NCBI GenBank assembly: GCA_963751565.1
Contig: CAVVVA010000013.1
Location: 28,902 to 92,901 of the forward strand
Direction: 5' to 3'
Length of the DNA: 64,000 nt
From: an uncultured Actinomycetes bacterium
GTDB lineage: Bacteria; Actinomycetota; Thermoleophilia; UBA2241
Within the stretch, counting starts at the first letter, position 1; the number at the start of each line of letters is the position of its first letter. This document shows positions 1 through 64,000 of this stretch, piece after piece. The notes under the pieces were generated by a model. The model did no database searches. It saw nothing but the letters and a program-made list of their open reading frames with translations, and had not been told where the DNA came from. Both the position numbers and the translations under genes were made by a program.

Positions 1-7
1 TGGCGTC

Positions 8-487
8 ATGCCCTACGAGGTCGAGCTGGTCGATCTCGAGCCGCTCTGGGTGCTCAGCTGCCGGGCGCGCACGACGCGCCCCCAGATCGACGCCGCCTAC
101 GAGAGCTGCGTGGCCGCGATCGACGCGGCCGTCGCCCGCGAGAAGGTCACGCCGGCCGGTCGCGAGGTCGTCCTCTACCACAACGTCCTGCAGTGGTACG
201 AGGGGCTCGACATGGAGGTGTGCCAGCCGGTGAAGCATGGCGGTCGCGCGACGCCCGCCGTGCGGCTGGTCGAGGGCGGCGCCGCGGCGCGCACCGTCTA
301 CCGTGGACCGTGGGAAGCCGACATCTGGCCGGCCTACGCGACCCTGCTGCCGTGGATCGCGCGCCACGGCTACGAGCCGTGGGGGCCCGCGCGCGAGCTC
401 TACGTGGTCGACGAGCGCGACACTGACGACCCGAGCCGCTACGTCACGCAACTCACCTGGACGGTGCGCGACCGTGCCGCGCCGTGA
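8..487 (+). CDS. GyrI-like small-molecule-binding domain protein (stand-alone effector-binding fold)
   Basis: 159-aa ORF with ATG at 8. Length and sequence pattern resemble the GyrI/SbmC-like effector-binding domains of AraC/MerR regulators. No DNA-binding domain is present. Confidence 0.5.
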   Translation: MPYEVELVDLEPLWVLSCRARTTRPQIDAAYESCVAAIDAAVAREKVTPAGREVVLYHNVLQWYEGLDMEVCQPVKHGGRATPAVRLVEGGAAARTVYRGPWEADIWPAYATLLPWIARHGYEPWGPARELYVVDERDTDDPSRYVTQLTWTVRDRAAP

Positions 488-577
488 CCCCACCGCGGCT
501 GTCGGTGTTGACCTTCCCCCCGGGGCAGGGCCCACGGTCGACGCGACGATCCGTCCACGAAGCAAGAAGGGGTGGCG

Positions 578-2035
578 ATGACCGCGAGTACTGATGATGC
601 TCCCTCCCTGACGGCCACCGCGAGCGCCGCCGACCTGAACTACCTGACGGCGGCGGCCGCCCGCGAGCTGTTCCTCGCCCGGGAGCTGTCACCGGTCGAT
701 CTCATGGAGGCGACGATCGCCCGGATCGAGGACGTCGATCCCGTCGTGAACGCCCTGCCCATCCGCTTCTTCGATCAGGCTCTTCAGGCCGCCCGCACAG
801 CCGAGGAGCGTTACGCCGGCCGGCACGGCGGCCCGCGTCCGCTCGAAGGCATCCCCGTCGCCGTCAAGGACGAGGTCGAGGTGGCCGGGCAGCCCTGCAC
901 CGCCGGCTCCCTGGTCTTCAAGGACAGGATCGCCGAGGTCACGGCGGCGAGCGTGCAGCGCATCGTCGACGCCGGCGGCATCATCCACGCGCGCTCGGCC
1001 ACACCCGAATTCTGCTGCGCGGCGATCACCGAGTCCCGGCTGTGGGGAGTCACCCGCAACCCCTGGAACCCGGCCTTCAGCCCCGGCGGCTCGTCGGGCG
1101 GCTCCGGCGCCGCGCTCGCGGCCGGCATGGCCACCTTGGCGACCGGTTCAGACATCGGCGGCTCGATCCGCATCCCGTCGTCGTTCTGCGGCGTCGTCGG
1201 CTTCAAGCCGCCGTACGGCAGGGTGCCCCAGATGCCGCCGTTCAACCTCGACCACTACTGCCACGAGGGTCCCATGGCGCGCGCCGTCGACGACTGCCGC
1301 CTGCTCGAGAACGTCATGGCGGGACCGCACCCCGAGGACATCGTCTCGCTGCGTCCCAAGCTCACCATCCCCGCCGAGCTGCCACCGGTGGCCGGCATGA
1401 CCGTCGCCTGCAGCGTCGACCTCGGCGGCTTCGACGTCGGCGACGAGGTCGTCGCCGCCGTCCGCCGCGCCGCCGAGACGTTCCGCGAGCTCGGCGCCAC
1501 GGTCGAGGAGGTCGAGCTCGGCTGGCCGCTCGACGACATGCGCGAAGCCGCCCGCGCCCACTTCGCGACCATCTTCGGGAGCTGGATCGGCACGATCCTC
1601 GAGCAGCATCGCGACCTGCTGACCCCGTATGCCATCGAGTTTGCGCAAGACGCGGTCACCCGCCCGAACGTGGGCTTCCTGCGGTCGCTCGAGATCGAAG
1701 GAGAGGCCTACGACCACCTCGCGGCGGTGCTCGAGCGCTGCGACCTGCTGATCTGCCCGGTCTTCACCGAGCCGGCGTTGCCGGCGGCGGGCGACTACGA
1801 CATCGAGGTGGTCTTCAGCCGCGCGCTCACGTTCCCGTTCAACATGTGCAGCCGCTGTCCGGTCCTCGTGGCGCCCGTGGCCCGAGCCGGGAGCGGCGTA
1901 GCGATCGGCCTGCAGATCGTGGGCCGCACCTACGACGACACGACCGTCTTCGCGGCGGCCGCCGCCCTCGAACACGCCCATAACTGGTATGAGACCAACG
2001 CAGACCGGCCTGACTGGCCAAGGAGGACGACATGA
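578..2035 (+). CDS. amidase (amidase-signature family)
   Basis: Contains the Gly/Ser-rich amidase signature 'GGSSGGSGAALAAG...GSDIGGSIRIPS'. ATG at 578 lies 9 nt after 'GAAGGGG'; the GTG at 572 is too close to that RBS. The stop overlaps the next start (ATGA at 2032-2035). Confidence 0.85.
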   Translation: MTASTDDAPSLTATASAADLNYLTAAAARELFLARELSPVDLMEATIARIEDVDPVVNALPIRFFDQALQAARTAEERYAGRHGGPRPLEGIPVAVKDEVEVAGQPCTAGSLVFKDRIAEVTAASVQRIVDAGGIIHARSATPEFCCAAITESRLWGVTRNPWNPAFSPGGSSGGSGAALAAGMATLATGSDIGGSIRIPSSFCGVVGFKPPYGRVPQMPPFNLDHYCHEGPMARAVDDCRLLENVMAGPHPEDIVSLRPKLTIPAELPPVAGMTVACSVDLGGFDVGDEVVAAVRRAAETFRELGATVEEVELGWPLDDMREAARAHFATIFGSWIGTILEQHRDLLTPYAIEFAQDAVTRPNVGFLRSLEIEGEAYDHLAAVLERCDLLICPVFTEPALPAAGDYDIEVVFSRALTFPFNMCSRCPVLVAPVARAGSGVAIGLQIVGRTYDDTTVFAAAAALEHAHNWYETNADRPDWPRRTT

Positions 2036-3867
2036 AGCGCAACCCGACCACCCGCCGGCTCCTGCTGATCGTCGTGGCGCTGCTCGCCGCCGGTCTGGTG
2101 TGGGGCCTCGCCGGCGCCCTTGCGGCGAGCTCCTCGCCGTCGCCGGCGTCCGGCAAGGTCGTCCTGAAGATCGGCTGGACGTCGGAGCCCGACAACCTGA
2201 ACCCGTTCGTGGGCTGGGCCACCACGACCTACGAGATCTGGGTGGTCAACTACGACTTCCTGTTCGGCTTCAACGGCCAGACCATGGCGCCGACGCTCAG
2301 TCTCGCGGCGCAGTTTCCCACCCAGGCCAACGGCGGCATCTCACCCGACGGCAAGGTCTGGACCATCCACCTGAAGCCCGATCTGAAGTGGTCGGACGGC
2401 CAGCCGCTCACCGCCGCCGACGTCGCCTTCACCTACAACTACATCGTCAAGAACCACATGGCCAACCTGGCCCTGACGACCACCGGCATCACCGGAGCCA
2501 AGGAGCTCGACCCGACCACCGTGCAGATCACCTGCTCCCGGCCCAAGGCCAACATGGAGGCCATCTTCCTGCCGATCCTGCCCGAGCACATCTGGGAGCA
2601 CGTCTCGCCCAAGGTGGCGGCGACGACTTATGTCAACCAGCCGCCGATCGTCGGCAGCGGCCCGTTCTACACAGTGGCCTTCAAGAAGGGCTCCTACGTC
2701 GAGATGGTCCGCAACCCCTACTACTGGGGCAAGAAGCCGGTCGTCGATGAGATCTTCTTCGAGATGTACCAGGATCCCGACACGATGGTGCAGGACCTGA
2801 AGTCCGGGGTCATCGACGCCGCCTGGGGCATCCCTGAGGCCCAGTTCAAGCAGCTCACGTCGGAGACCGGCCTCCACACCATCGCCTACAACTTCTTCAA
2901 CTGGGACTACCTCGACCTCAACTGCTGCTCGCTGCCCAGTTCAACCGGCAATCCCGTGCTGCGCGACGTGCGCTTCCGCGTTGCCCTCAACTACGCGATC
3001 GACCGCAACAAGCTGTGCCAGATCGCCTACCAGGGCCTCGCGGCGCCGGCCACGTCGATCATGCCGCCGGACACCTGGTCCAACCCCGACTACCACTGGC
3101 AGCCGTCGGCCGACCAGATGTACACGTTCGACCTGGCCAAGGCGAGCCAGATGCTGACCGCCGCGGGGTACCCGCTCGTGAACGGCGTGCGCCTGAACAA
3201 GCAGGGCAAGCCGATCACCCTGCGCCTGGCGACCACGACCGACTTTCCCGAGGGGCAGATCGAGGCCAAGCTGATCGCCGGGTGGTTCGACAAGCTCGGT
3301 CTCAAGATCAACCTCTCGGTGCTCGACAACGGCGCCTTCCTGGCGCGCATGTTCAACTACAAGGGCGCGACCTTCGCGCCCGACTACGACATGGACTTGA
3401 GCGACTGGGCCGGCTACGGCGACCCCGGAGAGACCCTCACCTCGTTCACGACCGCGGAGATCGGCGCCACCAACGAGCCGGCCTGGTCGAACGCCGCCTT
3501 CGACAAGCTGAACGTGCAGCAATCGGCCGCGCTCGATCCCACGACGCGCCGCAACCTCATCTGGCAGATGCAGCAGATCTTCTACCAGCAGTCGCCCCAG
3601 GTCGCGCTCGTCTACCCGGAGTACCTGCAGGCCTACGACACGTCGCGCTGGACCGGCTGGACGCCCATGTTCCACGGCCGCGGTCCGGCCTTCGTCACAA
3701 CCGCCACGGTCGACTCGTACGTCAACCTGCGGCCGGTGGCCGCCACCTCGAGCGGCGGCGGCGCCAAGGGCCTGGTCATCGTCGTCGCGGTAGCCGTCGT
3801 GGTCGTCATCGCGGGCGCCGCGATCTGGTTGACGCGGCGGCGCCGCGGCCGGGCGGAGGAGGCGTGA
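2032..3867 (+). CDS. ABC-transporter family-5 (peptide/nickel type) solute-binding protein with N-terminal signal sequence and C-terminal TM anchor
   Basis: 611-aa ORF preceded by RBS AGGAGG, with an N-terminal hydrophobic signal. SBP_bac_5-like pattern ('LKIGWTSEPDNLNPF', 'GPFY...YVEMVRNPYYWG'). The C-terminus 'GLVIVVAVAVVVVIAGAAIWLTRRRRGR' is a TM helix followed by a basic tail. Confidence 0.85.
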   Translation: MKRNPTTRRLLLIVVALLAAGLVWGLAGALAASSSPSPASGKVVLKIGWTSEPDNLNPFVGWATTTYEIWVVNYDFLFGFNGQTMAPTLSLAAQFPTQANGGISPDGKVWTIHLKPDLKWSDGQPLTAADVAFTYNYIVKNHMANLALTTTGITGAKELDPTTVQITCSRPKANMEAIFLPILPEHIWEHVSPKVAATTYVNQPPIVGSGPFYTVAFKKGSYVEMVRNPYYWGKKPVVDEIFFEMYQDPDTMVQDLKSGVIDAAWGIPEAQFKQLTSETGLHTIAYNFFNWDYLDLNCCSLPSSTGNPVLRDVRFRVALNYAIDRNKLCQIAYQGLAAPATSIMPPDTWSNPDYHWQPSADQMYTFDLAKASQMLTAAGYPLVNGVRLNKQGKPITLRLATTTDFPEGQIEAKLIAGWFDKLGLKINLSVLDNGAFLARMFNYKGATFAPDYDMDLSDWAGYGDPGETLTSFTTAEIGATNEPAWSNAAFDKLNVQQSAALDPTTRRNLIWQMQQIFYQQSPQVALVYPEYLQAYDTSRWTGWTPMFHGRGPAFVTTATVDSYVNLRPVAATSSGGGAKGLVIVVAVAVVVVIAGAAIWLTRRRRGRAEEA

Positions 3868-5579
3868 GCGGCGTAGGCGGCGCGAGCGGCGCGAGCGGCA
3901 CGAGCGGCGCATCGGGCGCGGCGCGGGACGCCACCCGCCCGGCCGACAGCGCGCTGCTGAACGGGGTGGTCTACACCGCCGGCCGTGGCGGCGGCGTCGC
4001 CCAGGCCGTGGCCGTCGGCGGCGGCCGCATCGTCGCCGTAGGCAGCGACGACGACGTGCGCAGGGTCTGCGACCCGTCCACGCGGCTCATCGACCTCGGG
4101 GGGCGCCTCGTGCTGCCCGGGTTCATCGACAGCCACGCCCACGCCAGCGAGACGGTCGGCGACGTCTTCGGCGTCAGGCTGAAGGGCCTGGCATCGCTCC
4201 AGGAGTACGTGGCGGCGGTGCGCGACTTCGCCGCCGACCACCCGGAGCTTCCCGCCATCCGCGGCTGGGGCTGGAGCAACGTCGTCGTCCCCCGGCGTGG
4301 CCCCACGGCGGCCGCGCTCGACGCCGCGGTGACCGACAGACCGGCCCTGCTCACCTCAGAGGATGGACACTCCCTCTGGGCGAACAGCCTCGCGCTACGG
4401 CGCGCCGGCCTGGACGCCGGCACGCCGGACCCGGCCAACGGTGTGATCGAGCGCGACCCGGCCACGGGGGAGCCGTCGGGCACGTTGCGCGAAGGGGCCC
4501 AGCACCTCGTGCTCTCGGCGACTGCGCCCTTCACCAGCGCGCAGTACGCCGAGGGCATCCGTCACTTCCAGAGCGAGGTCGCCGGTCCCCTGGGCATAAC
4601 CACCGTCTTCGACCCGATGCTCGTCGCCGGCGAGCCGGTCTTCGACGCCTTCGAAAAGCTGCAGCACGATGGCGAGCTCACGGTGCGTTACCGCGCGGGC
4701 TTCTGGCTGCGCTCCGACCTGCCCGTCGACGAACAGCTGCGGGCGGCAAGCGCCGAGCGCGACCGGCACGACGGCGCGCTGTTTCAGGCCGACACCGTCA
4801 AGCTGTTCGCCGACGGCGTCATCGAGGGTCACACGGCCTACCTCGACGAACCCTACGCCGACACGCCCGGGAACCGCGGCTTTCCCGAGTGGCCGGCTGC
4901 CGCCCTGAACGCGGCCTCGGTCGCGGCGGCCGGCGCGGGGTTCGAGCTCCACTACCACGCGATCGGCGACGCCGGCACGGCGCTGGCGCTCGACGCCATC
5001 GCCGCCGCGCGGGACGCCGGCTACTCCGCCGGCCGGCCGGCGATCACGCACGTCCAGCTCACGCGGCGCGGCGACATCGAGAGGTTCGCCGAGCTCGGCG
5101 TGACCGCCGTCCTCAACCCCTACTGGTTCCTCAAGGACGACTACTTCTACGACCTCCAGGTGCCCTATCTGGGGCTCGAGCGGGCCGAGCGCGAATACCC
5201 CATGGCGAGCTTCTTCGCGGCGGGAGTGCCGGTCGCCTCGGCGAGCGACTTTCCGGTGACGGTGCCGCCCGACCCCCTGACCGGCATCCAGGTCGGTGTG
5301 ATGCGCTCCCTATCCGGCGAGACCGCCCCGGGCGACGTGCTGTGGCCCGAGGAGCGGGTCACCGTCGAGCAGATGATCGAAAGCTTCACGATCGCCGGAG
5401 CGCGCGCCCACGGCCTCGCCGACGAGACCGGGTCGATCGCCGCCGGCAAGTCGGCCGACCTGATCGTGCTCGATGCGAACATCCTGGCCGCGCCCCCCGA
5501 GGAGATCGGCGCGGCCAGCGTCTGCCTCACCGTCTTTCGCGGCGACGAGGTCTACCGCGCCGAGGGGTTCACCGCGTAG
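3864..5579 (+). CDS. metal-dependent amidohydrolase (YtcJ-like, Amidohydro_3 family)
   Basis: GTG at 3864 overlaps the SBP stop (GTGA). Motifs 'PGFIDSHAHA', 'ELHYHAIGD' and 'SDFPV' are typical of the TIM-barrel amidohydrolase family. The ORF-track extension back to 3015 lies inside the SBP gene and is spurious. Confidence 0.8.
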   Translation: MSGVGGASGASGTSGASGAARDATRPADSALLNGVVYTAGRGGGVAQAVAVGGGRIVAVGSDDDVRRVCDPSTRLIDLGGRLVLPGFIDSHAHASETVGDVFGVRLKGLASLQEYVAAVRDFAADHPELPAIRGWGWSNVVVPRRGPTAAALDAAVTDRPALLTSEDGHSLWANSLALRRAGLDAGTPDPANGVIERDPATGEPSGTLREGAQHLVLSATAPFTSAQYAEGIRHFQSEVAGPLGITTVFDPMLVAGEPVFDAFEKLQHDGELTVRYRAGFWLRSDLPVDEQLRAASAERDRHDGALFQADTVKLFADGVIEGHTAYLDEPYADTPGNRGFPEWPAAALNAASVAAAGAGFELHYHAIGDAGTALALDAIAAARDAGYSAGRPAITHVQLTRRGDIERFAELGVTAVLNPYWFLKDDYFYDLQVPYLGLERAEREYPMASFFAAGVPVASASDFPVTVPPDPLTGIQVGVMRSLSGETAPGDVLWPEERVTVEQMIESFTIAGARAHGLADETGSIAAGKSADLIVLDANILAAPPEEIGAASVCLTVFRGDEVYRAEGFTA

Positions 5580-5610
5580 CACCGACCGCCGGGCAAAGGC
5601 CCGGCACGAC

Positions 5611-5654
5611 CGCGCGGCGGCGGGGGCGCGTTTACGCGCCCCCGCCGCCGCGCG
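5611..5654 (+). terminator. perfect 20-bp stem / 4-nt loop hairpin after the amidohydrolase gene
   Basis: 'cgcgcggcggcgggggcgcg-ttta-cgcgcccccgccgccgcgcg' is an exact inverted repeat. A 7-bp hairpin precedes it at 5588-5605 ('gccgggc-aaag-gcccggc'). There is no long T tract. Confidence 0.55.
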
Positions 5655-5754
5655 TAGACTTTCGTGAAAGACTTGAGACGCGCCCTCGCGCCCGCGGTGC
5701 ATATCTGTCGCGGTCGCCGGAAAGGACGGCGCGTCCCTACGACGAGGAGGCCAC

Positions 5755-7071
5755 ATGCGCGTTCTGGTTGTCGGCGGCGGCGGTCGCGAACACGCCCTCG
5801 TCCATGCCTTCTGCACCTCGCCGCTGGCCACCCACGTGTTCTGCGCGCCCGGCAACGCCGGCATCGGCCAGGAGGCCGACCCGATCGCCGTCGAGGCCGA
5901 CGATCTCGCCGGCCTGCTCTCGTTCGCGCGGCGCGAGAAGATCGACCTGACCGTCGTCGGCCCCGAAGTGCCGCTCGTCGCGGGCATCGCCGACCTCTTC
6001 ACCGAGAACGGCCTGCTCGTGTTCGGTCCGCAACGCGAGGCCGCCCGGCTCGAAGGCAGCAAGGCCTTCGCCAAGGAGATCATGGACGAGGCCCACGTGC
6101 CCAACGGGCGCTACACTCGCCACGACGACCTCTGCGCCGCGCTGGCCGACGTCGAGGGCCGGGAGTCGTTTCCACTCGTGGTCAAGGCCGATGGTTTGGC
6201 CGCCGGCAAGGGCGTGATCATCTGCCAGAATGCCGACGAGGCGCGCGCCGCGGTCCGGCTCTGCCTCGCCGACCGCGCCTTCGGAGCGGCCGGCGGCACG
6301 GTGCTGATCGAGGAGTTCCTGAGCGGCTCCGAGGTGTCGCTGCTGGCCCTGTGCGACGGCACGCGCGTCGTGCCGATGGCGCCGGCCCAGGACTACAAAC
6401 GCATCTTCACCGGCGATCAGGGCCCCAATACCGGCGGCATGGGCAGCTACTGCCCCGTGCCCGGTTTCGACGCCGAGGTCGCCGAGACGGTGGCCGACGA
6501 CCTCTTCCGGCCGGTGCTCGACGCGCTGCGCCGGCGCGGCATCGAGTATCGCGGCGTGCTGTACGGCGGGCTCATCGTCACGGAGCGCGGCGTCAAGCTG
6601 CTCGAGTTCAACTGCCGCTTCGGCGATCCCGAGACCCAGGCCATCCTGCCGCGCCTCGACAGCGACCTCCTCGAAGCCTGCCTGGCGACGGCCCGCGGCG
6701 AGCTCGACACCGTCGGCCTGCGCTGGAGGCCGGAACCGTGCGTGTCGGTCGTCGCGGCCTCGGCCGGCTACCCGGCGTCGAGCTCGAAGGGCGACGTGAT
6801 CGATGGGCTCTCCGAGGCGGCCGCGCTGCCCGACGTCACGGTCTACCACGCCGCCACGGCCGTGCACGGCCACGACATCGTGACCGCCGGCGGACGGGTG
6901 CTCGCGGTCAGCGCCCTCGGCGCCCACTTCGCCGATGCGCGCGAGCGCGCCTACGGCGCGCTCGCGCGCATCTCCTTTGCCGGCATGCAGGCGCGCCTCG
7001 ACATCGCCGAGCGGGCGGTGCGGGCCGAGGCCGGCGAGATCGCCCTGTTTCCCGCCGACTGGGACGACTAG
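5755..7071 (+). CDS. purD: phosphoribosylamine--glycine ligase
   Basis: N-terminus 'MRVLVVGGGGREHAL', then 'SKAFAK..M', 'VVKADGLAAGKGV', 'EFNCRFGDPETQ', and full-length ATP-grasp architecture. RBS is GAGGAGG. Confidence 0.95.
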   Translation: MRVLVVGGGGREHALVHAFCTSPLATHVFCAPGNAGIGQEADPIAVEADDLAGLLSFARREKIDLTVVGPEVPLVAGIADLFTENGLLVFGPQREAARLEGSKAFAKEIMDEAHVPNGRYTRHDDLCAALADVEGRESFPLVVKADGLAAGKGVIICQNADEARAAVRLCLADRAFGAAGGTVLIEEFLSGSEVSLLALCDGTRVVPMAPAQDYKRIFTGDQGPNTGGMGSYCPVPGFDAEVAETVADDLFRPVLDALRRRGIEYRGVLYGGLIVTERGVKLLEFNCRFGDPETQAILPRLDSDLLEACLATARGELDTVGLRWRPEPCVSVVAASAGYPASSSKGDVIDGLSEAAALPDVTVYHAATAVHGHDIVTAGGRVLAVSALGAHFADARERAYGALARISFAGMQARLDIAERAVRAEAGEIALFPADWDD

Positions 7072-7299
7072 GCCGCGGTGGCTCTCGCCTGGCATCGCAC
7101 AGGCGAGCCTTCACCGAAGCGATGGTCCGCCGCCCTGCGCCCGTCCGGCGACGGCCGGTCGGCAAACGCGCCGTCCGCCGGGCCGTAGCGCACGGCAGGC
7201 GCCGCCCACCCGGCCGCGTCCCGACGGTTCTGGTTCGCGCCCGTCGGTGGGGGTAAGCTCTGCCGGAGATCAAGCGCCGCACAGCGCGACCCGAAGGGA

Positions 7300-7755
7300 G
7301 TGGCAGTGGAGAAGACCAGTACCGAGGTCGACGCGCTGCTGGTCGGCATCGAGTTCGAACCCGTGCTCGTGGGTATCGTCATGGGCAGCGAATCCGACCG
7401 CGAGGTCATGGAGGCCGCCGGACGCGAGCTCGACGAGCGCCGCATACGCCATGAGATCCAGGTCATGTCGGCTCATCGCGACCCCGAGAAGGTCGCCCAC
7501 TATGCCCGCACGGCGCAGGCCCGCGGACTCAAGGTGCTGATCGCCGGCGCCGGCAAGGCGGCTGCGCTCCCCGGGGTGATCGCCTCCTACACCAACCTGC
7601 CGGTCATAGGGGTGCCCATCAAGACGAGCGACCTCGGCGGTCTCGACTCCCTGCTGTCGATCGTGCAGATGCCGCCCGGCGTGCCGGTCGCCTGCGTCGC
7701 CATCAACGGCGCCCGCAACGCCGCCATCCTGGCGGCGAAGATCCTCGACGTCTGA
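7300..7755 (+). CDS. purE: N5-carboxyaminoimidazole ribonucleotide mutase
   Basis: '[10 protein letters not shown]...MSAHR.P....Y......[26 protein letters not shown]' is the classic PurE core. GTG start at 7300. Confidence 0.9.
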
Positions 7756-7776
7756 AGAACCGAAGAAGGGCAGTCG

Positions 7777-7908
7777 ATGAGTGACGATCCCCGCAAGTCG
7801 CGCTTGCCGCCCGACCAGCGGCGCCAGATCCTGGTCATGGCGATCAGCGGCCTCAGCTTCGTCGTCGTTCTCGCCCTGATCGGCCTGCTGCTGCACTTTG
7901 TCGGTTGA
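7777..7908 (+). CDS. small hypothetical membrane protein (43 aa)
   Basis: ATG at 7777, 22 nt after the purE stop. It encodes a charged N-terminus followed by one hydrophobic helix ('ILVMAISGLSFVVVLALIGLLLHFVG'). It is below the ORF-track cutoff and I recognise no homology. Confidence 0.3.
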   Translation: MSDDPRKSRLPPDQRRQILVMAISGLSFVVVLALIGLLLHFVG

Positions 7909-7945
7909 CGCACCCGCCAAGCACCCGCCTCGCAAGGAGCTCGAG

Positions 7946-8326
7946 ATGATCAAGCAGACCCTGACGTCGCCGGCGGCCGCCCCCGCGATCGGTCCCTACT
8001 CTCCAGCCGTGCAGACCGAACGCCTGGTGTTCTTCTCCGGGCAGGTGCCGTTCGACTCGCACGGCGCGGTCGTCGGTCAGACGGCCGCCGACCAGGCCCG
8101 CCAGGCGCTCGCCAATCTGCGTCACCTGCTCGACGCCGGCGCCCTGACGACTCACGCGGTCGTCAAGACCACGATCTTCCTGACCGACATGAACGACTTC
8201 GCCGCGGTGAACGACGTCTACGCCGAGTTCTTCGAAAAGCCGTATCCGGCGCGCTCGACGGTCGCCGTCGCCGGCCTGCCCAAGGGCGTCAAGGTCGAGA
8301 TCGAAGCCATCGCCATGCGAGAGTGA
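7946..8326 (+). CDS. RidA/YjgF family reactive-intermediate deaminase
   Basis: 'APAAIGPYSPAV....LVFFSGQVP....G.........Q..Q.L.NL..L....G......VVKTTIFL.DM.DFA.VN.VY..FF....PARS.V.VA.LP.G..VEIEAIA'. ATG at 7946 is preceded by AAGGAG at 7934-7939. Confidence 0.85.
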   Translation: MIKQTLTSPAAAPAIGPYSPAVQTERLVFFSGQVPFDSHGAVVGQTAADQARQALANLRHLLDAGALTTHAVVKTTIFLTDMNDFAAVNDVYAEFFEKPYPARSTVAVAGLPKGVKVEIEAIAMRE

Positions 8327-8335
8327 CCGGATCCG

Positions 8336-8839
8336 GTGAGCGAACAGAGACCGACGAGGACGATCTACGGATCGGCGGCGGGCGCGGCCGCGCCCGCCGC
8401 CGATCCGTCCGCGGCGCGACCTCGCCGTCTGCGCGACGCGTGGTGGCTGGCGCCGGTGCTCGCCCTGGTCGTGCTGTTCGCGGCCTTCGTCGTGGCGAGC
8501 TTCTTCTTGCTCGGCGGCGTCGGCCTGCTGCAGTACGTCGGCGTCACGTTGTCGGGCCAGAAGTTCGCCGGCGCCTGGGGTTCGTCGGACACGGCCCTCG
8601 GTACGGCGGTCATCCACATCACGAAGAGCGGCGGCGCCTACACGATCGCCGGCGCGCGCATCCTAAGCGAGCCCACCGCCGCGGCGCAGGTCAAAGACGA
8701 CGCCCTCGTGGCGACCGGCGTCGCGAAAGGCGTGTCCTGGCAGCTCTCGCTGTCGTTTGTCAACCGCGACCAGCTGCGCGCCCGGGTGACCTACGGCGAC
8801 GGCCGGCCTCCCCTGGAGACGCTGCTCACCCGACAGTAG
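8336..8839 (+). CDS. hypothetical membrane-anchored protein
   Basis: 167-aa ORF with a GTG start. A basic N-terminus is followed by one TM helix ('WWLAPVLALVVLFAAFVVASFFLLGGVGLL') and a soluble domain. No family recognised. Confidence 0.45.
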   Translation: MSEQRPTRTIYGSAAGAAAPAADPSAARPRRLRDAWWLAPVLALVVLFAAFVVASFFLLGGVGLLQYVGVTLSGQKFAGAWGSSDTALGTAVIHITKSGGAYTIAGARILSEPTAAAQVKDDALVATGVAKGVSWQLSLSFVNRDQLRARVTYGDGRPPLETLLTRQ

Positions 8840-8916
8840 CCGGCGACCCGGCGTCCCGGTCTGGTTTTCTGTGAGAGAATCTTCCCGTCTCTGACGGCCG
8901 CGACGGAGGGCTCCCC

Positions 8917-10218
8917 ATGATCGACCGCTACACGCTGCCCGAGATGGGCGCCATCTGGACCGAGCAGGCCAAGCTGCAGGCCTGGCTCGACGTCGAGCTC
9001 GCGGCGGTGCGCGCCTGGAACCGGCTCGGCAAGGTCCCCGACGCCGCCGTGGCCGAGATCGAGGCCAGGGCCGGCTTCGACGCCGCCCGCGTGGCCGAGA
9101 TCGAGGAGACCACCAACCACGACGTGATCGCCTTTCTCACCGACCTCGCCGAGCACGTCGGCGACGCCTCGAAGTACATCCACTATGGGATGACGAGCTC
9201 CGACGTGCTCGACACCGGTCTGGCGCTGCAGATCAAGCGCTCCGGCGAGCTGCTGCAGCGCGACCTCGTCGCGCTCGGCACTGTGCTCAAGCGACGCGCC
9301 TTCGAGTTTCGCGACACGGTTCAGGTCGGCCGCACCCACGGCATCCACGCCGAGCCCATCACGTTCGGCATGAAGCTGGGGATGTGGGCCTTCGAGGTGG
9401 CCCGCCACCTCGACCGCCTGCGGCGCGTGACCGACGGCGCCGCCGTGGGCAAGCTGAGCGGCGCCGTCGGCGCCTACAACAACATCGACCCGAGGGTCGA
9501 GGAGCTCGTCTGCGCCGAGCTCGGCCTCGGCTGCGAGCCGATCGCCAACCAGGTCGTGCAGCGCGACCGCCACGCCGCCTTCCTCTCCGTCCTGGCGATC
9601 GTCGGCTCCTCTCTCGAGAAGTTCACAGTCGAGGTGCGCCACCTGCAGCGCACCGAGGTGCGCGAGGCCGAGGAGGCCTTCGGCAAGGGCCAGAAGGGCT
9701 CCTCGGCGATGCCCCACAAGCGCAATCCGATCCTCTCTGAGCGCATGGCCGGCTGCGCGCGCGTGCTGCGTGGCAACGCTCTCGTGGGCATGGAGAACAT
9801 GGCGCTCTGGCACGAGCGCGACATCTCGCACAGCTCGGCGGAGCGCATCGTGTTCCCCGATTCGTGCATTCTGCTCGACTACATGCTGCAGAAGTCGACC
9901 GGGCTCTTCGACGGGCTGGTCGTCGACGAAGCGCGCATGCTGGCCAACCTCTCGCTGTCGCAGCGCCTCGTCTTCAGCGGCGCCGTGCTCCTCGCGCTGG
10001 TCGACCACGGCATGCTGCGCGACGACGCCTACCGGGTGGTGCAGGACGCGGCCATGCGGGCCTGGCGCGAGGGCGTCGACTTTGGCCGGCTGATCAAGGA
10101 CGACCCCGAGGCGGCGGCCGTGCTGTCGCCCGCCGAGATCGACGCGGCCATGGACCCCGACCAGTACCGGGCCGGCCGCGAGATCATCTTCGGACGCCTC
10201 GAGCGCCTCACGTTCTGA
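8917..10218 (+). CDS. purB: adenylosuccinate lyase
   Basis: 'MIDRYTLPEM..IW', 'HYGMTSSDV.DT', 'GRTHG..AEP.TFG' and 'GSSAMPHKRNP' (fumarate-lyase signature). 433 aa. Confidence 0.95.
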   Translation: MIDRYTLPEMGAIWTEQAKLQAWLDVELAAVRAWNRLGKVPDAAVAEIEARAGFDAARVAEIEETTNHDVIAFLTDLAEHVGDASKYIHYGMTSSDVLDTGLALQIKRSGELLQRDLVALGTVLKRRAFEFRDTVQVGRTHGIHAEPITFGMKLGMWAFEVARHLDRLRRVTDGAAVGKLSGAVGAYNNIDPRVEELVCAELGLGCEPIANQVVQRDRHAAFLSVLAIVGSSLEKFTVEVRHLQRTEVREAEEAFGKGQKGSSAMPHKRNPILSERMAGCARVLRGNALVGMENMALWHERDISHSSAERIVFPDSCILLDYMLQKSTGLFDGLVVDEARMLANLSLSQRLVFSGAVLLALVDHGMLRDDAYRVVQDAAMRAWREGVDFGRLIKDDPEAAAVLSPAEIDAAMDPDQYRAGREIIFGRLERLTF

Positions 10219-10320
10219 CGGGCGCCGTCGGCGACGGCCCCGCGGGCGGCCCTGCGCCCCGCACGGTCGCGCGGCTGCCGCCTCTCACCCGCCAGAGCTC
10301 ACGGCCGCCAGCCGTGTCGG

Positions 10321-10506
10321 CTACTCGTCCTCGTCGTCGTCGAGCGGCTCGAACATGTCGAGGCCGGCGCCGCAGTCGGGGCAGGTCCAGTCGCCGGGCA
10401 GGTCCTCGAAGGCCGTGCCCGGCTCGACGCCGTTGTCGGGATCGCCGATCTCGGGGTCGTAGACCCAGTCGCACAGCGTGCACACGTACTTCTGCATGAG
10501 CTCCAC
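10321..10506 (-). CDS. rubredoxin
   Basis: '[41 protein letters not shown]' carries the two CxxC knuckles of rubredoxin. The true start may be the internal Met at 10497. It has an acidic C-terminal tail. Confidence 0.85.
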
Positions 10507-10591
10507 TCCTTCGCGGGGACCGTGGGGACCGTCTTGCGATGCGCTGCGCCGTCGATTCTAGTACAGCCGCCGGCGGGTCCGCCCGTCAAGG

Positions 10592-11305
10592 CTACTGGTT
10601 CTCGAGCAGCTCCTCGGCGGGCACGTCGCGCACGACGCGGGCCGGCACACCCATGAGCACCTTGCGGGCCGGCGCGTCCCTGGTGACCACCGCGCCCGCC
10701 GCGACGAACGCCTCCTCGCCGACCTCGATGCCGGGGCAGAGCACGACACCGCCGCCGACCCGTGCCCCGCGGCGGATGGTGGCGCCCCTGATCAGCCCGT
10801 GACGCTTCTCGGTGCGGCCCATGAAGTTGTCGTTGGTGGTCTGTACGCAGGGCGCGATGAAGACGTGGTCTTCGATCGTCATGTAGGCGGTGATGTAGGC
10901 GTTCGACTGGATCTTCGTGAAGTCGCCGATCGTGGTGTCGTTCTCGACGCACGTACCGCGCCCCACGACGACGCGCTGCCCCAGCACGCAGCGCTCGCGC
11001 ACGCTGGCCAGGTCGCCGACGACGCACCCCGGCCCCATCGTCACGCCACGGTAGACGATCGCCCCGCTCGAGACCACGCAACCGGAGGCGAGGCGCAGCG
11101 GCGGCAGCTCGCCGCGCGCGGCGGTCGACGACGGCGAGAGCGAGGGCGCCTTGCCCAGCACCACGCCGTCCTGGATGAAGCAGCCGTCGCCGATCTCGGT
11201 GTCGTCGTGAACGACCACGTTGGCGCCGAAGATCACGCCGGCGCCGATGCTCACGTTGGCGCCCAGGAGCAGGTGGTGAGCGAGCTCTGACGGATGCAGG
11301 GCCAC
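10592..11305 (-). CDS. left-handed beta-helix (hexapeptide-repeat) sugar N-acetyl/acyltransferase, WbpD-like
   Basis: Repeated [LIV]-G-x-x-x-x hexapeptides run throughout ('IGAGVIFGANVVV', 'IGDGCFIQDGVVLG', 'IRRGARVGGGVVLCPGIEVGEEAFVAAGAVV'). It sits in an operon with sugar-nucleotide enzymes. Confidence 0.75.
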   Translation of the reverse strand: MALHPSELAHHLLLGANVSIGAGVIFGANVVVHDDTEIGDGCFIQDGVVLGKAPSLSPSSTAARGELPPLRLASGCVVSSGAIVYRGVTMGPGCVVGDLASVRERCVLGQRVVVGRGTCVENDTTIGDFTKIQSNAYITAYMTIEDHVFIAPCVQTTNDNFMGRTEKRHGLIRGATIRRGARVGGGVVLCPGIEVGEEAFVAAGAVVTRDAPARKVLMGVPARVVRDVPAEELLENQ

Positions 11306-11309
11306 GACG

Positions 11310-12341
11310 CTACCCGACCGTGAGGTCGGCGGTCTTCACGGGCTGGCCGCCGTGGCGCAGCGAGCGTTCCATCGCCTCGAGCACGCGCACGACGTTCAAG
11401 CCGTCGCGCCCGTCCGACAGCGGCCGGCGATTGTCGCGCACGCACTCGACGAAGTGCTCGATCTCGAGCTTGAGCGGTTCGTCGTTGGCGATGCGCGGAA
11501 TGTGGATGTCGCCGAAACGCAGCGTGACGTACTCGCCGTAGGACTGGTACCGCGGCACCACCGCGGCCTTGTCGTAGACGGTGACCTTGCGGTCGGCGTC
11601 CATGTCGTCGAAGACGGCCATCTTGTCGGAGCCGACCACCGTGATCTTGCGGGTCTTGTGGGGATCGAGCCAGCTCACGTGCAGGTGGCCGGTCATGCCC
11701 GACGGGTAGCGGATGTAGCCGAACACGACGTCCTCGACGCCCGGCTGCAGGTAGCACTCGCCCCGCGCCGAGACCTCCTCGGGTTCCTCGCCGGTGAGGT
11801 AGTTGATGACCGAGATGTCGTGCGGCCCAAGGCTCCACAGGGCGTTCTCGTCGGGTCGCACCTTGCCCAGGTTCAGACGGTTCGAGTACACGTAGAAGAT
11901 GTGTCCGAGCTCGCCGTCGTCGAGCAGCTCCTTGACCTTGCGCACGGCGGGGTGGTACTCGAGCAGGTGGCCGACCATGAGCTGCTTGCCATGCGCTTCG
12001 GCCAGGTGCACGAGGTCTTCGGCGTCGCGGGCTCTGACCGCCATGGGCTTTTCGATGAAGGCGTGCTTGCCGGCCTCGAGAACGCGCTTGCCGAGGGCGT
12101 AGTGAGTGGGCACCGACGTGGCCACGATGACGGCCTCGACCGTCGGGTCGGCCAGGACCTGGTCGAGGTCGGCGGTGGCCGTCGCGTCGGGGAACTGGAC
12201 GCTCATGCGGGCGAGGATCTTCTCGTCGAGATCGCAGCACCAGGCGAGCTCCGCGCCGGGCAGCCGGTCGACGTTGCGCGCCAGGTTCGGACCCCAGTAG
12301 TTGAGGCCCACGACGCCGATACGGATGGGGTCAACGCTCAC
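11310..12341 (-). CDS. Gfo/Idh/MocA-family NAD-dependent oxidoreductase, WbpB-like
   Basis: N-terminal Rossmann motif 'IRIGVVGLNYWGPNLARN' and 'EKPMA' motif. 343 aa. Confidence 0.8.
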   Translation of the reverse strand: MSVDPIRIGVVGLNYWGPNLARNVDRLPGAELAWCCDLDEKILARMSVQFPDATATADLDQVLADPTVEAVIVATSVPTHYALGKRVLEAGKHAFIEKPMAVRARDAEDLVHLAEAHGKQLMVGHLLEYHPAVRKVKELLDDGELGHIFYVYSNRLNLGKVRPDENALWSLGPHDISVINYLTGEEPEEVSARGECYLQPGVEDVVFGYIRYPSGMTGHLHVSWLDPHKTRKITVVGSDKMAVFDDMDADRKVTVYDKAAVVPRYQSYGEYVTLRFGDIHIPRIANDEPLKLEIEHFVECVRDNRRPLSDGRDGLNVVRVLEAMERSLRHGGQPVKTADLTVG

Positions 12342-12392
12342 GGAACGTCATCCTTCCTCGAGGAGAGGAGGCGGCGGCCTGCGGCCGCCGCC

Positions 12393-13700
12393 TCAAAGCT
12401 TCCAGACCTTGCCGCCGCCGTCGAGGCCGGCGGTGGCGTTGCGCAGGTCGACCACGAGCTGCGCCTTGGCGACGACGTCGGCGTAGTCGATGGCGGAGTG
12501 GGCCGTCACCACGATCACCACGTCGTAGGCGCTGATGCCGGCGCCCTTGCTCAGGTCGATCGAGTGCATGCGCAGGGCCGGCAGCTCGGCCACGAACGGA
12601 TCGTGATAGTCGACCGCCATGCCCTGCCTGTCGAGCTGACGGATGATCTTCAGGGCCGGCGACTCGCGCAGGTCGTCGATGTCGGCCTTGTAGGCCACGC
12701 CCATCACGAGCGCCTTCGCGCCCTGCAGCGCCTTGCCGTGCGAGTTCAGCGCCCGCGTGACCTTGGTGACGCAGAAGTACGGCATGTTCTCGTTGACCTT
12801 GCCGGCCAGCTCGATGAACTCGGTCCAGAAGTCGACCTCGCGCGCCTTCCACGACAGGTAGAAGGGATCGACCGGGATGCAGTGGCCGCCAAGACCGGGT
12901 CCCGGCAGGAACTTCATGAAGCCGAACGGCTTGCTGGCGGCCGCCTCGATGACCTCCCAGATGTCGATCCCCAGGCGGTCGCACAGCATGGCGAGCTCGT
13001 TGACCAGGGCGATGTTGACGCTGCGGAAGATGTTTTCGAGCAGCTTCGTCATCTCGGCCACTTCGGGCGTGGTGACCGGCACGAGACAGTCGATCGCCCG
13101 GCCGTAGACCTCGAGCACCTTCGCCGTGCAGGCCGGCGTCAGGCCGCCGACGACCTTGGGCGTCGACCTGGTCGTGTAGTCGGTGCGCCCGGGGTCGACT
13201 CGTTCCGGCGAAAAGGCGAGGTGGAAGTCGACGCCGGCGGTGAGCCCCGACCCCTGCTCGAGGAGCGGCGCGAGCTCCTCGCGGGTCGTGCCGGGGTAGG
13301 TCGTGCTCTCGAGGCACACCAGCTGGCCGGGGCGCACGTAGCCGGCGAGCGTGGCGGTAGCCTCCTTGACGAGCGTCAGGTCGGGTTCGCGGTTGGCGTT
13401 CAGCGGCGTCGGCAGACAGATGATGTCGGCGTCGCAGCTCTCGGTGGCGCTGTAGTCGGTCGTGGCCGTGAGGAGGTCCTTGTCGACCACCGCCTTGAGC
13501 GCCTCGTCTGTGACGTCGCCGATATACGAGGTGCCGGTGTTTATGGCGTGGCAGCGTTCGGGGTCGGCCTCGATGCCGACGACCTCGACGCCCGCCTCGG
13601 CGAACGTCACCGCAAGTGGCAGGCCAACGTATCCCATGCCGATGACTGCGATCTTCACTGTCAGCTCCCGTTCGTGGTGCCCGTCGGGGATGCCGGTCAC
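12393..13700 (-). CDS. UDP-N-acetyl-D-glucosamine/mannosamine 6-dehydrogenase family (WbpA/WecC-like nucleotide-sugar dehydrogenase)
   Basis: 'KIAVIGMGYVGLPLAV', 'GGHCIPVDP' (catalytic Cys) and the C-terminal UDPG_MGDP_dh domain pattern. 435 aa. Confidence 0.9.
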   Translation of the reverse strand: MTGIPDGHHERELTVKIAVIGMGYVGLPLAVTFAEAGVEVVGIEADPERCHAINTGTSYIGDVTDEALKAVVDKDLLTATTDYSATESCDADIICLPTPLNANREPDLTLVKEATATLAGYVRPGQLVCLESTTYPGTTREELAPLLEQGSGLTAGVDFHLAFSPERVDPGRTDYTTRSTPKVVGGLTPACTAKVLEVYGRAIDCLVPVTTPEVAEMTKLLENIFRSVNIALVNELAMLCDRLGIDIWEVIEAAASKPFGFMKFLPGPGLGGHCIPVDPFYLSWKAREVDFWTEFIELAGKVNENMPYFCVTKVTRALNSHGKALQGAKALVMGVAYKADIDDLRESPALKIIRQLDRQGMAVDYHDPFVAELPALRMHSIDLSKGAGISAYDVVIVVTAHSAIDYADVVAKAQLVVDLRNATAGLDGGGKVWKL

Positions 13701-13832
13701 CGCTGCGACCGAGCTACAGATTGTATCGCATCGGCCTGGCCCGGCCGAAGCGCCCGGCCGGCGCGCCCGACAGTTCCGACGGGCGCCGACCGTCTCGACG
13801 CAGCCGCCCGGGCGCTCCCCCGCGGGCCGCGG

Positions 13833-14930
13833 TCAGCCCAACGTGAACAGACGCCTCTCGTTCTCGCAGGGCGGCCCCGCGCACACCTCGACGGTGAGCT
13901 CCTGCGGGTCCCAGATCATGCTCGCCGTCGTCATGTCGCGCTCGCCCAGCGGCACGGACAGGTCGGGGTGCCCGCAGATCGACATCGCGTCGGCGTCGCC
14001 GTCGTGGTCGCTCAGAATGGTCTGCAGCAGCTCGCGGGGGTCGTCGCCTTGCGCGAGGCCCTGGTCGAGCAGGGCCGCCGCCCGGGCCAGCCGCCGGCGG
14101 GTGCCCGTGGAGGTCGACAGGTCGTAGCCGGTCATCGCGGGATCGACGAAGTGGTTGGTGTGCACCAGCCGGTCGCCGCCCTCGATGAGCGCCGCGCTGG
14201 TGGCCGATGTCTCGACGTCGAGCAGCGCGCCCGACGCGTCGACGAACAGGTGGTTGGAGCCGCGGGCGCGGGTCGGCAGGAGGCAGCGCTCGCGAGCGTC
14301 GGCGAGCGACCGCGACTCGAGCAGGTGGCGGCGGATGAAGTTGTTGGGCACGCCGACGCGCTGGTCGTTCGCGTACACGGTGTTGCCACCGGTGGCAACG
14401 CCGTGCGAGTTGATGCCGGTCGGCGGCAGCAGACAGGCGGAGGTCATGGCAAGGATCCGCGTGCCGTCGTCGGTGGTGATGCGCAGCAGCACGTTCTTGT
14501 CGACGTCGCCCGCCCACCAGTCCTCGTTGTGGCCGAGCAGACAGCGCCCCCCGGCGCGCACGGCCACCGTCGTGCAATGCCCGGTGTGGGCGAACCGCGG
14601 CAGCTGCGTCGGCAGGTCGGTGGCCGGGTCTGAATTGCAGGTGAGCTCCTCGCCCAGATTGGGCACGAGCAGCCTGCCGAGCGGCACGTCGGCGCCCTCG
14701 GCCATGCCCTCGAGCTCCGCGACGACGCCCGGCAGCGCCCGGCGGGCCGGCGCCAGGTAGGCCAGGCATTCCTCCTGGGCCGCGGCGAAGCTCGGGCCGC
14801 CCATCGCTTCGTGATGCTCCTCGTAGTAGGCGATGCCGGCCACGATGAGGTGGCGCGCCGCCTCGCCGATCTGACGGCCGATCTCGCGGTGGCCGCCGCG
14901 CGCTTCGATCTCGAGGTAAGGAATGCTCAA
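13833..14930 (-). CDS. peptidase C45 / acyl-CoA:6-aminopenicillanic-acid acyltransferase-like Ntn hydrolase
   Basis: 365-aa ORF with a TTG start. N-terminus 'YLEIEARGGHREIGRQIGEA', an internal 'HCTTVAV' (candidate Ntn nucleophile Cys) and 'GHNEDW', as in the C45 family. Confidence 0.65.
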   Translation of the reverse strand: MSIPYLEIEARGGHREIGRQIGEAARHLIVAGIAYYEEHHEAMGGPSFAAAQEECLAYLAPARRALPGVVAELEGMAEGADVPLGRLLVPNLGEELTCNSDPATDLPTQLPRFAHTGHCTTVAVRAGGRCLLGHNEDWWAGDVDKNVLLRITTDDGTRILAMTSACLLPPTGINSHGVATGGNTVYANDQRVGVPNNFIRRHLLESRSLADARERCLLPTRARGSNHLFVDASGALLDVETSATSAALIEGGDRLVHTNHFVDPAMTGYDLSTSTGTRRRLARAAALLDQGLAQGDDPRELLQTILSDHDGDADAMSICGHPDLSVPLGERDMTTASMIWDPQELTVEVCAGPPCENERRLFTLG

Positions 14931-15000
14931 GGCCGGTCGTCCTTCGCAGCTTCAGGGGTCGTTCGCACGTAGTGCTTCGACATCTCGTCGCGGCGCCCCT

Positions 15001-16089
15001 TCACCGGCCACGATCGGATCCGAGGAACGCGCCCAGGGCGGCCGCGAGACGCTCGCCGGCGTCGCCCCGGCCGTAGAAGGCGGGGTGCCGCGCCCCCCGC
15101 GGCGGGCGGGCCAGGGCCGCGGCGAGCGCCTCGCGGTCGGTGCCGACCAGCACGTTCCAGCCGCTCTCGATGGTCTCGACCCACTCGCTCGAGTCGCGCA
15201 TGGTCACGCACGGCACTCTGAAGAAGTAGGCCTCTTTTTGCAGGCCGCCAGAGTCGGTGGCCACCACGCGGGCGTTCTTGGCCAGCGCCAGCGACTCGGC
15301 ATAGCCGACCGGCCCGGACAGCCTGATGTTGGGCGTGACGAGCCCGGCCAGGCCGAATCGTTCGATGCTCGCCGCCGTGCGCGGGTGGGCCGGGAAGATC
15401 ACCGTCTCGGGCAAGGCGCCGAGGGCCGCAAGGACGGCCTCGAGGTGCGCCGGCTCGTCGGTGGTCGCCGGCCGGTGCGCGGTGGCCAGCACGTAGCCAC
15501 CGGGGCGCACGCCGAAACTCTCGAGAACCGTCTCCTCGCGTGCGGGCGAGAGCGTCGTCATGGCGAGGTCGAACATGACGTCGCCGGTCTGCACGACGCC
15601 CGCGACGATGCCCTCGCGACCCAGGTTGGCCACGGCGGTGTCGGTGGGGCAGAAGAGCAGGCTCGACAGGTGATCGGTCAGCACGCGGTTGATCTCTTCG
15701 GGCATGCGACGGTCGAACGAGCGCAGGCCCGCTTCGACGTGGGCGATGGGCACGCCCGACTGGGCCGCGGCGAGCGCTCCGGAGAAGGTCGAGTTCGTGT
15801 CGCCGTAGACCAGCACGACCCGGGGGTGCACTTCGGCGATGGCGGCGGCGACGCCCGTCAGCATCGCCGCGGTCTGGCGGGCGTGGCTGTCGGAGCCGAC
15901 GCCGAGCTCGATGTCGGGCCGCGGCAGGTCGAGCTCGTCGAAGAAGACGCCGGCGAGCTCGCGATCGTAGTGCTGGCCGGTGTCGAGCAGCACTTCGCGC
16001 GCCACCGCGCGCACCGAGCGCGACACGATCGCCGCCTTGATGTACTGCGGCCGGTTGCCGACCACCGAAAGGACGACCGGGAGATCCAT
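15001..16089 (-). CDS. UDP-N-acetylglucosamine 2-epimerase family (WecB/WbpI-like)
   Basis: 'VVGNRPQYIKAA', 'TGQHYD', 'VLVYGDTNST', 'AHVEAGLRSFDRRMPEEINR' and 'TDSGGLQKEA'. ATG at 16089. The ORF-track extension to 18141 is antisense to murT and spurious. Confidence 0.9.
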   Translation of the reverse strand: MDLPVVLSVVGNRPQYIKAAIVSRSVRAVAREVLLDTGQHYDRELAGVFFDELDLPRPDIELGVGSDSHARQTAAMLTGVAAAIAEVHPRVVLVYGDTNSTFSGALAAAQSGVPIAHVEAGLRSFDRRMPEEINRVLTDHLSSLLFCPTDTAVANLGREGIVAGVVQTGDVMFDLAMTTLSPAREETVLESFGVRPGGYVLATAHRPATTDEPAHLEAVLAALGALPETVIFPAHPRTAASIERFGLAGLVTPNIRLSGPVGYAESLALAKNARVVATDSGGLQKEAYFFRVPCVTMRDSSEWVETIESGWNVLVGTDREALAAALARPPRGARHPAFYGRGDAGERLAAALGAFLGSDRGR

Positions 16090-16164
16090 AAGGGGGAGTC
16101 TAACCGACGCGGCGTAACGCTGCCGCACGTCGCAGGGGAGCGACGCGTCACCGCCAAGCGGGGG

Positions 16165-16170
16165 TACAAT
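16165..16170 (+). promoter_or_regulatory. candidate -10 box TACAAT driving a leaderless GTG at 16177
   Basis: TACAAT at 16165-16170 lies 6 nt upstream of the GTG that opens the 16177 ORF. No Shine-Dalgarno sequence is present. Confidence 0.3.
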
Positions 16171-16176
16171 CATATC

Positions 16177-16719
16177 GTGAGCGAACGTGCCGAACACGTC
16201 GTCGAAGGCCTGCCGCACGACCTCGACCGGTTCCTGCGCGACTTCTTTCCGCGCAAGCGCTGGCAGTCGCGCGTGCAATACGATCACCGCGCCCGGCGCT
16301 TCTTTTTGGACGTCATCGTGCGCGACAGCGGCCTTGCCGGCGACGACCGCTTTCTGTCGCTGATCGCCTTCTACGGGCGCGGGCAGCGCACGCTGATGCA
16401 GCAGAACCTCGGCCTCGAGTTGCAGTGCCGGCTGTTCTCGGACGAGGGCGCCGACCTGACTCCCCGGCTGCGCACCGCCGAGTCCAGCTACTTCGACAGC
16501 GGCGAGCGCAACTCGGCGATGAGCCGCAAGCTGGCCTGGCTGGGCTTTCGCCGCCGCCTGCTGCGCGATATCGCCCCCCGCACCGTCCTCTGGGCGGCGG
16601 TGATCGCGGGCCTCACGCTGGTCTTCCATTTCACCCTCTCGACGGCGCTGCTGCTGTGCATCGTCGCGCTCGTCGTGCAGGCGCTGCTCGGCACGTTCCT
16701 GTCGGGCCGCTCCACCTGA
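16177..16719 (+). CDS. hypothetical membrane protein (soluble N-domain plus two C-terminal TM helices)
   Basis: In-frame GTG at 16177 within ORF 14923..16719; everything upstream of it is antisense to wecB. The C-terminus 'VLWAAVIAGLTLVFHFTLSTALLLCIVALVVQALLGTFL' is hydrophobic. No family recognised. Confidence 0.45.
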   Translation: MSERAEHVVEGLPHDLDRFLRDFFPRKRWQSRVQYDHRARRFFLDVIVRDSGLAGDDRFLSLIAFYGRGQRTLMQQNLGLELQCRLFSDEGADLTPRLRTAESSYFDSGERNSAMSRKLAWLGFRRRLLRDIAPRTVLWAAVIAGLTLVFHFTLSTALLLCIVALVVQALLGTFLSGRST

Positions 16720-16788
16720 CGAGAGCTCCCGACGGCCGCACCGGCGGATCGGCCGGAAGGCGTCATCGCCCCGCAGGCATCGAGTAAG

Positions 16789-18132
16789 ATGATCGCCGAC
16801 ATGGAGCTGCTTCCCCGCCTCACCGCCCGCTGCGTCGCCACCGCCGTGCGTCTGAGCGGCGCCGGTCAGGCGAGCAGCATGCCGGGCAAGGTGGCCAACG
16901 CGCTGTTTCCCGGCTACCTCGCCGGCCACGCCCGCCGGCTCACCGAAGGGTACGCGGTCGTCACGGGCACGAACGGCAAGACGACGACCGCCAACATGGC
17001 GGCCCGCGTGCTCGCCGACGCCGGCCGCGACATCGTCCACAACAGCGAGGGCGCGAACCTGCTCTCGGGGATCGCCACCGCCTTCTCGCGGCGGCCGGCG
17101 GCGCGCTTCGCGCTGCTCGAGATCGACGAGGCGATCGTACCGACGGCTCTCGCGCGCCTGGCGGCGCCGCGGGCCGTCGTGCTCTCGAATCTGTTCCGCG
17201 ACCAGCTCGACCGTTACGGCGAGGTCGACCGTCTGGCCGCCGGCTGGCTCACCGCTCTGGGCCGCCTCACCTCGACGGTCCTGATCGCCAACGCCGACGA
17301 CCCCCTGGTGACCTGGGTCGCCCAGGAGTCGGGCTGCGAGACCGTCTTCTTCGGCGTCCAGGTGCGCGACGGCCACGCCGACCACGAGGTGAGCGACGTC
17401 ACGATCTGCCCGCGCTGCGCGACCATGCTCGACTACTCGTCGCGCTGGCTGTCGCAGCTCGGCGACTACCGCTGTCCCTCGTGCGGCTTCGCGCGGCCGC
17501 CACGCGACCTCGAGGCGCGCGGGGTGAGCACCGTCGAAGGGCACGCGGAGGCGTCGGTCACCGGCGTCGCCGCCGGCGAGCTCCGCCTCCGCGTGCCGGG
17601 CCTGCACAACGTCTACAACGCGCTCGGCGCGCTGGCTCTGACCCAGCGGCTCGGCGTAGACCCCGCGGACGCGCTCGGCTCGCTTGCCGCCTACCAGCCG
17701 GTCTTCGGCCGCTGGAGCCTCGTGCGGCGCGGCGACACCGCGGTGCAGGTGAACCTCGTCAAGAACCCCGCCGGCATGAACCAGACGCTGCGCGCCCTGC
17801 GCGAGGTGCCGGGCGAGAAGGCGCTGGTGTTCGTGTTGAACGACAACATCGCCGACGGACGCGACATCTCGTGGATCTGGGACGTCGACATGGAGGAGCT
17901 GCTGCCGGCGGCCGGCCTGGTCGTCACGAGCGGCACGCGCAAGCACGAGATGGCGCTGCGGCTGAGCTACGCCGGCGTGCCCGACGAGGCGCTCGCCAGC
18001 GTCGACTCCGTCGCCGCGGCGCTCCGCCTCGCCGCCGAGCGCCAGGCCCACAGCGTCTACCTGCTGCCCACCTACACGGCGCTCAAGGAGGTCCGCGGCG
18101 TCCTCGCGGACTGGGAGGCGGTCCGCCAGTGA
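16789..18132 (+). CDS. murT: lipid II isoglutaminyl synthase, Mur-ligase-like subunit MurT
   Basis: 'VVTGTNGKTTT' P-loop, a four-Cys ribbon 'CPRCATMLDY...YRCPSCGF', and a C-terminal DUF1727-like region. It is followed by a coupled gatD. An alternative start is ATG 16801. Confidence 0.85.
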   Translation: MIADMELLPRLTARCVATAVRLSGAGQASSMPGKVANALFPGYLAGHARRLTEGYAVVTGTNGKTTTANMAARVLADAGRDIVHNSEGANLLSGIATAFSRRPAARFALLEIDEAIVPTALARLAAPRAVVLSNLFRDQLDRYGEVDRLAAGWLTALGRLTSTVLIANADDPLVTWVAQESGCETVFFGVQVRDGHADHEVSDVTICPRCATMLDYSSRWLSQLGDYRCPSCGFARPPRDLEARGVSTVEGHAEASVTGVAAGELRLRVPGLHNVYNALGALALTQRLGVDPADALGSLAAYQPVFGRWSLVRRGDTAVQVNLVKNPAGMNQTLRALREVPGEKALVFVLNDNIADGRDISWIWDVDMEELLPAAGLVVTSGTRKHEMALRLSYAGVPDEALASVDSVAAALRLAAERQAHSVYLLPTYTALKEVRGVLADWEAVRQ

Positions 18133-19067
18133 GCGGCTCACGACGGGCGGCGGCGAGCGGCCTTCTCATCGAGGCCGTCCACCTCTACCCGACCACGATG
18201 AACACCTACGGCGACCGCGGCAACGTGGCCGCCCTGACCCGGCGCGCCGCCCTGCGCGGCCTCACCGTTCACTGGCACGCCCTCGAGCTCGGCGACCAGC
18301 CGCCGGCCCGCTGCGATCTCGTCTTCATGGGAGGCGGCCAGGACCGCGTGCAGCACGCCGCCGCCGCCGATCTCGCCCGCCTGCGACCCTGGATCTCCGC
18401 CGTCATCGACGGCGGCGGCGTGGTGTTCGCGGTGTGCGCCGGCCTGCAGCTCCTGGGCCGGCGCTACGTCGCGGCCGACGGCAGCGAACTGGCCGGCCTC
18501 GATCTGCTCGACTTCGAGACGCTGGCCGCGCGGCCGGGCGAATGGCGCCTGATCGGCAACGTCGTGGCCGAGGTGCGCGATCTCGGGCGGCAGCCCGGGC
18601 CCGCAGCCGCCGCGGGCGCGGCGGGCGCCGCAGCCGCCGCGGGCGCCGCAGCCGCCGCGGGCGCCGTAGCCGACGGCGACCCGGAGCCCGCCGCCGCGGG
18701 GCCGCCGCTCCTGCTGGCCGGCTTCGAGAACCACGGCGGCCGCACGTTCCTCGGCAAGGCGCGGCCCCTTGGCACGGTGCGCCTCGGCTTTGGCAACAAC
18801 GGCCGCGACGGTGGCGAGGGAGTCCACGCCGGCAGAGTGATCGCGACCTACCTGCACGGCCCGGTGCTGCCCAAGAACGCCTGGCTGACCGACCACCTCC
18901 TGGCGCTTGCCCTGGAGCACGCCGGCGGCGGCGCGCTGGCGCCGCTCGCGCACCCACGCGAGGACGCCGCCCAGCGCGAAGCCGTGCTGGTGGCCGAGCG
19001 CGACGCGGCGCGACGCGGGCGCCTGGGCCGCGCCGTCCGCCGGCTGCGACCCCAGGGCGCCCGATGA
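18129..19067 (+). CDS. gatD: lipid II isoglutaminyl synthase, glutaminase subunit GatD (CobB/CobQ-like GATase)
   Basis: GTG at 18129 overlaps the murT stop (GTGA). 'YPTTMNTYGDRGN', 'FMGGGQD', 'VFAVCAGLQLLG' (nucleophile Cys), 'GFENHGGRT' and 'TYLHGP'. It carries an Ala/Gly-rich insertion. Confidence 0.85.
   Translation: MSGSRRAAASGLLIEAVHLYPTTMNTYGDRGNVAALTRRAALRGLTVHWHALELGDQPPARCDLVFMGGGQDRVQHAAAADLARLRPWISAVIDGGGVVFAVCAGLQLLGRRYVAADGSELAGLDLLDFETLAARPGEWRLIGNVVAEVRDLGRQPGPAAAAGAAGAAAAAGAAAAAGAVADGDPEPAAAGPPLLLAGFENHGGRTFLGKARPLGTVRLGFGNNGRDGGEGVHAGRVIATYLHGPVLPKNAWLTDHLLALALEHAGGGALAPLAHPREDAAQREAVLVAERDAARRGRLGRAVRRLRPQGAR
18599..18677 (+). repeat. in-frame 18-nt tandem repeat (about 4 units) inside gatD encoding (A/G)-rich insert
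   Basis: The unit 'gccgcagccgccgcgggc' is perfectly repeated at 18627-18644 and 18645-18662, with degenerate units on both sides. It translates as 'PAAAAGAAGAAAAAGAAAAAGAV'. Confidence 0.85.
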
Positions 19068-19936
19068 CCTCATCGAGCGGCCGGCGGGGCGGCCCGCCGC
19101 GCGACGCCGGGGTCCGGCGCCTGCTGGCCGACTTCCGCGAACTGCTGGGCCCGGGCAAGCGACCGGCGATCGAGGGCCTAGAGATCGAGTGCCTCTACCG
19201 CACGCGCGGCGACGACGACCGTTCCGAGCTGCGCGAGATCGACGGGTTCGGCGGCGATTTCGTCGACTTCTTCAGCCCCGGGGCGCTCGCCCAGCTCGTG
19301 GTGACGCTCGGCGACGTGCGCGGCAAGGGCGTCGGGGCGGCCGCTCGCGCGATCGTGGCCAAGTACGTGATCCGGGCGATGGTGGCCGGGCAACGCTGGC
19401 CCCTGCGACCCGGCGAGGCGCTGCGCGACGTCCACAATGCGCTGCTCGCGGTGCCCCACGAACCGCACGATTTCGTCACCGTCTGCATCGCCTCGATCGA
19501 CGCCCGCAGCGGCACGGTGGGCCTCGCCACGGCGGGGCACCCCGGCCCCGTCGTGCTGCGCTCCTCCGGCATCGAACGGCCGCTTCTGTTCGGCAACCCG
19601 GCTCTCGGCGTGACCGAGGAGGCCGAGCTCCAGGCCCTGCCCACCGACTACGTCGACCTGGCCCCGGGCGACGCGCTGCTGCTCTACACCGACGGCCTGT
19701 CCGACGCACGCGACCCCGGCGGCCGCTTCTACGGGGACGCGCGCCTCGACGAGGCCCTTGCGGAGCTGCGCGGCCTGCCGGCCGCGCAGCTCCTCCAGAG
19801 CCTGCTCGACGACGCCGGCGCGTTCGGCGGGCGCGCCCCGACCGACGATGTCGCCCTCGTGCTCGTCAGGCGCACGCCCGAGGCAAACGCCGCGCCGCGC
19901 GAGCTCTTCGCCGACCGCGCCGCCGAAGCGCTATAG
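19064..19936 (+). CDS. PP2C/SpoIIE-family serine phosphatase (no sensor domain)
   Basis: ATG at 19064 overlaps the gatD stop (ATGA). 'GGDFVDFF', 'GDVRGKGVGAA', 'LLLYTDGLSDA' and 'TDDVALVLV' match the SpoIIE/RsbU phosphatase motifs. Confidence 0.8.
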   Translation: MTSSSGRRGGPPRDAGVRRLLADFRELLGPGKRPAIEGLEIECLYRTRGDDDRSELREIDGFGGDFVDFFSPGALAQLVVTLGDVRGKGVGAAARAIVAKYVIRAMVAGQRWPLRPGEALRDVHNALLAVPHEPHDFVTVCIASIDARSGTVGLATAGHPGPVVLRSSGIERPLLFGNPALGVTEEAELQALPTDYVDLAPGDALLLYTDGLSDARDPGGRFYGDARLDEALAELRGLPAAQLLQSLLDDAGAFGGRAPTDDVALVLVRRTPEANAAPRELFADRAAEAL

Positions 19937-20007
19937 TGCGGGGGAAATCACGCCGATACGGGGAGCAGCGCGTGACGGCGACAGCGACGGCAGACCGGAG
20001 GAACAGC

Positions 20008-20433
20008 GTGCGTCACTCCCGCTGGCAGCGACAGGATGGCATGATCCGCGAGTCGATCAAGTACGCCTTGGTGATCGTCGTTCTGGGCGTGCTGGTGCTC
20101 GACGGCATCTCGGTCGTGAGCGCTTCGCTCGGCGTGCGCCAGAACGCCTCCGACGCCGCCAACCAGGCGCTCACGACCTTCATCCAGACCAACAACGCCA
20201 CGATGGCGATGCGGAGCGCCTCGACGTTCCTCAAGCTCCACGGCTCGATCCTGCTGAAGGCCAAGAGCAACCTGACGCTTTCGATCCTGGGCGCCGACCA
20301 TTCGACGGTCACGATCACGGCGACCAGGAAGCCCCACACCTATGTCTTCCACTACTTCCAGAGCCTGCCGTGGGGTATCGGGCCCTGGTTCCACAAGCTC
20401 CTCAACCCGACCGCGACCCAGACGAACAGCTGA
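20008..20433 (+). CDS. hypothetical signal-anchored protein
   Basis: GTG at 20008 lies 5 nt after GGAGGA (ATG 20041 is an alternative). A basic N-terminus is followed by a TM helix 'YALVIVVLGVLVLDGISVV' and about 100 aa of soluble sequence. No family recognised. Confidence 0.45.
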   Translation: MRHSRWQRQDGMIRESIKYALVIVVLGVLVLDGISVVSASLGVRQNASDAANQALTTFIQTNNATMAMRSASTFLKLHGSILLKAKSNLTLSILGADHSTVTITATRKPHTYVFHYFQSLPWGIGPWFHKLLNPTATQTNS

Positions 20434-20468
20434 CGAGCGGCCGGCAGCGGCCGCTGGCCCGCCGCGCG

Positions 20469-20942
20469 TCACCAGTCGTCGGGCTCGGCGACAGGGGGTT
20501 GCGACCGTCCTTCAAGAAAGCCACGTACCTCGACACGCACGAGCAGATCGATGAAGGCGTCGACCTGCTGCATCTCATCCATCGTCTCGCCGAAAGCCGG
20601 CAGGTCGCCGACCACGAGCGCGTCGATCAGCACCTTCCAGATGGCCGCGCGCACCTGCTGCACCCCGGCGATCACGTCTGTCAGGTCAAATCCGAGCGCT
20701 CCCCGGCGGGCGGCGTCGCCGGCGGTCTCGCTCTCGATGCGGCCGACGATGCCGGGCACCTCGTAGGCCTCGGCCTGCGACAAGGCGATCAGGTCGTCGA
20801 CGATGTGACGCACGAGGCGGACGCCCAGAGGACTCGCCAGCACGTCGAGGTACTCCTCACCGACCGCGCCCTTCAGCGCCGTCACCCAAGCCCCGTGGAG
20901 CTCGTCGCGGTGGTCGCGCAGGAGCAGGGCGAGCTGTCTCAT
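20469..20942 (-). CDS. stand-alone RsbRD-N-terminal-like (stressosome sensor N-domain-like) protein
   Basis: 157 aa. The opening 'LALLLRDHRDELHGAWVTAL...' and the all-helical pattern resemble the RsbR/RsbRD N-terminal domain. The start overlaps the larB stop (ATGA at 20939-20942). Confidence 0.5.
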   Translation of the reverse strand: MRQLALLLRDHRDELHGAWVTALKGAVGEEYLDVLASPLGVRLVRHIVDDLIALSQAEAYEVPGIVGRIESETAGDAARRGALGFDLTDVIAGVQQVRAAIWKVLIDALVVGDLPAFGETMDEMQQVDAFIDLLVRVEVRGFLEGRSQPPVAEPDDW

Positions 20943-21727
20943 GACGACCCCCGTCGGGCGATGAGAGCGGCCGTCACGCCGGCCCCCACGCCGTTGTCGA
21001 TGTTGACCACCACGAGACCGGGCGAGCAGCTCTGCAGCATGCCGAGCAGCGCGGCCTCGCCCCGTCCACCCAGACCGTAGCCGGTCGACACCGGCAGTCC
21101 GATGACCGGCGCCTCGACGAGCCCGCACACGACCGAGGGCAGCGCCCCCTCCATGCCGGCGGCGACGATCAGCGCGCCGGCGCCGGCGGCGGTCATCTCG
21201 CGCAGCGGGCCCATCAGCCTGTGCACGCCGGCCACGCCGACGTCGTAGGCGGTGAGCACGTCGACGCCCATCTCGCGGCACACGATGGCCGCCTCGTCGG
21301 CGATCCCCGTGTCGCTCGTGCCGCCCGCCAACACACCGACCACGCCACAAGACGCAGGTGGGCGGTAGTCGCCGCGCCGCACGACCAGGGTGCGGGCGCG
21401 CTCGTGCCAGACCGCCTCGCCGTCGGGCGGCGCGGCCACGGCCGCCGCCTGCTCCGGCGACACTTTGCTGGCTACCACCACGGCGGCGCGCGCGACGAAA
21501 GCCGCGACGATGGCGGCGAACTGGTCGACAGTCTTGCCGTCGCCGAAGACGATCTCGGGCACACCCTTGCGGTGCGCCCTTCCCGTGTCGAGGCAGGCGA
21601 AATCGCCGACCGACGTCAGCCCGAGGCCGGCGAGGCCTTCGGCCGCATCGTCGACACTCGTGCGTCCCGCCGCGACGTCGGCCAGCAGAGCCCGCAGGTC
21701 GTCGTGTGCGCCGTCACTTGAGTTCAC
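20939..21727 (-). CDS. larB: nickel-pincer cofactor biosynthesis protein LarB (PurE-like AIR-carboxylase fold)
   Basis: 'GVPEIVFGDGKT', 'AGGTSDTGIADEA', 'DVGVAGVHRL', 'AAGMEGALPSVV.GL...PVIGLP.S.GYG' and 'VVNIDNGVGAG' are the LarB hallmark blocks. Confidence 0.85.
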   Translation of the reverse strand: MNSSDGAHDDLRALLADVAAGRTSVDDAAEGLAGLGLTSVGDFACLDTGRAHRKGVPEIVFGDGKTVDQFAAIVAAFVARAAVVVASKVSPEQAAAVAAPPDGEAVWHERARTLVVRRGDYRPPASCGVVGVLAGGTSDTGIADEAAIVCREMGVDVLTAYDVGVAGVHRLMGPLREMTAAGAGALIVAAGMEGALPSVVCGLVEAPVIGLPVSTGYGLGGRGEAALLGMLQSCSPGLVVVNIDNGVGAGVTAALIARRGSS

Positions 21728-21765
21728 GCCGCTCCTTCACTTGCTCACCAGCCACAGCATACCCC

Positions 21766-23367
21766 GTGGTCGGCCGCACCCGCACCCAACGACGAGCTCT
21801 TAGAACGGGCGGCCAAATCCTGTATCCTTCGGAGGTCTGGTCAAGACGGAGCCCGAGGACTGCAATCTCTTTCGCAGCGCATCATCGTTTCCGGATCGTC
21901 GCGATCGTCGCCTTGGCCGTCGTCGCCGCTTTCGTCGCGTTCGAGTTCATCACCGCCCCCCGCATCTCGGCCGTGACGCCGAGCCCGGGGTCGAGCCTCG
22001 ACCGCGACTCGCTCGTGGTCAGCGTCGAGGTGCCCGGCGCCCAGCGCCTGCACGACCTGGCGGTGCGCCTCGACGGCCGCGACGTAACCCCCAGCGTGCG
22101 CAGCGACGCGCAGCGGCTCTACTTCGAGACCGGGCGGCTGTCGCAGGGCGACCACACCATCAGCCTCACGGCGGGCACCTCCGACGTGCTGCGGCCAAGA
22201 CTCTCCAAGAGCTGGCGCTTCAACGTCGACACCATCCCGCCGACGATCACCCTGCGCGGAACCCGCAACGGCTCGGTCGTCACGGCGAGCCCCGTGCCGC
22301 TCAGCGGCACGACCGAGCCGGGCGCCACCGTGGTCGCCTCGGCGGGCACACACACGGTGACGGCGCAGGCCGAGTCGGGCGGCGCGTTCTCGCTCGCTCT
22401 GCCCGTGGCCGACGGCCCCGCCCGGATCGAGGTCACGGCCACCGACCGGGCCGGCAACGCGACCAGGCTGCACCGCACGCTCACCGTCGACGCCACGCCG
22501 CCCGAGCTCACCCTCACCGGCCTTCAGGCAGTCGAGAAGCACAGCACCCCGAAGGCCGACGTGATCGCCACCGACGCGGCCGGCACGCCGGTCGTCAGAA
22601 TGATCCTCGACGGGCACGTCATCCTGACCCAGAAGGCTGCGTGGCAGATCAAGATACCGTTCGACAAGCTGCCCGAGGGTCTGCACACGCTGGTCGTCAA
22701 GGCCACCGACATCGGCCACCACGTGACGACCGACAAACGCACGTTCCTGGTCAACAGCACCGAGAAGCTCGGCAAGGCGACGCTCATCTACGGCGCGCGC
22801 GGCCGCGACGTTGAGCAGCTCCAGCGCAAGCTGCGCGCCCAGGGCTACTACCGCGGGCCCATCAACGGCTTTCTGGGCAAGCGCACCGTCAAGGCGGTCA
22901 AGCGCTTCCAGGCTTCGATCGGCATCCCGGCCGACGGGATCGTCGGCCCCCAGCTGATCGGCGGCCTGTCGGGCCGCATCGTGATCATCCAGTCCGAGCA
23001 CCGGCTGTACTTCTACCTGAACGGCAAGCTCAAGAAGGAGTTCCCGGTGGCGACCGGCCAGGCGGCCTACCCCACGCCCAACGGCATCACCTCCGTCGTG
23101 TGGATGACCAAGGACCCGACCTGGACACCTCCCGACTCACCGTGGGCGGCGGGCGCCAAGCCGGTCGCGCCCGGTCCCAACAACCCCGTGGGCATGCGCT
23201 GGATCGGCACCGGCTTCTCGGGTGTGGGCATCCACGGCGTGCCGGCGTCAGAGGACTACTCGATCGGCACCTACGCCTCGCACGGCTGCATCCGCATGTA
23301 CGAATGGGACGTCGAGCAGCTCTACGACTGGGTCACCGTCGGCATGCCGATCATCATCAAGCCGTAG
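21766..23367 (+). CDS. L,D-transpeptidase (YkuD) with Ig-like domains and a peptidoglycan-binding domain
   Basis: C-terminal 'GIHG........G...SHGCIRM' is the YkuD catalytic motif. 'LQRKLRAQGYYRGPINGFLGKRTVKAVKRFQ' is a PG_binding_1 domain. N-terminal TM helix plus several Ig-like repeats. The start is uncertain; GTG 21766 is the first in-frame start after the divergent larB. Confidence 0.8.
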   Translation: MVGRTRTQRRALRTGGQILYPSEVWSRRSPRTAISFAAHHRFRIVAIVALAVVAAFVAFEFITAPRISAVTPSPGSSLDRDSLVVSVEVPGAQRLHDLAVRLDGRDVTPSVRSDAQRLYFETGRLSQGDHTISLTAGTSDVLRPRLSKSWRFNVDTIPPTITLRGTRNGSVVTASPVPLSGTTEPGATVVASAGTHTVTAQAESGGAFSLALPVADGPARIEVTATDRAGNATRLHRTLTVDATPPELTLTGLQAVEKHSTPKADVIATDAAGTPVVRMILDGHVILTQKAAWQIKIPFDKLPEGLHTLVVKATDIGHHVTTDKRTFLVNSTEKLGKATLIYGARGRDVEQLQRKLRAQGYYRGPINGFLGKRTVKAVKRFQASIGIPADGIVGPQLIGGLSGRIVIIQSEHRLYFYLNGKLKKEFPVATGQAAYPTPNGITSVVWMTKDPTWTPPDSPWAAGAKPVAPGPNNPVGMRWIGTGFSGVGIHGVPASEDYSIGTYASHGCIRMYEWDVEQLYDWVTVGMPIIIKP

Positions 23368-23415
23368 AGCGCGGCCCTTCCTTGACCGCACACCACAGGC
23401 GAGAGGCGACCTCCC

Positions 23416-24708
23416 GTGGCTGACATCCGTCCGTTCCGCGGCCTGCGCTACGACACCGACCGCGTCGCGCTCCCCGACGTCGTCTGCCCGCCCTACGACG
23501 TGATCTCGCCGGCCGCGGCCGCGGCGCTGCGGCGGCGCAGCCCGTACAACGCCGTGCACGTCGAGCTGCCCGAGTCGCCGACGGGCCGCCCCGGCGACCG
23601 CTACGCGGCGGCCGCCGGGCTGCTCGGCGCCTGGCGCGCCGACGGCGTGCTGCGCGCCGACGACGAGCCGACCCTGTACCTGATCGAGCAGAGCTTCACG
23701 GGGCCCGACGGCCGCGAGCGCACGCGGCACGGCTTCATCTGCCGCCTGCGACTTGAGGACTTCGCGGCGCGCGTCGTGCTGCCTCACGAGAAGACCCACG
23801 CGGCGCCCAAGCTCGATCGCCTCGAGCTGCTGCGCGCGACGCACGCCAACCTGAGCCAGATCCTGCTGCTCTACGCCGACCCCGGCAACGAGGTCGGGCG
23901 GGCGCTGGCGGCGGCTGCGCCGCCGCCAGCGCCCGCCCTCGAGGCGCCCGACGCCGACGGCAACCCCTGCCGCCTGCGGCCGCTCGGCGGCCCGGCCGTC
24001 GACCGGGTCGTGTCGCTGCTCGCCGGCAGGCAGCTGCTGATCGCCGACGGCCACCATCGCTACGAGACGGCCCTCGCCTATCGCGCTGAGCGCCGCGCCG
24101 CCGGCGACGCCTCCGCCGACTGGGTCATGGTCTGCCTGTCGAGCATGGACGACCCAGGCCTCGCGGTCTTTGCCACCCACCGGCTGCTCAAGGGCGTCTC
24201 CCTGCCGCCGGCCGACGAGGTCGTCGCGCGCCTGCGCCCGGCGTTCACCGTGGTGGCGCAGGGGGGCGGCACCCCGCGGGACTGCGCCCCGGCGATGGAG
24301 CGCGTGAGTCGCTCGACCGGCCCCGGCAAGGCGTTGGGTCTGTACTTTGCGGCCGAGCGCCGCTGCGTCACGCTGGAGCTGCGCGACGCGTCCATCGTGG
24401 ACGATCTGACCCGGCGCGGCCTGTCGCCGGCCCAGGCCCGGCTGTCGATCACGCTGCTGGCCGAGCTCGTTTTTCGCGACGCGCTCGGCCTCGACCCCGA
24501 CCGTCTCGAGGGCCACCTCGACTTCGCCAGGAGTGTCGACGACGCCGTAGCCGACCTCGAGGGCGGCGACTACCGCCTCGCCGCCTTCCTCGGAGCCACG
24601 CCGATGGACGAGGTGCAAACGATCGCCGAGCGGGGCGAGACGATGCCCCAGAAGTCGACCTATTTTTACCCGAAGCTCCTCACCGGCCTCGTCTTCAACG
24701 CCCTCTAG
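23416..24708 (+). CDS. DUF1015 family protein
   Basis: 'IRPFRGLRYD......V.CPPYDVIS', 'HE.T' and 'IADGHHRYETA' form the characteristic DUF1015 pattern. 430 aa. Confidence 0.8.
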   Translation: MADIRPFRGLRYDTDRVALPDVVCPPYDVISPAAAAALRRRSPYNAVHVELPESPTGRPGDRYAAAAGLLGAWRADGVLRADDEPTLYLIEQSFTGPDGRERTRHGFICRLRLEDFAARVVLPHEKTHAAPKLDRLELLRATHANLSQILLLYADPGNEVGRALAAAAPPPAPALEAPDADGNPCRLRPLGGPAVDRVVSLLAGRQLLIADGHHRYETALAYRAERRAAGDASADWVMVCLSSMDDPGLAVFATHRLLKGVSLPPADEVVARLRPAFTVVAQGGGTPRDCAPAMERVSRSTGPGKALGLYFAAERRCVTLELRDASIVDDLTRRGLSPAQARLSITLLAELVFRDALGLDPDRLEGHLDFARSVDDAVADLEGGDYRLAAFLGATPMDEVQTIAERGETMPQKSTYFYPKLLTGLVFNAL

Positions 24709-24732
24709 CGGTTCCGACCGGGAGACCGCGCC

Positions 24733-25374
24733 GTGAGCCTCGTCCTGATGTTCTTCTCATCGCTGCTGATCGCCTACTCGGGGGCGCTCATGCCGGGGCC
24801 GATGCTGACCGTCGTGGTCACCGAGACGCCGCGCCAAGGCGCCAGAGCGGGACCCCTCGTCGTGCTGGGCCACGCGATCCTCGAGCTGACGCTGCTGATC
24901 CTGCTGGTCGTCGGGCTCGGGCCGATCCTCAAGCATCACACCGTCCAGGCCGTGCTGCAGATCGCCGGCGGGATCATGCTCGTCTGGACCGCCGTGTCGA
25001 TGATCGTCGCGCTGGCACGCCGGCGGGTGAACATCGACTGGCAGGGCGGCGCCGGCGGCGGCAAGGCGCGCGCGGTGCTGATGGGCGTCGTCTCGAGCCT
25101 CGCCAACCCCTACTGGACGATCTGGTGGGTGACCATCGGCCTGGGCCTGCTCACCAAGGCCTACGCCCTGGGCGTCGCCGGCCTGGTCGCCTTCTACCTC
25201 GGCCACATCACCGGCGACCTCACCTGGTACTCGCTGGTGAGCGGCGCCATCGCCGCCGGCAAGCGCTTCATCACGCCCCGGGTCTACCGCACGATGGTGG
25301 GCGTCGCGGCGGCGTTCCTGCTCGTCCTGGCCGCCTGGTTTCTCAGCTCGGGCATCCGCGCGGCCGTAGGGTAG
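24733..25374 (+). CDS. LysE/RhtB-family amino-acid exporter
   Basis: 213 aa, about six TM segments, N-terminal 'PGPM' motif, 'NPYWTIWW'. Confidence 0.75.
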   Translation: MSLVLMFFSSLLIAYSGALMPGPMLTVVVTETPRQGARAGPLVVLGHAILELTLLILLVVGLGPILKHHTVQAVLQIAGGIMLVWTAVSMIVALARRRVNIDWQGGAGGGKARAVLMGVVSSLANPYWTIWWVTIGLGLLTKAYALGVAGLVAFYLGHITGDLTWYSLVSGAIAAGKRFITPRVYRTMVGVAAAFLLVLAAWFLSSGIRAAVG

Positions 25375-25383
25375 CGGCCGGCC

Positions 25384-26847
25384 CTACGCGCGCAGCTCGG
25401 CGTCGGCGGCCGCCAGGATGCGGGCGAGCTCGGCCTTCTGGTCGTCGGGCAGCGGCTCCGGCACGTGGTTGGCGTCGATCCAGGCGGCGCGCTCGCGGGC
25501 CACCTCGAGCGGGTCGCGAAAGCCCCCGCCGGGCGCCGGCTGGTGAGTGATGGCCGGCACGAACGACGTGCGCAGATGCTTGCGCGTGTGCTTGGTCCCC
25601 AGGTAGTGACCGCCGGGGCCCACCTCGCGCACGGCGTCGAGGGCGAGCGCCTCGTCGCCCAGGTCGAGGTCCATGATCGCGTAGCGGGCGCGGTGGTAGA
25701 CGTCGTTGGAGAGCAGGATGTCGGCCGGGTCGAAGACCGTGTAGACGTCGAGCAGCCCGATGCTCGGCAGGAGGTCGCTGCCTTCCCAGGCCGCCTGCAC
25801 AAGATCGATGCCGTCCTCGACGCCGGCCTGCCACGTGCCGGGCTTCTTGGAGTCGGTGCCGCAGCAAGCCGCCTCGCTGGGCACGCCCCAGTGATGGGCG
25901 AGCTCGGTGGCCAGAAAGCGGCAGCGTCCGTCGAGAGGGAAGCTCACAAATCCGCCGGTACGCGGGTCGGCGTAGCTCTGCATGATCGAGTGGGCCACGG
26001 GTGCGCCCGGAAACGCGAGCTGCACGAGGACGGTGGCGCTCACCAGCTCGGCCGCGCCGACGGCGAACGCGCCGGCACGCGTGGCCGGCGCCGTCGTGCC
26101 CAGCGTCGGCATGGTGACGAAGGTCACGGGCACGCCGGCCGCGGCGAACACGAGGGCCGCTTCGATGCCGCCCTTGTCCTGCACCAGAGGCGAGATGGTG
26201 CCGATCAGATCGGAGAGCACCGGCCGGCGGCGCAGCCGCCCGGCGCCGCCGGCGATGACGGTCGCCATCTCGACCGCGTAGCGCGCCTCGCGCTCGCCGT
26301 TGACCATGCCCTGCAGGTGCTTGACGGTGTTGTTCCAGCCGGCGTCGAGCTCGTGCAGCTGCGCGGTCTCGCCGCAGTCGCCGGCCGAGACCGTGGGCCA
26401 CCAGAAGGCGATCGACGACAGGTAGTCGGTGAGGCGCGTGACGCGCGCGAGGTCGGCCTTGGTCGAGGGCCGCTTGACGCCCGTGTCGAAGTCGACGATC
26501 TCGACCCCACAGCCGTCGGTCGTGCAGTACGTGGTGTCGTCGGCGATGGAAAACGCACACGACGGGTCGCGGGCGCCGAGGTCGAAGTAGCGCGGCGCCG
26601 TCGCCATGGCCGCGAGCACGAGGTCGGGTGGGAACGTGACGACCTGCCGCTCACGGTCGACCCCGCAGCCGTGCCCGGCGAGGATGTCGAGGGCCTTCGC
26701 CGAGGGGAACCTCACGCCCACGGTCTCGAGGATGTCGAGGGTGGCCTGCTTGATCCGGTCGAGCTGCGCCGGTGAGTGGAAGCGCAGCGTGAAGGCGCGC
26801 TTGAGGGGCTCGATCGGCGGACGCTGAGGGGTCTTCTCGACGGTCAT
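25384..26847 (-). CDS. MttB-superfamily (non-pyrrolysine) methyltransferase, glycine-betaine/quaternary-amine type
   Basis: 'L...QLDRIKQATLDILETVGVRF....AL.IL..HG' and the overall trimethylamine-methyltransferase pattern. There is no in-frame TAG. ATG at 26847 is preceded by AGGAG; the upstream extension to 26979 is unlikely. Confidence 0.85.
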   Translation of the reverse strand: MTVEKTPQRPPIEPLKRAFTLRFHSPAQLDRIKQATLDILETVGVRFPSAKALDILAGHGCGVDRERQVVTFPPDLVLAAMATAPRYFDLGARDPSCAFSIADDTTYCTTDGCGVEIVDFDTGVKRPSTKADLARVTRLTDYLSSIAFWWPTVSAGDCGETAQLHELDAGWNNTVKHLQGMVNGEREARYAVEMATVIAGGAGRLRRRPVLSDLIGTISPLVQDKGGIEAALVFAAAGVPVTFVTMPTLGTTAPATRAGAFAVGAAELVSATVLVQLAFPGAPVAHSIMQSYADPRTGGFVSFPLDGRCRFLATELAHHWGVPSEAACCGTDSKKPGTWQAGVEDGIDLVQAAWEGSDLLPSIGLLDVYTVFDPADILLSNDVYHRARYAIMDLDLGDEALALDAVREVGPGGHYLGTKHTRKHLRTSFVPAITHQPAPGGGFRDPLEVARERAAWIDANHVPEPLPDDQKAELARILAAADAELRA

Positions 26848-27522
26848 GTGGTGAAGCTCCTTTCGGCGCACCTGCGGCGCGGCCGGCGGGACTCTCGCCG
26901 ACCGCCCGCGCCGGGCGCGCGAAAGCCTGCACCCGGGCCACAGCGCGAACATCGATCCTTGCGCCCGATTATCCCGCACGAACGCTCCCGCGGTCCACGG
27001 GCGATTCTTCGGCGAGCTTCGCCTCTTCGGCGGCGCTCGCCGACGGGCGCCTGAGAAGGGGTGGGCCGGCGCCTGGGGGGAGACGGACGCCGGCCCGTTG
27101 TGAGGGGTGGGTGGTGCGGGGTCTTCGGCAAGCTAAGGCGGATGAGTCGTGACGGACGGTGGCGAGCTGGGCGTGGCGAACGGCGCCGCATGGGTCGCGC
27201 CGGGTGGAGGACCCGGCTTGCCTTGACGGACCGCGGTGCGCCGGGGAAGGGCGCGGGAGCCGGCGGCTGTCGTGGCGGACGACACGATACGCCGTCCGGG
27301 CGCCGGCGTCGTCGGTCCCCGGTTGGAGCGCCGCGAGCCGCCGGACCGCACCTGGGGTGTTTGTCATCGGCCCACGGGTGGAGAGTGGCGCGGCGACCGG
27401 CCGAGCCGGTATCGTAGACGGCGACCGTCGCCGCGCCATGCCCCGCTTGCGTCGGTTGTCGGCGCCCGCAGGCGAGGCCGGGGAACGGAAGAGAACGCCA
27501 CAGAACAACAGAAGGACGGCAC

Positions 27523-29334
27523 ATGACATCTTCGCTGATCGAACGGCTCGCAGCCGTGCCCGAGGTCTGGACCGAGCGCCGGCCGTGGGCCGTCTCGCCC
27601 GACGGCGGCACGCTCGCCTTCACCTGGCGCCAGGAGGGCAACTGGCACGTGTTCGTCAAGGACCTGCGGAGCGGGGCGCAGCCGCGCCGCATCGAGCAGT
27701 TCGCCGACCCGTGCGTGTGCCCGGCGTTCTCGCCCGACGGCGCCTACCTCTACTTCGCCCGCGACGACCGCGGTTCGGAGTGCTTCGACGTGTACCGCTG
27801 CGAGCTCGCCGGCGGGGCGCTCGTCAACCTCCTGCCCGACACGCCGTCGCTGGCTCCGGCGCCCGACTTCTCGCTGTCGCCCGACGGCCGCAGCCTGGCT
27901 CTCGCGGTCGATCACGGCCCGAGCTACACGGCCGCCGTCATGCCGGCCGAGCCCGGCGCAGGCGAGCAGGCGATGACCTTCCTCACCGACCACTGGTACA
28001 ACGACTGGTCGCCTGCGTGGTCGCCCGACGGGGCCCGCCTGGCCTTCCAGAGCGACACCCACGGCCAGGACTCCGTCGTCTTCATCGCCCATCTCGCCGG
28101 CGGCGAGCTGCGGACAATCGGCGGCGAGGCGATGATGGTCGCGCGCGACCCCGCCTGGTCGCCCGACGGCCGCTCGCTCGCCTTCTGCGGCGGCGGCGGC
28201 GACTACGAGGCGATCGGCCTCTACGACCTAGAGCGCGATCTCGTGACCTGGGCCTGGGAGGGCGAGGGCAACGCGCACGGCCCGAGCTGGTCGCCCGATG
28301 GCCGCGCACTGGTGTTCGTCGTCGACGACGGTCCCGAGAGCTCGCTCTGGCACCTCGACCTGACCACGGGCTTCGCCGGCTGCCTCGACGTGGGCGCCGG
28401 CAACCACTACGCGCCCGGTTTCACCCCCGACGGCGCCGGCGTTCTCTGCGTGCTGAGCGGCCCCGGCTGCCCGTCCGACCTGTTCCTGATCGAGCTCGCC
28501 TCGGGCGTCGCCACGCGGCTCACGGACTCGCTGCCCGCCGATCTTGCGGACCGCGAGTTCGTGTCGGGCGCGCCGGCCGCGTGGGCCAGCCGCGACCGGC
28601 TGACCGACGTGCCCGGCCTGTACTGCGAGCCGCCGCGTCGCAGCGGCGCCGGCGTGGTGATCATCCACGGCGGCCCGACCTGGCACCACAGCAACGAATG
28701 GGACCCGGTCCGCCAGGCCCTGCTCGACGCGGGCTGCCTGGTCGTCCACCCGAACTACCGCGGCAGCGACGGCTACACGCGGCGCTGGCAGCTCGCCAAC
28801 CGCTTCCTGCTCGGCCAGGGCGAGGCTCAGGACTGCGCCGGCGCCGTGGACTTTCTCGTCGAACAGGGCTGCGATCCCGGCCGCATCGCGGTGACCGGCC
28901 GCAGCCACGGCGGCTACCTGACGATGCAGATGCTCACGCAGTTCCCCGAGCTGTGGGCCTGCGGCGTGGCCGGCGTGCCGTTCTTCGATCACATCGACGC
29001 AGCCGTCGATCCGGCCGTGCGCGACGACCTGCGCTGGTGGGACCTGGAGAACTGCGGCGACATCGTCGCCGACCATGCGCGCCTCGAATACTACTCGCCG
29101 ATCAACCACCTCGACCGGGTCAAGGCGCCGCTGCTCATCCTCGCGGCGGCCCGTGACCCGCGCTGCCCCACTCGCCAGGTCGCCACGGTGGTCGAGCGGG
29201 TGCGCGCCGCCGGCGCGCCCTGCGAGGCGATCGTCTACCCCGACGAGGGCCACGAGATCAGCGGCCTCGAGCACCGCGTCGACTACGAGCGGCGCACGGT
29301 CGAGTTCATCCTCGAGCACATCGGCCGCGCATAG
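27523..29334 (+). CDS. S9-family serine peptidase (prolyl oligopeptidase/acylaminoacyl peptidase) with TolB-like beta-propeller
   Basis: N-terminal repeated 'SPDG..LAF' propeller blades. C-terminal alpha/beta hydrolase with 'GRSHGGYLT' (GxSxGG nucleophile elbow) plus 'D...P' and 'EGH' triad elements. Confidence 0.85.
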   Translation: MTSSLIERLAAVPEVWTERRPWAVSPDGGTLAFTWRQEGNWHVFVKDLRSGAQPRRIEQFADPCVCPAFSPDGAYLYFARDDRGSECFDVYRCELAGGALVNLLPDTPSLAPAPDFSLSPDGRSLALAVDHGPSYTAAVMPAEPGAGEQAMTFLTDHWYNDWSPAWSPDGARLAFQSDTHGQDSVVFIAHLAGGELRTIGGEAMMVARDPAWSPDGRSLAFCGGGGDYEAIGLYDLERDLVTWAWEGEGNAHGPSWSPDGRALVFVVDDGPESSLWHLDLTTGFAGCLDVGAGNHYAPGFTPDGAGVLCVLSGPGCPSDLFLIELASGVATRLTDSLPADLADREFVSGAPAAWASRDRLTDVPGLYCEPPRRSGAGVVIIHGGPTWHHSNEWDPVRQALLDAGCLVVHPNYRGSDGYTRRWQLANRFLLGQGEAQDCAGAVDFLVEQGCDPGRIAVTGRSHGGYLTMQMLTQFPELWACGVAGVPFFDHIDAAVDPAVRDDLRWWDLENCGDIVADHARLEYYSPINHLDRVKAPLLILAAARDPRCPTRQVATVVERVRAAGAPCEAIVYPDEGHEISGLEHRVDYERRTVEFILEHIGRA

Positions 29335-29462
29335 CGGCCCCGCACCCGGCGACTCTTCGCGATGTCGCCGCCAACGCCATTAACAACGGCCGGCCGGGGA
29401 ACATGCCCAAGGCAAGGTCACGGGGCGCATGCCCCGCCGATAAACCACTCCGGAGGCCGACC

Positions 29463-29861
29463 ATGAGTCGCACCGACGTCGAACAGGACATCCGCGAGAC
29501 CCTTGGGCAGATCCCCTCGTTCTTTGAGACCATGCCCGACTCCACGCTCGAAAACGAGTGGCGCGAGTTCAAGGTGTTCCAGCTCTCGGACACTGAGCTC
29601 ACGGCCCGCGAGAAGCACCTCATCGGCTACGCCGTCGCCGCCGCCATCCACTGCCCGTATTGCACCTATTTCCACCGCAGCGCGACCACGATGATGGGCA
29701 CGACGGACAGGCAGCTCGAAGAGGCCAACCGCATGGCCAGCGACACGGCCAAGTACAGCACCTACCTGCACGGCAGCCAGACCGACCTCGACGAGTTCAC
29801 GAAGCAGACCGACGAGATCGGCGACTACCTGGGCAAGCAGGCCGCGAGGCGGGCCGCCTGA
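29463..29861 (+). CDS. carboxymuconolactone decarboxylase / AhpD-like family protein
   Basis: 'L..REK.LI..AVAAAIHCPYCTYFH' carries the AhpD-core CxxC motif. ATG 29463 is preceded by GGAGG. Confidence 0.8.
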   Translation: MSRTDVEQDIRETLGQIPSFFETMPDSTLENEWREFKVFQLSDTELTAREKHLIGYAVAAAIHCPYCTYFHRSATTMMGTTDRQLEEANRMASDTAKYSTYLHGSQTDLDEFTKQTDEIGDYLGKQAARRAA

Positions 29862-29896
29862 GCCGAGAGCTCTGACGCTCGCCGCATGTGGTGGCC

Positions 29897-29947
29897 GGGC
29901 GGGGCGGGGTGCGGCGCATGCCGCACCCCGCCCCGCCCTTTCTTTTT
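29897..29947 (+). terminator. intrinsic terminator (19-bp GC stem, loop gcat, T-rich tail)
   Basis: 'gggcggggcggggtgcggc-gcat-gccgcaccccgccccgccc' is followed by 'tttcttttt'. It lies 36 nt after the AhpD-like stop. Confidence 0.85.
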
Positions 29948-30033
29948 CGGGAGTGCGTCCCACTCCGGGGAGGCCCGGGCGTCGGCTCGACTTCGCCGCG
30001 CCAATCGGGTAGCGTTACAGCGTGAGCAGACCC

Positions 30034-30288
30034 ATGGACGTCCGTGTCTACATCACCCCCAAGCAAGGCATCCTCGACCCGCAGGGCGTGGCGATCGAGC
30101 GGTCGCTGCCGGCGCTGGGGTTCGACGGCGTGACCGACGTCCGGGTCGGCAAGTTCATCGAGCTTCAGGTCGCGGTGCCGGCCGGCACACCGGCCGACGA
30201 GGCGCGCACCGAGGTCGACGAGATGTGCCGCAAGCTGCTCGCCAACCCCATCATCGAGGACTACACCTTCACCGTCGACGAAGCGTGA
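30034..30288 (+). CDS. purS: phosphoribosylformylglycinamidine synthase subunit PurS
   Basis: 'V.V.I.PK.GILDPQG.A....L..LGF..V..VR.GK.IEL....' in an ORF of about 84 aa. GTG 30022 is an alternative start. Confidence 0.9.
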   Translation: MDVRVYITPKQGILDPQGVAIERSLPALGFDGVTDVRVGKFIELQVAVPAGTPADEARTEVDEMCRKLLANPIIEDYTFTVDEA

Positions 30289-30337
30289 GCCCGACCGCCT
30301 CGTCCCCCGTCCCTGCCTCCTGCACCACACCCCTACC

Positions 30338-31096
30338 TTGAGCACCGACGGCGGCCGCCCCGCCCGCATCGGCGTCTGCGTCTTTCCCGGCATCAACACC
30401 GACCACGACACCTCCCATGCCGTCTCCACCTTCGCCGGCGCCGAACCGGTGTGGCTCTGGCACAAGGACACCGACCTGCGCGGCGTCGACGCCGTCATCA
30501 TCCCGGGCGGGTTCTCCTACGGCGACTACCTGCGCTGTGGGGCGATCGCGCGCTTCAGCCCCATCATGGCCTCGATCGCCGACTTCGCGGCCGGCGGCGG
30601 CCTGGTCATGGGCATCTGCAACGGCTTTCAGATCCTGACCGAGGCCCACCTGCTGCCGGGCGCGCTCATCCGCAACATCGGCCTCAAGTTCGTCTGCCGC
30701 TACGTCGACCTGCGCGTCGAGAACGCCGGCACGCCCTTCACCCAGGTCGCCGAGCCGGGCGACGTGCTGCGTGTCGTGGTCAAGCACAACGAGGGCAACT
30801 ACCGGGTCGACCCCGACACGCTGGCCCGCATGCGCGACAACGGCCAGATCGTGCTGCGCTACTGCACACCCGACGGCGCCGAATCGGGCGACCGCGGCGG
30901 CGACACGATCGGCGGCTCCAGCCCCAACGGGGCGCTCGACGACATCGCCGGCGTCTGCAACGAAGACTTCAACGTCTTCGGCCTCATGCCGCACCCCGAG
31001 AACTCGGTCGAGCCGGGCCTGGCCGGAGGCGCCGACGGTCGCGTCTTCTTTGCCTCGATCATCGACAGCGTGCGCGACGCGGCGGTGGCGCGGTGA
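30338..31096 (+). CDS. purQ: phosphoribosylformylglycinamidine synthase subunit PurQ (glutaminase)
   Basis: 'IGVCVFPGINTDHD', 'IPGGFSYGDYLR.GAIA', 'GICNGFQIL' (nucleophile Cys) and 'MPHPE'. TTG start per the ORF track. Confidence 0.9.
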   Translation: MSTDGGRPARIGVCVFPGINTDHDTSHAVSTFAGAEPVWLWHKDTDLRGVDAVIIPGGFSYGDYLRCGAIARFSPIMASIADFAAGGGLVMGICNGFQILTEAHLLPGALIRNIGLKFVCRYVDLRVENAGTPFTQVAEPGDVLRVVVKHNEGNYRVDPDTLARMRDNGQIVLRYCTPDGAESGDRGGDTIGGSSPNGALDDIAGVCNEDFNVFGLMPHPENSVEPGLAGGADGRVFFASIIDSVRDAAVAR

Positions 31097-33366
31097 GCGC
31101 GACCGAACCGCGCCGCGCCAGCGTCGAGGCGGCCGTCGCCCTCGGCCTGACGCCCGACGAGTACGCTCACATCCGCGAGATCCAGGGGGGCGAGCCGACG
31201 TATGTCGAGCTCGCCATCTACTCGCTCATGTGGAGCGAGCACTGCAGCTACAAGCACTCGCGCCCCGTTCTGGGCCGCTTCCCCACGAGCGGCCCGCGCA
31301 TACTCCAGGGGCCCGGCGAGAACGCCGGCATCATCGACGTCGGCGACGGCTGGGCGGTCGCCATGAAGGTCGAGAGTCACAACCACCCCTCGGCGGTCGA
31401 GCCCTTCCAGGGCGCCGCCACCGGCGTGGGCGGCATCGTGCGCGACATCTTCACGATGGGCGCGCGGCCCTGCGTGTCGCTCGACTCGCTGCGCTTCGGC
31501 GAGATCGACGGCCCCGAGAACGCCCGCCAGCGGTTCCTGTTCGACGGCGTGGTGGGCGGCATCGGCTTCTACGGCAACTGCCTCGGCATTCCCACGGTGG
31601 GCGGCGAGGTCTACTTCGAGAAGTGCTACGAAGGCAACTGCCTGGTCAACGCCATGAGCGCCGGCCTGCTGCGCACCGACCAGATCGTGCGCGCCATCGC
31701 CAGCGGTCCGGGCAACCACGTCGTCCTGATCGGCTCCCGGACGGGGCGCGACGGCATCGGCGGCGCCTCGGTGCTGGCCAGCCAGGAGTTCGACGAGACC
31801 CTCGAAGAGAAGCGCCCCAGCGTGCAGGTCGGCGACCCGTTCACCGAAAAGAAGCTCATCGAAGCCTGCCTCGAGCTGCTCCACTGCAAGCTCGTGGTGA
31901 GCATGCAGGACCTGGGCGCCGCCGGCCTCACGTCGTCGTCGTCGGAGATGGCCAGCAAGGGCCACGTGGGGCTCGACATCCACGCCGACCGCGTGCCGCT
32001 GCGCGAGGCCGACATGGAGCCGTGGGAGATCATGATCTCCGAAAGCCAGGAGCGCATGCTGTCGATCGTCGAGCCGGCGCGCCTGGCCGACGTGCGCGAG
32101 GTCTGCGAGCGCTGGGACCTCGACTGCACCGTCATCGGCGAGGTCACCGACTCCGCAATGCTGCGCGTCTACTGGCACGGGCAGCGCGTCGCCGACATTC
32201 CCGCGCGGCGCCTGGCCGACGAGGCGCCGGTCATCCGTACGCCCTCCGTCAGGCCGGCCTACCTGGTCGACGAGCCGCTCACGCCGGGCGACGACCGCTA
32301 CCCGCCGCCGCCCGACACGGCCGCGGCGTTGCTCGAGCTGCTGGCCGCGCCCAACATCGCCAGCAAGCGCTGGGCCTACGAGCAGTACGACTACATCGTC
32401 CAGGCCAACACGGTGCAGATCCCCGGCTCCGACGCCGCGGTGCTGCGCATCAAGGGCACGCCGCGGGGCATCGCCTTCGTCAACGACTGCAACGGGCGCC
32501 ACTGCTACCTCGACCCCTACCGTGGCGCCAAGGCCGCGGTCGCCGAGGCGGCCCGCAACCTGAGCTGCGTCGGAGCGCTGCCGGTGGCCGTGACCGACTG
32601 CCTCAACTTCGGCAACCCCGAGAAGGGCGACATCTACTGGACCTTCGAGCAGGCCGTCGAGGGCATGGCCCAGGCCTGCGAGGCGCTCGACACGCCGGTC
32701 GTGTCGGGCAACGTGAGCTTCTACAACGAGAGCTTCGGCAACGCCATCTACCCCACGCCGATGGTCGGCATGCTGGGCGTCTTCGACGACGTCACAAAGC
32801 ACTGCGACGCGCGCTTCAAGAGCGCCGGCGACCTCGTCGCGCTGCTCGGCCCGGTCGACGGCGCCCGGCTCGACGGCTCCGAATACCAGAAGGTCCACTT
32901 CGGCCGCGTCGAGGGCCGCGTGCCCGACGTCGACCTCGCCCTCGAGGTCGAGCTCCAGCGCGTGCTGCGCGAAGGCATCGCCGCCGGTCTGCTCAAGAGC
33001 GCCCACGACTGCGCCGAAGGCGGCCTCGCGGTGGCCCTCGCCGAGTGCTGCATCGCCAGCGGGGTCGAGGGCGGCGCGCTGACGGCGGCTCCGCCGCCGT
33101 CGCTCGGCGCCGCCCTCAGCGTGCCCGCGGGCGCGCTGCGACCCGACGTGGCGCTGTTCGGCGAGGGTCCTTCGCGCGTGGTCGTGACCTGCGCGGCCGA
33201 TCACGCCGACGCGCTCGCCGCCCTGGCCGCCGGCCTGCCGCTCACGATCCTGGGCACGGTCACCGGCGACCGGCTGCAGGTGGCGCTCGGCGATTCCCCG
33301 GCGATCGACCTTCCCGTCGACGAGCTGCGCCGGGCCTACGAGTCGCTTCCCGAGCGACTCGCCTGA
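31093..33366 (+). CDS. purL: phosphoribosylformylglycinamidine synthase subunit PurL
   Basis: GTG at 31093 overlaps the purQ stop (GTGA). 'E..MWSEHCSYKHS', 'VESHNHPS', 'GA.TGVGGI.RD' and duplicated AIRS domains. 757 aa. Confidence 0.95.
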   Translation: MSATEPRRASVEAAVALGLTPDEYAHIREIQGGEPTYVELAIYSLMWSEHCSYKHSRPVLGRFPTSGPRILQGPGENAGIIDVGDGWAVAMKVESHNHPSAVEPFQGAATGVGGIVRDIFTMGARPCVSLDSLRFGEIDGPENARQRFLFDGVVGGIGFYGNCLGIPTVGGEVYFEKCYEGNCLVNAMSAGLLRTDQIVRAIASGPGNHVVLIGSRTGRDGIGGASVLASQEFDETLEEKRPSVQVGDPFTEKKLIEACLELLHCKLVVSMQDLGAAGLTSSSSEMASKGHVGLDIHADRVPLREADMEPWEIMISESQERMLSIVEPARLADVREVCERWDLDCTVIGEVTDSAMLRVYWHGQRVADIPARRLADEAPVIRTPSVRPAYLVDEPLTPGDDRYPPPPDTAAALLELLAAPNIASKRWAYEQYDYIVQANTVQIPGSDAAVLRIKGTPRGIAFVNDCNGRHCYLDPYRGAKAAVAEAARNLSCVGALPVAVTDCLNFGNPEKGDIYWTFEQAVEGMAQACEALDTPVVSGNVSFYNESFGNAIYPTPMVGMLGVFDDVTKHCDARFKSAGDLVALLGPVDGARLDGSEYQKVHFGRVEGRVPDVDLALEVELQRVLREGIAAGLLKSAHDCAEGGLAVALAECCIASGVEGGALTAAPPPSLGAALSVPAGALRPDVALFGEGPSRVVVTCAADHADALAALAAGLPLTILGTVTGDRLQVALGDSPAIDLPVDELRRAYESLPERLA

Positions 33367-33374
33367 GTCTCGCC

Positions 33375-34805
33375 ATGGCAAGCGAACGCTTTCACGACAG
33401 TTGCGGCGTCTTTGGCATCTACGCCCCGGGCCGCGACGTCGCCCGGCTCACCTTCTTCGGGCTCTACGCCCTGCAGCATCGCGGCCAGGAGAGCGCCGGC
33501 ATCGCGGTGGCCGACGAGGGCCAGGTCACGGTCGTCAAAGACATGGGCCTCGTCTCGCAGGTCTTCGACGAGAAGGTGCTCGGCGGGCTCAGCGGCACGC
33601 ACGCCATCGGTCACGTGCGCTACTCCACGACCGGCGCGACCGCCTGGCAGAACTCGCAGCCGCTCACGCGTTCGCGCGGCGAGCACACCATCGCCCTCGC
33701 CCACAACGGCAACCTCGTCAACACGACCGAGCTGCGCGACGAGCTCGGGCGACTGGGCGTCGAGTTCACGTCCGGCACCGACACCGAGGTGATCACTGCG
33801 CTCATCGCCCAGCACGTCTCGAACGACCTGCTCGGCTCGGTCCGCGAGGCGGTGAGCCGCATTCGCGGCGCGTTCTCGGCGGCCGTGCTGACCGGCAAGA
33901 AGGTCGTGGGCTTCCGCGACCCGTTCGGCGTGCGGCCGCTCTGCCTCGGCGACTTCGAGGGCAACCCGGTGATCGCCAGCGAGACGTGCGCCCTCGACAT
34001 CATCGGGGCCGAGCTCGTGCGCGAGATCGAGGCCGGCGAGATCGTCTGGGCGACCGACGGCGGCCAGGTGCACAGCGAGCGCGTCGAGCTCCCCGGCGCG
34101 CGGCCCGCCATGTGCGTCTTCGAGTTCATCTACTTCGCCCGTCCCGACTCGCGGCTGTACGGCCGCACGCTGGCCGACTGCCGCTTCGAGATGGGCCGTC
34201 ACCTCGCCATGGAGGCGCCGGTCGAAGCCGACTACGTCATCCCCGTGCCCGACACCGGCATCTCGGCGGCGATCGGCTACGCCCGCGAGAGCGGCATCGC
34301 CTACTCCGAAGGGCTCATGAAGAACCGCTACGTGCACCGCACCTTCATCCAGCCCGACGATCACCTGCGTCAGCTCGGCATCCGCATGAAGCTCAACCCC
34401 ATCCGGGCCGTCATCGAGGGCAAGCGGCTGGTCGTGGTCGACGACTCGATCGTGCGCGGCAACACGACCGGCCAGCTGGTCGACATGCTCTACAAGGCCG
34501 GCGCCCGCGAGGTCCACCTGCGCATCAGCTCGCCGCCGATCAGGTTCCCGTGCTTCTACGGCATCGACATGGCCACCCGCGACGAGCTCATCGCCGCCCG
34601 CCTGAGCGTCGCCGAGATCGGCCGGCAGGTGGGCGCCACCTCGCTGCACTACCTCACGCTCGAAGGGTTGCAGGAATCGACCGGGCTGCCGCGCTCGCAG
34701 TTCTGCCGCGCCTGCTTCGACGGCGACTACCCCATCGCCGTGCCCGAGGAGCTCGCCATGTGCAAGATGCGCTTCGAGGCGTCCGGCGAGGTCTGCCTGC
34801 CCTGA
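33375..34805 (+). CDS. purF: amidophosphoribosyltransferase
   Basis: 'CGVFGIY' Ntn Cys, 'LQHRGQESAGI', 'GHVRYSTTG', 'VVDDSIVRGNT' PRTase motif and C-terminal Cys ligands. Confidence 0.95.
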   Translation: MASERFHDSCGVFGIYAPGRDVARLTFFGLYALQHRGQESAGIAVADEGQVTVVKDMGLVSQVFDEKVLGGLSGTHAIGHVRYSTTGATAWQNSQPLTRSRGEHTIALAHNGNLVNTTELRDELGRLGVEFTSGTDTEVITALIAQHVSNDLLGSVREAVSRIRGAFSAAVLTGKKVVGFRDPFGVRPLCLGDFEGNPVIASETCALDIIGAELVREIEAGEIVWATDGGQVHSERVELPGARPAMCVFEFIYFARPDSRLYGRTLADCRFEMGRHLAMEAPVEADYVIPVPDTGISAAIGYARESGIAYSEGLMKNRYVHRTFIQPDDHLRQLGIRMKLNPIRAVIEGKRLVVVDDSIVRGNTTGQLVDMLYKAGAREVHLRISSPPIRFPCFYGIDMATRDELIAARLSVAEIGRQVGATSLHYLTLEGLQESTGLPRSQFCRACFDGDYPIAVPEELAMCKMRFEASGEVCLP

Positions 34806-34943
34806 CGCCGGGTCGCGCCGGGGCGCCTACCTGGTCCTCGTGCTCGGATTTGTCCTCACGCCGCTGGTCTACTTCGTGTGGGCTCTCTACAGGCGTCGCC
34901 TCGAGTTTCGGCAGGACAGCGACCCCGGCTCGCCGGCCGCCCC

Positions 34944-35720
34944 CTAGACCACAGTCCTCGGCCCCTCCGCCCTGAGGCGCTTGCGGCGCTCACGGTAGTC
35001 GGGCACGATGCGCTCGACGCCGCGCCAGAAGGCCGGCCCGTGGTTGAGCTCCCGCAAATGTACGAGCTCGTGGACGACGACGTAGTCCGCAAGCTCGGGC
35101 GGCAACACGACGAGCCCCCAGTGAAGACTGATCCGACCCTTCGCCGAGCAACTGCCCCAGCGGCTGCGCATGTCCTTTACGGCGACCGGAGGCAGAGCGA
35201 CGCCCACCAGCGAGGTCCAGTACACGACGCGCTCGTTCAAAACGTCGGTGGCCTGCCGCCGGTACCAGGCCAGGAAGTGCCGGCGACCGTCGACCCGCGC
35301 CCACTGCGCCAGCTCGAAGCGGCCGTCTCGCAGGCGCAACGGCTCATGGTCGTCGACGCCACCCGTCACGTCGAACGCGAGCTGTCGGTCGCCGGGCGGG
35401 GCGCCGCGGCGACCGGTCGCGGCGGCGTCGTCGACGACGACCAGCTCGTACTCGTCGCCCAGGTAGGGGAACCGCTCGCCGGCCTCGTAGCGGTGCCGCG
35501 GAAGCTGGGCGAGCGCGTCGCGCTCGCCCAGCTTCCGCCGCACCCACGCAAGCTTGCCGCGCACGGCCGCCTCGAGCGTCGGTCGCGAGCAACGCGACGG
35601 TGCGGCGACGACCGGCGCACCCTCGGGCGGGATGCTGATGCCGATCGTGCGTCGCCGGGCGCTCCTGCGCACGGCGAACGTCACCTCGGCGACGGTCAGG
35701 TTCTCACGGGCGGGCGTCAT
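34944..35720 (-). CDS. YgjP-like (DUF45/M48-related) zinc metallohydrolase
   Basis: 'RWGSCS..G.I..HW' and 'HELVHL...NH' are the hallmark motifs. ATG at 35720 is preferred over 35744. Confidence 0.75.
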   Translation of the reverse strand: MTPARENLTVAEVTFAVRRSARRRTIGISIPPEGAPVVAAPSRCSRPTLEAAVRGKLAWVRRKLGERDALAQLPRHRYEAGERFPYLGDEYELVVVDDAAATGRRGAPPGDRQLAFDVTGGVDDHEPLRLRDGRFELAQWARVDGRRHFLAWYRRQATDVLNERVVYWTSLVGVALPPVAVKDMRSRWGSCSAKGRISLHWGLVVLPPELADYVVVHELVHLRELNHGPAFWRGVERIVPDYRERRKRLRAEGPRTVV

Positions 35721-35776
35721 CGCTGTACCGTAGAATAGCGGCAAGGGAGCGGGTCGAACACGAGCGACGGAGGGTC

Positions 35777-36880
35777 ATGGCCGCCGACAGGCATTTCACC
35801 TACAGAGACGCGGGCGTCGACGTCGCCGCCGGCAACGAGGTCGTCCGGCTGCTCAAGGAGCGGGTGAAGTCGATCCACCACCCGCTCGTGCTCGAGGGCA
35901 TCGGCGGGTTCGGCGGGCTCATGCGCGTGCCGCCCATCAAGGACGCGGTGCTGGTGGCCGGCACCGACGGGGCCGGCACCAAGGTGATCCTGGCCCGCGA
36001 TATGGGCGTCTACGGCACGATCGGCATCGACGCCGTGGCGATGAGCGTGAATGACGTCTCGGCCTGCGGCGCGGTGCCGCTGTTCTTTCTCGACTACCTC
36101 GTGGTCGGCAAGGTCGAGCCGCAGAGGGTGGCCGACATCGTCGCCGGCGTCGACGAAGGCTGCCTGCGCGCCCAGTGCGTGCTGCTCGGCGGCGAGACCG
36201 CCGAGCATCCCGGCCATTTCGCCGACGACGAGGCCTTCGACCTCGCCGGCTTTGCCGTTGGCATCGCCGCCCGGTCCGAGCTGTGGGGGCCCGCCCGGGT
36301 CGAGCCCGGCGACGCGCTCGTCGGCATCGCCTCGAACGGGCTGCACTCCAACGGGTTCTCGCTCGTGCGGGCGTTGCTTGCCGAGCGCCACATCGCCCTC
36401 GACGAGCCCTTCCCCCTCGACGAGCCCGTCCCCCTCGACGAGCCCGTCCCCTTCGCCGGATCCGCGACCCACCGGACGGTGGGCGAGGTGCTGCTCACCC
36501 CGACGACCATCTACAGCCCGGTGCTGCACGACCTGGGCCACGCCTGCCCCGTGCACGCGGCCGCGCACATCACCGGAGGCGGGTTTCCCGACAACGTCGG
36601 GCGCATCCTGCCCGACGGCACGGCGGCCGTCCTCGACCTCTCCGCCTGGCGGCCACCGGCCGTCTTCTCCTGGCTGCACGCCCACGGCGTGGCGGTCGAC
36701 GAGATGCTCTCGACCTTCAACTGCGGTCTCGGGATGGTCGTGGCCCTGCCGCCCGAGAGCGTGCCCAAGGCGCTCGCCACGATCGCCCAGGCCGGCCTGC
36801 CGGCGAGCGTGGTCGGCGAAGTGATCGGCGGCGAGCCGGGCACCCGGCGCGTGCGCTACAAGGGCGAGCTCGCGCTGTGA
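35777..36880 (+). CDS. purM: phosphoribosylformylglycinamidine cyclo-ligase (AIR synthetase)
   Basis: 'YRDAGVDV', 'IGGFGGL', 'GTDGAGTK', 'DYL' and 'GGETAE.PG'. About 20 aa longer than usual because of a tandem-repeat insert. Confidence 0.95.
   Translation: MAADRHFTYRDAGVDVAAGNEVVRLLKERVKSIHHPLVLEGIGGFGGLMRVPPIKDAVLVAGTDGAGTKVILARDMGVYGTIGIDAVAMSVNDVSACGAVPLFFLDYLVVGKVEPQRVADIVAGVDEGCLRAQCVLLGGETAEHPGHFADDEAFDLAGFAVGIAARSELWGPARVEPGDALVGIASNGLHSNGFSLVRALLAERHIALDEPFPLDEPVPLDEPVPFAGSATHRTVGEVLLTPTTIYSPVLHDLGHACPVHAAAHITGGGFPDNVGRILPDGTAAVLDLSAWRPPAVFSWLHAHGVAVDEMLSTFNCGLGMVVALPPESVPKALATIAQAGLPASVVGEVIGGEPGTRRVRYKGELAL
36398..36451 (+). repeat. in-frame 18-nt x3 tandem repeat inside purM (LDEP[FV]P x3)
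   Basis: 'ctcgacgagccc(t/g)tcccc' occurs three times head-to-tail, at 36398-36415, 36416-36433 and 36434-36451. The last two units are identical. Confidence 0.9.
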
Positions 36881-37854
36881 GGTCGTACGACCTCATCGGC
36901 TGCGGAGCGCTCAACCTCGACCTCATCTACCGCCTGCCGTCCGACTCGCCGCTGTGGCGGCAGCTGCCGCCCCCGGGCGCCGAACAGGCGGTCGACCCCG
37001 AGCTGCGGGCGAGCGTCGAAGCGGCGCTCGCCGAGCTCGAACCGGCTCGCAGCGGCGGCGGCCAGGCGGCCAACACGGCCTACGCCCTGGCTCGCCTGGG
37101 CTTCAGCGCCGCCATGCTGGGCCGGATCGGCGCAGACGACGAAGGCCGCTTTCTCGCCGCCGAGCTCTCGCCCTGCGACGCCCGGTACCTCGCCCGCAAC
37201 GGCGAGTCGGGCCGCGTCTACGTGCTGTTGAACGAGGAGGGCGAGCGCCGCAACCTCGTCTGGCCGGCCGCCAACGACGAGTTCTCGCGGGCCGACCTGC
37301 CGCGGCGTCTGCCGGCGGCGCGCTTTGCCTACTTCTCGTCGTTCGTGGGCGAACGTCCGCTGCAGACCCAGCTCGCCCTGCTCGAGCGGCTGCCCGACGG
37401 CGTCGAGGTCGCCTTCGACCCGGGTGAGATCTACGCGCGCCTGGGCGTCAAGAGCTTCATCCCCTTTCTCAAGCGCGCGTCGTTCGTCTTTGCCACCGAG
37501 AGCGAGCTCGAGACCCTCTGCGGCCTGCCGGCCGACAAGGCGCGCAGCTTCCTGCTCGACGTCGGCGTCGGTCTCGTGGTCTGCAAGATGGGCGACCGCG
37601 GCGCGCAGATCATCGGGCGGCGGCTCGACCTCTACGTGCCGCCGCACCCGGCCGAGGTCGTCGACGTGACCGGCGCCGGCGACCTCTTCGCCGCCGGCTT
37701 CATCGGCGGGCTGCTCGAGGGTCTCGGCCTCGAGGCGGCCGGCCACCTCGCAGCCTGGGCGGCCTCGCGCGGCATCGGCGGGCTCGGGCGCAGCACCTAC
37801 CCCGACGCGGCGGCCTGGCGCGAACGCGTGGCCGAGCAGCGTGGCGACGCCTAG
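36877..37854 (+). CDS. PfkB-family ribokinase-like sugar/nucleoside kinase
   Basis: GTG at 36877 overlaps the purM stop (GTGA). 'GG.AANTAYALARLG' and the C-terminal 'VDVTGAGDLFAAGFIGGLL' PfkB signature. Confidence 0.8.
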   Translation: MRSYDLIGCGALNLDLIYRLPSDSPLWRQLPPPGAEQAVDPELRASVEAALAELEPARSGGGQAANTAYALARLGFSAAMLGRIGADDEGRFLAAELSPCDARYLARNGESGRVYVLLNEEGERRNLVWPAANDEFSRADLPRRLPAARFAYFSSFVGERPLQTQLALLERLPDGVEVAFDPGEIYARLGVKSFIPFLKRASFVFATESELETLCGLPADKARSFLLDVGVGLVVCKMGDRGAQIIGRRLDLYVPPHPAEVVDVTGAGDLFAAGFIGGLLEGLGLEAAGHLAAWAASRGIGGLGRSTYPDAAAWRERVAEQRGDA

Positions 37855-37872
37855 CCCGCAAGGCCGGCCGCG

Positions 37873-38826
37873 GTGAGGGTCGGCTGGCTGTCCAGCGGCC
37901 GCGACGCGGCCGCGCGCACGCTGCTCTCAGAGGTCGTGCGCCGCGCCCGGCGTGACGGCATCGACCTCGACATCGCCGTCGTGTTCTGCGACCGGGAGCG
38001 CGGCGAGCAGGCCGAAAGCGACGCCTTTCTCGACCTCGCCGGCGACCTCGGCCTGAACACCGCCACCCTGTCGAGCGCCGCGAGCTGGGGCGCCTGGCAG
38101 GCCCGCCGCGACGTCCTGGACCGCGGCCGGTTTCCCGACAAGGCCGCGGTGCGCGAGGCCTGGCGCCTCGCTTTCCACCACGACGTCGCCGGCCTGCTGG
38201 GCTCCTACGACGTCGAGTTGCTCGTGCTGGCCGGCTACATGCTGATCGCCAGTCCCGACCTGTGCGCCCGCTTCGCCATGCTGAACCTTCACCCGGCGCT
38301 GCCCGGCGGGCCGCAGGGCACCTGGCAAGAGGTCATCTGGCGTCTGCTGGCCGACGAGGCCGGCGAGACCGGGGCGATGATCCACCTGGCCACGGCCGAG
38401 CTCGATCGCGGCCCGGTCGTCGCCTTCTGCTCGTTTGCGATCGTCGGTCCGCACTGGAACAGCCTCTGGCAGGCCTTTCGCGAGCGGCGCGACACACTCG
38501 GCCTGGACGGTGTCGCGGCCGCCGAGGGCGAGAGCCAGCCGCTGTTCGCCGAGATCCGCCGGCAGGGCGAACGGCGCGAGATCCCGCTGCTCTACCACAC
38601 CGTGGCCGAGTTCGCCCTGGGACACCTGCTGGTGCGCGACGGCGAGGTCGTCGGCGTGACGGTCCAGCCGCCGCTCGAGCTGACCGCCCAAGTCGACGCC
38701 GAGCTGGCCGCCGAGGTCGACGCCGAGCTGGCCGCCGAGGTCGACGCCGAACAGCACGACGATACGGTCAAGGAGCGCGGCGCTGCCGGCGAAGAGCATC
38801 ACGAGAACGCCGGGAGCCCCCGATGA
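37873..38826 (+). CDS. formyltransferase-family protein (PurN-like core with insertions and repeat-bearing C-terminal tail)
   Basis: 'LLVLAGYM.I.........MLNLHPALP' (Asn/His of the GART active site) and 'IHL.T.ELDRGPVV' (Asp). It is atypically long at 317 aa, with an internal insert and a C-terminal extension. Confidence 0.65.
   Translation: MRVGWLSSGRDAAARTLLSEVVRRARRDGIDLDIAVVFCDRERGEQAESDAFLDLAGDLGLNTATLSSAASWGAWQARRDVLDRGRFPDKAAVREAWRLAFHHDVAGLLGSYDVELLVLAGYMLIASPDLCARFAMLNLHPALPGGPQGTWQEVIWRLLADEAGETGAMIHLATAELDRGPVVAFCSFAIVGPHWNSLWQAFRERRDTLGLDGVAAAEGESQPLFAEIRRQGERREIPLLYHTVAEFALGHLLVRDGEVVGVTVQPPLELTAQVDAELAAEVDAELAAEVDAEQHDDTVKERGAAGEEHHENAGSPR
38692..38750 (+). repeat. in-frame 24-nt tandem repeat (about 2.5 units) in the formyltransferase tail (VDAELAAE)
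   Basis: 'gtcgacgccgagctggccgccgag' at 38692-38715 and 38716-38739, plus a partial third unit. Confidence 0.9.
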
Positions 38827-39860
38827 GCGCCCCGCCGCGCCTCTTTGTGACCGACTGCGAAGGGCCGCTCACCCGCAACGACAACGCCATGGAGGTCGCC
38901 GCCGCCTTCGTGCCCGACGGGGCCGAGCTGTTCGCCCGGCTGTCGCGCTACGACGACTTTCTCGCCGACGTGCTGCACAAGCCCGGGTACAACGCCGGCG
39001 ACACGCTGCGCCTGATCGTGCCGTTCCTGCTCGCCTACGGCGTGCGCGACCGCGACGTCGAGCAGTACAGCGCCGACACCGTGCTCGTCGTGCCCGGCGC
39101 CCGCGACCTGCTGCGCGACGTCTCCGCGGCGCTGCCCTCGTACATCATCTCGACCTCGTACACGCCCTACATCCGGGCGCTGTGCCGGGTCGTCGACTTT
39201 CCCTTCGCGCAGTGCCGCTGCACCAGCATCGACCTGGACGCCTGGCACCTCACCCGGGACGAGGCCGACTGGCTGCGCGACCGCGCCGAAGCGATCCTCG
39301 CACAGCCCGTCATTGAGCTGCCCGAGGCGGCGCGGTCGGCGGCCGACCTGTCGGCCGCCGACCGCGCCGCCGTCGCCGAGCTCGACCGCCTGTTCTGGAC
39401 CGAGATGGGCGCCCAAGGCCGGCGCAGCGCCGAGGTCGTGGCGGCCGTGCGGCCCATCGGCGGCGGCCTCAAGCTGGCGGCCTTGCGCGAGATCGCGGCC
39501 GGCCGCCGGGTAGCGCTGGCCGACGTGATGTACGTGGGCGACTCGATCACCGACGTGCCGCCCTTTGCGGCGGTGCGCGAGGCCGGCGGCGTGGCGCTCA
39601 GCTTCAACGGCAACCGCTACGCGCTGGCCGCGGCAGAGCTCGCCGTCGCGTCGGCCGACACGGCGCCCACCCGCGAGCTGGCGCTGGCCTTTGCCGCCGG
39701 CGGCCGCGAAGGCCTCCTGGCGACCGTCGGCTCCTTTCCGTGTGTCGCCAAGCCGCTGCCCCGGGTCGGACTGCTCCGCGAAGCCGGCGCCGCCCTCGCC
39801 CACGCCTCGGCTTACGCCCGCTCGCACGTGCGCGGCGAGCGCGTCGCACGCCTGGGCTGA
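38823..39860 (+). CDS. hypothetical HAD-like protein (resembles archaeal 'EhaR'-annotated HAD-fold proteins)
   Basis: ATG at 38823 overlaps the previous stop (ATGA). N-terminal 'LFVTDCEGPLT' and C-terminal 'YVGDSITD' resemble HAD motifs I and IV. The family assignment is from memory only. Confidence 0.45.
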   Translation: MSAPPRLFVTDCEGPLTRNDNAMEVAAAFVPDGAELFARLSRYDDFLADVLHKPGYNAGDTLRLIVPFLLAYGVRDRDVEQYSADTVLVVPGARDLLRDVSAALPSYIISTSYTPYIRALCRVVDFPFAQCRCTSIDLDAWHLTRDEADWLRDRAEAILAQPVIELPEAARSAADLSAADRAAVAELDRLFWTEMGAQGRRSAEVVAAVRPIGGGLKLAALREIAAGRRVALADVMYVGDSITDVPPFAAVREAGGVALSFNGNRYALAAAELAVASADTAPTRELALAFAAGGREGLLATVGSFPCVAKPLPRVGLLREAGAALAHASAYARSHVRGERVARLG

Positions 39861-39954
39861 CGCGGCGCGCCGGCCGGCGCCCGGCATCCCTTCATTTTCG
39901 GCCCCCCTTCCTTATAGACTGTGGGCACAGGCCACCGACCAAGGAGCCAGCAAG

Positions 39955-41496
39955 GTGAAGGTCAAACGAGCTCTCATCTCCGTCTTCAACAAAGCCGGTC
40001 TCGAAGAGTTCGCACGCGCTCTGGCCGACATGGGCGTCGAGATCATCTCGACCGGCGGCACGGCGCGCACGCTGAGCGACAAGGGCATCCCCGTCACCGA
40101 GGTCTCCGACGTCACGCAGTTCCCCGAGATGCTCGGCGGCCGGGTCAAGACGATGCATCCGCGCATCCAGGGCGGGATCCTCGCCAAGCGCGGCGACCCC
40201 GAGCACATGAAGTCGCTCGCCGAGCACGGCATCGAGCCCATCGACATGGTCGTCGTGAGCCTCTATCCGTTCGAGGAGGTGTCGTCGCAACGCGGCACCC
40301 CCGAAGAGCAGGTCATCGAGATGATCGACATCGGCGGACCCACCATGATCCGCGCGGCGGCCAAGAACCACGAGGACGTGGCGGTCGTGACCGAGCCCGA
40401 CGACTACGCCGTGGTTCTCGACGAGCTCACGACACACGATGGCGAGCTGTCGCTGACCACCTGCCGGCGCCTGGCCACCAAGGCCTTCCACAAGACGGCC
40501 CACTACGACTTCGTCATCGCCAACTGGTTCTCCGAAGCCGAGGGCGACTTTCCCAGCCACATCCTGCGCGACTACGAGAAGGTCATGGAGCTCTCCTACG
40601 GCGAGAACCCCCACCAGCGGGCCGCCTACTACTCCGAAAGCGGCAGCCGCCGGCACCTGCTGTCGCGCGTCACCCAGCTCCACGGCAAGAAGCTCTCGTT
40701 CAACAACCTCTACGACCTCCACGCCGCGCGTGCCCTGGCGGCCGAGTTCGCCCTGCCGGCCTGCGTGATCATCAAGCACAACAACCCCTGCGGCTCGGCC
40801 CTGGCCGAGAACCTCGAGCACGCCTACGTCAAGGCGCTCGAGTCCGACCCGGAGGCGGCCTTCGGTTCGGTGGTCGCCGTCAACCGGCAGATCGACGTGG
40901 CCACGGCAAAGCGCATGGCGGAGCTGTTCATCGAGGTCCTGTTCGCCCCGGCCTACGACGACGAGGCCCTCGAGATCCTGAGCCGCAAGCCCGACATCCG
41001 CATCCTCGTCGACAACGAGCGCCGCAAGGGCAGCCCCGGCGAGATGGACTACAAGCGCGTGCTGGGCGGCCTGCTCATTCAGGACCGCGACGCCGACCTC
41101 GAGGACCGCGAGTCCATGGAGGTCGTGAGCAAGGTGCACCCGACCGAGGCCCAGTGGGGCGACCTGATCTTCGCCAGCAGGGTGGCCAAGCACGTCAAGT
41201 CGAACGCCATCGTGATCGCCAAAGACCTCGCCACGCTCGGCGTCGGCGCCGGCCAGATGAGCCGCGTCGACTCCACGCGCCTGGCCATCGAAAAGGCCCA
41301 CGGCGACCTGCACGGCTCGGTGATCGGCTCCGACGCGTTCTTCCCGTTCCCCGACGCCGTCGAGCTGGCCATCGAGAGCGGCGTCACGGCCTTCATGCAG
41401 CCGGGCGGCTCCAAGCGCGACGACCTCTCCGTCAAGGTGTGCGACGCCAGGGGCGCCGCCATGGTCTTCTCGCGGCGGCGCCACTTTTTGCACTAG
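39955..41496 (+). CDS. purH: bifunctional AICAR transformylase / IMP cyclohydrolase
   Basis: 'KRALISVFNK.GL..FA..L...G.EIISTGGTA', 'GGRVKTMHP.I.GGIL' and C-terminal 'RHF.H'. GTG 39955 lies 8 nt after AAGGAG. Confidence 0.95.
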   Translation: MKVKRALISVFNKAGLEEFARALADMGVEIISTGGTARTLSDKGIPVTEVSDVTQFPEMLGGRVKTMHPRIQGGILAKRGDPEHMKSLAEHGIEPIDMVVVSLYPFEEVSSQRGTPEEQVIEMIDIGGPTMIRAAAKNHEDVAVVTEPDDYAVVLDELTTHDGELSLTTCRRLATKAFHKTAHYDFVIANWFSEAEGDFPSHILRDYEKVMELSYGENPHQRAAYYSESGSRRHLLSRVTQLHGKKLSFNNLYDLHAARALAAEFALPACVIIKHNNPCGSALAENLEHAYVKALESDPEAAFGSVVAVNRQIDVATAKRMAELFIEVLFAPAYDDEALEILSRKPDIRILVDNERRKGSPGEMDYKRVLGGLLIQDRDADLEDRESMEVVSKVHPTEAQWGDLIFASRVAKHVKSNAIVIAKDLATLGVGAGQMSRVDSTRLAIEKAHGDLHGSVIGSDAFFPFPDAVELAIESGVTAFMQPGGSKRDDLSVKVCDARGAAMVFSRRRHFLH

Positions 41497-41556
41497 GGCG
41501 CCGCTTTCTGCACCAGGGCGCCACTTTTTCGCAGCAGGGCGCCGACTTCGCCAAAG
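41477..41556 (+). repeat. four imperfect tandem copies (19-21 nt) of the purH 3' terminus
   Basis: 'ggcgccactttttgcactag' / 'ggcgccgctttctgcaccag' / 'ggcgccactttttcgcagcag' / 'ggcgccgacttcgccaaag'. The first unit contains the purH stop codon. Confidence 0.85.
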
Positions 41557-41564
41557 GACGATCA

Positions 41565-41589
41565 CAGGGCCCGGTCGATCCGGGCCCTG
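41565..41589 (+). terminator. 10-bp perfect hairpin after purH (no T tract)
   Basis: 'cagggcccgg-tcgat-ccgggccctg'. Confidence 0.45.
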
Positions 41590-41607
41590 CAGCTCGCTAG
41601 GACGCCG

Positions 41608-42918
41608 ATGCCCGATCCGACCGGCGACAACCCGATGACGCGACTCGCTTACGCCGACGTGCGAATCGGCGACGGCCGGGTCGCCCTGCGGCCTTGGCGG
41701 CGCGACGACGCGCCGCTCATGGCGGCCGCCTGCGCCGACCCCGAGATCGCCCTCTTCTGCATGATGCCGGCCGGCTACACCACCGCGATGGCCCGCGACT
41801 TCATCGCCGACGCGCCGCGGGCCTGGTCCGAGGACGGCTGGCTGCACCTCGCCCTGACGACCACCGGCCGCGAGCGACCGGTCGGCGCGGTCGGCGCGCT
41901 GCGCTTCGAGCGGCGCCCCGAGTGCGCCGAGCTCGGCTACTGGGTCGTGCCCGGCCGGCGCGGCCGTGGCCTGGGACGTGCGGGCGTCGCGCTCATCACC
42001 GACTGGGCCTTCGAGACGCTGCGCGTGCGGCGCCTCTCGATCGGCACGATGGTGACCAACGCCGCCTCGCGGCGCATAGCTCGGTCGCTCGGCTACCGCC
42101 CCGAAGCCCTGCTGCGCAGCTACCGACCGTGCGGCGAGCGGCGCACCGACTGTGTCATGTACTCACTGCTCTCCGACGAATGGCGGGCGCGGCGGGCGGC
42201 GAGCGGCGGCGAGGGCCAGCCCCCTCGCCTGCCGTCCGACGAAGCGCCGCAACCGGCCGACGAAGCGCTCCTGCCGCCCGATGAAGCGCTACCGTGGTCC
42301 GACGAGGCGCTCCTGCCGGCCCTCGCCGTCGCCCGCACCGACTACCCCGCCGTGGCGCCCGCCCTGCCGCCGGCGCCGCCGCCGCTCGGCGACGGCGCGA
42401 TGCTCTTGCGTCCGTACTCGGACGCCGATGTTCCCGACATGGTCAGGGCCTGCAGCGACCCTGAGACCCAGCGCTGGCTCTTCGTGCTGCCCACGCCCTA
42501 CACCGAGAGCGACGCACGGGAGTTCCTGGTGCGGGCCGCAGCCGGCTGGGAGCAGAAACACGAGGCCTACTACTGCATAGCCGACGCCGCGAGCGACCGT
42601 CTGCTGGGCGGCATCGCGCTGCACGCCGACGAGGCGTGGGCCGGCGCGGCCGAGATCGGCTACCACGTGGCGCCGTGGGCGCGCCGCCGCGGCGTAGCCA
42701 CGGCGGCGGCGCGCCTCGTTGCCCACTGGGGCCTCGACGTGCTCGGTCTGGCCCGCGTGCAGATCCTCGCCGACACGCGCAACGCCGGCTCGTGCGCCGT
42801 GGCCGCCAGGTTGGGCTTCACCCGCGAGGGATTGCGACGGCGCGACCACGGCCGCGAGGGCGACCTCGGCGACCACGCCGTCTTCTCGCTGCTGGCCGAC
42901 GATCCGCCACCCTGGTAG
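41608..42918 (+). CDS. tandem double-GNAT (RimJ/RimL-like) N-acetyltransferase fusion
   Basis: Two copies of the 'L.LRP....D........DPE.......P' ... 'E.GY.V.P..RG.G....A......W.F' pattern, joined by a repeat-rich Pro/Asp/Glu linker. 436 aa. Confidence 0.75.
   Translation: MPDPTGDNPMTRLAYADVRIGDGRVALRPWRRDDAPLMAAACADPEIALFCMMPAGYTTAMARDFIADAPRAWSEDGWLHLALTTTGRERPVGAVGALRFERRPECAELGYWVVPGRRGRGLGRAGVALITDWAFETLRVRRLSIGTMVTNAASRRIARSLGYRPEALLRSYRPCGERRTDCVMYSLLSDEWRARRAASGGEGQPPRLPSDEAPQPADEALLPPDEALPWSDEALLPALAVARTDYPAVAPALPPAPPPLGDGAMLLRPYSDADVPDMVRACSDPETQRWLFVLPTPYTESDAREFLVRAAAGWEQKHEAYYCIADAASDRLLGGIALHADEAWAGAAEIGYHVAPWARRRGVATAAARLVAHWGLDVLGLARVQILADTRNAGSCAVAARLGFTREGLRRRDHGREGDLGDHAVFSLLADDPPPW
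42232..42318 (+). repeat. in-frame 21-24-nt tandem repeat x4 in the GNAT-GNAT linker ((P/S)xDEA(L/P)x)
   Basis: 'ccgtccgacgaagcgccgcaa / ccggccgacgaagcgctcctg / ccgcccgatgaagcgctaccgtgg / tccgacgaggcgctcctgccg'. Confidence 0.8.
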
Positions 42919-42945
42919 TCCCAGCGCAGACGGATGACTGTGGCC

Positions 42946-43020
42946 GGACGCGCACGGGCCACCCGCAGACGGACGCGCACGGGCCACGCACAGCCGGACG
43001 CGCACGGGCCACGCGCAGCC
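42946..43020 (+). repeat. three head-to-tail 25-bp direct repeats immediately upstream of the tRNA-Lys promoter
   Basis: 'ggacgcgcacgggccac(c/g)c(g/a)cag(a/c)c' at 42946-42970, 42971-42995 and 42996-43020. Confidence 0.9.
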
Positions 43021-43051
43021 GGGCCCGGACCGAACGACGGATATGAGGTGG

Positions 43052-43057
43052 TACAAT
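43052..43057 (+). promoter_or_regulatory. candidate -10 box TACAAT for tRNA-Lys
   Basis: TACAAT lies 10 nt upstream of the mature tRNA 5' end. Confidence 0.4.
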
Positions 43058-43067
43058 CCCCGAGCTT

Positions 43068-43143
43068 GGGCCGCTAGCTCAGTTGGTAGAGCACCTGACT
43101 TTTAATCAGGGTGTCGTAGGTTCGAATCCTACGCGGCCCACCA
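43068..43143 (+). tRNA. tRNA-Lys (anticodon UUU), CCA encoded
   Basis: 7-bp acceptor stem GGGCCGC/GCGGCCC, D-arm 'tagctcagttggtagagc', anticodon stem-loop 'cctga-cuUUUaa-tcagg', T-arm 'gtaggttcgaatcctac', discriminator A and a genomic CCA. Confidence 0.95.
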
Positions 43144-44931
43144 GAAAGACCCTCTGAGCAGCGACTTTCGCTGCCCTGCGAAACCTCAAAGCGATCGCTG
43201 CCGACACGATGCCGACGCGTATACTTCAATATGCTTCAAGAAATCGATATTGTTTGAGGCCACCGAATCCCAGGCTTTGCAGGCATTCTCTCTTGCCCAA
43301 GGGCCACAGAAGGGCCGATTTGTTGAAGTATAACGGCCCTTTTGGACGCCAAGTGACGCGTATCTGACGCGGTTTGGCACCAAAACGGGCGATTCTGGCG
43401 GCAACCGGTCGTCGATGGTCGGCCCGCCGAGCACCTCGGCTCTGCGCTGTTCTCACCATCGCGAGATGCCGCAGGTACGCCAGCGCTCGGCGCAGTCAGG
43501 GAAGACCTCGACCGAGGCTCCGCTGTGCCCGCCGGGCCGGTCGAACGCGATCTGCTTAAGCTGCCAGTGATGGTCATCATGGCATCCACCTTACTCGCTT
43601 TGCCGTGCTCGATGAAACGCTCTCGCCCAGCTGATCGGCGACGGCCGATGCGAGGCCGGTCCTCGAGTCTGCGTGACCGCCTACGCTCAGACGCAGACCA
43701 ACAGCTCGGCGATCCGCTCGGCGGCCTCCTGGTCGGCTTGCGGCAGGACGTGCGAGTAGACATCCAAGGTGAGGGCCACGGTGGAGTGGCCGAGCCGTGC
43801 CGAGACGATGCGCGGGTTGACGCCACTGGCAAGGGCCAGCGTGGCGTAGGTGTGGCGCAGGCCATGCAGCGGGATCGGCGGCAGCATGGCCGCCTTGCGT
43901 GTGATCGCGGAAGGCCTTGCTCACCGCCCAGGGCTGCAGCGGCTGGCCGTCCTTGCGCGGTGAAGACGAAGCCCGCATCGATCCAGGCCTCATCCCAGTC
44001 GGACTGCTCGTCGGCCTGACGGGCGGCGTGGGCCTTGAGGGCCTCCAGCGTCACAGGGTCGAGGGCGATCGTACGCCGACCGCGCCTGGTCTTGGGCTCG
44101 CTCATCTGCGCCGACGCCGTTGACCGGCACCCAGGCCCGGCGGATGGTCAGCCGGCCGCCCTCCATGTCGAGGTCCTCCCAGGCAGACCGAGCGCCTCTC
44201 CTCGGCGCATGCCGGTCATCGCCAGCAGGCGCCAGAGGGCAAAGAGACGATCGTCGGTGACACTGGCAAGGAAGGCGGAGAGCTGCTCGGCCGTCCAGAC
44301 CGGCAGCCTCTCGGAGTGCTCGGCACTGGCCTTGGGCGGGTCGGCGGCATCGACCGGGTTCACCGTCAGCCTGCCCCAGCGTACGGCGTCGTGACAGGCC
44401 CGGTGCAGGACGGCGTGCACGCGGCGCACCGAGGAGGCCGAGAGACCGCCCTCCCCGCGGACGCGACCCTCCTCCAGCAGGTAGGCATAGAGGGCGTTGA
44501 TCGGCGCCGGCAGTGAGCTTCTGCAGCTGCAGGCTGCCCAGCCGGGGGATGATGTGCTCCCTGGCGAGCATCGTGTAGCTTGCGTAGGTGGTCGGCCGCA
44601 GCGTGCCCTTGACGGCCGGCAGCCACTCGGTCAGCAGGAAGGCCTTCACCGTGATCCTGGTGGGCGCCGTGAAGGTGCGCGCCTCGACGGCCGTCAGCAC
44701 CTTGCTCAAGGCCGCCTGGCACTCCTTGCGAGTGGTGTAGCCGCCCTTGATCGCCCGGCGGCGCTCCTCCGTCTCGAGCAGCTGGCCGCCGCACTTCGGA
44801 CAGGTCTCCCTGGGCTTGCGCTCGATCCAGAAGCGGCGGTTGCAGACCTGGCAGCGCTGCGCCGCCGCTGTGCCGATGTCGACGATGTACTCGAAGCTGC
44901 GCTCGCCCCTGCGGCGGATGTGACCGCGCAT
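43144..44931. mobile_element. remnant integration module of a tRNA-Lys-associated integrative element / genomic island (right boundary not identified)
   Basis: AT-richer DNA starts directly after the tRNA 3' end and is followed by a decayed tyrosine integrase. I found no second copy of the tRNA 3' end (attR) in the window. Confidence 0.5.
43687..44931 (-). pseudogene. tyrosine recombinase/phage-type integrase, at least five frameshifts
   Basis: The pieces read in order across three frames. They are an N-terminal zinc ribbon 'CQVCNRRFWIERKPRETCPKCGG' with a SAM-like core-binding part, 'AMTGMRRGEALGL' (catalytic Arg), 'WEDLDMEGGRLTI', 'KTRRGRRTIALDP', and 'LHGLRHTYATLAL...LGHSTVALTLDVYSHV' (R-H-...-Y). 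Confidence 0.85.
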
Positions 44932-46260
44932 GCTGATCTCCCTGACGCGCGTCTGTCTGTGCAAGCAGCTTCGCTCTGGGCGGGCAGGCCGGCAACGCGA
45001 GGGCAGGCACCAGAAGCACGAAATCCGCGCAGAGCTTGAACCTGTTCGGTGCGCCGAAGCGTCGGCAGCCGGTCGGCGGCAAGCATGCGGTGCGGCCACT
45101 TCTCGGCGTCAGCCGGTCTGGCAGCGGTGATGTGTGCGAGGGAATCTGTGCTGCTCGCCGTGGACGTGAGGAGTCAGATTCCCATCGCATCCAGGCGCTT
45201 TCAAGGGACCCCGTGTGCGGGCCATGGGGACCGGCAGCGCTGGGAGCGAATCTGCCACACCAGACGGCTAGTCACGACGGCGTTGTCAGCAACGGCTACG
45301 TGCAATCCCCGGCACGGCCTCGCCGATCTTGACCGCGTGTGGCTTGAGGTGTAAGCCGCACCCATACGAAACGGGCAAGAGTCGCACCATCACGGTAGTT
45401 GAGGACGCGCCGATCCGCCGGCTGTGTTTGCGGTCACCTGCTTATCCGGCGGGGAGCGACTGGCGAGACCGACCTCAAGGGCTGGTCCTCGTGCTTTTCG
45501 GGACCGAGCAGCTGTCAGAGGTGTCAGAGGCGCCCGCAAGGGCAGGGGGGTAGCGTGTCGGGTGCACCGTCTCGTGTAGGTGAGCGACGCTTTCGTCCGT
45601 TGTCGCCATCGCCGCTGCTCACAGACCTCTCGCCACGAGGAGCACCTGAGGCTTGGCGGCCAGAGAGGCTTGGCAGCAAGCCATCCGCAAGGCTGATCGG
45701 CCTGAAGGGGCCGGGTGGTGCCGAACCCCTGAAGTCAGTCCACTTCAACGCACGCTTCTCGACAACAAGTGGGTCTGTGGGGCCGGCGCTCGGCCGGCAG
45801 CGTTGGCCTGTCGTCGGCCAAGACCCTGACCGCGCACGGGTTTGTCGGCAACATGGTCTGTGCCCTGGACGCGATCTGGCGTCGCGTTTGCCAGCCGGAA
45901 AGGAGATTGGCAATGTTTGGAGGTGCCCCAATTAGGCTTGCAACGGGCGTGGCCGCTGTGGCCCTGGCCATGGTCGTGGGGATGGGCTTGGCCTCGCCTG
46001 ATTTCGCTTTCGCAGCGGCCAAACCCGTCGTTACCCATGTCAGTCCGGCCACTGGTTCGACCCTGGGTGGCACGACCGTAAGAATCAGCGGCAAGCACTT
46101 CATGGCGAATGGTCACAGTTTGGTGAAGAAGGTCAGGTTTGGAAAGAGAGCTGCAACGCACGTTCATGTGCGTTCCAAGGGCCGGATCACTGTCACCGCT
46201 CCTGTCGGCAAGGGCACCGTAAACGTCACCGTGACCACCACGGCCGGCACGAGCGCGAAG

Positions 46261-46820
46261 GTCTCGGCCGACAAGTACACCTATCGCGCGCCGGCTGCCC
46301 CCACGGTCACCAACGTCAACCCAAACGGCGGCCCAATCGCCGGCAGCACCGCCGTGACCATCACCGGCACCGGCTTCAGCGGTACCCCCACGGTCCACTT
46401 CGGTGCCAACGCAGCGACCAAAGTCGAGGTGGTCTCCGCCACTGAGATCACCTGCACCAGCCCGGCCGGTGCGGCGGGCACCGTGGACGTCACCGTGACC
46501 ACCACGGCAGGCACGAGCGCAAAGGTCTCGGCCGACAAGTACACCTATCGCGCGCCGGCTGCCCCCACGGTCACCAACGTCAACCCAAACGGCGGCCCAA
46601 TCGCCGGCAGCACCGCCGTGACCATCACCGGCACCGGCTTCAGCGGTACCCCCACGGTCCACTTCGGTGCCAACGCAGCGACCAAAGTCGAGGTGGTCTC
46701 CGCCACTGAGATCACCTGCACCAGCCCGGCCGGTGCGGCGGGCACCGTGGACGTCACCGTGACCACCACGGCAGGCACGAGCGCAAAGGTCTCGGCCGAC
46801 AAGTACACCTATCGCGCGCC
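46261..46820 (+). repeat. perfect 264-bp tandem duplication (2.1 copies), each copy one IPT/TIG domain
   Basis: 46261-46524 equals 46525-46788, and a third copy starts identically at 46789-46820. The ORF track shows identical 87-aa translations for 46281..46544 and 46545..46808. Confidence 0.95.
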
Positions 46821-47054
46821 CGCTGCCAGCAAGCTGGTGGTCACGACACAGCCGGTCGGCGGGGTCAGTGGCGCCACGCTCGCCACCCAGCCGGTGGTGA
46901 AGATTGAAGACTCCGCGGGCAACGTGGTTTCGAGCAGCGCCACGATCACGGTGACCTCCTCGGCGGGCAGCACGCTGGGCGGCAGCCAGGCCGCCGGACT
47001 AGCCGCCACCGGCGGCGTGGCCACCTTCTCCAACCTCACCCTGGCGGGGCTCGT

Positions 47055-47068
47055 CAACTACCAACTAC
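47055..47068 (+). repeat. 7-bp tandem duplication CAACTAC-CAACTAC causing the frameshift
   Basis: Deleting one unit restores '...LAGLVNYTLTFAASGLKSATSSPTSVTLAIG...' and joins ORF 45769..47121 to ORF 47093..47626. Confidence 0.85.
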
Positions 47069-48470
47069 ACGCTGACCTTCGCCGCGAGCGGATTGAAGTC
47101 GGCCACCTCGAGCCCCACTAGCGTGACCCTCGCAATCGGCACTCCCTACGGCGGCGGCGTAGTCGCCTACATCCTGCAGTCCGGAGACCCTGGCTACGTG
47201 GCCGGACAAACGCACGGCTTGATCGCTGCCACGGTCGACCAAAGCACAGGAATCATATGGGCACTCCCGGCCTACCAAAGCACTGCTGTAGGAGGGACAG
47301 GTACCGCAATCGGGACCGGCTTGGCAAACACGAACGCGATCATCCTTCAGAACGGCGTCGGCACCACGTACGCAGCCGGTCTGGCAAGAGCCTACACCGG
47401 TGGCGGCTACGCCGACTGGTACCTGCCCAGCAAGGATGAACTGAATGAGCTGTACCTTAACCGAGTCGCAATCGGCATGTTTGAGTCCTGGTCGACCTCC
47501 TACTGGAGCTCCTCCGAGGCCCTTTTTGACAGCGCGTGGACTCAGGACTTCGCCAGCGGCGACCAGGGCGAGAACGGCCACTACAAGTGGGGCGTGAGCA
47601 GAGTGCGTGCTATCCGAGCTTTCTAGCCATGTATCCGTTCACCTATTGACGGGGGGCGCAGAAGGCTTACCGAATCGGCCAGGAGCCGTCGTTCTTGGCC
47701 TCCATTGAGCACAAGGTGGATAGGTAGGAGTCCGCCACCACGCTGCCGGAGGGCTTATCCATGGCTTCGTGTCGGCGCCCCGCTTGCAATCGGCAACGGC
47801 GCCATCCTGCTTGGCGTGGCCCTCATGGCGCTGACCTGGATCCTACGGCCGCGAATCTTCAAGCGCCGGCCTGAGTTGGTCGCAGACGAGGTCCGGGACG
47901 ATGCTTGAAATCACAAGGACGAACCTGCGCATGCACGCCTTCACCTTGGCGCGCTTCTTCTCAGACAGACACATCACCGTCGAGATCTGGCCGCAGAAGA
48001 AGTGGCTCATCCTCGCCGAAGCTTGATCAACTCTGCCAGCCGCGCCCAACGGCCGACGGTCGTCAGCGCCCGCCAAGCGCAGCTGAACGAGCTGAAGGGT
48101 TCGAGCGCGACCTTGGTCGCAAGCGCCGGAAGGGCCTTAGCCTCAAGGGCCGGAGGTCACCTCGCCATCTGAGTGCCTCGGCCCTTCCGCCCACGCTTGC
48201 ACGCCGCCGACCACGGGGTGCCGGCAACTCCACAATCAAAGCACGACCCCGCGGGCCCTCACAAGCGTTCGATCTCGCGGAGTGTCTGGCGGCATCGCGT
48301 CGGCAGAACCGCCTTGTGCAGCGATATCTCGGCCGTCACCGGTCTCGCACTGATGTGCGCCCGCATTACACCCGCCGACGGCGACAAGCACGTCCTCGTG
48401 TCTGCGGCCGCCCGAACGCTCAGCGACCTCTCAGCTGCTTTTCAGCGCATCCTTGGCTCAGGCGACGATA

Positions 48471-49415
<945 letters not shown>

Positions 49416-49614
49416 GTGACGCAGAGCCGGTCGTCGGCGCTGACCGTGCCGCTGAATGTGGCGGAGCCCTCGCCCCTGATTCTCAGCTCGTTTTCACCCT
49501 CTTCTCATCCGAAGTTCAAAGGCGACGGTCATGATGGGGAGGAGCAACATGCTCGTCGATGACCATGATTGCTGCGACTGCCCACGGAAAGCCACCACAG
49601 ACGAAGGGCCTGAC

Positions 49615-50052
49615 ATGACGAGTTTCACATATGCCGTGACCGTCCCTGCGAGCGTGAGCGCGGGGTCTCTCTGCCCCGACAGGCCGCTCGCCGTATCGAT
49701 GCGCCCGTCAGAGTTTGCGGCCGAGCTACTGTGGGCGACCGCGCGCGTTGCTGTGATCGCGCTGCGCGGCGAGATCGACGCCTACACGGCGCCGCGCTTC
49801 CGCGAGGCCGCCGAACGAGCGTTGCAGCGGGGCGCGAAGTCACTCGTCGTCGACCTGGGCGAGGTGGAGTTCATCGATGCAACTGGCCTGGGGGTGGCTG
49901 CGCAAGCCGCAAGGCGTCTGAGTGCGGGAGCCGTCGCAGTGGTGACTGCGCGCCGTTCGGTGGTGCACATCCTGCGCCTCGTCGGTCTCGACTACGTTCT
50001 GGAGGTCTGCGAGACGCGCGAGCAGGCGCTGCGCGCGCTGCCTGCCGACTGA
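49615..50052 (+). CDS. STAS-domain anti-sigma-factor antagonist (SpoIIAA/RsbV-like)
   Basis: 'VIALRGEIDAYTAPRFRE.........SLVVDLGEVEFIDATGLGV' followed by 'ILRLVGLD.VLEV'. The start is uncertain (49531 or 49615). Confidence 0.7.
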   Translation: MTSFTYAVTVPASVSAGSLCPDRPLAVSMRPSEFAAELLWATARVAVIALRGEIDAYTAPRFREAAERALQRGAKSLVVDLGEVEFIDATGLGVAAQAARRLSAGAVAVVTARRSVVHILRLVGLDYVLEVCETREQALRALPAD

Positions 50053-50295
50053 AGTCAGCCTCCGACACCAGTGGCGCCCACTTGCGGGGCCACCGCGCGC
50101 CGAGCGGTCCTTTGGCCCTGCAAGAAAGCGCTGGAGAGAGGCGGGAGTACCGGCATGGTGCACCGCTTCATACGACATTCTCAGCTGATGCTGACAGTAG
50201 TCTCACCGAAGAGTGACAGAGTGTGCAAGGCACCTCAGCGTGAGGCGTACCCCTTGCGCCCCGCCGCCAGGTCCCTTTGACCCGGGGACCTCTCA

Positions 50296-50331
50296 GGCCC
50301 GCCGCCTCTGGGTCCGTGGAGGTGGCGGGCC
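50296..50331. repeat. REP-like GC hairpin, copy 1
   Basis: 'ggcccgccgcctc-tgggtccgtg-gaggtggcgggcc' forms a 13-bp stem with one G-T pair. The same stem sequence recurs at 59202-59237. Confidence 0.6.
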
Positions 50332-50685
50332 GCCCACCTTTCGCAGCACCGTGCCGCGAGTGCTCCCGTTGGCATCGTGTCGGGTTGCATCCGTGGTTGG
50401 AGGAACTGGGATGAGGTCTGTTCTCCCCGCCTGAGTCGACATCGGCGGCTTTCGCAAGCAAATGCCGGGCTTGGCGGGACTCCGCAGTGGCCAGTGTCGC
50501 GAGCAGATCGGGGACTCCCTCCTCTTTTGGCTGACCCACCCATCTCTAGGTGAATCCTCAGGTCCCGCCCAGCCAATCACAACCAGCGACTCCTACACTG
50601 TTCTCGTCGTCAGCGACTCGCAGGAGGGCCGACACGCGAAGGTCGGGAGACCCCCTCGAGCGCGCCTCGTGCAAGGAGGAATCTC

Positions 50686-50916
50686 GTGAGAAAGCTGAGC
50701 TTCGCAGACGTGCGTGCCGCCGGCCTACCTGCCCACCTCCAGTCAACGTACGTGACCTACGAGTACCGGCCCCTTGGAGACGATGTCGCCGTGCGGCTCA
50801 CCACCGCTCGCAAGGCCCACGTCTGCACCACCTCACGCATGCCCGAGACTGGCTGGTTTCACAATGAGGGCTGTCCTTGTCCCTACTGCCGGGCGACAGA
50901 GGATGTCCTCCGATGA
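50686..50916 (+). CDS. hypothetical small Cys-containing protein (76 aa)
   Basis: GTG start lies 7 nt after a strong RBS AAGGAGG. C-terminal 'HNEGCPCPYC'. No family recognised. Confidence 0.45.
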   Translation: MRKLSFADVRAAGLPAHLQSTYVTYEYRPLGDDVAVRLTTARKAHVCTTSRMPETGWFHNEGCPCPYCRATEDVLR

Positions 50917-51098
50917 AGGACGAGCTCGCCCCGCCGGATGTGAAGGGCATGCGCGCAAGGCGCCGTCCCGATGCGCGCCACAGGCGGCGCCGGGCGGCCA
51001 CTGCCGCGCCCGCGCCGCCCGACGACGAACGGGAGAAGCTGGCCCTCCTTGAGTTGCTCCTCCTCGAACGGCCGGGACCTCAGCCAGACGACGGCTAG
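50913..51098 (+). CDS. hypothetical small charged protein (61 aa)
   Basis: The ATG overlaps the preceding stop (ATGA at 50913-50916). The product is Arg/Pro/Asp-rich and of low complexity, so support is weak. Confidence 0.25.
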   Translation: MKDELAPPDVKGMRARRRPDARHRRRRAATAAPAPPDDEREKLALLELLLLERPGPQPDDG

Positions 51099-51108
51099 TG
51101 AGACGTAG

Positions 51109-52062
51109 GTGAGCCGTCCGCCGGGGCGGCGCCTCATGGTCCTCGTGATCTTCGTCGCGATGGCCGCCTCTGTGGTCTTCTTGGCAGTCTCCGCTGCGCG
51201 GCCACGCGAGCACAGCGCGCGGCCACCGCGCCCGGCAAGCAGCAGCTCGGCTGTCCGCCCGCGAGTCCGCGCTGCAGGAACCCCACTTGCCAGCGGTGGC
51301 AGTACCCCGACGGCGGGCCGCGGCGTCGTAGCAGCCAGGACGGCGAATCAGGAACTCCGCGTCGCGCTCGCGCCGCTCCTGAAGCGGCAGACGGGCAATC
51401 TCGCCGTGGGTGTCATCGACCGCACCAGCGGTGTCAGGGCCGTCTATCACGGCGGGCGCCGGTTCCATACGGCCAGCATCGTCAAGGCCGACATCCTGGC
51501 CGCCTTGCTGCTGCAGCATCAGGAGGCCGGGTCGGCGCTCAGCGAGAATGACAAGGAACTCGCGACGCGCATGATCGAGAACAGCAACAACGATGCCGCG
51601 ACCGACCTGTGGAGCGACGTCGGCGGGGCGGCCGGCGTCGCCCAGACGAACGTGCATCTGGGTCTGCGTCACACTAGGCCGGGCGAGGGCGGCTACTGGG
51701 GTCTGACCAGCACCACAGTCACCGATCAGCTGACGCTGCTGTCCGATCTCACCTCGGCCAGCTCCCCGCTCACTGCGGCCTCCCGGTCCTACGAGCTCGG
51801 CCTGATGCGCCATGTTGAGTCCGACCAGGCATGGGGCGTCACTAAGGCCGCGACGCCGGGTACATCATCTGCGGTCAAGAACGGCTGGCTTCCCGACCCC
51901 CAGCTCTGGGTGATCAACAGCATCGGCGTGATCCATCACGCCGGGCAGGTGCTGCTGGTGGCTGTTCTCTCCGACGACCAGCCCACGGAAGCCGGCGGCA
52001 TCGCCCAGGACCAGGCCGCTGCGGTAACAGCGGTCGATGCGATCGCGGCGGCTCGCACCTAG
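51109..52062 (+). CDS. membrane-anchored serine hydrolase, class A beta-lactamase-like fold
   Basis: N-terminal TM helix. 'TASIVKADI' (SxxK), 'NSNNDAA' (SxN-like) and 'VKNGW' (K[T/S/N]G) occur in the right order and spacing. Confidence 0.65.
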   Translation: MSRPPGRRLMVLVIFVAMAASVVFLAVSAARPREHSARPPRPASSSSAVRPRVRAAGTPLASGGSTPTAGRGVVAARTANQELRVALAPLLKRQTGNLAVGVIDRTSGVRAVYHGGRRFHTASIVKADILAALLLQHQEAGSALSENDKELATRMIENSNNDAATDLWSDVGGAAGVAQTNVHLGLRHTRPGEGGYWGLTSTTVTDQLTLLSDLTSASSPLTAASRSYELGLMRHVESDQAWGVTKAATPGTSSAVKNGWLPDPQLWVINSIGVIHHAGQVLLVAVLSDDQPTEAGGIAQDQAAAVTAVDAIAAART

Positions 52063-52144
52063 AGCCATCCGGACGCGGTCGCAAGATCGGGCACCAAACT
52101 CGGTCTGACGGCGTGGAATCAATCATCTGGGGAGGTGGTCTCAC

Positions 52145-53053
52145 ATGAGAGTCGGGCAGGTTGGCTTCGGACGAGCTGGCAGACCGGTTGCATCGGTGCT
52201 ACTGGAGTCGACCACGGCTCAGCTGGAATGGGTGCTGCGCAAGTCGCGGAACCTTGAGCACAGGTCCGCAGCAGAGTTCCTCGGGATACCCGCGGACGAG
52301 CCGGGGCTCATCTATCCCGTAAGTGAGTTCTCTGCCGCCGAGCTGCTGGACCGCGCGCCCGTCGACGTAATTGTCGATTTCTCTTGCCCTGCGGGTGTCT
52401 ACTACTACGGCGAGGAAGCAAAGAAGAGGGGCATCGCAGTCATCACTGCCGTCTCACAGTATCCCGACGATACGCTTGACTACCTAAGAACGATGGCCAA
52501 GCACACGCGGGTGCTGTGTTCGCCAAACATCACCCTGGGAGTCAATTTCCTCATCATCGCGGCACAGATACTGAAGAACATCGCGCCTAACACGGACGTA
52601 GAGATAGTCGAGCAGCACTTCAAGGCCAAGCACGAGGTCTCTGGCACTGCGCAGAAGATAGCAAAGACGCTGGGGCTTCCCGAGGAGGCGATCAAGACGA
52701 TTCGCGCCGGGGGCATCATCGGTGTCCACGAGATACTGTTCGGTTTCCCCTGCGAGACCGTGAGGCTGAAACACGAATCGATCTCTCGAGAGGCTTTCGG
52801 TGCGGGCATACTGTTCGCCGCGGAGCACATGCAGGGCAAACCAGACGGCTTCTACACGATGGAGGATCTCCTCGTACCCTACTTCCGTCTGGATGCCTCA
52901 AAGACCGAGTTGGCGCAGGAACATACGAGGCCGTGGTGGAGGGTGTGGGGAGGTCGCAAGGCGCCTCGCGGCGAACCGGATGGAGGGCCCGTGTCGCCCC
53001 CAGGGTCAAATGGGAGCAGTGAGAACGACCTCGGCGGCGGAGCAGCGCGTTAG
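52145..53053 (+). CDS. DapB-like (4-hydroxy-tetrahydrodipicolinate reductase family) oxidoreductase with C-terminal extension
   Basis: 'MRVGQVGFGRAGR' Rossmann motif, 'SPNITLGVN', 'DVEIVEQHFKAKHEVSGTA' (equivalent to the E-x-HH-x-K-x-D-x-PSGTA block) and 'GG.IGVHE..F'. RBS is GGGGAGG. G+C is visibly lower, about 52-63% in hand-counted lines. Confidence 0.75.
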   Translation: MRVGQVGFGRAGRPVASVLLESTTAQLEWVLRKSRNLEHRSAAEFLGIPADEPGLIYPVSEFSAAELLDRAPVDVIVDFSCPAGVYYYGEEAKKRGIAVITAVSQYPDDTLDYLRTMAKHTRVLCSPNITLGVNFLIIAAQILKNIAPNTDVEIVEQHFKAKHEVSGTAQKIAKTLGLPEEAIKTIRAGGIIGVHEILFGFPCETVRLKHESISREAFGAGILFAAEHMQGKPDGFYTMEDLLVPYFRLDASKTELAQEHTRPWWRVWGGRKAPRGEPDGGPVSPPGSNGSSENDLGGGAAR

Positions 53054-53259
53054 GCGCCCCACTCGACCCGTTTCGGGCCATCTTGGCCAGTGCCGCTTCA
53101 AGCCCAGCCTGCTGCGGCGTTCTCTGAGGTGTGCGTGGTCGAGTGCGGAGTGCATCAGGCTGCTTCGAGACCGGCTCCAACGTCGCCCGTCGTACACCCC
53201 CTGTGCCGCGCCGCAGGCAACGGGAGTCGCCGGTGACGGCACGCTTCTTCAAAGTCAAC

Positions 53260-53287
53260 TCTCAGCCCGGTCCCATGGCCGTCTCAG
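53260..53287 (+). promoter_or_regulatory. phased direct-repeat operator (TCTCAG-N5-TCCCAT-N5-TCTCAG) with -10-like TAACCT 10 nt downstream
   Basis: Hexamers sit at 53260, 53271 and 53282 (11-bp phase). TAACCT is at 53298-53303 and GTG at 53339. The module is paralogous to 57747-57774. Confidence 0.55.
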
Positions 53288-53338
53288 GCACTAACGGTAA
53301 CCTGACACTCAGCAGAGAACCCACACAGGAGCTTTGAA

Positions 53339-53695
53339 GTGATGGACACAAACAGATCCTGGAGGAAGCTATTTGCCTGGCGACCAGGGCCAGCGGCAAC
53401 TAAAGGCAAGGTGCGAGACAGAGAGTCCCTCTCAACATACGAGCTGCGCGAGCACTGTCTGAGGCGTCTGCTCAGCCAGGGCATGCCGCTCTGGAGTGAG
53501 GAGCCAGAACACTGTGACGGCTGCGGCCGCGAGCTGCTTCTCGGCGAGCGGGCACGGCTCATGTGTCGCGACGATGAGCTTCTGCTCGCCTGTCCGCTCT
53601 GTGCGCAGCGGCTCCTCGGCAAGGGCTACCTTGCCGTCAGCGCGGATGCCCAGACCGACGCCCCCGGGCAGGGACGTCTCTCGCTCGCCGGTTGA
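53339..53695 (+). CDS. hypothetical zinc-ribbon protein
   Basis: 118 aa. 'CDGCGRELLLGERARLMCRDDELLLACPLC' gives a CxxC...CxxC arrangement. RBS is AGGAG. No family recognised. Confidence 0.4.
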   Translation: MMDTNRSWRKLFAWRPGPAATKGKVRDRESLSTYELREHCLRRLLSQGMPLWSEEPEHCDGCGRELLLGERARLMCRDDELLLACPLCAQRLLGKGYLAVSADAQTDAPGQGRLSLAG

Positions 53696-53752
53696 GGTCC
53701 GCTAGGCGATCCGCCTGCGCGCCGACTCCCAGGGGGGCCATGAAGGTGCCCG

Positions 53753-55116
53753 TTGGCGGGGTTATCGTGTGTGGCGCTGGCCGTCCTTACTGCGGTAGCC
53801 TGGCCCGCGACCGCTGCAGCCGCGACGCGGCCGGACAGCCACACGCAGCCGCTCGTCAGTACGCAGCCGCTGGTCGGTTCGCAGCCGCGCCTCGGTGAGC
53901 ACGCGCTGGTCGAAACGCCGATGACCTCGGCCAACTGGTCGGGCTACGATGCGACCGGCGGTCCCTTCACCAGCGTCACCGCGACTTGGACCCAGCCGCG
54001 CATCCGGTACGCCGGTGTGACCTCGACCGATGTCGCCTTCTGGGTCGGGCTCGACGGCGACGGCTCCGACACCGTCGAGCAGATCGGCACCGAGGGCTAC
54101 AGCGAGGGCGCCGTCGGTTAACGATGCCTGGTATGAGGTGTATCCGGCTGCTCCCGTCACGCTCGGCATGACGATCCGGCCCGGCGACCTGCTGACCGCC
54201 TCCGTGACCGAGTCGGGCGGGGCAACCTTCAACCTGGCGCTCGTCGATCACACGAGCGGTGAGTCGTTCCACACGGCATAGACGATGAGCAGCCAGCCGG
54301 CACTGGCATCAGCTGAGGTCATCGCCGGGGCGCCGCCGAGCGACGACGGCGATGTCATGCCGCTGGCCAACTTCGGCCTTGTGCGGTTCAGCGCCTGTGC
54401 CTTCAACGGCCAGCCGATCAGTGCCTTCAATTTCAACCAGATCGCCATGGTCTCCGCCAGCACGGGCGCGACCCTGGCGGCCGCTCAGGCGCTGGGGGCC
54501 GACGGCGCCAGCTTCATCGTGGCGAGCGACCTCACGGCGCCGACCACAAAGGTCTCGGGTGCCGGTGTGGCCTGGCACGACAAGCCGGTGACGCTGCACG
54601 TTCACAGCGAGCGACAACGCTGGCGGCACCGGGGTGGCCTACACCGAGTACTCGCTCGACGGCGGCGCGATCTGGACCAAGGGCCGCGCCGTCACCATCT
54701 CCGCGCCCGCCGACCACGCAAACGACGGGATCCACACCGTGTTCTACCGCTCTGCCGATAAGGCCGGCAACCTGGAGAAGACCAGAAGCTGCCAGGTGAG
54801 GATCGACACGTGCCGCCCGACACCGATCGCCAATTGGTCGGCCGCCACGATCCCAGGCGAGCGCACCGCCCTGCGCTTCTATGTGAGCGACCCGCGCCCG
54901 GGTAGCCCCACAGCGACGGTGACGATCAGGATCCGCGACGCTCGCGGCAAGCTCCTGAAGAAGACCGTGCTTGCGGCGATCAAGGTCGACCGTACCCAGA
55001 ATTACGTCTTCGTCTGCACGCTCGCCACGGGCACCTGCCGGTTCACCGTCGGGGCGACCGATGCCGCCGGCAACCCGCAGACGGCGACGGCCACCAACAC
55101 GCTGGTCGTGCGGTAG
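53753..55116 (+). pseudogene. peptidase G1 (eqolisin/scytalidoglutamic peptidase-like) with C-terminal Ig-like/OmpL47-type domains; two frameshifts plus an in-frame TAG
   Basis: It starts with a signal peptide. 'SANWSGY......FTSV.A.W..P' and 'AFWVGLDG....VEQIGTE' are in frame 2. 'DAWYEVYP' is in frame 0 and stops at TAG 54279-54281. '...SAEVIAGAP......PLANFG.V.F' continues in the same frame. 'AYTEYSLDGG.W......HTVFYRSADKAGN.E' is in frame 1. Confidence 0.7.
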
Positions 55117-55186
55117 ACAGTCCATCCAAGAACGGTCGCGCGTGGGGCTCAGTTCAGCGAGGTGCTGACGGACCAGACCGCGGTGC

Positions 55187-56029
55187 TCATGACCTGCTCG
55201 TGGATACCAAGCCCACGATGAGCGCCGCCGCTGGCGGCGCCGTCGCACAGGACCGTCCCCCCGACTCACGAGGGGCCGCGCTCTCCTGCATCGCCGGGAC
55301 GCGCGCAGGATATCCAGACAGAAAAGCGGGGGCCGGGGCGTCTTCGACAGGGCGCGCATCGCAGCTTGCCACCGTGCCGGCGTCGAGCCACAGCCGGCGT
55401 GAAGCCCTCTCGGCGACCCGGCTGTCGTGGGTCACCACGATGATGGTCTGAGCGCGCCCGCCCCAGAGCTCCTCGAGCAGGGCGACGATCTCGTCGCGCG
55501 TGTGTTCGTCGAGGTTGCCGGTCGGCTCGTCGGCTAAGATGACGCGCGGCGCGCGCACCAGCGCCCGGGCGATGGCGACGCGCTGCTGCTCGCCGCCCGA
55601 GAGCTCGACGGGGACATGGCGGACACGGTCCGCGAGGCCGACTTCGGCGAGCGCCGAGCGTGCCCGCTCGGCCCGCTCGGCGGAGGGAGTGCCGAGCGGC
55701 ACCAGGGCGGTCTCCACGTTCTCCTGGGCGCTGAGCGTGGGGATCAGGTTGAACGCCTGGAAGATGAAGCCGAACGCCTTGGCGCGCAGACTGCCGAGCT
55801 GAGCCTCGCGCATGGTGGCGAGGTCGTTGCCCTCGAAGCGCACCGCGCCCGAGGTCGGGCGGTCGAGCGCCCCCAGCATCTGCAAAAGCGTCGTCTTGCC
55901 CGACCCGGTCGAGCCCTGGATGGCCAGGAACTCGCCCTCGGCGATCGAGAGGTCGATGCCGTTTAAGGCTGCCACCTTCTTCTTTGTGCGCTCATAGCGC
56001 TTCGTGACGCCTTGTAGTTCGTAGAGCAT
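55187..56029 (-). CDS. ABC transporter ATP-binding protein (MacB/LolD-type)
   Basis: Walker A 'GSTGSGKTT', Q-loop, signature 'LSGGEQQRVAIARAL', Walker B 'ILADEPTGNLD' and H-loop 'VTHD'. It has a C-terminal extension of about 50 aa. Confidence 0.9.
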   Translation of the reverse strand: MLYELQGVTKRYERTKKKVAALNGIDLSIAEGEFLAIQGSTGSGKTTLLQMLGALDRPTSGAVRFEGNDLATMREAQLGSLRAKAFGFIFQAFNLIPTLSAQENVETALVPLGTPSAERAERARSALAEVGLADRVRHVPVELSGGEQQRVAIARALVRAPRVILADEPTGNLDEHTRDEIVALLEELWGGRAQTIIVVTHDSRVAERASRRLWLDAGTVASCDARPVEDAPAPAFLSGYPARVPAMQESAAPRESGGRSCATAPPAAALIVGLVSTSRS

Positions 56030-56051
56030 GCGTGTGTCCTTTCGTTTCGTT

Positions 56052-57473
56052 TTAGTCGACCCGACGCAGGGCGTCGGCGGGACTCAGACGCGCGGCACGC
56101 CAGCCGCCTAGAGTCCCGGCGACCAGGGCACCGGCCAGGGCGAGCGCGACAGCCAGTCCCACCAGCTGCGGGCTGATAGCCGCATGCAGGTAGACAGTGA
56201 CTGAGTTGGCCACGCTGGCGACAACCGCGCCGGGACCCGACTGCGCGGTTGTGCCGCCGGTGCTTGCGACCGTCGCCTGCAGGCTCGGCGAGAGCCGGCC
56301 GATGACCTTGGTGGCCAGGAACGCCAATGCGACGCCAGCGAGACCGCCCGCGATCCCCATGACAGTCGCCTCACCGAGCACCTGGGAGACGACCCGCCGG
56401 CTGCGCCAGCCCAGCGCCTTGAGTGTGCCGAACTCGCGCACGCGCCGGCCCACGGCTGACAGTGTGAGCAGGCTGGCCACGGCCACCGCGGCGATCATCG
56501 CCGCTGCGGCGAGCCACTTGCCAAGCTCGTTCGCCAGCTTGGAGGCGCTGCTGAGCGAGCCGCTGACCTGGTTTGCCAGGTCCTGGGCGGTGGTCACCGT
56601 GGCTCCCGAGACGGTATGTTCGATCTCGGTCTTGACCGTGGCAATCTCGGTGGCGCTGGTCGCCTTGACGTAGATCTGGTTGACCTCGCCCTTCTCGTCG
56701 GCGATGGCCTGCGCTCGGACCAAGGGCATGTAGAGGTTGGCCGAGGAGGCCGCCGACTTGCTGATGCCGATGATCTTGAACGACACGCCAGCGATCTTCA
56801 TGGTGTCGCCCACGGCGATGCTCTTCTGCTTGGCGTAGCCGGCATCCACAATGATGACCTTGGCGTCACTCTCGCTTGAGGCGAATGTGCGCCCGCTGGT
56901 GATGGTCGCCGAGCTCAGCGGTCCGATGCCCTGCTCGGAGACGCCGACGCCGCTGATCGTGAAGCTGCTGATCTTGATGGGCGCCTGGCTGGGTGTGGCC
57001 GAACCGCTGCTCGACGTGGAAGGCTGCTTGGTGACGCTGGTGGAGGAGCTCGTGCCGGCGACCTTGGCGAACTTGCCGCTCACCTGCATCGACGACAGCG
57101 TGAGCCCGCCGACCGCCGCGCTCACGCCGTGCAGGGCGCTGATCGAGGTGACCTTGGTGTCAGAAACAAGGGCCAGGCCGGTGGTGGTCGTGACGGCGTC
57201 TCGCGAGAAGCTCTGGCCCTGCTTCTGCTTGGTGCCCGGGTTCATAGCGAACCGCTGAGGGCCGCCCGAGCCGCGCTGCGCGCTCTTGGTGACGCTGATG
57301 TCGGTGCCCACCCCGTACAGCGAGTGGAGCACCTGGTTTTGGGCGTCGTGCACGCCGCCGGCGGTCGCCGAGACGGTCACCACCAGGCAGATGCCCAGGG
57401 CCAGCCCGAGAGCCGTCAGGGCTGCCTGGCGATGACGACGGCGTAGCTCGCGAAACAGGTACGTTAGAAACAC
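56052..57473 (-). CDS. FtsX-like ABC transporter permease (MacB-type, large extracytoplasmic domain)
   Basis: N-terminal 'FRELRRR...ALTALGLALG' TM1, a Ser/Thr-rich external domain of about 250 aa, and a C-terminal three-TM FtsX domain ('GTLKALGW'). GTG 57473 is preferred over 57515. Confidence 0.8.
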   Translation of the reverse strand: MFLTYLFRELRRRHRQAALTALGLALGICLVVTVSATAGGVHDAQNQVLHSLYGVGTDISVTKSAQRGSGGPQRFAMNPGTKQKQGQSFSRDAVTTTTGLALVSDTKVTSISALHGVSAAVGGLTLSSMQVSGKFAKVAGTSSSTSVTKQPSTSSSGSATPSQAPIKISSFTISGVGVSEQGIGPLSSATITSGRTFASSESDAKVIIVDAGYAKQKSIAVGDTMKIAGVSFKIIGISKSAASSANLYMPLVRAQAIADEKGEVNQIYVKATSATEIATVKTEIEHTVSGATVTTAQDLANQVSGSLSSASKLANELGKWLAAAAMIAAVAVASLLTLSAVGRRVREFGTLKALGWRSRRVVSQVLGEATVMGIAGGLAGVALAFLATKVIGRLSPSLQATVASTGGTTAQSGPGAVVASVANSVTVYLHAAISPQLVGLAVALALAGALVAGTLGGWRAARLSPADALRRVD

Positions 57474-57746
57474 ATCGATCCTCCAGTGGCTTGCTTGACG
57501 GATGGTGTACTGCACTCACTTTGCGCGCCTCGCTTGAGGCATGCCGGTGAGCCCGTTGAGAGCTTGCTGAGAGATCCTGAGCCCAAGCTGTGTGTAGCTG
57601 AAGTTGGCGCCGGCCGCCCTATTGCAGTGCTCAAGCGGCAAGGCATCGCCCCGTCAGGCACCGGCTGTGCCTGTCGCGAGGGCTCCGAAAAGACCCGAAA
57701 ACACCGACGTGAACCGACAGCAGCGGCGCGCTTCGTCACAGTGAAC

Positions 57747-57774
57747 TCTCAGCCCGGCCTCACGGCCGTCTCAG
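57747..57774 (+). promoter_or_regulatory. phased direct-repeat operator (TCTCAG-N5-CCTCAC-N5-TCTCAG) with -10-like CAGGTT 10 nt downstream
   Basis: Hexamers sit at 57747, 57758 and 57769. CAGGTT is at 57785-57790 and GTG at 57826. The spacing is identical to the 53260 module. Confidence 0.55.
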
Positions 57775-57825
57775 GCGCCGGTGGCAGGTTCACGCTCGAC
57801 AGAAACGCCACGCGGGAGCTGGCGA

Positions 57826-58737
57826 GTGACGGAGCTCAACAGAAGACGTTCGCGAAGACGGCTCAGTCGTCGCCGCAAGGCCGGCCTCGGGCGCCTGGCC
57901 GTCCTCATTGCGGTCGTCGTCGCGGTCGTGCTCGCCGTGGCCGTCATCGGGGGCGCGAATGGCTCGCCTGTGAGGGGCTCGGCGCGCCACAGGAGGGATC
58001 GCACCGTCACGGCGCCCCACTTCGTGGCCCATCCGCAGCCCGTGCCCATCCTTGTCTATCATCACGTCCTGCCCAGGGAGCGAGGGCCGCGGCTGCTCTA
58101 CGCAAGCCCATCCGAGTTTGCCGCTCAGCTTCACTACCTCAAGCGTCATCACTACCAGGCGGTCACCCTGCGGCAGGTCTACGAAGCCTGGACCGGCCAG
58201 GGCTTGCTGCCCGCACATGCCATCGTCATCAGCTTCGATGACGGCTACGTCGACCAGCTGCGCATCGCCGCGCCGCTGCTGCGTCGCTACCGCTGGCCGG
58301 CAGAGCTCGACCTCATTCTCGATGCCCTCTACCGCGGGTCGCACGCGCCCGCCACGCGCGTCACTGTGGCGATGGTGCGCAAGCTGCTGAGCGAAGGCTG
58401 GGAGCTTGAGTCCCACACCGTCACCCACCGCGACCTGACGCTGCTTGCGGCCGGCGACCTGCGCCGCGAGCTTGTCGATTCGCGCCAAGGTCTGCAGGAG
58501 ATCTTCGGTGTGCCGATCGACTTTCTCTGCTACCCCGGCGGTGACTACAACGCGCGCGTCATCGCCGCGGTGCGCCGCGCTGGCTACCTGGCCGCCACAG
58601 GCACGACCTTCGCGGCAGCCACGCCCCAGCAGCTCTACGCACTGCCTCGCATCTACTGCTACTGGGGCGAGTCGCCGGCGGTCTTTGCCCGGCGCCTGCG
58701 TGTGACTCTGGCAGCGGCACACCGGGTGGGCGCCTAG
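57826..58737 (+). CDS. membrane-anchored polysaccharide deacetylase (NodB/CE4)
   Basis: TM helix 'LAVLIAVVVAVVLAVAVIGG', 'YHHV', 'ISFDDGY' (NodB motif 1) and 'SHTVTH' (motif 2). The start is set at GTG 57826 (RBS GGGAG), by homology of the leader with the 53339 gene. Confidence 0.8.
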   Translation: MTELNRRRSRRRLSRRRKAGLGRLAVLIAVVVAVVLAVAVIGGANGSPVRGSARHRRDRTVTAPHFVAHPQPVPILVYHHVLPRERGPRLLYASPSEFAAQLHYLKRHHYQAVTLRQVYEAWTGQGLLPAHAIVISFDDGYVDQLRIAAPLLRRYRWPAELDLILDALYRGSHAPATRVTVAMVRKLLSEGWELESHTVTHRDLTLLAAGDLRRELVDSRQGLQEIFGVPIDFLCYPGGDYNARVIAAVRRAGYLAATGTTFAAATPQQLYALPRIYCYWGESPAVFARRLRVTLAAAHRVGA

Positions 58738-59171
58738 CTCAGAGGAAGCTGGCGTACAGGTTCGCGGGAGGGTGCGCTGGTCAGAGCGCGAGAACGCGCG
58801 CCTCGAGTCGAGGATTGCTGACCCGATCTCATTCGTCAGTGCGGTTTTGTTGCTGGGGCGAGAGCTGCCGCGTGAGTGCCGGGGTGGGCAGCCTCAAAAG
58901 CGAGAGCCCCGGCAACACGATCGTCTGCGCTGCCGGCGATCGCCTGCCGGGCGGGCCGGTTACGCCTTGAGGGCACGGTGCCAGCGTGGCTCCCGCAGCT
59001 GGTCGGGGTGCCTCGAAAAGCACGGGGAAAGGACGGCAAGGGACTGGAACGGCGCGTGCCAGGTCAAGGGCCACATGCCCAGCGGATGCTCACCAGATTC
59101 TCGCGATACTCACAGGTTGGCATGGCAAGCTGAGGCTGCAACTTGGGGCGCTGCCCTTCGCGCCTCACTGC

Positions 59172-59200
59172 CGGGTCCCCCCTGCGCCGGGGACCCGTTT
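59172..59200 (+). terminator. 9-bp GC hairpin followed by TTT
   Basis: 'cgggtcccc-cctgcgcc-ggggacccg-ttt'. It lies between the convergent deacetylase and PBP genes. Confidence 0.4.
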
Positions 59201-59201
59201 C

Positions 59202-59237
59202 GGCCCGCCGCCTCGCGATTCCCCGAGGCGGCGGGCC
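59202..59237. repeat. REP-like GC hairpin, copy 2
   Basis: 'ggcccgccgcctcg-cgattccc-cgaggcggcgggcc' forms a 14-bp perfect stem. The arms are nearly identical to those at 50296-50331. Confidence 0.6.
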
Positions 59238-59269
59238 ACCATCTGTGTGATCAGCCGCGTCTCCACTTG

Positions 59270-61479
59270 TCAGCAACGCAACGGCGTTAACGTGCAGCCC
59301 TCTGGCCTTGGGGGCGAAGAGGTGCCTGGGGTGGCCGACGCAGGTACCGCTAGGGCTTGGTCGTGGGGTGGTGTCGGGGTCGTGGGCGTGGGGGTGGTCG
59401 GTGTGGGGGTAGGGGTAGGCGTCGGCGGGGCGGCCGTTATCGTGGCCGTCGGCGTCGGGGTCGGCTTCTTCGAGGCGTGTGGTGAGCTCGAAGGACTGGG
59501 CAGCGGCGACGAGGTGGCGTGGGCGCCCGCCAGGGGCTGAACGGCCAGCTCACCACGGCGAAGTCGGGGTGCGCGGCATCGGCCAGCGCCGCCGCCGTGA
59601 ACTGCGCCCACATCGGCGCGCAGTAGATGCCCCCGAAGGCGCCGCTCATCGGCAGATTGGCGTTGATGTCGCCCATCCAGACGCTGGTCGCAAGCTGCGG
59701 TGTGTAGCCGACATACCAGACGTCCCAGTTGTTCTCGGTGGTGCCGGTCTTGCCGGCGCGCGGGTAGGGAAAGGCGGCCGCCGTGGTGGCGCCCGTGCCC
59801 CGGCTGGCGACCTGCTCGAGGACCTGGGTGACGGTCGAGGCGACACCGGCCGGGATGGCGCGATTGCCCACCGTTGCCGGACGCCAGAGCACCCTGCCGC
59901 TGGCGCCGACCACCTTGACGACCGCCTGGGGTGAGTGGTGGATGCCGCCGTCGGCCAGCGTCGCGTAAGCGTCGGCCATCTCCAGCGGCGTGACGACCGA
60001 GGTCCCCAAGGTGATCGAGGGCACGGCCGCCAGCGGGCTGGTGATGCCCATGGCGTGGGCGACCCGTACGGTGTTTGCCGGTCCCACGTCGACCGAGAGG
60101 CGGGCAAAGACGGCGTTGTCTGAGATCACCGTGGCCTGGGCTATGGTCTCGGGCCCGCCGGGCCCGTCGCCGTGCACGACCCAGGGCGCCGCATAGGGTC
60201 CCATGGGGATGACCACCGGGCTCTGCGAGGAGTAGTAGGTGGTGAACGGGTCCAGGCCCCGTTCGACCGCCGCCGCCAGCACGAACGGTTTCATCGCCGA
60301 GCCCGGCTGGCGCCGGGCCTGCGAGGCCAGGTTGAACTGCTGCTTGGCGAAGTCAAGGCCGCCGACCATCGCCCGGATGTAGCCGGTGGTGGGGTCGATG
60401 GCTACCAGGGCGGCCGAGGGCTTGAAGCCGAAGTCAAGCGGCGAGACGGTGTTGCGCACGACGTCCAGGGCGTCGCTTTGCCAGGCGGAGTCGAGACTCG
60501 TGTAGACGCGCAGGCCGCCCTCGAAGACCTGCGCATAGCCGTAGCGTTTGACGAGCTCCTGCGTGACGTAGTCGACGAAGTAGGCGGCCGGGAGCACGCC
60601 GGTGGTGGTCAGGGGATGGACGCGCAGACCCGCTCGCTGGGCGCGGCGCTCCTGGGCCGGCGGTGATGTAGCCCTGGCTGGCCATGTCGCTGGAGCACCA
60701 CGTCGCGCACCTGGCGGGCGTCGGCGGGGTCGTAGATCGGCGAGTAGCCGCTGGGAGTCTTGGCGGCAGGCCGGCGAGCAGCGCCGACTGGGCCAGCGTG
60801 AGGCGGCGAGGCGTCTCGTGGAAGTAGGTCTCGGCGGCCGCCTCGACCCCGTAGGCGCCGTCGCCGTAGTAGACGGTGTTCAGATAGGCGGTCAGGATGC
60901 GATCCTTGGACCAGCGGTCCTTGAGCTCCCAGGCCAGGATCGCCTCGCGCAGCTTGCAGCGTGAGGTCTGCGTCATCCGCCGAGATAGGCGTTCTTGACA
61001 TACTGCTCGGTGATCGTGCTGCCACCCTGCACGGCGCGGCCGGCCGCGAGGTCGGCGAGCGCCGCCCGGGCGACCCCCTGCAAGTCGATGCCGTGAGTCG
61101 GAGTAGAAGCGCTTGTCCTCGATGGCCACGGTGGCCTGCTTCAGGACAGCGGGAGCGCCGAGCTGGGCACGATGACCCGGTTGACGGCGCCATGCAGCTC
61201 GGCCAGCAGCCGGCCCTGTGCGTCGTAGATCTTGGTGGTCTGGGCGGTGGCCGAGCTCTCCAGATGGCCGAGCTTGGGCAGGTTGCGCGACAGGGCGTAC
61301 ACGGCGCCGGCGGCCAGGCCGATGACCGCGACCACCAAGACGATGAGCGCCACTACGAAGATCTTCACGATGCGCAGGCGCGCGGCGGCGCGCGCGGCGC
61401 GCTGCCTGCGTCGCCGGCGCGGGCCGGGCAGCCCGACCCCCGACGAACGCTCGCCGCCGGCGCGCCCTGAGTTGCTCAT
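59270..61479 (-). pseudogene. class A penicillin-binding protein (GT51 glycosyltransferase + transpeptidase + Pro/Thr-rich tail), at least seven frame changes
   Basis: N-terminal TM anchor (61141..61479). GT51 motifs 'AIEDKRFY', '[10 protein letters not shown]...[15 protein letters not shown]', '[47 protein letters not shown]', '[14 protein letters not shown]' and 'MASQGYIT' are scattered over all three frames between about 61150 and 60600. The transpeptidase domain ('SAMKPF', 'SDN', 'KTGTT') is one intact ORF, 59437..60597. The PT-rich tail is in yet another frame (59270..59611). Confidence 0.8.
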
Positions 61480-61686
61480 CGGACTCTACCTGCCCTCATG
61501 GCGGCAGCAGGGCGACCAGGCTGTCGCTGGCCAAGCCGTGATGCGACTCGCACATCGTCACGGCGGTCCCGCCCTAACGACGGTATGCTGAGCGGTCCTC
61601 CCTGGCGCGAGCGCGCCGCGCAGCCGCGGGTAGCGCCAGACAAGAACGCCGCGCTGCGGCGCCGTGGCGCACCTTCGTGAGCGCCT

Positions 61687-61887
61687 TCATTGTGCGGTGC
61701 GGGAGTCGTCCTCAGAGGGCCGGCTAGCTGCGACCTGCCGCAAGTCGCGCCTGCGGCGTGGGCTCTGTGGGCTGCTCGCATCCGACGCTTCGGCGAGCGC
61801 CCGCCCATCTTCACCTTGGATGAGGTCGGCGAAAGCCAGCCTGAGCTCGATGGCGTGGATCAGTTGCACGGCCTCTACGCTGTCCAT
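61687..61887 (-). CDS. speculative leaderless small ORF (66 aa) directly downstream of the phased-repeat operator
   Basis: ATG at 61887 lies 7 nt after a -10-like TAGACA, which lies 10 nt after the last repeat unit. No RBS and no recognised family. Confidence 0.2.
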   Translation of the reverse strand: MDSVEAVQLIHAIELRLAFADLIQGEDGRALAEASDASSPQSPRRRRDLRQVAASRPSEDDSRTAQ

Positions 61888-61910
61888 GGCTGACTGTCTA
61901 CTCCCGGCGG

Positions 61911-61949
61911 CTGAGACCGCACTGACAGCAAGCTGACAACCTGCTGAGA
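61911..61949 (-). promoter_or_regulatory. four direct-repeat units T(C/G)TCAG at exact 11-bp phase (candidate OmpR/PhoB-family response-regulator operator)
   Basis: On the plus strand, CTGAGA at 61911, CTGACA at 61922, CTGACA at 61933 and CTGAGA at 61944. The site is 149 nt upstream of the response-regulator start at 62098. Confidence 0.6.
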
Positions 61950-62097
61950 CGCCCCGCGCAACGTCTGGGCAACGACCGAGGGTTCTTCGGTCGCAGACGC
62001 GCCTGGCGCCCGGCAAGACATTCACAGGAAGTTAACAGTCGGCTTTGAGCTGTCGTCCAGCTACCGGTGCGATACTGTACGGCAGGAGGTGGTCATC

Positions 62098-62799
62098 GTG
62101 ACCTCAAGTGGTGGCTCCCAACACATCCTCGTCGTCGATGACGAGCCGTCGATCGTTGACGCGGTGGCTACATCACTGCGCTACGAGGGATTCGACGTGC
62201 GTGAGGCGAGCACGGGGCGCGGCGCTTTGGACTCGGCCAAGGAACGGCCCCCCGACCTGATCGTACTCGACGTCATGCTGCCCGACTTCGACGGCCTTGA
62301 AGTGACACGGCGGCTGCGGGCGCTCGGCATCGAGGCGCCGGTGCTCTTTCTCACGGCTCGCGACTCTGTAAGGGACAGGATCGCCGGACTGTCGGTCGGC
62401 GCCGACGATTACGTCACCAAGCCCTTTGCTCTGGCGGAGATCGTCGCCCGCACCCGCGCGATCCTGCGCCGCACGTCAGGCGAGCCGGCAAGTGACCAGC
62501 CATTGCGCTTCGCCGATCTCGAGATGGACGAAGCCATCCACGAGGTACGCCGCGCCGGTGTGCCGATTCAGCTGACCATCACGGAGTACAATCTTCTCCG
62601 GTTCTTCCTGCTGAATCCGCGTCACGTGCTCTCCAAGATGCAGATCCTCGACCACGTCTGGCACTACGACTTCCAGGGCAACGCGAACGTCGTCGAGACC
62701 TACGTCGGCTACCTGCGCAAGAAGCTCGACCCACACGGACCGCCGCTGATCCATACGATCCGCCAGGTCGGCTACATCCTGCGCGACGCCACCGTCTAG
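62098..62799 (+). CDS. OmpR/PhoB-family response regulator
   Basis: Receiver domain ('ILVVDDEP', 'DLIVLDVMLPDFDG', 'LTA', 'KPF') plus a winged-helix trans_reg_C domain ('LT..EY.LL..F..NP..V.S...IL..VW', 'YV..LRKKL', 'I.T.R.VGY.L'). GTG 62098 lies 8 nt after AGGAGG; the ORF-track start 62089 overlaps the RBS. Confidence 0.9.
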   Translation: MTSSGGSQHILVVDDEPSIVDAVATSLRYEGFDVREASTGRGALDSAKERPPDLIVLDVMLPDFDGLEVTRRLRALGIEAPVLFLTARDSVRDRIAGLSVGADDYVTKPFALAEIVARTRAILRRTSGEPASDQPLRFADLEMDEAIHEVRRAGVPIQLTITEYNLLRFFLLNPRHVLSKMQILDHVWHYDFQGNANVVETYVGYLRKKLDPHGPPLIHTIRQVGYILRDATV

Positions 62800-62809
62800 A
62801 GGCCCTGAG

Positions 62810-64000
62810 TTGTCGCTTCGCGGCCGTCTGCTGCTCGCCGTCGGGGCCGCCGCCCTGGTCGCCCTGGTCGCGGCCGACGTGACGACCTATTCATTGCTGC
62901 GCTCGTTCCTCTTTACACGGGTCGACCAGACTCTGGACACGACGTACTTCTCCGTCGCACCCATGCTGCAGGGAGGTCTCGCGCCGCCCTCGGGCTCGTC
63001 GCACACCCCCCCCAAGCCCTCTACCGGCTCCCTGTCGAGCCTGGCGCCCGGCACCTTTGTACAGGAGCGCTCCGCGAGCGGCGCCATCGTCCCCAGCATC
63101 GGCCAGCCGGCGTTTACACCAGGCGGCAAGACCTACACACCGAAGTTACCGGCGCGCATCGGCGCTCCTGCCAAACAAGGCCGCAGCGGGGGCGCCATCT
63201 ACTTCACGGTGAGCTCAACAAAGGCGGGTGGCCCCCAGTTCCGTGTACGGGTCGCGTCGCTGGACGACGGTCGTCAGCTCATCGTCGCCACGCCGCTGGG
63301 CGACACCGCCGGCACGCTGCATCGCCTGCTGGCGGTCGAGCTGGCCGTGACGGCGGCGGCCCTGCTGGCCGCCGGTCTGCTGGGCTGGTGGCTCGTGCGC
63401 GTCGGCCTGCGGCCACTGCGTGCCATGGAGCGCTCGGCCGACGCAATCGCCGCGGGCGAGCTCGACCAGCGCGTCGCCGGCGAGAACGACAAGACCGAAG
63501 TCGGCCGACTGGCCCGCGCCCTGAACGTGATGCTGGGCCGCATACAGACCGCCTTTGCCGAGCGGGATGCCACCGAAGCCGACCTGCGCGCCTCGGAGGA
63601 GCGCATGCGCCACTTCGTGGCCGACGCCTCGCATGAGCTGCGCACACCGCTGGCGGCGGTCTCGGCCTACGCGGAGCTATTCGAACGCGGGGCCAACCAG
63701 CATGAAGCGGACCTGGGCCGCGTCATGGGCGGCATCCGCGTCGAGAGCGGCTCGCATGAAGGCGCTCGTCGAAGACCTGCTGCTGCTCGCCAGACTGGAC
63801 GAGGGTCGCCCGATCGAACGGGAGCCGGTCGAGCTCGTCGGCCTTGCCGCCGAAGCAGTGCAGACGGCCGAGACGATCGGTGCGGCTTGGCCGGTCCACC
63901 TCGACGCCGACCAGCCGGTGGAGACCATGGGCGACCGCGATCGCCTGCGTCAGGTGCTCGACAACCTGCTCGTCAACGTCCGCACCCACACGCCGGCAGG
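62810..64000 (+). pseudogene. sensor histidine kinase (2 TM, HAMP, DHp H-box), +1 frameshift near 63749, 3' end outside window
   Basis: TTG 62810. TM1 'LLLAVGAAALVALVAADV', TM2/HAMP 'LAVELAVTAAALLAAGLLGWWLVRVGLRPL...AGEL..RV' and H-box 'FVADASHELRTPL'. After 'GIRVES' the reading must shift by one base to continue 'ARMKALVEDLLLLARLDEGRP...LRQVLDNLLVNV'. Confidence 0.8.

Follow-up and report, generated by a model that had tools for sequence, protein, structure and literature searches.

In Mycobacterium tuberculosis, the response regulator PhoP binds as a tandem dimer to TCACAGC direct repeats that are always 4 bp apart, which amounts to a period of 11 bp; the bases are read by N212, V213, E215, S216, Y217 and Y220, while R237 of the wing reaches into the minor groove (PMC4832192). 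Within this set S216 reaches the motif's third base by way of a water molecule, and three- and four-fold repeats are bound more tightly (PMC4832192). In activation complexes seen by cryo-EM, PhoP is present as two, four or six molecules in tandem dimers; sigma region 4 is displaced by the proximal dimer, which covers the -35 element (PMC11825685). At the pho-box promoters of E. coli PhoB and in other class II activation, such as that by PmrA and GlnR, tandem repeats likewise replace the -35 element and lie about 10 bp before the -10 element (PMC4832192, PMC10570014).

The promoters described below have in common with those of PhoB, PmrA and GlnR direct repeats about one helical turn apart, of the kind bound head-to-tail by dimers, and differ from those of PhoB in the box itself, which is CTGTCAT there. 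The site of PhoR in Corynebacterium glutamicum, reportedly described by Schaaf and Bott in 2007, is a direct repeat of 8 bp, CCTGTGAAnnnCCTGTGAA; TCACAG is found in its reverse complement. Its core and period appear to be the same as those found here, but the genes controlled there are phosphate-starvation genes. A Corynebacterium homologue (L033) among the loci that we retrieved is 68% identical to M. tuberculosis PhoP. Promoters themselves have also been said to propagate within prokaryotic genomes, as 'putative mobile promoters', reportedly by Matus-Garcia, Nijveen and van Passel in 2012.

The window, that is, the whole stretch of DNA analysed here, is 64 kb long with a G+C content of 70% and comes from an uncultured Acidimicrobiales lineage of soil, whose regulon is predicted from sequence. 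Two intergenic segments in it, site A and site B, carry PhoP-type boxes (Table 1). We think it likely, and hold this with good confidence, that both are PhoP-type-dependent promoters, that site B was copied from an A-type cassette, and that the two belong to a local regulon. The original interpretation held in each respect that is accessible in silico, and the two can be assigned as putative promoters with PhoP boxes like those of M. tuberculosis, in a regulon around phoPR-like genes. The sequence comparisons show the motif with its geometry and conservation, the family of the regulator and the paralogy of A and B; that the protein encoded at 62098 binds the boxes, that it activates rather than represses, where the transcription start sites (TSS) lie and how far the operons extend are what we infer from the nucleotide sequence.

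Table 1. Features of the window, in order of position (counted from its first nucleotide)
Feature	Position	Strand	Basis or remark
Array GCTCAG TCTCAG TTTCAG CCTTGG with GATAAT (48467-48472)	48418..48472	+	Faces sigma-70-family gene
Sigma-70-family gene, regions 1.2, 2, 3 and 4	ATG 48495 to 49415	+	Domain matches
Array TCTCAG TTTCAC TCTCAT GTTCAA with CATGAT (49530-49535)	49481..49535	+	Faces STAS-domain gene
STAS-domain gene	49549-50052		Downstream of the 49481 array
Atypical array TCTCAG GCTGAC TCTCAC AGTGAC	50179..50217	+	Units of mixed orientation
Site A, four PhoP-type boxes TCAAAG, TCTCAG, TCCCAT, TCTCAG	53249..53287	+	11-bp period
Site A -10-like hexamer TAACCT	53298..53303	+	10 nt past box 4
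Site A TSS (predicted)	near 53310-53312		
Site A Shine-Dalgarno (SD) AGGAG	53327..53331	+	GGAG invariant in cassette alignment
Small CxxC...CxxC protein gene	53339..53695	+	Start GTG 53339 or ATG 53342
Peptidase A4 (G1) gene, bacterial Ig-like domains, frameshift-split	53753..55116	+	Pfam matches
MacB-type ABC genes: ATPase; permease	55187-56029; 56052-57473		Faced by the 57572 (-) array
Array TCTCAG TCTCAA TCACCG CCTCAA with CAAAGT (57518-57523)	57534..57572	-	Faces MacB-type genes
Site B, four PhoP-type boxes TCACAG, TCTCAG, CCTCAC, TCTCAG	57736..57774	+	11-bp period
Site B -10-like hexamer CAGGTT	57785..57790	+	10 nt past box 4
Site B TSS (predicted)	near 57797-57799		
Site B Shine-Dalgarno GGGAG	57814..57818	+	Sequence and cassette alignment
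Polysaccharide (peptidoglycan-type) deacetylase gene, N-terminal membrane anchor	57826..58737	+	Pfam PF01522, translation
Class A PBP gene, split by frameshifts	59437-61479		Beyond the 66-aa ORF
66-aa ORF, apparently leaderless	61687-61887		Faced by the 61949 (-) array
Array TCTCAG TGTCAG TGTCAG TCTCAG with TAGACA (61895-61900)	61911..61949	-	Faces 66-aa ORF
Regulator's own array TCACAG TAACAG TTTGAG GTCCAG with GATACT (62071-62076)	62022..62060	+	
OmpR/PhoB-family response regulator gene	62098..62799	+	Receiver and winged-helix domains (Pfam)
Histidine kinase gene, HAMP and HisKA, one frame change	62810..64000, runs off window	+	TTG start 62810

The original prediction had pointed to a regulator of the OmpR/PhoB type close to the arrays, which the Pfam matches bear out, and its best relative of solved structure is PhoP. 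In a PDB search, which covered paralogues of solved structure, M. tuberculosis PhoP scored 272 bits (E 2e-80), followed by PrrA (195), MtrA (158) and RegX3 (154), and tblastn gave 57% identity to PhoP over 224 aa. Helix alpha8 reads NVVETYVGY here and NVVESYVSY in PhoP; the contacts N212, V213, E215, Y217, Y220 and R237 of the wing are kept, and S216 is replaced by threonine. These alignments identify the regulator as homologous to PhoP (Rv0757) of M. tuberculosis, with the characters of that subfamily, and with 207 bits against a cut-off of 296 in the PhoB model it is not an equivalog of PhoB. The kinase ORF contains HAMP and H-box (SHELRTPL) sequences, and in the orthologous loci the regulator gene is likewise followed by a gene for a HAMP-HisKA-HATPase kinase.

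The likeness to the M. tuberculosis system extends from the protein to its sites. The 11-bp period, the TC-N-CAG core, the TCACAG of the regulator's own promoter and the four-unit arrays are the same in both, as are the proximal units at -35, the apparently autoregulated gene, the HAMP-HisKA kinase gene next to it and the contact residues. The differences lie in the third base of the box, which is mostly T here (TCTCAG), in the change of S216 to threonine and in a protein identity of only 57%. The third base is the very point at which TCTCAG departs from TCACAG, and the S216T exchange may be tied to the preference for TCTCAG. The targets differ as well: lipid, ESX-1 and phosphate genes in M. 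tuberculosis, but here genes for cell-wall functions and a sigma factor that cluster near the regulator gene. Since the TCTCAG boxes match the known site of a PhoP-type regulator that is encoded nearby, the switch would appear to be of a well-understood kind.

The association of this motif with PhoP-type regulators was followed across 80 loci of actinobacterial PhoP homologues, which were fetched by contig search with the window regulator and comprise five true mycobacterial phoP genes (91-97% identical to M. tuberculosis PhoP) and a continuum of homologues; relatives of the window regulator in this set are at most 61% identical to it. When both strands of these 1.5 Mb were scanned strictly, for three units with at most two mismatches to TCTCAG or TCACAG, there were nine matches, every one of them 53-154 nt upstream of the regulator gene and on its strand, and no array away from the regulator gene. 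Arrays stand directly before the gene of the PhoP homologue in 8 of the 80 loci. Close orthologues of the window regulator are 87-97% identical to it, and some of their sources name them Acidimicrobiales; loci L081-L085 keep TCACAGCaagtTCACAG before the regulator gene, together with GATGCT or CATGCT. The window regulator's own promoter has TCACAG-N5-TAACAG, and the target promoters use TCTCAG. The tie between motif and regulator that had been proposed thus finds a parallel in PhoP homologues across the Actinobacteria with similar arrays before their own genes, and it suggests that a PhoP recognition code (TC-N-CAG, 11 bp, tandem over -35, autoregulation) may be common to this phylum.

This association also bears on the question of whose motif it is. 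The boxes could belong to another regulator of the OmpR family whose gene lies beyond the window, such as one of the MprA- or CseB-like envelope-stress type; their nearness to the regulator gene at 62098 would then be coincidence or a sign of cross-regulation. The appeal of this reading lies in the targets, since a sigma factor, a PBP, a deacetylase and an ABC exporter resemble an envelope-stress regulon, and in the MprA box of mycobacteria, in which direct repeats likewise recur every 11 bp; with 64 kb of the genome in view, another paralogue of the family could share or own the motif. We nevertheless regard this as very unlikely, as arrays immediately precede the PhoP homologue in 8 of the 80 loci and are absent from the rest of the 1.5 Mb, the regulator's own promoter carries TCACAGCnnnnTCACAG, which equals the published PhoP site, and the base-contacting residues of PhoP are kept in the regulator encoded at 62098. 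With respect to individual candidates, a CseB identity was rejected on a model score of 187 bits against a cut-off of 350, and the lead from the MprA box was given up: the motif reported for MprA of C. glutamicum, TKTTAAGAAM, bears no relation to these boxes, and the PDB search pointed to PhoP.

Within the window, TCTCAG-like hexamers repeated every 11 bp (three or more units, no more than three mismatches in total) were found eight times, all within 48.4-62.1 kb, compared with about 0.07 in shuffled sequence. Seven are clear TC(T/A)CAG-like arrays and one, at 50179, is atypical, and the arrays are confined to 14 kb around the regulator gene. The original prediction had the 11-bp period right but counted three units at sites A and B, where each array has four; the one omitted lies 11 nt upstream (TCAAAG at 53249, TCACAG at 57736). 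It had also drawn attention to a four-fold array beside the regulator gene, at 61911-61949. That array is real, but it lies on the minus strand and faces the divergent 66-aa ORF and PBP gene rather than the regulator gene, which has a separate array of its own (62022-62060) that was absent from the earlier list. L081 and L084 retain the 61949 array, and in L084 the 66-aa ORF has been called as a gene.

The geometry downstream of the boxes is regular. A hexamer of the form nAnnnT stands exactly 10 nt past box 4 in six of the eight arrays, against a background frequency of 0.023, and by our own arithmetic the binomial probability of six in eight at a fixed offset is about 4e-9. One of the two exceptions, the TAGACA of the 61949 array, is without the final T; the other belongs to the 50179 array, which has AGGCAC at this offset and deviates in its geometry, and downstream of which a Pfam search of 50.05-51.1 kb found no gene. 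The -10 hexamers are weak, CAGGTT above all, and no -35/-10 pair of the sigma-70 type was found in the intergenic region of site A or of site B. Both the fixed offset and this lack of a sigma-70 pair agree with the earlier proposal that the 11-bp repeats stand in for a -35 element. The sites have the OmpR/PhoB-type architecture, namely at least two direct repeats 10-11 bp apart at a fixed distance from the -10 hexamer, and because their four boxes end 10 nt before that hexamer they would match the known architecture with four PhoP molecules.

The same geometry speaks to the direction of control. The PhoP-type regulator could in principle act here as a repressor, with its boxes blocking a constitutive promoter at -35. 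M. tuberculosis PhoP does repress some promoters as well (PMC11825685), and at the STAS and regulator genes the arrays lie very near the start codons. However, neither region offers a -35-like hexamer to support a constitutive promoter, the constant spacing of 10 nt from box 4 to the -10 hexamer is what activation complexes show, and in the repression complex described for M. tuberculosis PhoP a second regulator competes with it for a box lying upstream (PMC11825685). We therefore consider repression decidedly unlikely. The geometry and the family-wide association together disfavour both the repressor and the other-paralogue readings. A promoter of the ECF type was considered separately and set aside: the spacer between AAC (53257-53259) and CGTC (53280) is 20 nt, compared with the about 16-17 nt of ECF promoters, the other arrays are without such elements, and the only nearby sigma gene has regions 1.2, 2, 3 and 4 and so is not ECF.

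Activation by the PhoP-type regulator would then proceed as follows. Four TC(T/A)CAG boxes with an 11-bp period would occupy the place of the -35 element and be bound by two tandem dimers of the phosphorylated regulator (62098-62799), which would be paired with the kinase encoded from 62810 onwards. Once bound, they would bring RNA polymerase to a weak -10 hexamer (TAACCT or CAGGTT) 10 nt downstream, and transcription would start about 7 nt past this hexamer to give a leader of about 30 nt that carries the SD sequence. The leaders of only 5-15 nt implied for the STAS gene and the regulator gene count against this scheme. The regulon would comprise at least seven promoters, those of the sigma factor, the STAS protein, the CxxC protein with the G1 peptidase, the MacB-type exporter, the deacetylase, the 66-aa ORF with the PBP, and the two-component system, for which the array at 62022-62060 may serve as the site of autoregulation. 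The recognition code would here govern a compact cell-envelope island (PBP, deacetylase, exporter, secreted peptidase, sigma factor and STAS protein), which provides a testable sequence-level regulon prediction for the two-component system of an uncultured Acidimicrobiales lineage. The finding of a PhoP-box regulon does not overturn current understanding.

Sites A and B are alike well beyond their boxes. Segments 53260-53341 and 57747-57828 are identical at 57 of 82 positions on a gap-free diagonal, and the 19 nt upstream at 15 of 19, so that the counts given in the original prediction were reproduced exactly; by comparison, 300,000 random pairs of 82-nt segments from the window had a mean of 23.8 identities (sd 4.7, maximum 46). 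A 33-nt core, AACTCTCAGCCCGGnCnCAnGGCCGTCTCAGGC, is present in the window at these two sites only, and was absent from shuffles. The likeness spans about 53220-53358 and falls to background beyond, reaching a few codons into both genes. The cassette is about 120 bp in size and stands in front of two unrelated genes. Its predicted elements are present in both copies: TCTCAG at +0 and +22 with a degenerate unit at +11, TAACCT or CAGGTT 10 nt past the last box, and AGGAG or GGGAG. The GTG proposed as the start at +79 is present too (53339 and 57826), and the homologous GTG is used in L090 and at site B, but the site A orthologues L081, L084 and L088 keep the ATG at 53342.

The two copies lie in different surroundings. 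Site A is flanked by a DapB-like gene on one side and the gene of the 117-aa CxxC protein on the other, and site B lies in the divergent region between the MacB-type ABC operon and the polysaccharide deacetylase gene. Both enzymes that had been predicted downstream were recovered in Pfam searches, the G1 peptidase beyond site A by matches to peptidase A4 (G1) and the deacetylase after site B by a match to PF01522; the CxxC protein has no matching Pfam family. No array was found between the CxxC gene and the peptidase gene in the 11-bp array scan, and the two genes are probably co-transcribed.

Site A appears in the same setting elsewhere. The cassette and the CxxC gene are conserved together in L081 and L084, where they adjoin the 66-aa ORF and the regulator gene, and in the JGI contigs L088, L090 and L091. 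A JGI metagenome search with the CxxC protein alignment yielded six loci, three of them with the cassette, and a search of the same resource with the cassette core gave no matches. The site A boxes are kept in the orthologous cassettes of L081, L084, L088 and L090, and in an alignment of six cassettes the invariant positions are the boxes, positions 2 (A) and 6 (T) of the -10 hexamer, the AC just after it, and the SD sequence. Judged by this conservation, and by CxxC orthologues that adjoin the regulator gene in L081 and L084, the CxxC gene is the conserved first target of the cassette.

The shared segment might instead act as RNA: a conserved leader, or a helix formed over a long range, would regulate translation or stability, and the boxes would be part of the transcript. 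Nine bases overlapping box 1 (53247-53255) can indeed pair with 53331-53339, between the SD sequence and the start codon, and this helix is the one picked by RNAalifold; the pairing holds at nine of nine positions in L081, including one double change from A-U to G-C, and at eight of nine in both L084 and L088. The same register gives only six of nine at site B and four of nine in L090, however, and the RNAalifold consensus reaches only -8.5 kcal/mol with an unfavourable covariation term. Pairing of 81.5% of the cells compares with 77.5±2 in shuffles, 33 of 500 of which did as well, so that the helix does not clearly exceed its controls; single-sequence folds are no better than shuffles (z-scores +0.98 and -0.47), and there was no Rfam match at the gathering threshold or at E<=1. 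In addition, the 5' arm of the helix comes before the predicted TSS, and upstream of site B there is no gene on the same strand. We regard control by such an RNA as highly improbable.

A variant combines this helix with the promoter, in that the cassette would be a self-contained, portable module of about 120 bp (boxes, -10 hexamer, leader, SD sequence and start codon), copied to recruit genes and insulated by its own sequence. Pairing would join 9-10 nt that overlap box 1 to the stretch between the SD sequence and the start codon, so that read-through transcripts would be translationally silent and those started under PhoP control, which lack the 5' arm, would be translated. We consider this version improbable.

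At positions outside the boxes sites A and B are 66% identical, compared with 27-40% between either of them and the other well-anchored arrays of the window, and the spacers CCCGG and GGCCG are common to A and B only among these arrays. Whole-cassette identities are 71% for B and A, 74% for B and L081, and 79% for A and L081. Orthologues of the deacetylase gene in L086 and L087 (80% and 65% identity) have no cassette, and in L086 the start of the gene overlaps the end of the gene upstream, while the proteins downstream of sites A and B are unrelated. Since the deacetylase orthologues are without the cassette, site B would be the copy; and since B is as near to L081 as it is to A, the copy would be an old one within the lineage and not a recent duplication. 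On these comparisons site A is the ancestral CxxC promoter and site B a copied A-type cassette, in line with the paralogy that had been claimed for them.

Convergence might also produce such a likeness, as might remnants of a mobile element or of coding sequence, with no duplication of a promoter. There are only two copies within 64 kb, and the similarity extends a few codons into both genes. Yet the spacers and leader are shared between A and B and not with the other arrays (66% against about 30% identity outside the boxes), and no inverted repeats flank either site. A coding remnant, which the original prediction had listed as a possible refutation, is further at odds with the intergenic position of both sites and the unrelated proteins that follow them. 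An origin of this sort seems to us extremely unlikely.

The copy at site B would comprise the boxes, spacers, -10 hexamer, leader, SD sequence and start codon, and with an A-type cassette placed before it the deacetylase gene would have been wired into the regulon, a clean example of regulon growth by the copying of a whole promoter-leader cassette. As in the reported mobile promoters, a promoter segment of about 120 bp stands before non-homologous genes in one genome; the case here differs in that the copies include the SD sequence and start codon, and in that there are two of them, about 71% identical, which points to old copying rather than active spread.

Arrays of TC-N-CAG boxes with an 11-bp period also precede the genes of PhoP homologues themselves, in retrieved loci from Streptomyces (L043, L054 and L059), Allokutzneria (L021), Sanguibacter (L039) and others, where they lie 50-160 nt upstream of locus position 10001. 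Since these non-mycobacterial homologues carry such arrays before their own genes, sequence comparison suggests that the array is a family-wide autoregulatory site. The hosts of these loci are cultured, non-mycobacterial actinobacteria. In a more distant relative that has a site A-type cassette (JGI contig Ga0075520_1001266), the CxxC gene is likewise surrounded, over some 4 kb, by several PhoP-type arrays, at 1995(-), 2918(+), 3831(+) and 6156(+), so the window is not alone in having a locally clustered regulon.

At site A, the first of the two similar promoter/leader cassettes, the box 1 region (53247-53255) is complementary to 53331-53339, between the Shine-Dalgarno sequence and the start codon; the counterpart at site B would pair 57732-57741 with 57826-57835 (approximate coordinates). 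One compensatory change was found among orthologues for this pairing, the signal of which is not clearly above controls. A further, atypical array (see the table) alternates plus-strand TCTCAG/TCTCAC with minus-strand TGTCAG/TGTCAC, with 22-bp spacing within each set, and has no -10 hexamer at the usual offset. It lies in about 1 kb (50053-51108) in which Pfam searches revealed no recognisable gene.

The 66-amino-acid ORF has no Pfam match and is conserved in two contigs of close relatives (L081 and L084), where the CxxC gene flanks it on one side and the regulator gene on the other. It is probably leaderless, because its start follows the -10-like hexamer so closely. Three genes are broken by frame changes. 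As comparable splits are present in related contigs (e.g. L081), the breaks probably stem from errors in long-read assembly and do not mark pseudogenes.

Features of the window, in order of position
Feature	Position	Strand	Remark
tRNA gene	43068-43140	+	RF00005, 76 bits
c-di-GMP-II-GAG riboswitch	45394-45483	+	RF03169, 64.5 bits
Atypical array	50179-50217	units on both	inside stretch with no recognisable gene
Peptidase A4/Ig-domain gene	53753-55116	+	broken by frame changes
Class A PBP gene	59437-61479	-	broken by frame changes
66-aa ORF	61687-61887	-	start 7 nt past TAGACA
Histidine kinase gene	62810-64000	+	broken by frame change

A tRNA gene and a c-di-GMP-II-GAG riboswitch were also detected in the window. 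The ORF downstream of the riboswitch (45733-47121, plus strand) contains a tandem repeat at 46212-46827, with 2.3 copies of a 264-bp unit that are 98% identical.

Follow-up and report, generated by a model that had tools for sequence, protein, structure and literature searches.

In Mycobacterium tuberculosis, the response regulator PhoP binds as a head-to-tail dimer to direct repeats of TCACAGC separated by a strict 4-bp spacer, giving an 11-bp period (PMC4832192). PhoP also binds three and four motifs cooperatively, with a stoichiometry that fits trimers and tetramers; in the structure, V213, Y217 and Y220 contact the C at motif position 2, and the A at position 3 is contacted only via a water molecule shared by N212 and S216 (PMC4832192). 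In cryo-EM complexes containing two, four or six PhoP, the promoter-proximal dimer overlaps the -35 region and displaces sigma region 4 (PMC11825685). The box of E. coli PhoB, as quoted in PMC4832192, is CTGTCAT. Small genes activated by such regulators are also known; M. tuberculosis Mcr7 is reported to be a PhoP-dependent ncRNA (PMC4038636).

We analyzed a 64-kb stretch of DNA from an uncultured actinobacterium, hereafter the window, in which four hexamers beside the gene of an OmpR-family regulator had been proposed as an operator. The hexamers CTGAGA (61911-61916), CTGACA (61922-61927), CTGACA (61933-61938) and CTGAGA (61944-61949) start exactly 11 bp apart in a 609-bp intergenic gap (61480-62088), 149 nt from the GTG (62098) of the regulator gene; all of this was re-read from the sequence and is correct as originally described. 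On the minus strand the array reads TCTCAG-caggt-TGTCAG-cttgc-TGTCAG-tgcgg-TCTCAG, with the first bases of the units at 61949, 61938, 61927 and 61916. It is followed, as had also been described, by ccgccgggag (10 nt), TAGACA (61900-61895), gtcagcc (7 nt) and the ATG at 61887 of a 66-codon ORF. The features of the locus are compiled in Table 1.

Table 1. Coordinates of the regulatory locus and of the four-unit arrays in the window.
Feature	Position	Strand	Remarks
Four-hexamer array	61911..61949	-	Proposed to bind the regulator as a tandem tetramer
Candidate -10 element	TAGACA 61900-61895, or GACAGT 61898-61893	-	Putative; GACAGT lies two bases further
66-codon ORF	61687..61887	-	Small protein or non-coding; same length in L081 and L082
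Regulator promoter array TCACAG / TAACAG / TTTGAG / GTCCAG	62022..62060	+	11-bp phase; likely autoregulatory site
GATACT	62071..62076	+	-10 candidate of the regulator promoter, 10 nt past the fourth unit
OmpR-family response regulator gene, M. tuberculosis PhoP type	62098..62799	+	Alternative GTG start at 62089
Cognate histidine kinase gene	62810..64000, past the window end	+	Putative TTG start at 62810
Array GCTCAG / TCTCAG / TTTCAG / CCTTGG	48418..48456	+	24.8 bits; sigma-70-family factor gene downstream
Array TCTCAG / TTTCAC / TCTCAT / GTTCAA, then CATGAT	49481..49519	+	20.7 bits; STAS-domain (anti-sigma antagonist-like) gene downstream
Array TCATAC / TCTCAG / GCTGAC / TCTCAC, then CAGAGT	50168..50206	+	18.4 bits
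Array TCAAAG / TCTCAG / TCCCAT / TCTCAG, then TAACCT (53298-53303)	53249..53287	+	24.9 bits
Array TCTCAG / TCTCAA / TCACCG / CCTCAA, then CAAAGT	57534..57572	-	21.2 bits; MacB/FtsX permease and ABC ATPase genes downstream
Array TCACAG / TCTCAG / CCTCAC / TCTCAG, then CAGGTT	57736..57774	+	20.7 bits; polysaccharide deacetylase downstream (probable GTG 57826)
Array GCCCAG / GCTCAC / TCTCGC / TCACAG, then CAAGCT	59077..59115	+	20.0 bits; antisense into the PBP gene 3' end

The adjacent regulator comprises a receiver domain (Response_reg, PF00072, 1e-30) and a winged-helix domain (Trans_reg_C, PF00486, 8.5e-24). Its best match is M. tuberculosis PhoP (Rv0757; E 2e-80, 56.7% identity), ahead of PrrA (2e-57), MtrA (2e-45) and RegX3 (4e-44), in a ranking that covers regulators with solved structures, so that MprA, TcrX and others lie outside the comparison. 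The homologue set retrieved from reference genomes with this protein includes true mycobacterial PhoP orthologues, which are 90-97% identical to M. tuberculosis PhoP. The recognition helix reads NVVETYVGY, compared with NVVESYVSY in M. tuberculosis PhoP (N212 to Y220). Six of the seven base-reading residues are identical (N212, V213, E215, Y217, Y220 and R237 of the wing), the seventh, S216, is replaced by T, and the phosphate-contact residue S219 is G. From the sequence, the S216T substitution may be connected to a preference for T at hexamer position 3. Among named organisms, the regulator is closest to proteins from Acidimicrobiales metagenome-assembled genomes (77-79% identity). As a search of the genome collection with the regulator protein yielded nothing above 61% identity, the homologous loci obtained there were used for learning the motif and not for an orthologous comparison of the array.

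The motif was learned de novo from about 230 bp upstream of the regulator gene at 85 homologous loci, with the window and two near-identical relatives (L081 and L082) excluded, using expectation-maximisation from 60 random seeds. The best-scoring runs returned GTTCACAGCAAACTCACAGG, that is, TCACAG-N5-TCACAG. In the learned hexamer, the A at position 5 is the best conserved base (0.94), position 2 is C at a frequency of 0.85 and G at 0.02, and position 3 is A at 0.46 and T at 0.36; TCTCAG is thus a normal variant, and units of this sequence are also present at the homologues' own regulator promoters. By inspection, the same pattern with a -10-like hexamer about 10 nt further on is found in Streptomyces, Solirubrobacterales and others, e.g. 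TTCTCAGGGAATTCACAGG, and 34/85 homologues carry the four-unit design plus -10 hexamer at their own promoter.

We scanned the window with a four-unit score, the learned unit score summed over four units in 11-bp phase, at a cut-off of 18 bits. Ten positions reached this value and represent nine distinct arrays, compared with a mean of 0.02 in 200 first-order Markov simulations, and control spacings of 7-10 and 12-16 bp gave no array of at least 15 bits in the same window. The array at 61911-61949 ranks fourth (21.3 bits). All nine arrays lie within 48.4-62.1 kb (about 14 kb), as do the 15 best matches of a 20-nt dimer matrix. A motif derived from homologues of the adjacent PhoP-type protein therefore picks this array among nine, consistent with its proposed role as an operator of that regulator. 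The core of the original interpretation, an operator for the neighbouring regulator with one helical turn per unit, at a constant 10 nt from a -10 hexamer and within a local regulon, is supported by all computational tests that could be applied, and the predicted regulon comprises nine arrays rather than the three sites originally listed.

The arrays share more than their units. In 9/9 a gap of 10 nt separates the fourth unit from a -10-like hexamer, and in eight of them nAnnnT stands at exactly +49 from the first unit, for which base composition predicts about 2% per site. This is the geometry previously noted at 53260 and 57747, where TCTCAG (53282), 10 nt and TAACCT, and TCTCAG (57769), 10 nt and CAGGTT, follow one another. 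The sole exception is TAGACA at the common offset of the 61911-61949 array, which has no T at position 6; GACAGT (61898-61893) fits nAnnnT. A consensus scan of the gap detected no sigma-70-type -35/-10 promoter, which is the expectation for activator-dependent promoters, and an Rfam search of 61300-62200 assigned no RNA family, its sole match having an E value of 0.82.

The hexamer CTGASA alone is not enriched in the window (35 observed vs 54.5 expected). For the dimer pattern CTGASA-N5-CTGASA, all three matches in the window fall inside the array at 61911-61949, and 100 shuffles produced none; across 1.65 Mb of natural actinobacterial sequence it has one occurrence besides homologous arrays. 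Among about 1.6 Mb of homologous loci, only 12 four-unit arrays lie away from regulator promoters (0.48 per 64 kb), 10/12 of them with nAnnnT at the offset. Within the array, the inner units are TGTCAG, with an atypical G at position 2. The minus-strand dimers score a modest 9.9 and 8.2 bits because G is found at only 2% of homologue sites at this base, which PhoP reads directly. Judged by their sequence, the inner units are probably weak sites, held via cooperativity between the two perfect outer units.

The remaining arrays precede genes of several kinds. Downstream of the 48418 array, GATAAT (48467-48472) is separated by 7 nt from the ATG (48480) of the sigma-70-family factor. This factor has regions 1.2, 2, 3 and 4, and its gene is apparently leaderless. 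The presence of separate arrays at the sigma factor and STAS genes (48418-50052, plus strand) suggests a regulator-to-sigma-factor cascade. The target of the 50168 array may be a 76-aa ORF (50686-50916) about 470 nt downstream. This plus-strand ORF ends in GCxCPYCR and is 61% identical to the gene immediately upstream of the regulator at another related locus (L209, 4627-4857). The 53249 array is followed by a zinc-ribbon-like ORF of 117/118 aa (53339/53342-53695) and then by peptidase A4 gene fragments; the 57.7-kb promoter is paralogous to this 53.2-kb promoter, leader included. The 117/118-aa protein (53339-53695) has CxxC...CPLC motifs and no Pfam family, and is 68% identical to the gene directly beside the two-component genes in L081 (9103-9444) and L082 (9062-9403), whose array-bearing promoter is homologous as well. 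About 40 nt past the predicted start of the 59077 promoter, a 9-bp G+C-rich hairpin (59172-59197) is followed by TTTCGG, and array and hairpin together could specify a short regulator-dependent RNA or a shared terminator. The end of the PBP gene (59437-59560, minus strand) encodes a Pro/Thr-rich low-complexity tail, PTPTPTPTTPTPTTPTPP.

Promoters of ECF sigma factors are marked by AAC around -35 and CGT around -10, with about 16-17 nt between them. At both 53.2 and 57.7 kb, AAC and CGTCT are 20 nt apart, by which an ECF promoter was ruled out, and the array at 61911-61949 contains no AAC.

The regulator gene has an array of its own. The best 20-nt-dimer match in the window, ATTCACAGGAAGTTAACAGT at 62020 (20.1 bits), lies in the regulator promoter, whose first two units with their following bases read TCACAGg-aagt-TAACAGt. 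This array and that at 61911-61949 form one design in 11-nt rows, arranged back-to-back with their first units 73 bp apart. The array at 62022-62060 is kept in all orthologues examined (L081-L087, L209 and L210; 79-97% protein identity), which carry GATGCT, CATGCT, GATACT or CAAGGT at its -10 offset, and the DNA homology with the orthologues of 79-89% identity starts at 62016, at the edge of this array. Autoregulation had originally been considered possible for the array at 61911-61949, and the second array had not been listed; being conserved in every orthologue examined, the second array is the better candidate for it. The divergent two-array arrangement recurs independently in other lineages, since a strong divergent four-unit array stands back-to-back with the regulator promoter at two distant homologous loci (L042 near 9787 and L078 near 9913, both on the minus strand). 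Another placement was observed in two relatives with regulators 89-91% identical, where a four-unit array lies just past the kinase gene and before the next gene (L208 2329-2367 and L209 7257-7295, both on the plus strand); its units are TCACAG / TCCCAG / TCGCTG / CCACAG, followed by TAGTAG or TAGTAC.

We compared the surroundings of the array among relatives. L081 and L082, with regulators of 97% and 94% identity, respectively, have both the array at 61911-61949 and the 66-codon ORF, although one unit is mutated to TGTCGG in L082. DNA homology with these loci begins at window position 61669, just beyond the ORF stop codon. Further left, L081 and L082 lack the PBP gene and instead have a homologue of the 117-aa zinc-ribbon gene with its own array. 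The array and ORF are thus part of the two-component cassette, which carries the array into three different genomic contexts, and a link to the PBP gene finds no support in conservation. The expectation that the array would be conserved at orthologous two-component systems holds for L081 and L082, but the array is absent from relatives with regulators 79-89% identical, including L209 and L210 (88-89%), in which the upstream DNA is present. At intermediate divergence (regulators 88-91% identical), L208, L209 and L210 are thus either free of the array or have no upstream DNA. The feature is therefore young and lineage-specific.

Several genes of the window are split over reading frames, namely those for the class A PBP (transglycosylase and transpeptidase; 59437-61479, minus strand), peptidase A4 (53753-54761, plus strand), an integrase (43236-45099, minus strand) and the kinase, which reflects either indel errors of long-read assembly or real pseudogenes. 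Compared with L081 and with L082, the kinase gene has one extra nucleotide near 63752, a frameshift in the assembly; if it is real, the two-component system may be inactive in this organism.

As the ATG of the 66-codon ORF lies only 7 nt past the -10 candidate, the predicted transcript is leaderless, and in actinobacteria transcripts starting at their AUG usually get translated. The length of the ORF and its first 20 residues are unchanged in all three copies (window, L081 and L082). Between the window and L081, substitutions are distributed 14/23/23 over the codon positions, with 33 nonsynonymous versus 11 synonymous codon changes, and these counts reveal no purifying selection or protein-level constraint. 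A homologue search with the 66-aa product found none, and tblastn of all fetched loci found L081 and L082 only. Given the even spread over codon positions, the mostly nonsynonymous changes and the lack of further homologues, coding by the ORF is uncertain. The predicted product has no membrane segment. In the interval from the ORF to the PBP gene (start 61479), a consensus scan called no intrinsic terminator, and the stability of a hairpin near 61640 does not exceed that of shuffles (z = +1.0).

We consider it likely that 61911-61949 is a site for four tandem protomers, i.e. two boxes, of the adjacent PhoP-type regulator, located at the -35 position of a leftward, activator-dependent promoter. 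In the model that we infer from these sequences, the kinase would phosphorylate the regulator, whose protomers would line up head-to-tail along the four hexamers, each one helical turn from the next. Those nearest the promoter would stand in for the -35 contact that is lacking and bring RNA polymerase to the -10 hexamer, which follows after 10 nt, so that the array would act in activation rather than repression. The transcript would start on or immediately beside the ATG at 61887 and would thus be a leaderless message of the 66-codon ORF, which may be translated. The second, back-to-back array would drive the regulator-kinase operon, and seven further promoters at 48.4-59.1 kb would bring more genes under the same regulator: those for the sigma factor, the STAS protein, the zinc-ribbon protein and peptidase, a MacB-type ABC transporter and a polysaccharide deacetylase.

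The same regulator might instead use the array, as an auxiliary or looping site lying upstream, to adjust the autoregulation of its operon by activation or repression, with no separate leftward promoter. The inner units are quasi-palindromic (CTGACAG), the plus-strand dimer TGACAG-caagc-TGACAA scores 13.1 bits, above the minus-strand dimers, and its first base, 61923, sits 99 bp (9 x 11) from 62022, the first base of the first unit at the regulator promoter. Up to three boxes, together with upstream repressing sites, have moreover been published for PhoP and GlnR promoters. The near-palindromic core, the higher plus-strand score and the 99-bp register thus leave room for an auxiliary role. However, the outer units are perfect TCTCAG on the minus strand only, the plus-strand four-unit score is below 11 bits, the minus-strand geometry to the -10-like hexamer and ATG copies that of the eight other promoters, and the orthologues of 79-89% identity retain the regulator promoter without this array. 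We therefore regard this explanation as unlikely.

It is still less probable that the array is the operator of another OmpR/PhoB-family regulator, encoded elsewhere in the genome and preferring TGTCAG or TCTCAG, its position beside the PhoP-type gene being incidental or a matter of cross-talk. G at position 2 is indeed atypical for PhoP-type sites, and TGTCA is the core of the PhoB box. Yet the array moves with the two-component cassette, homologues have TCTCAG units at the promoters of their own genes, both TCACAG and TCTCAG units occur among the other eight arrays, and the annotated part of the window (beyond its first 43 kb) encodes no second OmpR-type regulator. The least credible explanation, to which we give very little weight, is a chance or non-functional repeat, either a slipped 11-bp tandem duplication or a mobile-element relic. 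The region does lie within an island bearing integrase remnants, and a metagenome-wide scan for four TSTCAG-N5 units yielded at least 120 matches at many unrelated loci. In most of the matches listed, however, a whole 11-mer is repeated in tandem, with spacers that are the same or almost the same, and none of those listed adjoins a PhoP-like gene. The spacers of our array (caggt, cttgc, tgcgg and, past the last unit, ccgcc) are mutually unrelated, and repetition is confined to the hexamers; as the spacers are not copies of one another, a slippage minisatellite was ruled out, and the pattern looks like a protein-binding array. Such arrays are also essentially missing from shuffles, from Markov simulations, from 1.6 Mb of natural DNA and at other spacings. 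The array is real and far exceeds chance expectation. A site for four protomers of the PhoP-type regulator remains the reading that we prefer.

The surroundings of the cluster offer a wider, speculative view. Integrase remnants at 43098-45100 share 82-94% DNA identity with an integrase region about 8-10 kb from the L082 two-component genes, and the G+C content is 0.56-0.66 over about 45-53.5 kb, compared with about 0.70-0.72 elsewhere in the window. Possibly, the array-rich cluster belongs to a mobile island that has become integrated. In a doubtful extension of this idea, the array, leaderless transcript, back-to-back promoter and regulator-kinase genes would form a portable cassette, in which the transcript, as protein or RNA, would serve for feedback or as a connector and be induced by the regulator. 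The 44-64 kb region, which has the integrase remnants at one end, a lower G+C and nine promoters that would all answer to the cassette's regulator, would then be a self-contained, horizontally mobile envelope-stress regulon.

Three known systems provide the comparison. In E. coli, mgrB encodes a PhoP-activated 47-aa feedback peptide. Like mgrB and Mcr7, the leftward promoter would produce a short transcript apparently dependent directly on the regulator's box, although the 66-codon ORF has no sequence similarity to either. The E. coli Pho box resembles our array in its direct repeats one helical turn apart and, as predicted here, in the replacement of the -35 element and in tandem head-to-tail binding; its TGTCA core also resembles the inner TGTCAG units. 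In contrast, PhoB matches the regulator at an E value of about 1e-23 over the receiver domain only, and it is the M. tuberculosis PhoP motif, not CTGTCAT, that is matched by the outer units and by the other eight arrays.

M. tuberculosis PhoP, with its direct-repeat (PHO) boxes, among them those of the autoregulated phoP promoter, is the closest counterpart. Its boxes share the 11-bp period (7-bp motif plus 4-bp spacer) and the TCACAG(C) consensus found at the regulator's own promoter; at 61911-61949 the period and spacer fit, with units reading TCTCAGc, TGTCAGc, TGTCAGt and TCTCAGc. Unlike the mycobacterial boxes, most units in the window are TCTCAG instead of TCACAG, the inner units of our array being TGTCAG, and the predicted targets are envelope and sigma-factor genes in one 14-kb cluster, whereas the mycobacterial regulon concerns lipids and ESX-1. 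As in the M. tuberculosis 4PhoP complex, four tandem units would place the proximal ones at the -35 position, judging from sequence. Tandem four-protomer sites replacing the -35 element are an already published mechanism, and no new one is revealed here; the mildly unusual aspects are limited to the close grouping of nine promoters, which may lie on a mobile island, and to the short transcript linked with the cassette. Nevertheless, a putative recognition code of TC[A/T]CAG units, four in an 11-bp period and 10 nt before a -10 hexamer, was read from sequence alone, and a predicted regulon of nine promoters is assigned to a two-component system of an uncultured actinobacterium. As the four-protomer design of M. 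tuberculosis PhoP is found at promoters of PhoP homologues across Actinobacteria, regulon prediction for this family becomes straightforward.
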